A DNA stretch of 57,467 bases, filler included, from Platydemus manokwari (lineage: Eukaryota): the NCBI GenBank assembly GCA_037951405.1. It is 5 parts of 5 records of this genome, joined end to end, with 100 filler letters (N's around TTAATTAATTAA, not from the genome) between each part and the next. Parts side by side here need not be neighbours in the genome. Positions count along the whole stretch, not along the records: positions 1 to 10,748 come from JBBMOY011108553.1; 4 more parts are not named here. One strand, given 5' to 3'. The translations under genes and the position numbers were made by a program. Below, piece by piece: positions 1 through 57,467 of the stretch. Each line of letters opens with the position of its first letter. Position 1 is the stretch's first letter. The notes below the pieces were generated by a model, which saw only the letters and a list, made by a program, of their open reading frames with translations, made no database searches and was not told where the DNA came from.

Positions 1-49
1 CGTGGCTGACCAGAATAAACTGGAAACAGCATTAGCCGCAAAACTGTAA
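1..49 (+). CDS. tal: Transaldolase, C-terminal 15 codons (bacterial, partial)
   Basis: Frame from nt 2 reads VADQNKLETALAAKL* (TAA 47-49), resembling the TalB-type C-terminus (F-x-x-D-Q-x-K-L-E). tal upstream of hps is the known RuMP cluster order in Methylophilaceae. Confidence 0.75.
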   Translation, partial: VADQNKLETALAAKL

Positions 50-71
50 TATCAGTATGAGATGATGAGAG

Positions 72-102
72 AACGGGCAGGGACCTGCCCGTTTTTGATT
101 TT
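72..102 (+). terminator. Rho-independent terminator after tal
   Basis: 9-bp stem AACGGGCAG (72-80) / CTGCCCGTT (85-93), GGAC loop, followed by TTTGATTTT. Confidence 0.85.
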
Positions 103-130
103 ATATTCAGGCATAATTTGGCCTGTTACA

Positions 131-159
131 TTGACTTATTTTGGCTGCCGGCTTACTAT
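131..159 (+). promoter_or_regulatory. Sigma70 promoter for hps
   Basis: TTGACT (131-136), exactly 17 nt spacer, TACTAT (154-159). Lies between the terminator and hps. Confidence 0.8.
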
Positions 160-217
160 TAGCGACCAGCTTGAATTGGTAGTACGCTAGAAATAGCATT
201 TAGAAACTTAAATATTT

Positions 218-221
218 GGAG
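218..221 (+). promoter_or_regulatory. Shine-Dalgarno site of hps
   Basis: GGAG 6 nt upstream of ATG 228. Confidence 0.8.
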
Positions 222-227
222 AAAAAC

Positions 228-860
228 ATGGCATTAACTCAAATGGCATTAGACTCATTGGATTTTGACGCAACTATCGCTTTGGCAGAAAAAGTTGCTC
301 CGCACGTTGACATTCTGGAAATCGGTACACCATGCATCAAGCACAACGGTATCAAATTGCTGGAAACACTGCGCGCTAAATTCCCAAACAACAAAATCCT
401 GGTTGACTTGAAAACTATGGATGCTGGTGAGTACGAGTCTGAGCCATTCTACAAAGCTGGTGCTGACATCGCTGTTGTATTGGGCGTATCTGACATCGGT
501 ACAATCAAAGGCGTAATCAAAGCTGCAAACAAATACGGCAAAAAAGCTCAAGTTGACCTGATCAGCGTTGAAGACAAAGTTGCTAAAACTAAAGAAGTTG
601 TTGCTGCTGGTGCACACATCATCGGTATCCACACTGGTTTGGACCAACAAGCTGCTGGTCAAACTCCTTTCGCTGACTTGGCAGCGATCGCAGGTTTGAA
701 CCTGGGTGTTGACATCTCTGTTGCTGGTGGCGTTAAAGCTGCTACAGCTGCTCAAGTACGTGACGCTGGCGCGACTATCATCGTTGCTGGTGCTGCTATC
801 TACGGCGCTGCTGATCCAGCTGCTTCTGCTGCTGAAATCACTGCTATCGCTCACGGTTAA
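228..860 (+). CDS. hxlA: 3-hexulose-6-phosphate synthase (HPS/RmpA; RuMP formaldehyde fixation), 210 aa, Methylophilaceae-like
   Basis: MALTQMALDSLDFDATIALAEKVAPHVDILEIGTP...DLKTMDAG...HTGLDQQ...VAGG...AGAAIYGA are HPS/OMPDC-like barrel motifs. The MALTQMALDSLD N-terminus matches RmpA of obligate betaproteobacterial methylotrophs as I recall it. Intronless, with codon bias of a highly expressed bacterial gene. The true start is ATG 228 (behind the SD), not TTG 216. Confidence 0.96.
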   Translation: MALTQMALDSLDFDATIALAEKVAPHVDILEIGTPCIKHNGIKLLETLRAKFPNNKILVDLKTMDAGEYESEPFYKAGADIAVVLGVSDIGTIKGVIKAANKYGKKAQVDLISVEDKVAKTKEVVAAGAHIIGIHTGLDQQAAGQTPFADLAAIAGLNLGVDISVAGGVKAATAAQVRDAGATIIVAGAAIYGAADPAASAAEITAIAHG

Positions 861-2976
861 TTTATTAACTATCAATACGCGATGAGATCTCGCGCACTAA
901 CAGACAAATAAATTATCATCTGTTTCGGAGCATGAAAATTCTATAGCAGAATAAAATATATGACTCGATTAAAATAGGTTTTTTCTCTGTCTAATAAATT
1001 TATTCAGAGAGAATTTCTCTCACCAGTGAATAAATTCTATCGATAAAATAATAAATATTCACTGGCATTAAATTTAATCGCAGACAATATCTGCAAGTGA
1101 TTCACTACCTATATAAGGCAGTGATTTCAATCAACACTGCCATTATTTTTCACGGACATAATTTTTCGACACAATTAGACACAATGTTAGTGCCATTATT
1201 TTCACTGCCACGATTCCATAGACGACGTTACATCAAGTGAAGAAAAACCATCATTCAAATTTCTATTCGACGCACTGAAGAAGATCATCAGGTGCTGGAG
1301 ACTAATTTTCCTGTATATGCCCGGCATTTGCTGGAAGACCCAAAGTAAGACCGTACCTGTAAAATACTAATCTATATTATATACTGTATTTTGTATTTCA
1401 TACTATAGAGGTTGTTGCTCAAAAATCTTTGGTAATCGGTTTTAATCCAAGAGAAGGACGTATAAACCGCTATCATCTTGAAATTATTAGCAATCTTTAA
1501 AAAATCTTTTTGTATAGTATAATTTTAACATCAATTTTTAGTATATTTATTTTATGTTTGTTAATTAGTATTGGTGTCATATTTAATAAATATTTGTAGC
1601 ATTAAAGTCTTAGTTTTTCCTAATTATTGTAGAAGAAAATATAGTTAATAGTTTAAATAGGGTTAATTATTTTTGAGAATGATAATTAAGTAAATTAAAC
1701 GTATCACTACTGCAACATCTATAGTCATCATACAATAAGGCTGTGCTAGATGAAAGAACAACAATATAAGGTAGATTCCACCTATGGCCTTAATCAAGAA
1801 CTCATAGAGACTGATTAAGTCAGTAGTGGTATCAAATAGGATTAAGTTTAGTAACACAAATAATTCAATAAGGCCCGGACGTAACATTTAAATAGTTTTT
1901 GGTGTCTTGACTTTTCAGTTCATTTTTAATGTGTGGTTTTTAACACAGTTCATTTAATTTTAACATCGAGTAATTTAGGTATTTGGGTTTTAATATCGCT
2001 GGGTAAAACCCTATAATAAATAAATAATAAATTAAACATATTGAATTTTTTCCAAATTTTATTAAGTCTTCCTCCGAATAAAGAATATTGTTTTATCTAG
2101 AAATAGAAATCAAAGAATATAAATATATAATTAACTTAATCAAGTTGCTAGATATAGTAACCACATTAAAACAATAGCAATAATAAATACTAATACTAGT
2201 ATAAAACATAAAATAGAGCAAAAATTAATTAAATAAAACAATATAAATGCACACACAATTTTCATTTGAGCAGACATAAGATATGGCCGAATTTTTTTCT
2301 TACTCAATTATAATAAATTACAATTCACAAGACATTCAAAGAACTACCAGATACCTAAATCGAATTATAAAAGTCAAGAACAAATTGACCAGAGTGCTAT
2401 CACCCCTGAGCTCGTACAAACAAGCGAATAGAAAACTATAGCTTCTTTCGTTTCATAAATTTATCGGACCAGATCAGAGCAAACTCTAAAATATGTTTAA
2501 AAATATTGTTGACTGGTATTATAATGTTTCTATTGATGGATACCATACTATATATAATCATAATTTATTTGTTTTATATTCATATTTTACAATTATTAAT
2601 ATGAATTAAAAATTTTCCTCTGAGTCAACATTGTTAATGGGTACATGTTTCTATTCAATAATCAGCAAACATTCCAATTTGATCTTACAATTACTAAATG
2701 TTTCTGTTAATTGATTTTATAATCCAAAAAATAATAAATATATTTTGTTAAAGATAATTTTTGATAAACAAGTAATTTTTAATTGAAAAATGGAGGAACT
2801 TGTATATTATTTTTAGTAATTATAGAATATTTACTGATGATAATTGCACGAACCATATATCTAAACAAAACTTTGTTATATAAACATCAACAAAGCAGTG
2901 GTCTTTGCCATTTTAAGAATGTATTGAAGCTAGAACTACAACAAAGTATAAAAGATAAATTCTATTTTTGAAAATA

Positions 2977-3723
2977 CAGTCAACTCAGTTCAAAATGAAC
3001 ACTAGCGTTCCATATACGAACAGAGGTTGAATGAGAGATAACGTATTTAGTGGGAAAAAGAATAATTCGATTTAGGTTTCATAATAATTCTTTTCGATGA
3101 TATCATACATGCTTGGAAAGAAAAGAATTAAGCGAACCATTCGATGCTTTAAAATCATAATTTCCTAAGTATTTTTCCAATTCTAATGCTTTTTGTTGTA
3201 ATATATCACCACTCACACTGATATTTCTTGTTCTCTGGACCTGAAACCATTTATATAAAATGGCATCAACTTGATATTCACTACGTAAATATGTTTTTCG
3301 TTATTGTATGGTATTCAAAATTTGAATTCAAAATGGAGTCTTTAGATTTCATTAAATTGCTTATACAGCCCAATGAAAGATCATATTTTGATGAAAGAAA
3401 GCGTTGAGAACAACGCTTATCTTCATCGAGTAATTTTAACGATTTCTGTTTCTCTTCGATAATTAAATACTTTCTCTTTCGTTTGGAATTTGTGTTTTTC
3501 ATGTTCATAAAGGACAGTTAAAAATTACATATTTAAACAAAAATTGCATAATTTATTGATTTATTTTGAACTAATTTTTGTTCATTGTTTAAAATAAACA
3601 GTGTTCGTATTATGAAACATAATTTCCTATGAAAACCATCTGATTTCCAATAATTTTCGACTTAAATGTTCACATTAAACTATGTTCATATTAAAGAAGC
3701 TTCATATTGAACACGGTTGACAG
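2977..3723 (-). mobile_element. Tigger/pogo-like DNA transposon, internally deleted, keeping a frameshifted CENP-B-type HTH region
   Basis: TIRs CAGTCAACTCAGTTCAAAATGAA (2977-2999, preceded by TA) and 3701-3723, 18/23 identical. ORF 3508-3281 (KRKRKYLIIEEK...LSSKYDLSLGCISNLMK) continues after a frameshift as EYQVDAILYKWFQVQRTRNISVSGDILQQKALEL...FKASNG (HTH_Tnp_Tc5 signature). No DDE domain. Confidence 0.85.
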
Positions 3724-4644
3724 CATACAGTTAATTTAACAGTGTGTTGTAATGGTACTTCTGCCATTGAAATAAAAGTTACTTAGAACTACAGATACAC
3801 ATTGAAGAAATGGAGTAAGAGGAAATTATTTGAAAAATTGATAATTATTTGGGAGTTATCATTATTGTGATATCTGAAAAGCTCTATACTGTAATAACAA
3901 ATATCTTGATAGTCAAAAGTGCTCGTTATTTTCACTATGAACCAAGGTAAGATAAGAATTATGGTCAGCAAAGAACTGAACCAGATTAACAATAACAAAA
4001 ATAGCAATCATATTTTTATTCGTCAACTGTAATTTTATTTTTTTAAAACGATTTTGGATATCTTACTGTTAGTGAAACAATGCTTATTATATTTCTTATC
4101 ATTGCAGTTTGATAGGTTAATACTTGAAATTTTTATATGATTTATTAATTAAAATAGGAGATCAAAAATATTTCGAAATATTAATTTTTAATATTGTGTT
4201 AGAAACAGAGTTCAAATCTTCATTAAAATTATAATTTAATTAATCTATACAACCAAAGTTATTAATTACACCGATAGATGTTTTTTGATTTTAAAAACCA
4301 ATTATTATAAGTAATAAATGTTATCATTGTATAATTGAAAAATATTTATTTGATAACGATGGGTATTAACAAGGCTTTCCCGATGATTGGTGAGTAATAA
4401 AATAAATTAAATTTTTATTGTGAAAATGTTGCCCAATATCCCACAAGTAAACATGTGTTTCATAATTCCGTGTTCTCACGATCATTTATTTTCTAATTGC
4501 GTCCCTAATTGATCCGGATTAATAGTTGATCAATAGGAGACATTCAACTGAGTCACAGTAATAGAACAAGGAAACATTTCCGAAGCGAATATCAATCAAA
4601 ACATTCATAAATATGTTGTTTGCACGCAATGTGAATTTTTTTCC

Positions 4645-4680
4645 TATAAATTCCCAGTCACTGTTATTCAATCATCAGTC
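4645..4680 (+). promoter_or_regulatory. TATA box plus Inr core promoter of the CAP gene
   Basis: TATAAA 4645-4650 and TCAGTC 4675-4680 at canonical ~30-nt spacing, directly before ATG 4681. Confidence 0.55.
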
Positions 4681-5695
4681 ATGAAAATGTTGATTGTATT
4701 GATTGTTTTCAATCTCTCGATTCTATATCGATGTGAAGGTTCTCTGACGACAGCTCAACAGAAAGAACTTCTCAATATTCATAACAACTTAAGACGTCAA
4801 GTAGCCCTCGGAAAATTAAAAGGTCATCCAGCGGCTGCAGACATGTTGGAAATGGTTGATTTTTAATTTCATTTTTAAATATAACTTGACAAAATAAAAA
4901 TTGAATGAATTAAATTCCATAATATAGTTTAAAATAATTGACAAAATATTGATAATCAATATTTTGATTTGATTTGAATTTATGTATTTTAGAAATGGAG
5001 TAGCGAATCTGCTGCCATAGCTCAAAGAACAGCGGACCAATGTAAATTTAATCATGATAGTTATGCCAATCGTAAATATGGATCATTCAAATTTGTTGGA
5101 CAAAACATCGCTTCATTTTCCAGCAGCAATATATCCTCGTATTATAATTTTATATTTATAATTAAATTATTATAGTTATTTATATAATGATCACTTTAAT
5201 AATTATTTTATTTCATATAATGAAGTATTATAATAACGTTAGTATAAATGTAAACATTATTTATATATTATTAATATAATTTGAAAGATTTGATTTGATT
5301 TTTAATTAGTGGTGTACAAATGTGGTTTGATGAATTCAAAGATTTTAACTTAAATGATAATTCGTGTCGATCAGTTTGTGGTCATTATACTCAGGTATTA
5401 AAGTTATGATATCAATAATTTGTCAATCGACAACAATTTCAATAGGTTGTATGGGCTAAATCGAACGAACTCGGATGTGGAATGTCTAAATGTACACAAG
5501 ACGACTGGGATATGACATATTTATTCTGTAACTATGCTACTGCGTAAGAGATGGTTCAATGATATTTTATAAAATTATATTTAACGAAATATTTATTGTA
5601 GGGGTAACTTTAATTCAGAAAAACCATACCAATCTGGATCGGCATGTTCTAAATGTCCTGCAAAAACGAAATGTTCTAACGGACTTTGCAGATGA
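4681..5695 (+). CDS. Secreted CAP/SCP/TAPS (venom-allergen-like, PI16/GLIPR-like) protein, 198 aa, 5 exons
   Basis: Exons 4681-4854, 4993-5138, 5310-5394, 5446-5543, 5602-5695; all GT-AG and phase-consistent. Signal peptide, HNNLR, GQNI, WFDE, CGHYTQVVW, GCG, FCNYATAGNF, and a C-terminal Cys-rich hinge (CSKCP..CSNGLC). Confidence 0.93.
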
Positions 5696-7727
5696 TGTTA
5701 ATGAATAATGTTGATGAAAATATATAATGAATGAGCATTTGTTGAATATTGATTTTTATTTATGTTAATTGGAATATATAATTTATAATTTTAAGTAATA
5801 TTAATGATGATAATAATAATATATAAACATACAAACCTGTTATGTATAAGATCAATAACGATAATATCAGTATTTATAATTAATAATAATAAAATCAATA
5901 GCGATACTATTAATATTTATAAATGAATATTACAAGTGAATATTTATGTTAACATAAAGTACTGAATTGTCTTCGACTTTGCGATAACGCATGTCAAACC
6001 AAAATGAAATTCGATAATTATCAATATCATTTGAAAATATTATGATTCTATTAATATTCAAAGTAAAATTCAAAGAAATTATATAAGTTATATATAATAG
6101 TACAAATTGATTAGTATGAATTTAACACTCATTTAGGTGCAAGAGGTTGATGGAATCCTCTTTCTTAATAGCAGTGTCCAATACAGAAAGTTGTCGAGAA
6201 ATAGGGCTCTTTGTCATCATGAAATCCTTGTTTTGATATTTTCCATGCATAAATATCAATATAATCAGTACAGACCAACAGTTTTTATTTGATAAAGTGC
6301 AGCTTTATACTACGACAAATATACTGGAATTGACCAGTAATAACTGACATAAGTTGATAACAACAATCAGTACTATCCAAATCAAACCATCGAATAGAAG
6401 TTGAGCACAAGAAAACTCTAATATAACTAGTTACGACAACTCATTTGATATTCAACAACTGTATTTATGAGTTTGGAATTATATAGAAATCCAAACACAT
6501 TTGTTTTAAACTCATCGTCAATTGTATTATAGCCTATAGCATTATTAGTATCATTTAAATTATTCATATACTTCAATTTTCGTAATTATATCTATTTTTC
6601 TCCAATAAAGTGCCTGGTAAATAAGTCAAAGAAAAAATTTACATGGTATGGAAAGTGATTAAATAAATGTTCGTTAAATGAACTTAAAATCTGAACATAA
6701 AATTGAAAAATTAATACCAGGACTGATGCTGGAACAAATGAATATTTCCTGCCACTTTTTTTTTAACTTCCTAACTATTTTATAATATGTAGCAGTTGAA
6801 TGGATTTGAAATTCTTGATTAATCTCTGATATTTAGTTATTTGAGTTTACTAAATTGATTTTCTCCTTAACATATTGTTTGAGATTTTGTCGGATTTTCT
6901 TAAAATTCACAAATAAAGGCTAAATTATGAAATAATTTGAAAATATTTTCCTTTTTCCTTTTTTTACCTGTTTTTCAAAATATTTCAGAGTTAAAGATTG
7001 AGTTAAAAGCTAAATCATAAAATTTTTATTTATTTCTGCCTTAATTAAGGATCTCAGTAATTAAGATCTGTGCAAAACTTTGAGATTTTATTGTTTTTTG
7101 GAACAGAAAAACATTATTTTCCAATACCAGAGAATATTTTGTTGTTCAAAAATTTATAATTGTGAAATCGACGTAATAAAACGATAGAAATTATAACCAA
7201 ACAAATAACGAAAGGAAGTCAAACCTAAAATTTGAATTTGTTTCGGAAATTGATATTTCACTTCCCATTCACATTTGCTATTATGAATTTTTGATTTGTT
7301 CCATTATATTAGTGTTATGAATTGCATTAAAATCGTAAAGTGCAATCAACGAAATTTTCAAAACTTGTTTTACAATGGCTTCCTAAATTTCGAGAATGTA
7401 GATAGAAAATAAAAACGATTAATTATTTCAGCAGTTTTATAATTCTAATAATTTAGTATTAAAATGAAAGTACTTTTTAAAAGCAGAATAATAGATTTAG
7501 TGTGAGACAATAGTTAGGAGAGGTGGCAATACCTTTATACGATCGTTAGAAGTGCAGGTCAGTGACTGACCTACAAATCTAACAAACGCTCTGATGAATG
7601 TTCGACTTGTATATATATCCATGAGTGAGTCATTACTAATATCTATGAATATTTTCCTGCTCTCGTCATGCAATTTGAAATTGTAAATTGACCATAACTC
7701 CTTTGCATTTTAACTTTTATCTTAAAA

Positions 7728-7870
7728 ATGGAAGACAAAGCTCAGCTACTGAACAGAAATTTTAAAAAGTCTTCCTTATAACCGACGTAACATCATTTAT
7801 TGGGCTACAGAAAATCCACATCAAGAAATTGAGATAGATGTAACGGTTTGGGTTCCTATCTGTTGTAATA
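7728..7870 (+). mobile_element. Tc1/mariner (rosa/DD41D-like) transposase fragment
   Basis: 7780-7866 reads NRRNIIYWATENPH...VTVW, the N-x2-N-x2-YWA-x-ENP / V-x-VW signature of this family. Confidence 0.6.
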
Positions 7871-8882
7871 CGTTTTTTTCACAAGCGAGTCATACAACAC
7901 AATTTTGAGCGATTTGATATTTGCCTCATATTTAATATCTTTTGCCTATTTTTCTGATATGAATATTTAAATATGGATGTATAAATCTCAATATCAATTC
8001 ATTCATTCCTAAGTTTTCATAAGTTTAAAATATTGGCACCAATTTCAGCTGCACTTCGTAATTGAGTGACGTCGGCTTTAATGACACAGTAAATACAATA
8101 TTAATATTTATTTATTGAATTTTCGTTCCCACTGTTTTTGTTATAAATATATCGTGGATAATGAAAACCAGTTATAAACATTTTTTTTCATCACTATTAT
8201 CATCGATAGATGACAATACTCGGTAGCTTGTGTAATCATTCGAGTAGGCTTGAATTTATCTAATGTAAATATTTGACAATTAAATTTAAAAAAGAACTTC
8301 ATGAATAAAATCTATGTTTGAATTCAATCAAATCATAAAGCAATGAATTAGACGAATAAAATTGTTATATTGGTGAATTGAATGATCAACTTATCAAATA
8401 AAGTCGGTAAGAATGAAAATTTATTTCCGGTGAATTATTGAAAGGCATATCCAGTGAAAGAAACACGACTATTCCATTTCATAGTTTAAGTGACACACGG
8501 CACCAACTTAATTCACAATTGTTTAATTTAAACAAGAATCAAAGCTGTTGGATGCCGATAGTTTTGTTGTCAATGCTGTTTATCAAGTTTATTTGCATTC
8601 TGTATTTATCCGTTGAAAGTTTTATGTTGAATAATATTAATCACTAGAAAAATTGTGACTTTGATATTTATTAATTTTGAAATTCATTAAGTTTTTGAGG
8701 CACAATCAATTACGAAAAATATCCACTATTCATTCGATCATTAAGTTGATTTTTGATACTTTTCGCCATTCGTTAAAAAGTATTCGAAATAATAATAATA
8801 TCAATAACAACAACATCAATAATAATTATAGTAATAATAATAATAAAGATCAATGAATCAATGTTCAGATGTTGAAAATTAA

Positions 8883-10120
8883 ATGGCAGTTTGTGAATCA
8901 AAAGCTGGAAAGAGAATAGTGTAATAATGTTTTATTCTAAAATATGTTAAGTATAAAGAAAACTATCCAAATATCGCCAAAGAACCCTAAAAATCTTTTT
9001 CGAATCGAAAGCATATACACACAATCAATCAGCCAATCAAAGGTGAGATAAATTCCAAATATTCACGACGAATACATCACTAGACTTAAAGCAATATATC
9101 CAAAAACACGAAGACTCAATTAAAATCTTCTTAATAGGAAAATATAAATTACTGATAAAAATGAAACAATCCTCAACCTGTTGATATAAATTATTTTGTG
9201 CAAACAGTGTCAATTCAGTGTGACTTAATATTTGGAACGAGCACCATATTTTGTGATCTTGGTTATTATAAAAAAAGCCTACCTTGTCTGTTTACAACAA
9301 AATCAATCACTGATAATATTTTTTAAGTCATGTCACCGTTGGGTGAAGGTTCCCCCTTTATCTCATACACTGAATGATTAATTTCCTATTGGCTTCAAGT
9401 ACTAATTTATGTTTACTTCCCTAATTTAAAATGAAAGCCAGAATTAGTGAAAAAGTTTGTTCTTTGTTTATAAAATTTTATCACAAATATTGGCCAAGTA
9501 TTGAACTAGCTTTGTGATCATCAAATCTGCTTTTTAATTTCGTTTATACTTTAATATATGTGTGCCATTAACCATATGTGATTTTGTCATGTATTCTCCA
9601 TAGGTGTTCAATTTGTCGACTTATTTGAATAAATTATTTTATTATTTTTTCAAAAGATAAAAGATCATTTTCGAATTGATCAAACCATTGTAGTTATTTA
9701 CTTAGTTTATTCATCAATTGAAAAGCGAGATCATGTATAATGCAATTGATTTTGTGATTTTTCTTACTTATTCTTTCATTTTGTTTTCCTGTTTAATATA
9801 AAAATATCTTTCATGAGATTTTTATTTAATGTAGCTCTGTTCTGTCGAATGTATCAAAAGGTATGCACAGTGGTAGGCAATACAAATTATCTTAGGAGCA
9901 AACCACAGGCTTCTAAATCAACACTTATCGATGTATGTCAAACAGAAAAGAAAGAACTATCAGATGAGCCAATGGTAGTGAAGAATGAAGGAAAACCTCA
10001 AATTAAAATCTTGAATAAACAAAAAAACGATGCACAGGGTATTAATCGAACCACACACAAATTAGCACCAAATAACTAGTAAGTTCTTGGCAGTAACTGT
10101 CATATTTTTATAGTCGGTAA
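8883..10120 (+). CDS. Putative small Lys-rich protein of unknown function (~114 aa); tentative model
   Basis: Phase-consistent GT-AG chain 8883-8920, 8952-9042, 9835-9860, 9896-10078, 10114-10120, with good donors GTGAGA, GTATGC and GTAAGT. It needs 31-35 nt introns and no homology is recognised. Confidence 0.3.
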
Positions 10121-10550
10121 CTTTCTGCATATATTCGTCTTTCGGGTGTAAGCTCACTATGATTCGATTTAGTGAATTCGAATTGCGGAAGAATTTTGTG
10201 ATTACAATTGGTTGAGTGTGATCATTTTGAGTTATTATTTTTGGTCAAAATACAACTTTGCATGTTTTAATTAATTAATAATCTATCAGTGTCTTTGTTT
10301 CGATTTATTTTTTATAATGAATTATTACTGTCACGACAGACAAAGGTAATAATTCCCTGTGTAAACATTAAACAAATATTATTAATAAATATCACATTCT
10401 TCCACATATTTATAGATCAATCCATAACATTACATATTTTTTCGAAATATTTCTGATTTGGAATATCGTAATTAGAATCTTACTGTTTATTTATTCGGAA
10501 AGGCCTAAATAACGAGAAATGAATTACAATTGTGCTAATATTGTATTTAA

Positions 10551-10748
10551 GGCTTAAGTTAAGAAAAAGAGTCCTTTGACCTACTTTCATTATAATGAAT
10601 TTTCGAGCATGAGATAAATTTATAACCTAATTTTATATATCACTATGTTTAATTTATTCGTATAATTCAATTAATATTTCAATTTTTAAGATGTTTAATA
10701 GTGACTTAACATAGTTTTAAAGCCTAGTTCCCACTCCATTCACAACAT
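10551..10748 (+). mobile_element. Left end of a second copy of the Merlin-like MITE, cut by the contig end
   Basis: Begins GGCTTAAGTTAAGAAAAAGAG and aligns over ~200 nt with 43395-43595. Confidence 0.8.
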
Positions 10749-10848
10749 NNNNNNNNNNNNNNNNNNNNNNNNNNNNNNNNNNNNNNNNNNNNTTAATTAA
10801 TTAANNNNNNNNNNNNNNNNNNNNNNNNNNNNNNNNNNNNNNNNNNNN
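10749..10848. other. Artificial contig linker N44-TTAATTAATTAA-N44
   Basis: Identical 100-nt spacer with stop codons in all six frames; occurs four times in the window. Confidence 0.97.
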
Positions 10849-11240
10849 TAATTGCTGTAATAGATTATAATCTATTACAGCAATTACTGGGTTAACTATA
10901 TTCTTACTCTACTTTGAAAAATTTTGTTATCAAAATCAATGATGTCCCGTTTACATCAACTTATGAAAAAGATCCCGACTTATGTGTTTGTTATTTAAAT
11001 TTTTCGGTGATGTCAAGGAATCTGAAGCCAAATGAGTCTTTCGTGGGAGTCTTCACCTTGGCGTAAAAGAAAACTAGAAAATCAAAAAATCATTAGCTTG
11101 GACCAAAATTCGGGACAGCTGCCTTCAAAGGAATGAAACTATAGAAAGCCATTGAATCATACAAAATAAAAATGATGTAATGGATATCCCTCCAATATTT
11201 GTGTTTAATAAATATTTGAATTTTTATTTTTAATTATTTT

Positions 11241-11770
11241 AGCAAATATGAAAAAGGGTATTGCAAGCGCTTGGAAGGACTTATTAGTGATATATTAATT
11301 CTGTAAGCATTTCAATCGTTGTTTGTACGGGAAAAGATTCGTAATAAGGACTGATTACAAAGCGATTACATTCATGCTAAAGATAAAGAATCTCATAACA
11401 CCATATTTAGAAGCACGAGTAAATTATCTAAGTAGCCCTGATATAAACATTATCTTCAGAAAAGGATCTAATCATGGATATATAAACATGCTCCCACAAT
11501 ATCCAACTTTACATGAGTACCCATGCACGGGAAAAATCAAGACCAGGATATTAACAATATCGACAAATAACAAAGGGAAAGAATAGCAGATCAATAATGA
11601 CAAGATAGAAATTATAAATGAGAAATATATCGAACGCGATATAGTAACTTCATGCTGGAAGAAGACATAATATAAACTAAATAGAACAAAATCTGGATAC
11701 CAGCAGCGAAAAGAAGAGAAATAATTGATCACACACACAATTTCCTGTGTCACACAGGGGCGGAAAAGTC
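11241..11770 (+). mobile_element. Degraded Ty3/Gypsy pol fragment (RNase H-like to integrase Zn finger)
   Basis: LYGKRFVIRTDYKAITFM...YLSSPDINIIFRKG (RNase H-like) and IWIPAAKRREIIDHTHNFLCHTGAEK at 11691-11768 (integrase HH of HHCC), with stops and frameshifts. Confidence 0.85.
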
Positions 11771-13746
11771 ACACATTAAGAAATAATTTTGATATGAATT
11801 CCTTAATTTATGAAGAAACTATTTAAAGGAACTTTGCAAATTTTTAAATAATTAATTTTTATATTATTTATTTATTTAATTTTATTTTAATATTTTTCAA
11901 AATATACTTATATTTTTAATAAATTGGAATATATAATACATTGTATTATAAATTGCATGGTCAACTTTAATTAAATGTGGTTCATGATTTTAATTAGAAT
12001 AAGAATTATTTTTTAGGGCTCTACCATTTATATTGGATTCTTTGATCTTCTTAAGAATATTACCATTATTACTTCATTTTTAAATAAGCCTTTTTTATTA
12101 TAATACAGCAAACTGTAATTTTTTTTAAATATTATTCATGGTATGACATGCATTAAATATGACAGAAAATAACACGAAAAAACAATATTTTTTTAATTTT
12201 TAGGGTATGCCGTGAAATACAGGTACCTCCTATTACCAACGTTAATCCCGTCATCAGTTCGGTTAGCAAGAAATCACTAGTAAGATTACAACAACGTGGT
12301 AAGAAAAAATCATCATCGATTAATGCTTGAATCAAAAACTAGAAGATATAATGAGGTGTTTACACTCTTATAACACAGAACCATCCTTTTTCATGAATAA
12401 AATAAATATGATATAAAGTAGTAAGCAGGGCTAAGCAGTATGGTGATTCATTTGATCATCTTTAATGCTAGATGGTAGGATCATTATCAACACCGAGACA
12501 ACAATGAATGGTAATTTTTGAGGTGAGATGCTAGTTAAATATTGGATAGGGTCAATCTGTGAATAGTACGGAAATCTCCGTCGATTTTAAAACTCGAATG
12601 TAAAAAGAATATGGAAATTAGATACACTTTGAGAAATGTTTAAGAAAATTTACAAATGCTCAATTTATTAATGCTCAACTGCCAGAAACATCATTATAAC
12701 TTTTTAGAATTTTGATCAACATTGACCAATTTTATGTACCCATTAAATTCATTATGATCGATGAAGTGAACTTATATAAACTGATGATTTATCACGTATT
12801 AATGCAATGTATGACTTAAATTTATTTGATCGAGTGATTTTATTTATCATTGAAACCATTTTCACAATTTTACTCTAATTTTTTAAAGTGTTATTTGCTT
12901 ATATTTTTTACATTAAAACTTATTATGATTTTTATAGAAACCCTTTGGTAAACAATAAATTCTGACTATTAGTATTACATTAAGGCAAAATTAATAAAGC
13001 ACAAAGTTAATTTTGAAAGCAAAAGAAAGATTTTTGATTTATTGTTAGAATATAAAATCAAAATTAATGAAAGTTAATTTTTAAATTTCATTTGTTATAT
13101 AAATAGTAATAAATAAAATACAATTTAATGTTTCAACTAATCAACATTTTTAACAAAATTATAATCAATAAATTAGACATGTGTCATTTTTATCTTTCAT
13201 GGTTCAGTGAATTTTTATCTCAAGTGGTTAACCAAGTAATCAAGAACTAATTAGGTAATCTCTAATATGTAAAAACAATTAGATATCAACCTTTGGATGA
13301 ATAATGAGCATCAAATTTATTATAAACTCAATTGGCAATTAATACAAATTCCAAATCTATAATACAAATCAGATTTATGAAAATATTTGTTGTAGATATT
13401 TTTTCTTGTGAAAATATGGATAGCATTGGATTAATTAAATTACTTCAATCATGGTCCATAATATAAATATTAGAATACTAGTAATTCATTAGCTAATCTA
13501 TGCTACTACTACAAGTGAACTCGAAGTAATCCTGCCAATATTCGTATATCACAAATGATCAATAAAATAAATCAGTAAAATGAGTCTAGTTAAATGTTTA
13601 TTTGGCACAAGATCAGAATCAATATTAATCAAATCTGCTAACAAATAGCCATCGTTATTTGATGAATAAAAAATTCGTAAAATCATTTATGTTGTAGCGA
13701 TCAGAAAATCAATCAATAAAAGAAATAATAATAATTGAGCCAAGTT

Positions 13747-15283
13747 TTAAATGAAGCCTTGTCTTTTCAAAACCGATAACAAATAATCAGTATATTCTTC
13801 AAAAATTTCAGGTTTTAAAATATCACCATGGGAACCATTAAATTCTTTCAACTCTCCTCGTTTCATTTTGGCCAATCTTGCAGCCATTATTTTAGCATCA
13901 TCTCTCAGTATATCGTTAGAAGCTGCAACCAAATACACATACGGTAATATCTCAAGATCAATGTCGTTCAGAGCTGATATCGGTGAAAACAAAGGATCCT
14001 GAACCAATTCAGAGAACTTCTTTACGAATTTATTCGGTGTATATTTAAATACACTATTTGGAACATTGTCGTAATCACTATTAAATTGGTCAATATCAAA
14101 TTCAATTCATCAATTTATTACTTTCCTGATAGATATTGTTTCCAATCAACATTGTCTCTCACTTTCTTAACAACATCCTCACTCAAATGATTGTTGGTTG
14201 ACACGACATTCATACAATCTTGGAGGTCTTGATTCGATAATTCTCCAAGCCCATATTTACAAACCATACTCATGTACCAATCTCTGAAATATTTATTATA
14301 TCAGTCATGAAATAAAAGCACAATTCTTGCTTTTTTAACGTTTCTTCACGACTGTCATCGATAAATGACGGTGTGTTCATATCTGCCATTTGTAATGCTG
14401 GCACAATTGGAATTAGAGCTTTAGGTGCTCTCTTGATTTTACCAAGCTTCAATAATGACGCCAAATGATATCCGACAGAAACAACTAAATTACCACCAGC
14501 ACTTTCTCCTGCAAGTAACAAACTCGAAAAATCAATATTTTCATGAATCATTTTAATCTACCCATCACAGCTACTCGATTCGGATCCACATCAAATTTTT
14601 CAGCGTTTTCCATAAAATATTTAGCGCCAATAATGGCATCTGTGACACCAGCTGGAAATGGATGCTCAGGAGCTTTCCGATAACTGCAATGGAAAAAATG
14701 CATAAACACCAGTGATCTCGTTTATTCTCACTTTATCGATACAATTAATATATTCAATCGACGAGAAAGGTTAGCCAAGTACGGAGAGAAAAACTCTTAA
14801 CAATGAGATACAAATACTTAACAAAAACTTAAATTTAACTTGGATCACCGTGAATCCAGCCACTTCCATGTAAATGAATGATAGCAGGCCGATTTAATTT
14901 ATATTTAACAGGACTGACAAGTAATACCTCAACATCATCAAAGTGTTGTATGTCAATCTGTATATCAATTACATAGCAAATACACATTATTTTTTAACAA
15001 TACCGTTAAACCAGAACTATTGACATTTGTATATATCCTATTTGATATAAATTTCTCAAATCCACGGTAGAATCCATTGATTCCAAAGTAAGACTTCAAA
15101 CATAAATCCTCAAAAAACACATGAAAATGGAGAAAAACAATTATGTTTTACTATTTTCGAAACCATTAAAAAAGATGACATCCATATTGACGAAATATGA
15201 TGTTCATTTAAAAATTGGTAAATGATTATCGATCCAAATAAAACTAGAGTGCTGAAAATGAAAATCTTTTTTATAAATCCCAT
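13747..15283 (-). CDS. Arylacetamide deacetylase / NCEH1-like membrane-anchored esterase (HSL family), ~403 aa, 8 exons
   Basis: Exons 15283-15152, 15108-15004, 14957-14840, 14795-14732, 14683-14562, 14508-14331, 14283-14122, 14077-13747; introns 43-53 nt. N-terminal hydrophobic anchor, HGSGW, YRKAPEHPFPAG, DPNRVAVMGESAGGNL (catalytic Ser), DILRDD (Asp), GSHG (His). Confidence 0.92.
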
Positions 15284-17114
15284 TTAAAAAAAATTATGAA
15301 AATATTATTTAAACAAACTGGATTGATTTTGCAAATGACTTTAAACCTTACAATGAAATGATATAGTTGTTAATTTCCAGAAGACTGAGTATTTTATTAG
15401 ATTTCATTTACTCATGATTTTATTCTAAACTTGTCTTAAAAACACTAAATTTTATTATTTATTATGTAAACAGAATTATATTCAAAAAAGTTTTCTCAAT
15501 ATATTACTTAATTACAATATTATGTATATTGTTATGTAATATTTATTTTAATTTATCAAGCCAGTTTCAACATATGGTACCAGAAAAATATTCAATTTTA
15601 TATTTAATAGCTTATAATGACAATTTTGAAATAAAATTGATGTATTTATGATATTAATTTAAAGTGAACAATTAATTGTAGTTAATTTGTTCATTCTTAA
15701 AGTATTAAGTTATCCCTATAATACTATTTAGAAATAGTCTTTCACATCATACTTCTAATTTTTAAATTTATTTCTATTGCTATTATTCAACACGAATGAG
15801 TGAGTATTGTAAAGAATAATACAAATAATTTTGAAAAATCAGCAAGAAAATGTCAAAGCAAATAATTGATATTTCATATTTAATTACGTACAATTTGATA
15901 TATCATTTATCAAAATCAGTTCAGTAAACCATTAAAGTTTAAAATTTTAATTTTAATTTAATTTAAAATTAAAATGACTTAAATATAAACCTTCCAGATC
16001 TACCCAATTAAGGACTCAGAACTAGATGATTATCAGATTGAAAATCTAAGAACACTGATAAATCATGTATTTCATTTCGTAATTTTGATTTTTCATGGAA
16101 AATATAATTTTATATTTTTAAATGCCTTCTGACAAATATAAAGTTCATGTTGTAAAATTTTCATGTGAATTAATTTTTCTTTGCAAGTTAATATTATTAT
16201 CCTAATTATGTTAGTGTTTGGAATTTGGTGGTGAATTTCAAATAATTTGATTATTTTCTTTTATTTTTATTATTGTTAATGTTATTATCATTGCTATTAT
16301 CAAATTTTGATACATACAACTCAATACTGGCACACATAAATACTTATATCGCAAAATTCTCAACAATTGATTTTTTGTCATTTTAATCTTCTCTTAAATT
16401 GGGAACGAGAACCTTAAAATTGGATAAGCGAATGGCTATCATTCAGGACATCATAATAAAACCAATTACGTAAGTAATGCCATTATTGTAACTCTAAATG
16501 TGATAATAAATCTTACTATATTCTATTTGTTAAGAATTTATTAAATACTTGAAGACGCATTATTAAATGAAAAGGTACGTCTATGCATTGGTTCTTAAAA
16601 TGCCAAAGATTATGTAAACACATCTACAACCAATTATCGGTTTTACAATATTGAATAATTGAATAACAATTCAGAAAACTTGATTAACAAACAGATATCT
16701 TTGATAGTAAAGAATATTCTATTGAGAAAAAAAATTCAAATTATTCACATGAGTGACCATAAAATTTCTGAATTATTAAGTCAGTCATTTTGGTTCTCTA
16801 ATTTCGAATTTCCAAAATAATTTATTCAGCAGAAATAATTGTTTGCAATTAATCGAAATTTGGATTACATGATAACAACAACAATTACAATTGTAATCTA
16901 CAATGCTTGTGTTCCCGCGGAACACTTGGTACACACTTCGATGAGTCATACAGTAGTGCTATCGCCGCCATTCAGTAATGAAGCACATAAACATATACAC
17001 ACTCATTTACAAGCAAGCTCACAATTTAATAGATTGCAAATGAACAGTGGTTGTCATGATCTTATTAACCTTCAATTTAGAAAATCGATACAGAATAATT
17101 AGATTTTCGCTATA

Positions 17115-20100
17115 ATGGATGATGAATCGTCCATATTAAGTAGTATTTATTTCGATACAACGAGTATCACGAGTGATAGCACGATACCCGCCGAATTTTA
17201 TCATACACCAACGGGTTCCATACAAGATATCTGCGAATGTCCAACAAGCACCAATGAATCCGCCAATATAACTCCAAATTTTCACGATTTAAAAATTTTA
17301 GAAACCGATTTAAATGAACATATGGAATTAGAGAAAAACCAACTAGTAAATGAAGAGACTGAGATTATAGAACCAACTACTAACGAATTATTGTTGGCTT
17401 GTCCAATAATTGAAAAACAATCAAGCATTAAAGAAATCGATGAGGCTTCAGCTGAACCATCACCAAAAAAAAGAAGTTGGAAACGAGATTTCATGAGAAG
17501 GTTATCATTCAGCCGTTCGAGAATCATGAAATCGTTTTCTTTTAAAAAAGAGAATATGGATTCTGCATCAACGAGAAACATTTTCCGAATTTTGAGACAT
17601 TCATTCCGAAGAAAAAGATCGTTTGATAAGAACTCAAAATCAAAGAAATCTAATAAAAAAGATGTAACAAAATCGGCATCGGTGGTTCTTGGATCAGATT
17701 GTGATTATTTCAATTTTGAAAAGGATTTGGTGAGCTTTATTTTTAAATATTAAAAAAAATATTTCAAGTTGATGATTTGATTCAATTCTTGGCATGATTT
17801 GTGGAGCAAATAATTTGAAATTCTTTCGGTGCTTTGATATTGCTTACAATTTGATATTAAATAATCCAAAACAAATTTTTCGATATCAATTGATGGCAAA
17901 CAATTTTTAGATTTTGGAATTTATTAACAAATTTGTTTTTGACTACTTGAAGTTTTTGCATAATTTCTATGCGGAACTGAATGCTTCGATGAACATAATT
18001 AATTAAAATGGTAGTTTTAATTATGGAGATCTTTACTCAAATTATGAATGGATATTTTCGTTGATATATTTTACGTGAAAACATTTCTGATCAATAAATC
18101 AATATAATATTATAATAAATGACCATTAGGATCTTTTAATGAACAATTCAAATGACCTCGAGTTTTCAATTCGTTCTCCAATATATTCATTTTTTTAAAT
18201 AACCCCATCAAGAGCCTGGAGAAAATCTTTTTAGCAAAGATTCGAATCTTAATTAATTATATTGTACGACTATAAGCTCTACATTTTGGCAAGTTTGACA
18301 AGAATAATTCTTATAGAGTTAGCTAGAAAGACACACCAACCTTTATAGTATAAATATTAATAGAAGATGAAATGGTTCTGAGTCAAATGTTGACTAAATT
18401 GTTGAGATTCTTTGGAAATCCAGATGATTCGAATTTAATTATATTAGGCAATTCGATAAGTTGTCTATCATCGGGTTATTTTCCTCTAACTCAAACAAAA
18501 CCATTGTAAAAGATTATTATTGGAATAAATAAATATAAAATTTCTTAAGAAATTTATAATTATATTATTTTATAATTCTGAATTATAATTTAAATCTTTA
18601 TATCGTCGTTACAAATCTTTCCAAAAATAATGAACGAAATGTATGTTTAGCCACTTCTTTCATCTTATCATATGGTTGACCACAAAGTAATTCCATATTT
18701 CCCTTACGTGCCGTGAAATACAATTTAATTAATCGTTAACTTGTTATGGAAAACTAAAGTGCAGGATTTGGTTTACAATTGTCTGTGTGAGGTTTATTTA
18801 AAAAATTGTGTATGTTTTGCACTGTGAAGATTATGTAAGAATATGGATTTGAAATTAAAGAACTGGTCTGTTGCAATCGCGATTAAGCTATTAACAGAGA
18901 TTCCTCACGCTGTTCAAACAAGAATTGTTAAAAATAAATTTCATGTTTCGCTTAAGTATTGCATAGACCAAAACATTTTTAACCTGGTATCAATGTTCTA
19001 ACTAATCCTCAAACAATATATTTAACGATAAATATAATTCATTATTTTATGAATTTTAGGATAGCCCTGATGGAATAAATAGAGACGATCCACGAGTACC
19101 TATAGATGTGGAATGTTTGGAATCTACTCCAATTAAACCGAGGCGCCAATTTACACAGGAAAAATATCTAACAGGTTCTGAAGACATTTTAAAAGTAGGA
19201 TATTTTCATTATTATTCTGATATAGAAAGACAATATTCATTCTTTTCAGTGACTTAGTAATGGCCATTCTTAAGTTTTTTCTTTATTTTATTTCTTAACC
19301 AATTTTTAGCTTTAAAATATCTTTTTTATTTTAGAAAATGAAAATAATTCCTTTTTAAATTTATATGGTCATATATTTACCAAATTGATTGACATTTTAC
19401 CTTCAAAAACATTCTCAGTTTCAACTGTATATAAAATTATAAAACATAAATTATATCTCCGAATCTTTAGCACATTAAGCTCAAATATCTAATTCAATAC
19501 ACTGATTTTCAGATTCAAAATAGACATTTAACTGTCAGGATATAAAACAATTTTAGAAATATCATTAACAGGAACCGTCATTAGCTAAGATACAATTACA
19601 ATACACAACATAAATCGGAGTTACGGATGATGGTAATTACCATACTATTGTCGGTTTATTATTCTCCATTTAAAATCAAGATTTTGAATATCAGACTTCT
19701 ACATTAGAAAAATGATTTTATAGGTAAATTGTTTGATAATGTTACAAATTATTTAAATCAAAATCCGAGTTCTGATTTAAGAATCTGTATTAACTAATGT
19801 CAAACAAGGTAAATCACAAAATCAAATGAAGTGTGACCAAATATAAAAGTAGTTTCATTTCATATTTTTCATATGGTACCAAATGGCTTTTATTAATTCT
19901 ATTGAAGACATGAGAAACTGGTCAATTGATATTTTCATCGATTTTAGAGCTTCTGCAATCAACCTTATCGCAATTTTAAACCTGAAATATCACAAAATTA
20001 TTTATCGTATAAACGTGACATATATGATAACTGGATGATATCGTGGGCGTATAGAGTTCAAATATACACTGAAATTGTATTAATTATGATTTTTTTCGTT

Positions 20101-23100
20101 ATGATAGGTATGTTGATTAAACTATTTTAATGTCAAGACGATTGGAGCATTTAATAGGGTCATCTTTTACTCTACCAAGTACCAGTTGGAAAATTGACTT
20201 CAGTCCCGCCTAATCTATTCATATTATATTTTCTAATTACTGTTTCTTTTAATATCATTTACATCTAGAATTTGTTCACCTGTTTCCATTTCCTGATAAT
20301 TATCAGTATTCCCTTATATATTATATGGAGTTATCTGAAGACAATCTTTGAAGAGAAAAACTACAATCAATGTTTCTTTAAATATATTTCGATTTTAAAA
20401 TTTAAGAGAATCTACATGCATTATTTTATTGTTTTGTCACTGCTTGTTTTCAAACCAAAGTCAATTTTGACCTAGACAATATTGTAAACGTGAAGCAGTG
20501 AAATCTCAAACATAACGAAATATTTTATTTGATATATGTGTGCATTCTCGTTCAATGGTTGCTCTCAATTCCGTAACTGTTGCAGGTTTCATATCGCAGA
20601 CCTTTATGAACCTACATAAATTGTCTTGTGTTTTGGAGTATGTTAAACGCGCTGCTTATTCGACGAAACCCCTATGTCTACCCCATCTGTTTAACGAGAC
20701 ACCGTCACGATGGCAGTGTGAGGGGTGTATCATCTTGATGAAAAAGCTCTGAGAAAAATGTTTTAATAAACATTGACTTTACAATTAATTAAAGTGTGTT
20801 TACCGGTATGTTTTGGCGACACACTGGATAAAGTAAATATTTATTTTATTAAATAGATCCGAATAATCGAACTTACAGAATTCATTCATAATATCGAAAT
20901 GTGAAATGAAATCTGATATAATAATTGGAAAAGTGGTGTCACTTTATTTTTGATGATTTGAAGTAAATTTGTCCTTGCAAAATCCATTATTGAATTACTT
21001 CCAAACTGACTTACAAATGAGTTTCAAATAATTTTCAAATTTATCTTCGAACTCAAATCAATTTTAATTTAAATCATCTGTTATTTCTTTATGAAAACAA
21101 TATTATCATAAACCATTCTCATTTCTTTCAGAAAGCCTTCAATTCTCTCAAAAGGAAATCACATTTACAAGACAACAAATCCTTATTTGATATCTGTTCA
21201 ACGGTATCCTGGGTGTTCATTAATGATATCAATGGCAAACCACCATCAGCAACGGATGTTGAAATTAAAGTTCGTAAATTCATTGATAACTGTGTCAATT
21301 CTTTCATCAAAGTTCATGATAAACAAATCGAAAACTCTTTGGAAATGATAAACAAGGCCATAGGACAACATATTGATTTGTTTTCTGATGATTTAGATAT
21401 TATCAATAGATCCAAAAAATATCAAATAACAGAACTCCATGGTTCGAAAGGCGTCTGTGTGGTCACTAATTTATCAAATAAAAGACAATTTGTAGCCTTA
21501 GTAAGAAGTTTTACGATTTTTTTTAATTTTATTGATTTTTATTTTTTTTTAATGTAATTCCTTTGATGTAACTAAATCTAGATTTAGAAAATAGATTCGT
21601 CTATACTGGAACTTGAATCTAGTAATTTAAACTCAACCTCCTAGAAGGTATAGAATTCGATTTAGTTGTTTCTGTCCTGCAGAAAGCTGATAGGAATAAA
21701 TTAATAGCTTTTTATTTTCCATTCTGTAACAATAATCACATCAAATAATAAAATTATAAAATGATATAAGTAGTTATATTTGGAATAAATGATAAATTGA
21801 GGAATTAATTTTAGTTGATTTTATTCAATAAATAAATCAATAAACTATAAAATATACTTGAAAATGATAAATATTTATTTGTCACTAACTAAATTAATAT
21901 GTTCGCTAATAATTTCCAATAATACTTTAAATACATTTCTCATGACCTCGATTTAATATTTTATTTCGAAGAATTTTCTCTCCAATAAATATATTACCTA
22001 AATTGCTAAAAATTTGTAAGGGTATTATATAGAAACATCTCTTCATTTTGAAAACAAACAGTCAGGATCAAATTGGTACCATGGCAACAAATTATTAAAG
22101 GCTATTTTCAAAATCGACTTCATAAAAAATGTTGTCTAATAATATGTTTTTATAATTAACCTATTGGTGTAAATTAATAATTGAATTAAAATATGAATAA
22201 TTTGGTAGATATTTTGTACTATTGGTAAATATCTTAAAGTATTTATTGGAATTTATTCTTGACGCCTGTTATGAGAATTTTGATCTAAAAATAAATTACC
22301 AAAGCTTGATGTTGGGGATAAAAGGATATCGACTCATAATCACTGCTCAAACACTATTCGTCACTTTGCAACTAAATGATTTCCGGCCTAAATCTCAAGC
22401 GTCGGAATTTAAGCATTGCTTAGTCTGAGTTTCTATCCAGATGATCGATTGTAGTTAATATTATTTTAACATAATATCTCACATCATTTAAGTACTTGAC
22501 GATTTTGTGTTAATAAAGATAACAATGGAAAATACTAATGGAAAACTATTTTACAATAAAACTATGATTGGTTTAAATTATCTTGAATAAACCTTCTTAA
22601 AAAGCGATCCTTGTAATAATTAATCAAATATGAAAATAAAGGTTGAAAGCAACGTAAATTAATTGTTTGTAACAAGGATTATTTGTCCAGCTGCAGCAAA
22701 TTGATTTAGTACTGAACATACACCATAATCAATCAATATTAATATGATTATCGGATCGGTGTAGAGATTGATAGTACTAATGATTGGTATTAATAAGATT
22801 TAAGCAATGAAACAGTAAATTGAACAAGATGCAAAAGAACAACAAATTATTTATTAATTTTTACAATATTTATATTATTAATATTTTATTTTTACAAAAT
22901 TATTATTTGCAGAAACGAAATTGTTCAAAAAATTGGATACTCTTTAACAGTTTCCTACAACACACCCAGGAAGTCAATAACTTATTTCCAGATCAGGAGT
23001 GGATTTGTTTTCCAGCTCAATCTATTACAAATTTGTATATTGAAAATCATTATTTTTCTTCTGTCACTGCAGACTTGAAGCTATTATTGAATGCTATTAT

Positions 23101-23455
23101 TCAACTTGTTATGATATTATATTCTCAAATGATGAATAATTTGGATGTAAAAATCAATCCTTTCAATGTTATGCTGATATCTTCAAATTTATCAATAATT
23201 TTTGTTTTCGTAGAAACTATCGAAGATAATAATACGGTCGATGTAGATAACGAAGTATTGAGTTTCGAGGTTTCCAACGACAGTGATATTCGACGAACTT
23301 ATCAAGATTCTCTAACATTAATAAATAAATATGTTGAACGATTTCTATCTTTGCCGGGAAATATTTCTCATTTGATAACAGCATCATATCCTCTTGATTA
23401 TTTATTTTTTCTTTTATTAAAATTAAATAAAGATAATGTTACAGATAATATGTAA
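17115..23455 (+). CDS. 553-aa protein: acidic/disordered then basic N-terminus, C-terminal degenerate kinase-like domain (candidate pseudokinase)
   Basis: Exons 17115-17729, 19060-19194, 21132-21500, 22913-23455; all phase-0 GT-AG, giving one open frame. The splice creates FVAL|K. Downstream DVKINPFNVML resembles a decayed catalytic loop. The gene model is better supported than the kinase assignment. Confidence 0.7.
20530..20828 (-). mobile_element. Tc1/mariner (rosa/DD41D-like) relic inside an intron
   Basis: Minus-strand fragments FHQDDTP, HRD, NRWGRHRGFVE and KPATVTELRATIEREC match the FQQDGAPPH..RWIGR..KP-T--EL---I pattern. TIR-like CAGTGTGTCGCCAAAA at ~20810-20826. Confidence 0.7.
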
Positions 23456-23672
23456 TTAATTCTATTGTATTTTTAAGTTTGATAATGCTTACGCCTTTTG
23501 TATTTAGTTTTGTACTAAGATTTAATATAATTATATTTTTTTGTTAATATAATTACAATTATGCACTGTTGTTGATTTTTTTATTTCATACCATAATATT
23601 AAAATTTGTTTACGAAAGCTATTGTTAATATTATCATATGATTTTCACAGCCTAATTTAAAAGAAGATATAA

Positions 23673-23772
23673 NNNNNNNNNNNNNNNNNNNNNNNNNNNN
23701 NNNNNNNNNNNNNNNNTTAATTAATTAANNNNNNNNNNNNNNNNNNNNNNNNNNNNNNNNNNNNNNNNNNNN
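23673..23772. other. Artificial contig linker
   Basis: N44-TTAATTAATTAA-N44. Confidence 0.97.
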
Positions 23773-23902
23773 TCAATAATTTAAGTAATTATTTTTCAAA
23801 AAATGACTGCCATTACCAATTCGCGTGTAATAATTAGATAATTTCACGAGCCCGTAGTTAAGTGATCAAATTTACTAATTTATTGTGAAATTTCTTTGAT
23901 AG

Positions 23903-25002
23903 ATTTCATAAATCAGAAAAATCTTGAATACACTTTTATAGGGAAATTGTATTTGAAATATATTCAGGTACTTCTTAGAGGAGATTCATGCAGTGTATAT
24001 AAATCACTTGAACAGTTTGCAAATAAGAACAATTATTTAAAGGGTAAATCAGATATACTTTGTTCGATTTTTGAGGTCAACGATATCAAGTGAATTTGAT
24101 GTCGATATTTATAATATATAATTTGGTTAATAATATCCAATTTGAATAACTTTCTCGCCAGTTTTTCTAGCCCACGTATTAGTTGTTAAATATCATTTCA
24201 GAAATTAGGTTTGTGATATTTTTCCTACTTGCTTACTTATTAAGGTATATTATCACATTTGTGACTTTATTTTAATTTACTAATATTGCGAGAACCTCAA
24301 TATTTAGAGAAATTCAGAATAGTGACATCTTCATACGGCTACTTCGTCAGTAATTATATTCTTGTTTTTATCCAAAATTTTACGTTTTTCTCGCACTAAA
24401 TTTAAAGTCCTTCAAGGAAACTAATTTGTAAGCATTTTCATTGATACATTGGTGCTTTGCTTAAGATCAATCGCAAACAAATCATAATAACAATGATAAA
24501 GTATTCAGTAACTATAATTCAGTAAATATAAAGCAACTCTATTTTGCTTTAAAAATATAACTTTATTTTGAAATATATAATGGAATTTAAAGTAGATATG
24601 TGACAATTGAAAAACAATATTAGTAAATTTAATTGATAAATGTGAAAGTCCACTATTCACACCTAGAGACAGGCAGGTATATCAAGTTTATAAAGAAATG
24701 TCAAATAGTGAATTTTCCAATTACAAGAAATGGTAGCAAATATTGAACTTGACTTGTTTAATATAAGTAGTAAAAATCGTTGAACAGAATCCGTACATAC
24801 TTTATTCCTTACTTTATTGTTCAAGACACGGTGGAGTATTATTTAGTTTTCGACAATTGACCTAAATTAAAATTCTGACATATATTAAAGTTTTAATAAT
24901 TGATATAATTACGTGTTTTCATTATATAAATGTATTTTAGTGTCAAGTGTTTCAAAACTCATTGTGGAAACCGAAGTAGATGAAGAATCAAACAAGTACT
25001 AA
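23903..25002 (+). CDS. Possible last two exons of an unknown gene whose 5' part is off the contig
   Basis: Exon 23903-24043 (AG|..FINQKNLEYTFIGKLYLKYIQVLL..YLK|GTAAAT) and exon 24941-25002 (VSSVSKLIVETEVDEESNKY*) are both phase 1. AATAAA follows the stop by ~25 nt. No homology recognised. Confidence 0.4.
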
Positions 25003-38565: not shown

Positions 38566-41500
38566 TACAATTCTCTGTCTAATTAAGCTCTAATTATCTT
38601 TTCTAAGAACAATAGAAAACAGAAAGAAGAACTACGAAACTTCAGGTATTGTTCAAATTTTCTTCCTAGCGGGAGTCATTTCAATATTTTTATCAAAAGA
38701 TTCAAACAAAAATAAACGAAAATTTTCCACAGTATTTTATTTAAAATACGATGGAAAACACCTTGGGAGAATATGAGAAATCATTATAGTCAATAGTGAA
38801 ATACGAAACCGAGCTATAATTGAAAGTCAAATAAATAATTAGCTTGTTTCACTGATCGATGATTATTTGACAAATCATTTCATTTATTGCATTTTCTGAT
38901 CATTGCAATTTTCAGAGTTGACTAATTGGCTTCAATTTTTTTTTATTTTAAACCTCTGATGTCAAAATTATTTGGTCGAGTTCGGCGAAAACATAAAAAA
39001 TATTATGAGAAGCTGAATAAACCTGTAGGCGTGTGTAGGTCTCTTACCATTGATTATATTGTTTGCATGGATCTCGTACCCGTTTTCTTTTTGTTGCAAT
39101 AAATGAGTGTTGGAGAGTGTTTAAGTGAGAATATCCAACAAAATTTCTACTCACACATTTCACTCCTTTTACCTTTATTATTAGATTTGTGGACGTTCAC
39201 ATTTTGTTTTTTAATTATAATTTATTGATTTAATATTATTGATTTTATTATCTCAAACTTTTAAAAAACAAAACCATTTATTTTACCAATTATTTAAATA
39301 AATAATTGAAAATTTTTAAAATCATTTTCAATAATATTATACAAATCGTCCCTTATCAAAGACGTTTTGATACTTATGTTGATAATCAGGCCGGGAATAG
39401 TATTGGAAATTTGTTAGAATTAAAAGAAATTAATAAACAATAATATGTGATTACGATAAATTCCAGAAAAATCATATCATTATTGAAATGCATTTCGATT
39501 AGCAACAATTGATCAATATTCATTGCGAGTGAAATAACTAGACCATGAGAAAATGACCTGGTTAGGGACATAAATTATATAATATTTCGATTGTTGAAGA
39601 AATTGAAATTATTCCTTGATATTGAAAAATATTGTCCTTCAAATAACTGATTGGTTCGACATGAAAAATACGAAGTTATTAACAGAAGACATCTACGAGA
39701 AAACTTTTATTATATCGATTTTCTCAAGACGAGATACCACAATGAATCGTATAAATACTTTGATCAAATCGAGAGTTTTGTAAGCTGAGCATGAAAAGAA
39801 GCTTGAAAATTAGATATTAGTCAGTAATGAGTTAACTGTAATTGGTAGAAACCACACGTTATACAGAAGATTTGTTAGTAATGAACTAACTACTGAACCA
39901 ACGTCTTCGTTTAATTTATGCTTGATCTTTTATAATGATTTGATCCATTTATGTTCAAAGCTTGTAAATTTGTGTTCAATAAAATAAATCTTCGTAAAAC
40001 AAAGCGCTTATTGTTCATTTAAATAAATAAGGTTTCAATATGAACTTTAATTAGAATTTGAAGTCAGATTACGATAAGAGGTCTTTGAAATTGTGAGCAA
40101 TCAAACTGAACAAATTTTTTAGAAATTTTATTGATAATCTACGAGATTCTTTCAAGCAAAAAAAGATATTTAACAGAAAATCTTTACAATGTTTCGTACA
40201 ATTAAACCACTAAAATCAAAGCTCAGTGCATAAGCAGCCAGAAAAAGTTTTCTTTAAATTTTTTTCCTATTTTTTTAAATTCAGAAAAGCGAATACCGAT
40301 TAATCTAAATGATATGATGTTTCCATTGATAATTATTTTAGAAAAGCCAATGCAACTGAAACAGGCAACATAATTTCTTGTATTGCTTCATTCAATCAAC
40401 AGAATTTTATATACGAAAACCCATATATTTTATGCTTCAGAATTATTTCGATTATTAAAGTGTATTTCGATAATGTTTTCCCATTTGTCATTTGCCAGTG
40501 AGGTCAAAAACTACGACAACGCCGAGAAAAATGACAGACAGATGTTTTCATAATTTTACATAGCACTATAGTATGGGTCAGAAATGTTGTCGAATATGAA
40601 AACTACTTTAATTTTAAATATTAAAAAGAGAGAGAGATTAATTCAGTGGTGAATTTTAACATGAAAAAGAAATTTTTCTTTTTTAATTGAATTGTTATTA
40701 TGGTATTTTCTGTCGTAAGTTTTAAAATTAAATATACTTTAGCAATTTGTTTTCTTTGGACTGTTAATGAAAAGGAAACATTATGTTATCCCATCTTAAT
40801 TGCTCTGTAAATTTTAATGATAATTATGATTTTGGACCACACTGATCTGTCAGTGACTTTTAGAATCGTTGGATTTTTGCTTTCATTATCGATAATAAAA
40901 TTCATATTTTTATTATTAGGATTTAATTAAAATATATATGATCAGCTAAAAATAGAATAATTTTATTTATTTATGTTTGTCAAACTATACTAATAATCTT
41001 TAACTATTTTTACCGTTTGATTTCGTTTAGTGAAGAACTAAACTCGAATGTTTTAAAAATTAACCTCAACATATAAATGAACCTTTCAGATTTTTAATCC
41101 GGATTAACTTCAATTTCATATTAGTGCTTTTAAAATCTCACAACATTACAGGATAGAAAAACGAATTTTTTCATTTAATTTGAGATTTTTCTCCAAAATT
41201 TTGTAATAAAAGTAAATTCACTGAATTTTCAGTTTTTATCAAATGATTTGGTGAAAATTTTTTACAAAAATTCCTTGTTTTAATTTAATATTTTCAAATA
41301 TTTTCATTTTATTTATCCATACTGTGGAGTATTGGGTAAAATTTACCATAAATCCAAATCAAAACCGCTAAATCAACCTTCAAAATGGTGGACGCGCTTT
41401 AAATTTATGAACGTGTCTTTTTTGTGTTTTGATCAATGATATCTTACTAATCTATCTTCGAGCGACTTAATATTGTAGCAATATCTTATTCTTTTGACAG

Positions 41501-42339
41501 CTAAAATTTTAAAAAATTCCTTTAATGTTAAGTTTAAAACTACTCGAACTTACCGGCTCATTCTAACTACGTAATCCAACTCCTAAACTTATTCCTGTAC
41601 GCACTGAGTAAGAAAAAGTACGTCTTTCTGATTATGATATATTTTAACTACCATATGCACCGATTATCAATATTACAAGGATATAGATCCCGATAACGCT
41701 AAGTTGATAAAACTAGGATCAAATCCCTGTACTTGTTCTGAATACTTTAGATCAAAATTTAGTCCTGGTGAATATCACACTAAGTACTATAAGGTTATTA
41801 ATTAGCACATCGCTAATACAATATACTACTCATTTACGATTACACTTGCTGCAAGGTTGGACACTCTAACAATAATCATCCTACCTTTTAATAGTTTCAT
41901 TGAAATGGCGAAAGTAAAGAATTATCTCGTTATTTATATGCTTATGTTAATGACACACATCTCGTCTACATGCAAATACTGTTCGTATATTCCAATTTTT
42001 GGAAATTGTTGCAAATTTTATTTTATTTCATTTCTTGCATTTATTATTAATTTATTAATTATTTCTAACCGTGATTATTTACTTTCTCATTATATAATAA
42101 TTTTTATTTTTTTATTTTTACATGTACATTTATTTATTTTTGGGCCCAATACTAACATAAAGAAAACGCTATTTCAGTTTGTTTTGTTTATTAAAAGTAT
42201 ATATCAATAAGAATGTTGTTTTTACCAAACAAGCAAAATTTTAGAATGTTTTGTCACGTTTGTTTTATTTCTAAAATTAAAACAAAAGAATTTACCTTTT
42301 TTCTTCAATTAAGAAAACACGACTTTCAGATATCATTTA

Positions 42340-42505
42340 TTTTTCGTCCTCCATTATTTTTTGAGGTGGTCCTCAACCGCTTAATCAAGAAACACTTTAA
42401 TTTGACTTTTCAAAGTCTATGAGGACCTTCGTAACAGTATTTGTTCTTCGTTATCTTATATGGCTACATCTTCACTAAAACTTCTTCCCCAACAGCAAAA
42501 ATTTG
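42340..42505 (-). mobile_element. Ty3/Gypsy integrase C-terminal (GPY/F) relic
   Basis: Minus strand QIFAVGEEVLVKM*PYKITKNKYCYEGPH fits the F-x-VG-x2-VLV ... Y-x-GP-[YF] pattern, followed by a purine-rich stretch near 42345-42362. Confidence 0.6.
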
Positions 42506-43394
42506 ACTGGTTCTATGTTTTGTATATAGTCTTCTTAAGTTTACGGTCACTGGTTTGAGCTGGTTTCCATGCATATCTAAAATAACTCATAAAAATTCTT
42601 AAAGGCCCGTTTTAAAAAATTGAAGAATTTAGAACTGGTATAGCTACGTCTTTATTATTTATTTGATCTTTCAAAAACCCAATAAAGAGGATCGCTGAGA
42701 TCTATTGTTTGTACCATAGTAGTAGGTTTATTAAAATATTAATAAAAATCTTTAACAAACCATCCCGCCGCTGTTGTCATTATTTGAAATGGTCAAAATA
42801 AAAGAATTCATTGTTATAATCGCTTTTGTATGCAATATCTTTCTTATGCTTTTCGTAAAACATTATTTTTCGAAAAATGTCTAAACTATTTTGTCGACAA
42901 TCTTATTCCAAATCACTAATACTAGAAATAAATATATTTAAATAATTATATAAAATAATCCAAATTATTTTTGAAAAAATTCTCTGCTTTTATTTCATGT
43001 AATTTCGCAATCAATAGCAAAAACTATTTTCCCCTTTTATCTTTGTATATTTCCCATATTGCGTCAGGTTCAGTGAAACATCAATTATGTGGTGAAGAAG
43101 CAAGATAAGGACAAAGTAAAGGAAGTATAGTTTTGTAACAAAGTATAGTTATTAAATGATAATTATTCTTTTTTATAAAAGCATATTTGCAACTTAGATT
43201 AATGGAAATTATATCATAATTGAATACTCGATTTTAACTTAGGTTATATATTATCAAAATGGTTTGCAATAATGGCAATTCAGTTTTAATTCAAATTCAA
43301 AAATAACCCTACCAGCCCTTAGCACACATATGAATATTCAACCATATATTATATTGAACTAAGATACGTATAAATCATTTTTGATAGAAAATTC

Positions 43395-43995
43395 GGCTTA
43401 AGTTAAGAAAAAAGGTTCTTTGATCTACTTTCGTTATAATGAATTTTTTCGTATGATGTAATTTTATAACTTAATTTTATATATAACTGCTATGTTTGAT
43501 TTATTCATTTAATTTAGCTAATATCACATTTTTTTAAGATGTCTAATAGTGAAAAACATAGTTTTATAACTAAGTTTCCATTCTAATCACAACATTTCTA
43601 TATGATTATTTGAGTTTTTAAATTTTAATTTTTATAATTATAAATCGAGTTACAGACATGTTTAATGATATCATTGCTTATTTTTATAAAATAATTGTAA
43701 AAGTTAAAAATATCTCTCAATTTACTTATAATGTTAAAAGAAGGGGTCTTCGCTAATTTTCAATAAATTGCAATTCGACCTAATTTTTTCATTTTTTTAA
43801 ATAATCAAATTTTAGCAGATTTTTTATTTCTAGTCTATTTAATATTTGATTTCAAACAACTAAGTTTCTTATTAAGTACTTAAATAAAAAATTCAAAATG
43901 TTTTTAACGAATATAATTAAATAAACTATATAGAATTTTGTAAAACACTTAACATATCTAAAATTTCATTTTAGAACCTTTGCTTAACTTTAGCC
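43395..43995 (+). mobile_element. Complete 601-bp non-autonomous DNA transposon (Merlin-like MITE)
   Basis: Perfect 8-bp TSD GAAAATTC (43387-43394 and 43996-44003). TIRs GGCTTAAGTTAAGAAAAAAGGTTCT and GGCTAAAGTTAAGCAAAGGTTCT (reverse complement). GG termini with an 8-bp TSD fit Merlin; the superfamily call is inference. Confidence 0.85.
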
Positions 43996-46900
43996 GAAAA
44001 TTCTTACAATCGATATTCAAGAGACAACCCCGGTTTATCAATCTTGATTTAGGTTTCTCAATACTTATTAAAATGATTATAATAATAACTTCATGTAATA
44101 AAATTAGATGGTTCACTGTAAAAAATTGATTTGGTAAACGAATTGCTCATTGAAAAACAATTAATTGTAAAAATGAATACCATAAAATTCCAATATTACC
44201 TGTAATTTGATTGATGTCCTTGTCTAGTCGCTTAATTAATTTTTACTCTGACTATCATTTTTGATTATGGGAAATCAATGAAATGCCGATCTATAAAATA
44301 ATTTCATATCTATAATATAGTTTCAATTTAGTAAATTCATACCCAAATCTTGATCAAAAATATTTGTTATAAGATTTTATGTGGAAAATAAAAAATGTAA
44401 TATACAGTATTATGATTCAAATGAAAGACTGCGATAAGAATTCGACAAAATTATTTAATAAATAAAACAGTTGATAAAAAAATATATCATTTTTCAGTAA
44501 TTGATGTAATAATTCGCAGTGGAAAGTCAAACTAAAAAACCATGAGAAATGGTGAAATTTTTGGGAAAAAACGCTAAAATTGTAAATATTAATTAATCAG
44601 AAAATGAACAAATACATGAAATTTAAAAATAGAATAAAATGACGTTTTTCTAAACAGTAGGAAACTAATTGACTTTAATAACGCTGCTTAAGAAATTCTT
44701 CGATAATAGTTTAAACAATTAGTTGATGGCACACAATTTCTGACTCACAAATTTTGCGAGTTTCAGATTATTAGATGCAAACTACAAAATTATCCATTGC
44801 ACGAAGAATATCATTTCAGCAACAATATTTAGTAATTTTAAATCAAAATTGTTTTCATTCGAAATTACTTTAAGCTTGTTCAGCTTTACGGATGGAATAT
44901 TTAATTAGATTCGATGATACTCGTATGGTTTGAAACTTTGTAGAAACATTTCCATTGTAATCGATAATTTATGTTTTTTAAATTTTATTCTTGAATCTCA
45001 AAAAACGTTTATTTATAAAGGTAATTATTATCAAGAGTTTGATAATCTTATTCGTATATATTTAGAAGTTTTCAGGCAAACGATGATATGTTTTAAATAG
45101 CTTTTATCTGAGTCTTATCAATAATAGGGCTAATGAATTCTTCAATATATTTTTTGCTGAACCGGATTTCAAACATTTGATATCAGTAATACAATTAAAT
45201 TAAATTAATAATAATAAATAATAAAATTTGATTGAGGGCAAGATTCGAAGACTAAATTCGGGATATGGAGACAACTCGGAATCGGCTAAGTGTAATAAAT
45301 TTGTTGGAGTCATTGAAGTTGTAAGGGAGAATCGTAAATGTGATTAGTGATTGCACAACTAACCAATGAACCTCCCACGATGTGATTGCGTCATCAGAAA
45401 TAAGATTATATATAACATCCTAATTGTTGTAAATAAATGTTCCGTTATTAAAAGTCTTATTATTAACAGAAGTAAAAACTGAAAGATTGAAACTTAACAT
45501 TACATTCTTTATTATTATTATTAAATCTATTTTTAATCATATTTGAAGTTATTTAATCATTAATTAGATTATTAAATTGCAATATAATTCTAAAGTTATT
45601 TTATGAATAAATTTAAATTATTTTTTTTTAATTAAAGAGATTATGATTTTTATTATTGAAATTTTAAATAATATTATAATTCCAATCATATATCAATTGA
45701 AATTTAAATTAAAATAAACACTTTGAATAGCACATTTATTTTCGAAAAATTTATTTTAAGAAATTATCGATAAAATAAACTCAAAAAAATCTAAGGCACA
45801 TAGTGTGTACGAATGGAATGAAATGATGAACAGTTGTGCAACACGAAAATAAATCAAAACACTTCAAATTTGAACTAACACTTACGGAGCTTTCATTTGG
45901 ACATATAAATATATAATGCCTCTGAGATGAAATAAAATACATGGAAAATATTTACAAATCAGATTCTGAACAAATCATCCAAACTTGGATAATAAAGTAA
46001 TAATTATAATGAACATAGAGACATTTATTGCGAAATTAACAGCATGCAATTGAGTAACTCTAACGACATTTTCATTTTCACGCTTTTTGAAGTTAAATTT
46101 GGTCGTTGATAAAATGTGAATTTTTCTTTTGAAAGGCATATTATCAGATATTTAGTCATAAAGGAAATATTTCAATGACGTGAAAGCTGGAAGATAATTT
46201 CAAAACTAGATTTTATTTCCTTAAAATTGATGAGTATATGATACTTGGCACTAACCGCATCTTAATTAATGTTCAACCTTTTATAATAGTTACACTGATC
46301 GAGCACATGAATATATCTCTAGGTTGGTTAAAGAGATTTTAAACATCTACTAAATACTTTTCATATATTAAATGCAACTCGGAGTTATGTGATAATTACT
46401 GGTTGCACGCCTTACAACTTATTATTTTCGATTCTCTGGAAGAAAAAGATATTACTTGTGTGATAGACAAGAAAAATAATAAGGAAAAACTATTCTAGAC
46501 AGCATACCAAAGAAAGAAAAGCAGAAAATGCATCAATCGTAGAGTTTTGGAATCCTAAACTTAAACTTTAAATGTTGAAGTGAAGATGTCTTTTTAAAAT
46601 GATTTCCCTACAGAAATTAGTCAAAACTGATGAATACTATGTAGGTTTTGAAATTGTCTAATGCATTTACTATTTCGATGATAATACAATATGGTAAAGA
46701 CAGAAATTAAGAGATTAAAATTTTACTTGTTCCTAATTCGTTTAAATAGTTCCTTCTTATTTCTTTCAAATTATTTATTAAATTTTAATAAATTAAATAT
46801 CCGGTCTCATTTAAACTGTCAATTTCAGTGATGTAATTAAAATATTTCTAAGAATTTTAATGGTACTTTCATTATTTTTTGTATAGACTTTGTTTAGTTA

Positions 46901-47124
46901 TATTATTGGTGAAAAAATATAACTAAAATTAAAAATTGAAGAGTTTTGTCGCTATCAACAGCTGATGTATCACGTGTTTGTGTTTATTAACGAATCTTTT
47001 CATGAAATAAGGTTTACTGTAATTCAGATTCGATTTACAGGGAATTTTAGTCTGTCGTGTGTAAAACTAGAAAACAACACATGGATAAAAAGTTGATATC
47101 ATCGTTTATTAGGACCACAAAGTC

Positions 47125-47535
47125 AGAAGAAAGGGGGAGATATATACATCGGAACCTTTACATCTTGAAAATAATAATAATAGAATAAGAACGCGTAAAA
47201 TCAAGTCTAAATAGAATGACTCTAAATAAAATAGAATGATTTAATATTTGAAATTACGAAAATTGTACATCTTTCTTCTTGAAGGGTCATAGAAAGTCGA
47301 TATGGTTTGATGATGAACTGATATAAAGAGTTTATAGTGTAGAAATTATAAATATAGAAGTTAATATAATAGTTATAAATATAAATTAGTGTAAACAGAT
47401 GTGAACATATTAAAATAAGATTTTAATGATAGAGTTAGGATCCATGTATAAGACGACATACCAGGTGTGTCATCGTTTTAAAAAATAAAGATTAAACAGT
47501 TTGGTAATATACCAAAAAAGAAGGAATCTAAATCG
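47125..47535 (+). mobile_element. Possible polypurine tract plus start of a 3' LTR, cut by the contig end
   Basis: AGAAGAAAGGGGGAGA (47125-47140), followed by AT-rich sequence with TATA-like motifs. The expected TG start is not intact. Confidence 0.35.
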
Positions 47536-47635
47536 NNNNNNNNNNNNNNNNNNNNNNNNNNNNNNNNNNNNNNNNNNNNTTAATTAATTAANNNNNNNNN
47601 NNNNNNNNNNNNNNNNNNNNNNNNNNNNNNNNNNN
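47536..47635. other. Artificial contig linker
   Basis: N44-TTAATTAATTAA-N44. Confidence 0.97.
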
Positions 47636-49786
47636 TTAATGATTTGCTACAACACACACACAAGTGTTTACATCTGGTGTCAAATTCCGGTTATTAAGTT
47701 ATAGACCCAATAGAAGAGTAAATTTTAAGAATTTTTTGTAATTTTGAATTGACACCGCTTTTCAGTAGATTCCAGGAACTGATTTAATAGTGTTACAGAA
47801 CAGGATCAAGCTCAGCAATATCATCTTTATCATCTTTATCTTCAGCATATCAATCGTCTTCCCAATCGTCTTAGTCAACCTCTTCCTATCAAAGCCTACA
47901 TTCCAGATGGAAGGTCGACATAGATGGCTGACAAATATTGAACTATATTACACTATTTGTGGTTATTTAACTATTTCTTTCCTTTTGTGATTAATCCGAC
48001 TTTTTTAATTTTTGTGAATCTTGCATGATTTATTTGAGTGTAAAGAAATTTTGAAAATTGTATATAAAAACAATAATAAATTATAAAACCACAATAATTA
48101 TGTTTTCAAATAATATGTAAAAAATTATTATGAGGAATAATAATAATAAAACCATGAAATTTAAAGGAAATAATTTTTGAACAAGATAATAAATAGTAAA
48201 ATAACTTCCATAAATTATAATAATATGAATTATAATTGTGGGCGAAAATTAATTAATTAAAATGTGGGCTTATTTGTGGGCGGAAGTTGGGATTTTAAAT
48301 GTAGGAGAAAAAGAAAAATATTATGAATAATACGAGTGAAAAATAAATTAAAATTTTTAATCTAGGCGGATTTATAAAATAATTTTAATATTCTATAGAA
48401 AAAAAGAAAAACAATTATTTAGAATCCGTCCTAGAGAATACTTTAAAGTGGTGGAAAATCACAAATTTCACTCTCAAAAACCGAACTATTACTAGACGAT
48501 CTTGAAAGGATTCAGTAAAGGTATAAACGTTTAGACGCTAGATAAAAAAAGAACTAAATTGAACTATCGACAAGGTGTGAATGGATTTTTGATAAAAGCA
48601 ATAAGTATAATTAAATAGCCTTATTTTAAATACACAACAAGTCTTTCATATAGATTATAGCGATCTGTGGTACCTTTTGGAAACAATGAATGAAAGGTGT
48701 ACCAACTGATTTCCGAGCGCAGTAACGATGTAGATATGTTAGAGAAATCCACATAGAAAAAGAGAACCGATTAAATATACCCCGAATTTTTTTCTCTTAG
48801 AGATATCCTCGTGCATTTAATTCAAATGATTTTGTGTTTATTTCTTTATGCATTGGATCATTGTGATAATAGAATTATTCAGCTTTGTTAAATATATAAA
48901 AACGTTTATCGTTGTAATCTTGTCAAAATTCTTGACTTTTAAGATTAACCGCTTTAACTTTTAATATTAATGAATTTACTGTGAATTATTATGCAAGCTA
49001 TTAAATTCTGACACAATACATTCAAGTTATTTTATGAAAGTCAGTTGGTATTCATAAATTAATTGAGAAAATCACTTAGACCAATTTATTCTCAAAATAC
49101 CTAGTTAGTAACGAAGTAGGTTGGATCACCAAATTTAATTTATACAAATTCCAATGTGCTCATTAAAATATTCCTAACACAAACATATTTAATTCTAATT
49201 ATTATCATGGGAAAAATAAACATTAAGCAACACTAAATGAATTATATATACAATCTGACAAATATGTCCTACTTCATTTGAGTGAAATTTTCAATATGAA
49301 TGAAATGCGTTCAAACCTGTTATTAAAATTTCCTTTCACAACAAAAACCAAGAAACAATTTTTTTTAATATTTTGTAAACCTTTATTTTTTAAAATTAAA
49401 CGAATTAAAAACAATTCCAGTTATTAGTTGAACTTGCCAATATAGAATAAATTATATTGCGAGTTGAAGTTGTCATTATCAATTCATTTTCACCTTTATT
49501 TGTTGTGTTTTTACTGAACGTGAGTGTTAATAAATATCTCAGACATCAAATTTTAAAGATAGTAACGATTATTCTATCATTATCATAAAGAACGTTTACT
49601 AAACGATGTCACACATCATTCATTGGCTTTCGATAATTGATGATGATGATATATTGGCGAAACATGAGATAATGATGACGCAGACACATCAATAAATGAG
49701 CAAAACAATTTTTTATACATTTACAATATTGTACAAGTCATAAAATAACATACACAAACAATAACGTAAAGAAAACTCGGATATTA

Positions 49787-52700
49787 TTAACATTCCAAAG
49801 ACTCCATGAATTTCGAAGGGTCAGCAATTCTGTGAACAAGTTTAAGATGTATCGACCGTGACTTATTGGAAATAAAAGACAGAGCGCAATCGGGGCATAC
49901 ATAACAGTATGGACTTGTCAGACTCTTTTCTGAAGATTTGATATGGAAAGAAATTGCATGGTCGATCATTTCTTTTCGAATCGAACACTGATAAGGACAA
50001 ATACCGCAAACGAAGCCGTTATCTTCCTTCGATGAAACGTTTTCGATTTTCAAACGTTTACAAGGATAAGTCGACAAACACATTTTCGAGCTATTGATGG
50101 TTTGTTTAGCCCGCTTATTCGTATCTAAAACAACTGAATGAATAATTTAAACATGTTCGATATTCGATGTGGATATATAAATGATAATTGGCCAAGTTTA
50201 TAGAAGCATTTATACAACGTGCAATACACACAATTAATAATACAATGCCTACTAAATCAATGCTCTGAAAAAGAATAACCAATGAAAATGTTATAAACAT
50301 CGAATCAAGTAATATATCAATATATACATATATATAATGCAAAACTTAGTTCAATTTAGTATATAGCACAGTGATTCCCAAACTTTTCGGGCGTACCCTC
50401 CCCTTTTCAGAATAAATATTACTTAGCACCCCAAAACTAACCCACATCAATTTTAGTAGCAATTTATAAAAGAATCTTTTGTTACTTAATTTTAACTTCT
50501 CGTAATATCACAACGAACTAACCTTTCTTTTAGTTTTATTTCAGTTAATCATTACAGGGAATCCCAGAAATACTATCGCTCTACTACCAGACTTCGGCGT
50601 TGCAAGCGACAAAGCGCACAAGTAGTAGCATTGAGTGCGCGATTACACATATTTCAATAAAAATTAGTGAGAACGTTCAGTACGTTGTTTAAAGACAATT
50701 GAAGCGTTTTGAGCAAACGAGATACATCAAAATTTTTAATAATCATTTTCTTACATTCTCATAGTATTATCGCCTTCAAATGAGCTTGTATTACCCACCG
50801 ACCCTCCCACTCTGGGAATCACTTATATAGCACATTACAAAAAAATTGGTATGTGATAGTGTATAGTCGATTAAAATACATATATTCGAGATCCAATCCT
50901 ATTCGGTTGAGTAAAAAGACCTGTGAAACCGGTTTTTTGGTAAAATCCTTCCAATATTGGTAAAGATACAATCATTAAAACATTATAATTCTTACAAAAA
51001 TATTAACGCGGTAATAGTAATCAGCATGACTAGCTTGAAAAATTATAAAATAATAAAAATTATTTGATATCATAAAATATTATAAGTATAACAAACAAAT
51101 AATGTTATCAAGTTTGGAATCAAATCTATATCTTATTATAAGCTAATTATATTAACACACTTTTATAAGTTTTACGATGAAAGACTGACTGACCCAAATC
51201 ACAACAAATCAATAAACTTCCAGGGTTGATTTCAAAATACCAAGTTAGTTGAGAAAAGACGAGTGAAAGACGAAAGACATATCAGATGTGTTTGAGATTT
51301 ATTTTTTAGCCAAAAATTTAACAATAGAATCAATCCAACATATTTAAACGGCTTAAACTAATGTTGAATAAATCATCTGACATTTGTTGGAATTGGATAA
51401 ATTAATATAGTCTCGATTATTTATATCAATTGTATCATTTAGCATATCTTTCTGACAAAACTCTTTAGAATTTGAAAGAAATGCTAAATAAAAATCTCTC
51501 AAAATAAATAAGTTATTTAATAAAATTCTCGAAAGACTGTTAATCTAATATAGATAACATGAAACATTTAAAGGTTTTTATCAAAAGTTCAGTCTTCCAG
51601 AAAAGTTCCTCGCGTTAGTGACGAATATGTGGATAATGAGATACACACAATATTATCATGGACAGAAAATGACAAGATTTGTTTTCAGAAAAATCAAAAA
51701 TCATCATAAATGTTTTAATTGCAAGCATGTGCGATCTAAAAATATATTTTCTTCTTTATGCCAATAAACTATGATGTAATAAGTGAATTTTTAAGATCGA
51801 TTTGTTTTATTCCATGATTCGGGCTGTATGTATTATACCTAAGAAACAACTTAATATTTTTCATATAATTCACAGAATTCTCATCTCCTGTATGAATTCC
51901 ATTAACATATAATGCGCTTACTACAATTATTATCCTCGATACGTGACATAATAGCAAGAGAGAATAGTTGCTTAAATCTAACTAGTGGATAAATTCAGAA
52001 AGAAATAGCAGTATTTAAAGAAGCGAAGATGCTCAATAAGAATTAATTAATCCCAATTTTAGTATTTATATTGACAGTATTTGTAAAACCTTTCTCATAA
52101 TTCCAAGAATCAATAATTTTGTACTGTAAAATGTTGAAATATTACTAATGGATTTGACATGACTTCACCATAATTATACAAGCTTATTGTTTGTTCTATT
52201 ACATCTATTAATCATTATTTGTATTTAAAATAGTAATAAATTGATATAATGACCGCATTAATACACTTAATAAACCCAAAATTCATTATTAAATCTAGAA
52301 TCGATAATATAGTCGCATAAATTATAAATATTTTTCAATAATTTAGTGCATCTCATGGATTTGACATAGCATAACCATAATGATACAAGCTTATGGCTTG
52401 TCTATTACATCTATTGACGTGATAGATCATTGGATCACCATTAATAGAAGAATGAGGATATTTAAACCCAAAAAATCAATAAAATATCAGAAACAAAGCA
52501 ATTAAAATACATCAATAATTGCAGAATAATGCCACTAATCTATGTAATCATAAGGAGTTAACTTATCATATGGTTATCGAGATTCCATAAGATTCCTAAA
52601 TAATACATCACATATGGCAGGGGTGGCCAACCGGTCGATCACGTGAGATGTTATTCAAATGAAAAGTTGATCTTACGTACACAAAAGTTGGCCACCTCTG

Positions 52701-55700
52701 ATATATGGGATACCCACCCTCAACCTTTATTAATATCAAATAAGCAGTCCAATCCTAAATTTGTCTTTCAATAATCCACTATATCGATTCTGATAAGGAC
52801 AATTTTGAGAACTGCAACATGCGAGATACAAATACAATTATCTAATAATTTTAAAATATTAAGCCATGCAAGATTTACAAAGTGATGTAAATATCGATAC
52901 CACATCCGGATTTTGTTGGCCAATTAGATGGAAGAGAGAAGAGAAAACATACCTGAAGCATCAGTGAGCATTCCCCAGTTGAGTTCATTATCATCGATCG
53001 AATGTTTATCTTTCATATGGCTAGCACAAGTAACCTTTTTGTCAAATCGGTGATTACAAAGATAACACCTGTGAATATTGGAATATTTCTTAATTGATCA
53101 ACTGATAATAATTTCATTCGAACATACCGATATGAAGTGCATGTCGTATCGAGAACGACAGATGATGGGTTAATCAAACTAAGGCCAATTTTTCTGAATC
53201 CTTTCGAATGTTCAGCAAGAGTATGGTCTTCCCATTTATCACGTGAATCGAATTTCAAACCGCAAATATAACACAAAAAATCATTAACGGTTTGAAAATC
53301 ATCCGTAATACCATGAGACGCTTTCAAATGATCGTTTAGAAGAGATCGTGACGAAAAAAAATTTGAATGCATAGACGTCTCCTTACAGAAACCACATTCA
53401 TATTTAAAATCAGAGAAAATGCTTTTAGCTAGATCTGTATTGCCACTGCTCAGAGCTGGATCATCCTGATCAGGATTATCAGGAAACAGACCCACAGTGA
53501 TTTCACCCGATTTTTTCAAATCTATTGAGGACAAAATTAAAATATAATTCATTTGTTGAGTCATTTCGTATCCCCCCACAATAAAATTCAAATATTATTT
53601 CTGTGACACTTGTTCCAGTGTTGTTTATTATTTACAATCACTTGAATTCGTCAAATCGTTGTCACACCCAGATGGAATAGATGAATACTAATTTCGTAAT
53701 AATTTTCAAGTAATACTAAACATCTCAGATTACAGGACAATCACCATGGTAGCGATTCCATGCGTTACGTGATCAATAGAAATATTTTATTCATAATACA
53801 TTACATTTATTAAATAGTACAGTTAAACTAAATTCAATTTAGGGGGAAAATCATTACAGATTTTACCAAATTTAAATGATAAACAATCTCAAACATCCAG
53901 GAAGGTAATTAAATAACAAATTATATATTTCTCCTTCGTATAACACTGTATAACACTGCTTATTTGATCAATTAATTTTTAAAAGCGGAAATAATTAGAA
54001 GGCGACGCATATCAGAAGACATATGACTGGATATACAGCAACATAGAACTGTTATACTGGATGATATATGCCTGGTAATTAAATTAATCCTACCGAAATA
54101 CAAAAATTATTCACAAGAATATTTGTCTTTGGAAATAGCTTTAGTTAGTCCGGCTATTAACCAAAGAAATACCCCATCAAGTAAAAGGAAAGAATGTCGT
54201 TTAAAAACAATAAGTAACGTGAAGTTACTTATTAACAAGAAATTTTATTGCCAAGACAATAGATGGATTAATTGTTATATTCTATGGTGATGAATAAGAA
54301 TCGCAAAACATCATCCAATGCACTGGGATGAATAGTCAATTGTTACAATTGTAATAACAATGTAGAGGTACAAAAGCAAGAAAATAACAATGAACTCGTT
54401 GACTCACCATACACTGTGCAATCCGACATAACCGATTCGCAATTGGCAATGTTTTCCAACATGGTCAGACCAGATTTCAAATTAAACCGAGGTGTATGTC
54501 TCCTGAGACATTGATAGACATGATTCCACATTGTGATGCGAGATTTGGGACTGTTGTCTGCATTTATTAGTCGAAAATTTTTGCAGACATAACACAGAAT
54601 ATTCTAAACCAAACAAATATTCATATGAAAATTTTCTGTGTGTTCTTATTAATATTTATTAGAATTTTTTGTTTTAATTCTTATATAGATTGAGATAGAA
54701 AATTGCTGGCAAATAGGGGATTCTACGTGAAATTAGTATTATGATTTTGGATGATAGGATATTTTTGGCAATTTTTCAAAAGTTATTTCACAAAAAAATC
54801 AAGAAAAAGATTAAGAAACGATTGAAAGCTGTTATGAGATTTTTAAAAACAATAAAGACACTAAATAACGTTTCAGAAAGAATTTGTAAATAATTTGGCA
54901 GTGCATGAGTTTCTGATCGAATATTTCTCTCTACTGAAGCATACAATTTTCGAATCCACCATTTTATAAAATAAATTATTCGAAAATATAAATTTTTAAA
55001 AAAAATGTGACGAAAAATGAATAAATAAATAATAATAATAAATTCTATATCGGAAATTAATCAGAAATTTTATGAAAATTAAATAAATCAGGCACAATTA
55101 AATAAAATAAATAAATTCAGAAACAATAACAAGAAACTGGGTGTAATTTATTGCATGAAAATAATTCAATTAAAAATGTAAAAAATTATTAACTTAAACT
55201 ATAATTTTAATTAAAATAATAATAAAATAAAACCAAATTAATTAGAATAAATATCATTAATTATATTTGTAAAAAATCTGATGAATAATAAATAATAAAT
55301 TATGATAATTATAAAATATCTTTGATCAGTAAAAAAATATTATATTCCCATAATATTTATCCAATAAATTACGGAATAAAATAAAGATAAAATATTAATT
55401 AAATGCCCAAATCGATTTTAGTATGACACACCATTTTAAACAAACCATCGAACAAGTCATAAAGCCGAAATATCGACGAAAATATCAAATAAACATTAGA
55501 TAATTAAAAATTAGTTATTTTTAATATTTATTTTTAGAAAATATCAAATTAAAAATAGAGTTTTACATTAAAAAAAATATTGAAATCTACTCGATTCTGT
55601 TAATTAAAAAAATCTGTACCCGATGTTTAAAGAAGATATGCCAAGACATTTCAATAGAATTGGCGATGATGTCTGATTCAGTGCACATCGGACACGTTCC

Positions 55701-57059
55701 CGATGCTCGATGTCGAGGTGATGTGAGAAATTCTCGATGGATTGCATCTGTCAATGCCAGATGTTTAGGAATCGTTACATTAGAATTGGTGGATCCAAGC
55801 ATTTGAGGAATGGCGTGGCAATGTAGAGACAATGGATTATCGATGGCAGCATAACAATAGCATTCAACAATATCTGTAATAATCAATAGCTTGTAATAAG
55901 AACATCATGAACAAGCTCTCTTTACCACTGGGGTTGTTGTTGTATTTCTCAGCCCGTTTGGTGTACCATGAGAGAAACCTGAAAATGATTTTTCATTTAT
56001 TATATGGTAATCTTTTCGAGTTAATGGTTATCGCAGCAAATAATAATAATAGTAATTATTATTATTATTATTATTATTTTATTAATCATAATGCATTCGC
56101 AATAAATCTCATTTTCTATTGATAGAATATTTGTAAAAAGTTGCTTTTATGAAGATCGAGAGCGTTTCAAAAAGAATATCAAAGATCTTCAATAAATATT
56201 TAATATATGAAAGAAGCTGAAAAACAAATATGATGGGATTGATGCGATGAAGATGGAATATAAAATCATATAATTAAAAACGTATGATAATGTATTAGAT
56301 TCCTATCAGCTATCATTGAGAAAAGTGCCGATAATTTCGAGAAAATATCTTATTGATAATATTTTAACGAAATTTTATAGTAATCTAATGCTAGAAAATG
56401 AATGACTTTAGGGGTAGGTTAGGGCAATATTGTATGAAAGGGCAATAACTCCAAAAATGATTCAAGTGGCGTAAATAGGTAATAAGATATCAATAAATAT
56501 ACAGAATAGATTGAAATAAATATAGCCACAACATTTAAACAAATCCATATAAATCATATTAATTTATGAAAAATAAATCCATAAGTACCAATTTTCAGGT
56601 AGATGTGTCTCCATATGCTCTGTCATCTCGGTAATCTTAGCAGACATTCTATTTGGACACCAAGGACATGCTGTAACATTAGTTTCACATAAAATATGAT
56701 CCTGTTCATGTTCGTGAGTCAAAGTAAGATTTGCGAACATCTGTGGTTCACTTTGAGTTTCAATGTCACCATTTTCTAAAGTCACGAATTCATCAATCGA
56801 ATGATATCATTTAACATGTAGCAATACCGAGACGCTTTCTGCGAACACCAACTCCACAATACAAGCAAAAACACAACGATGTTGATTCCGGAGACATGTT
56901 CGATAAATGTGGTTGATATAATTTGTTTTTTACATTAATGCATTCGGAACATTCAGATCTATGACTTTGAAATTCACTAATTGATTGATGAATACGTTTA
57001 CAAGTTCCAAAACAACGAAATGCCGATTTTCCTTTGATAATAGAAAGTTTGTGATTACT
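49787..57059 (-). CDS. Multi-C2H2 zinc-finger protein, 3' portion (8 exons; 5' end beyond or not found in the window)
   Basis: Phase-consistent GT-AG exons 57059-56828, 56775-56589, 55978-55926, 55873-55620, 54603-54408, 53521-53128, 53068-52953, 50124-49787. Dispersed fingers: CPWC..HMETH, CPMC..HIFFKH, CGFC..HLKASH, CYIC..HTLAEH, CYLC..HMKDKH, CGIC..HAISFH, CPDC..HLKLVH. Confidence 0.88.
50369..50824. mobile_element. hAT (Charlie-like) MITE, 456 bp, intronic
   Basis: TIR CAGTGATTCCCAAA vs TCTGGGAATCACTT; perfect 8-bp TSD ATATAGCA (50361-50368 and 50825-50832). Confidence 0.85.
52148..52415 (+). repeat. Degenerate direct duplication (~60-nt core, 207-nt spacing)
   Basis: ATGGATTTGACAT..ACCATAAT.ATACAAGCTTAT..TCTATTACATCTATT at 52148-52209 and 52355-52415. 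Confidence 0.75.
52618..52700. mobile_element. Miniature hAT element, 83 bp, intronic
   Basis: 14-bp TIRs CAGGGGTGGCCAAC / GTTGGCCACCTCTG (1 mismatch); 8-bp TSD ACATATGG / ATATATGG (7/8). Confidence 0.8.
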
Positions 57060-57467
57060 CTAGAAAGAGAAAATAAATAATGTTCTGATGAAGGAGATAA
57101 GGCATTTTTATTTATATATATATTGGGTATCGTATAATTAATTTATAGACGTCTATGCAAAAGATTGGAAATATTCCTGCAATGTAATCATAATATCGAA
57201 ACAATCAAGAAATAATTAAACTAATTTGAAAATCTTGTATTATAAAACCTATTAAAAATATCGTTCAAAGCTATGGAGCTTTATGACATCAAGGATAATA
57301 ATATATTTTACTAATATAAAAATTGCTTCCTTATGCCTATTCAAGAGTGGGGAGGGGGGGAAGGGAAGCAGGGCAGTGAGTTTTTATGTACTGTGATCCA
57401 GTAACAGGCTCTCTGTAATCAGGCAACGCCAAACCTACATATTCATGAGGTTTTCAGATCAGATACT

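What the first reader, a model, noticed from the sequence alone, without database searches (positions are those of the whole stretch)
1..1000. Intact methylotroph formaldehyde-fixation cassette (tal-terminator-promoter-hps) fused without a linker to animal DNA
Seen: nt 1-860 are undecayed bacterial DNA with a terminator, TTGACT-N17-TACTAT, an SD and an intronless HPS. Within ~15-100 nt of the stop the sequence becomes AT-rich, and the same contig carries a Tigger element and a 5-exon CAP gene. Every other join in the window has the N-linker; this one does not. Known: HPS works with PHI (hxlB/rmpB), which normally lies nearby and is absent downstream here. Inference: most likely a chimeric contig from a freshwater Methylophilaceae contaminant or associate, because there is no amelioration and the bacterial signals are intact. 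A recent bacterial insertion into an animal genome cannot be excluded and would be notable.
Basis: partly seen in the sequence, partly recalled or inferred. Interest (0 to 1): 0.7.

Follow-up and report, generated by a model that had tools for sequence, protein, structure and literature searches.

The report
Methylophilus DNA misjoined to animal contig
The first 877 bases of this contig are ordinary DNA of a free-living Methylophilus bacterium, joined at the very end of an AT-rich animal-type contig beside a high-copy repeat; this is most likely an assembly or library chimera from a contaminant, not a gene transfer.

Summary
Window 1-877 is Methylophilus DNA: the last 15 codons of transaldolase, its terminator, a promoter-like site, a Shine-Dalgarno sequence and an intact 210-aa 3-hexulose-6-phosphate synthase (hps).

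- **Identity:** it is 98.97% identical, without gaps, to a sequenced genome. All six coding differences are synonymous. The exact protein is encoded on at least four bacterial contigs.
- **Breakpoint:** homology stops at 877/878, 17 nt after the hps stop. That point lies inside the first arm of a native hairpin, before the native terminator and the partner gene phi.
- **Right-hand side:** 878-10748 is 27% G+C eukaryotic DNA. About 900-1943 is a repeat at very high copy number. Further right are a Tigger fragment and a five-exon CAP gene.
- **Position:** the bacterial part sits at the end of the piece, so host DNA flanks it on one side only.
- **Reads:** no public contig bridges 877. In two runs the bacterial contigs run on past 877 into the native Methylophilus sequence. 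In the host-like run the bacterial part is patchy (460-837 only), at depth 4.8 against 11.3 for unique host DNA.

Verdict: a chimeric contig end from a contaminant or associated bacterium (about 85%).

The parts
2..49 (+). 3' end of a bacterial transaldolase gene (last 15 codons plus stop), cut by the edge of the piece
   Evidence: It translates to VADQNKLETALAAKL*. It aligns to the end of the 317-aa TAL_FSA gene of L081, which scores 492 bits on TIGR00874.
69..106 (+). Rho-independent terminator of tal (12-pair stem, then a T-run)
   Evidence: Terminator scan. The sequence is conserved in Methylophilus genomes.
131..159 (+). Sigma-70-like promoter match TTGACT-N17-TACTAT upstream of hps
   Evidence: 9 of 12 positions match. 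One such site is not more than chance gives, so this is a consensus match only.
218..221 (+). Shine-Dalgarno GGAG, 6 nt before the ATG
   Evidence: Read directly from the sequence.
228..860 (+). Intact hps (hxlA/rmpA), 3-hexulose-6-phosphate synthase, 210 aa
   Evidence: TIGR03128 233 bits against a cut-off of 200, and PF00215. The exact protein is encoded on at least 4 bacterial contigs.
861..877 (+). Last 17 nt of bacterial DNA; it ends inside the 5' arm of a native 8-bp hairpin
   Evidence: Identical to L081 up to 877. The native continuation AGTAATTATTGATCAGCG..., the terminator and phi are missing.
877..878 (.). Junction between bacterial DNA and host-type DNA; no linker and no N
   Evidence: Alignment A1 and blastn end points. 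Loose ends at 877 in runs X2 and X21 continue as native Methylophilus sequence.
878..900 (.). About 10-20 nt that cannot be assigned with certainty (CGCGATGAGATCTCGCGCAC...); probably the outer part of the host repeat
   Evidence: No bacterial, plasmid or metagenome match. Summed X1 depth in bin 801-900 is already 134, so repeat copies reach into this stretch (inference).
900..1943 (.). High-copy dispersed repeat of the host, with 16-nt CACTGSCATTAWWTTT sub-repeats at 1060, 1135, 1151 and 1188
   Evidence: Summed contig depth is 2,600-130,000 in X1 against 11.3 for the flanking unique DNA. Fifty loose ends lie at 1943, and the unique contig stops at 1914. Sub-repeats.
1944..10748 (.). Unique AT-rich (27% G+C) eukaryotic DNA carrying a Tigger/pogo fragment (3106-3508, minus strand) and a five-exon CAP gene (4681-5695, plus strand)
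   Evidence: An X1 contig covers 1914-3000 with 0 differences. HTH_Tnp_Tc5 scores 24.4 bits and there are CAP exon matches. All introns are GT..AG.

Best explanation
The contig is a chimera. Its first 877 bases come from a Methylophilus cell that was in the sample, the culture water or the reagents. They are a random fragment of the tal-hps-phi ribulose-monophosphate operon. This fragment became joined to host DNA within or beside a high-copy host repeat. The join most likely arose either as a chimeric library molecule or long read (two unrelated fragments ligated, or a template switch at the bacterial hairpin) or as a wrong extension of a contig end by the assembler. The hps gene is a normal bacterial gene that works with phi in the bacterium and has no function in the animal. 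Shown: the bacterial identity, the exact breakpoint, the missing partner gene and terminator, the terminal position, the repeat on the host side, and the lack of any bridging contig. Inferred: the way the join was made.
For: 1. Window 1-877 is 98.97% identical, without gaps, to a Methylophilus-type genome (L081). It is 98.4% and 96.9% identical to two other Methylophilus genomes.
2. All 6 coding differences from L081 are synonymous. The 210-aa protein is identical to one encoded on at least 4 bacterial contigs. The divergence therefore arose under bacterial purifying selection, not as decay in an animal genome.
3. Homology stops at 877, inside the 5' arm of a native hairpin. The native terminator and phi (TIGR03127, 177 bits) follow in every relative and are absent here, so the cut is arbitrary.
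4. The bacterial part begins at base 1 of the piece, so host DNA lies on one side only.
5. The host side of the join is a repeat at very high copy number. Assemblies are least reliable in such places.
6. No contig of any laid run bridges 877. In X2 and X21 the bacterial contigs run on past 877 into native Methylophilus sequence.
7. In the host-like run X1 (0 differences over 1914-3000, depth 11.3) the bacterial part is seen only at 460-837, at depth 4.8. Nothing lies on 1-459 or 838-877.
8. No public run holds more than 0.42 of the words of 1-2000. The bacterial part alone occurs in runs of 16 studies, including soil, plant, gut and moss metagenomes.
9. Methylophilus is on the published list of genera found in sequenced negative controls (PMC4228153).
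Against: - The X1 bacterial contig has 0 differences from the window, and its depth (4.8) is close to half the host depth (11.3). A hemizygous insertion would look the same.
- Short-read contigs could not bridge a junction that abuts a high-copy repeat in any case, so the lack of a bridging contig is weak evidence.
- The tool warns that holes in contig cover prove nothing.
- X1 may be the very sample the assembly was built from, so it is not independent.
- No adapter or linker was recognised at the junction. Nothing marks it as a library artefact either.
Confidence: 0.85

Rival explanations
1. This is a real and very recent insertion of a Methylophilus fragment into the host genome, next to or inside a copy of a high-copy transposon-like repeat. 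It may be hemizygous or present in one lineage only. The contig simply ends inside the insert.
For: The X1 contig over 460-837 is identical to the window, at about 0.42 of the depth of neighbouring unique host DNA. The join has no linker and no recognisable adapter. Repeat-rich regions are usual landing places for foreign DNA (general knowledge).
Against: - There is no host DNA to the left of the bacterial part.
- Identity to free-living strains is about 99%, and only synonymous coding changes are seen.
- There is no amelioration and no intron.
- The operon is cut at an arbitrary point.
- Cover in X1 is patchy, with nothing on 1-459.
- No run holds both sides as one contig.
- The same bacterial DNA continues into phi in other runs.
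Confidence: 0.08
2. The join was made by the assembler or a later polishing or gap-closing step, through a short chance overlap between an AT-rich bacterial intergenic end and a copy of the host repeat. No chimeric molecule was involved.
For: The last bacterial bases (ATTTATTAACTATCAATA) are AT-rich like the host DNA. The host side is a repeat with thousands of copies. The bacterial part is terminal.
Against: No shared stretch is visible at the junction. The native bacterial continuation and the window differ from the first base after 877. There is therefore no overlap that a graph or overlap assembler could have used. This is a sub-variant of the artefact reading, not a different biology.
Confidence: 0.05

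Closest known systems
tal-hps-phi ribulose monophosphate (RuMP) gene cluster of Methylophilus (Methylophilaceae)
   Same: The order tal, terminator, intergenic region, hps is the same. DNA identity is 96-99%. The HPS protein is identical to that of at least 4 bacterial contigs.
   Different: The window holds only the last 15 codons of tal. It lacks the hps terminator and phi because the sequence switches to host DNA at 877.
Bacterial contaminant sequence and chimeric contigs in eukaryote genome assemblies (for example the disputed tardigrade HGT claims; own knowledge)
   Same: Undecayed bacterial DNA with bacterial signals lies at a contig end. It is near-identical to free-living bacteria and has no independent support for the junction.
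   Different: The chimera itself was not shown directly here, because raw reads of the source assembly were not available.
Bona fide bacteria-to-animal gene transfers (for example in bdelloid rotifers or from Wolbachia into insects; own knowledge)
   Same: Bacterial coding DNA lies beside transposon-like repeats in an animal-type contig.
   Different: Accepted cases are flanked by host DNA on both sides and are supported by spanning reads or PCR. Most show some divergence, introns or host expression signals. None of this is seen here.

Membership tests
3-hexulose-6-phosphate synthase (HxlA/RmpA, TIGR03128; OMPdecase/HUMPS fold PF00215) | Full-length match above the curated cut-off | tested here: met
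   TIGR03128 scores 233.4 bits against a cut-off of 200, over residues 5-206 of 210. PF00215 scores 131 bits.
3-hexulose-6-phosphate synthase (HxlA/RmpA, TIGR03128; OMPdecase/HUMPS fold PF00215) | Partner gene phi (hxlB/rmpB) adjacent | tested here: not met
   phi is absent in the window, where the sequence switches to host DNA at 877. It is present about 105 nt downstream in all four exact-protein contigs (TIGR03127, 177 bits against a cut-off of 160). Its absence comes from truncation, not from a different gene family.
Genuine bacteria-to-animal horizontal transfer | Foreign segment flanked by host DNA on both sides in one contig | tested here: not met
   The bacterial DNA starts at base 1 of the piece, so host DNA lies on the right only.
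Genuine bacteria-to-animal horizontal transfer | Reads or contigs that span the junction, at host depth | tested here: inconclusive
   No contig bridges 877 in 4 runs. In X1 the bacterial contig covers 460-837 at depth 4.8 against host depth 11.3. Only contigs, not raw reads, were available, and the junction abuts a high-copy repeat.
Genuine bacteria-to-animal horizontal transfer | Signs of residence in the host (amelioration, decay, introns, host signals) | tested here: not met
   The segment is 98.97% identical to a bacterial genome, with only synonymous coding changes. Its G+C is 45% against 27% for the host DNA. It keeps bacterial signals, an intact ORF and has no intron.
Genuine bacteria-to-animal horizontal transfer | Presence in independent individuals or populations | not testable with these tools
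   Only one host-like run (X1) was found, and it may be the source sample.
Contaminant-derived chimeric contig | Near-identity to free-living bacteria whose own contigs continue differently past the breakpoint | tested here: met
   Contigs of X2 and X21, and genomes L081-L083 and L001-L004, continue past 877 into the hairpin, terminator and phi.
Contaminant-derived chimeric contig | Rest of the contaminant genome present in the same reads or assembly at similar low depth | not tested

The most novel reading that the evidence does not exclude
A Methylophilus fragment carrying an intact hps gene with its bacterial promoter has very recently integrated, perhaps hemizygously, beside a high-copy transposon-like repeat in the genome of an AT-rich invertebrate. 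This would be a bacterial-to-animal transfer caught before any decay.
Probability: 0.08. Interest if true: 0.7.

Novelty: not a real feature. Interest (0 to 1): 0.1.

Why it matters
If the join were real, it would be a freshly caught bacteria-to-animal transfer of a formaldehyde-fixing gene, which would be notable. As it stands, its main value is quality control. The first 877 bases of this contig should be trimmed or flagged as Methylophilus contamination. Any HGT screen of this assembly should treat terminal bacterial segments next to repeats as suspect. The bacterial genes themselves are ordinary and well known.

Tried and rejected
- **Bridging contig in public runs:** none was found.
- **Metagenome scans:** two exact-pattern scans, for the junction-side letters 884-903 and for the repeat at 912-933, gave 0 hits. 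Whether 878-900 belongs to the host repeat could not be settled from other copies.
- **Plasmid or vector search:** blastn of 861-1400 found no match, so there is no sign of vector origin.
- **Adapters:** I compared the junction letters with common sequencing adapters from memory. Nothing convincing came up, and this is not a test.
- **Exact-protein look-ups:** two host-side ORFs (9813-10076 plus strand, 1666-1887 minus strand) were looked up to find the source species or other repeat copies. Neither is on record. The host species was therefore not identified.
- **RNA genes:** the Rfam and tRNA scans of the whole piece found nothing.
- **Other repeat copies:** no second copy of the 900-1943 repeat lies in the window.
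- **Joined CAP protein:** it was not searched as a spliced model.

Full report
**What is in the sequence.** The piece (1-10748) has two parts with very different composition. Positions 1-877 have 45% G+C and 878-10748 have 27%.

The left part holds these bacterial features:
- In frame 2, the last 15 codons and the stop of a gene (2-49).
- A 12-pair hairpin with a T-run (69-106).
- One sigma-70-like match, TTGACT-N17-TACTAT (131-159). One such site is no more than chance gives in this region.
- GGAG at 218-221.
- An uninterrupted 210-codon ORF from the ATG at 228 to the stop at 858-860.

The ORF is a 3-hexulose-6-phosphate synthase. It scores 233 bits on TIGR03128 (cut-off 200) and 131 bits on PF00215.

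**Whose DNA it is.** A scan of one genome per bacterial species returned 80 loci, and the best ones are all Methylophilus.
- By blastn the whole of 1-877 aligns at 98.4% to a Methylophilus MAG (L002), 96.9% to Methylophilus sp. Leaf416 (L001) and 91-96% to other Methylophilus. More distant Methylophilaceae align only over the coding part. Nothing beyond 883 matches any locus.
- An exact-sequence look-up found the identical 210-aa protein on at least four bacterial contigs. All four have transaldolase upstream. The three contigs that extend past hps have a SIS-domain gene downstream; the fourth (L084) ends 35 nt after hps.
- The best of these, L081 (GCA_042676265.1), is 98.97% identical over 1-877 with no gaps.
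- Its neighbours are a transaldolase (TIGR00874, 492 bits) and a 6-phospho-3-hexuloisomerase (TIGR03127, 177 bits against a cut-off of 160).
- Of the nine differences from L081, six lie in coding DNA (five in hps, one in tal) and all six are synonymous.

That pattern is expected for two bacterial strains under purifying selection. It is not expected for a gene drifting in an animal genome.

**The breakpoint.** The alignment with six Methylophilus loci, and the direct comparison with L081-L084, put the end of homology at 877/878. The window reads ...TTAATTTATTAACTATCAATA and then CGCGATGAGATCTCGCGCAC.... The bacteria read ...TATCAATA and then AGTAATTATTGATCAGCG....

In the bacteria this is an 8-bp hairpin (ATCAATAA / TTATTGAT). 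A strong terminator hairpin follows it (-16.6 kcal/mol, z = -7.3), and then phi starts about 105 nt after the hps stop.

So the window breaks inside the first arm of the small hairpin. It lacks the hps terminator and the partner gene. The "cassette" is therefore a random fragment of the tal-hps-phi cluster. It is cut on the left by the edge of the piece and on the right at an arbitrary intergenic base.

**The other side.** From 878 on there is no bacterial, plasmid or metagenome match.
- A fragment of a Tigger/pogo transposase lies on the minus strand at 3106-3508 (HTH_Tnp_Tc5, 24.4 bits against a cut-off of 22.2).
- A CAP-family gene reads cleanly as five exons: 4681-4854, 4993-5138, 5310-5394, 5446-5543 and 5602-5695. 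Every intron is GT..AG, and exons 2 and 4 give CAP matches.

This is eukaryotic, animal-type DNA. The species could not be named with the tools at hand.

**Public reads.** No public run holds more than 0.42 of the sampled words of 1-2000. Twenty runs from 16 studies hold part of it, among them soil, plant, gut and moss metagenomes. Four runs were laid on 1-3000, all as contigs.
- **X1** is host-like. One contig covers 1914-3000 with no difference at depth 11.3. The stretch from about 900 to 1943 draws thousands of short contigs with summed depth of 2,600 to 130,000, so it is a dispersed repeat of very high copy number. Fifty loose ends at 1943 mark its right edge.
- **Bacterial DNA in X1.** The only bacterial contig covers 460-837, with no difference, at depth 4.8. 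Nothing lies on 1-459 or 838-877.
- **X2 and X21.** The bacterial contigs end their match at 877 and run on as AGTAATTATTGATCAGCGATAATAAAACCC and AGCAATTATTGATC. Both are the native Methylophilus continuation.
- **Bridging.** No contig in any run bridges 877.

The summed X1 depth in bin 801-900 is 134. This implies that copies of the host repeat reach to within roughly ten bases of the junction. The GC-rich letters at 878-900 are therefore probably the outer part of the repeat, not a synthetic linker. This is an inference, not a measurement.

**Reading.** Several points speak for a chimeric contig end built from contaminant or associated Methylophilus DNA:
- The bacterial part is terminal.
- It is about 99% identical to free-living strains, with synonymous-only coding changes.
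- The operon is cut at an arbitrary point.
- A high-copy repeat lies on the host side.
- The junction has no support in public data.
- Methylophilus is on the published list of genera found in sequenced negative controls (PMC4228153).

The join has no shared bases on its two sides, so an overlap error of the assembler is less likely. A chimeric molecule or read is more likely, formed by ligation of two fragments or by a template switch at the hairpin. This last step is inferred and was not shown.

**What keeps the rival alive.** The X1 bacterial contig is identical to the window, and its depth is near half that of unique host DNA. A hemizygous insertion would give the same result. Short-read contigs could not cross into a repeat of this copy number in any case, and the tool itself warns that holes in contig cover prove nothing. 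X1 may also be the sample the assembly came from. I therefore put a real, very recent insertion at about 8% and an assembler-made join without a chimeric molecule at about 5%.

**Comparison with what is known.** The bacterial genes are ordinary members of the RuMP cluster of Methylophilus. The overall picture matches well-known cases of bacterial contamination in eukaryote assemblies. It fails the tested criteria for accepted bacteria-to-animal transfers: flanking by host DNA on both sides, and signs of residence in the host. A literature search for hexulose-phosphate synthase transferred into metazoans found only symbiont papers.

**Verdict.** The fusion is most likely not a real feature of the animal genome. 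Interest is low unless spanning reads or PCR show otherwise.

**Left out as instructed.** The joined CAP protein was not searched as one spliced sequence. Its exons were scanned one by one.

Noticed in passing
window 900-1943: This is a dispersed repeat of very high copy number in the host-like run X1. Summed contig depth is 2,600-130,000 against 11.3 for unique DNA, with a peak at 1001-1100. It has four 16-nt CACTGSCATTAWWTTT sub-repeats (1060, 1135, 1151, 1188) that recall subterminal repeats of a DNA transposon. No clear terminal inverted repeats were found, so its class is undetermined.
   Followed up: partly
window 3106-3508 (minus strand): A short fragment of a Tigger/pogo transposase lies here, carrying the N-terminal DNA-binding part only. 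HTH_Tnp_Tc5 scores 24.4 bits. The rest of the element is missing, so it is a dead remnant.
   Followed up: partly
window 4681-5695 (plus strand): A CAP/CRISP-family secreted protein gene with a signal-peptide-like start lies here. It has five exons (4681-4854, 4993-5138, 5310-5394, 5446-5543, 5602-5695) and four GT..AG introns of 51-171 nt. It appears intact.
   Followed up: partly
L081 3644-3705 and the same place in L001-L004: In Methylophilus the hps-phi spacer carries a conserved 8-bp hairpin followed by a strong terminator-like hairpin between two genes of one pathway. This suggests attenuated or uncoupled expression of phi relative to hps.
   Followed up: no
L084 (Logan contig SRR12349680_5778, 12,617 nt): Another public assembly's contig also ends about 35 nt after the hps stop, within the same hairpin and terminator region. 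The spot seems prone to contig breaks.
   Followed up: no
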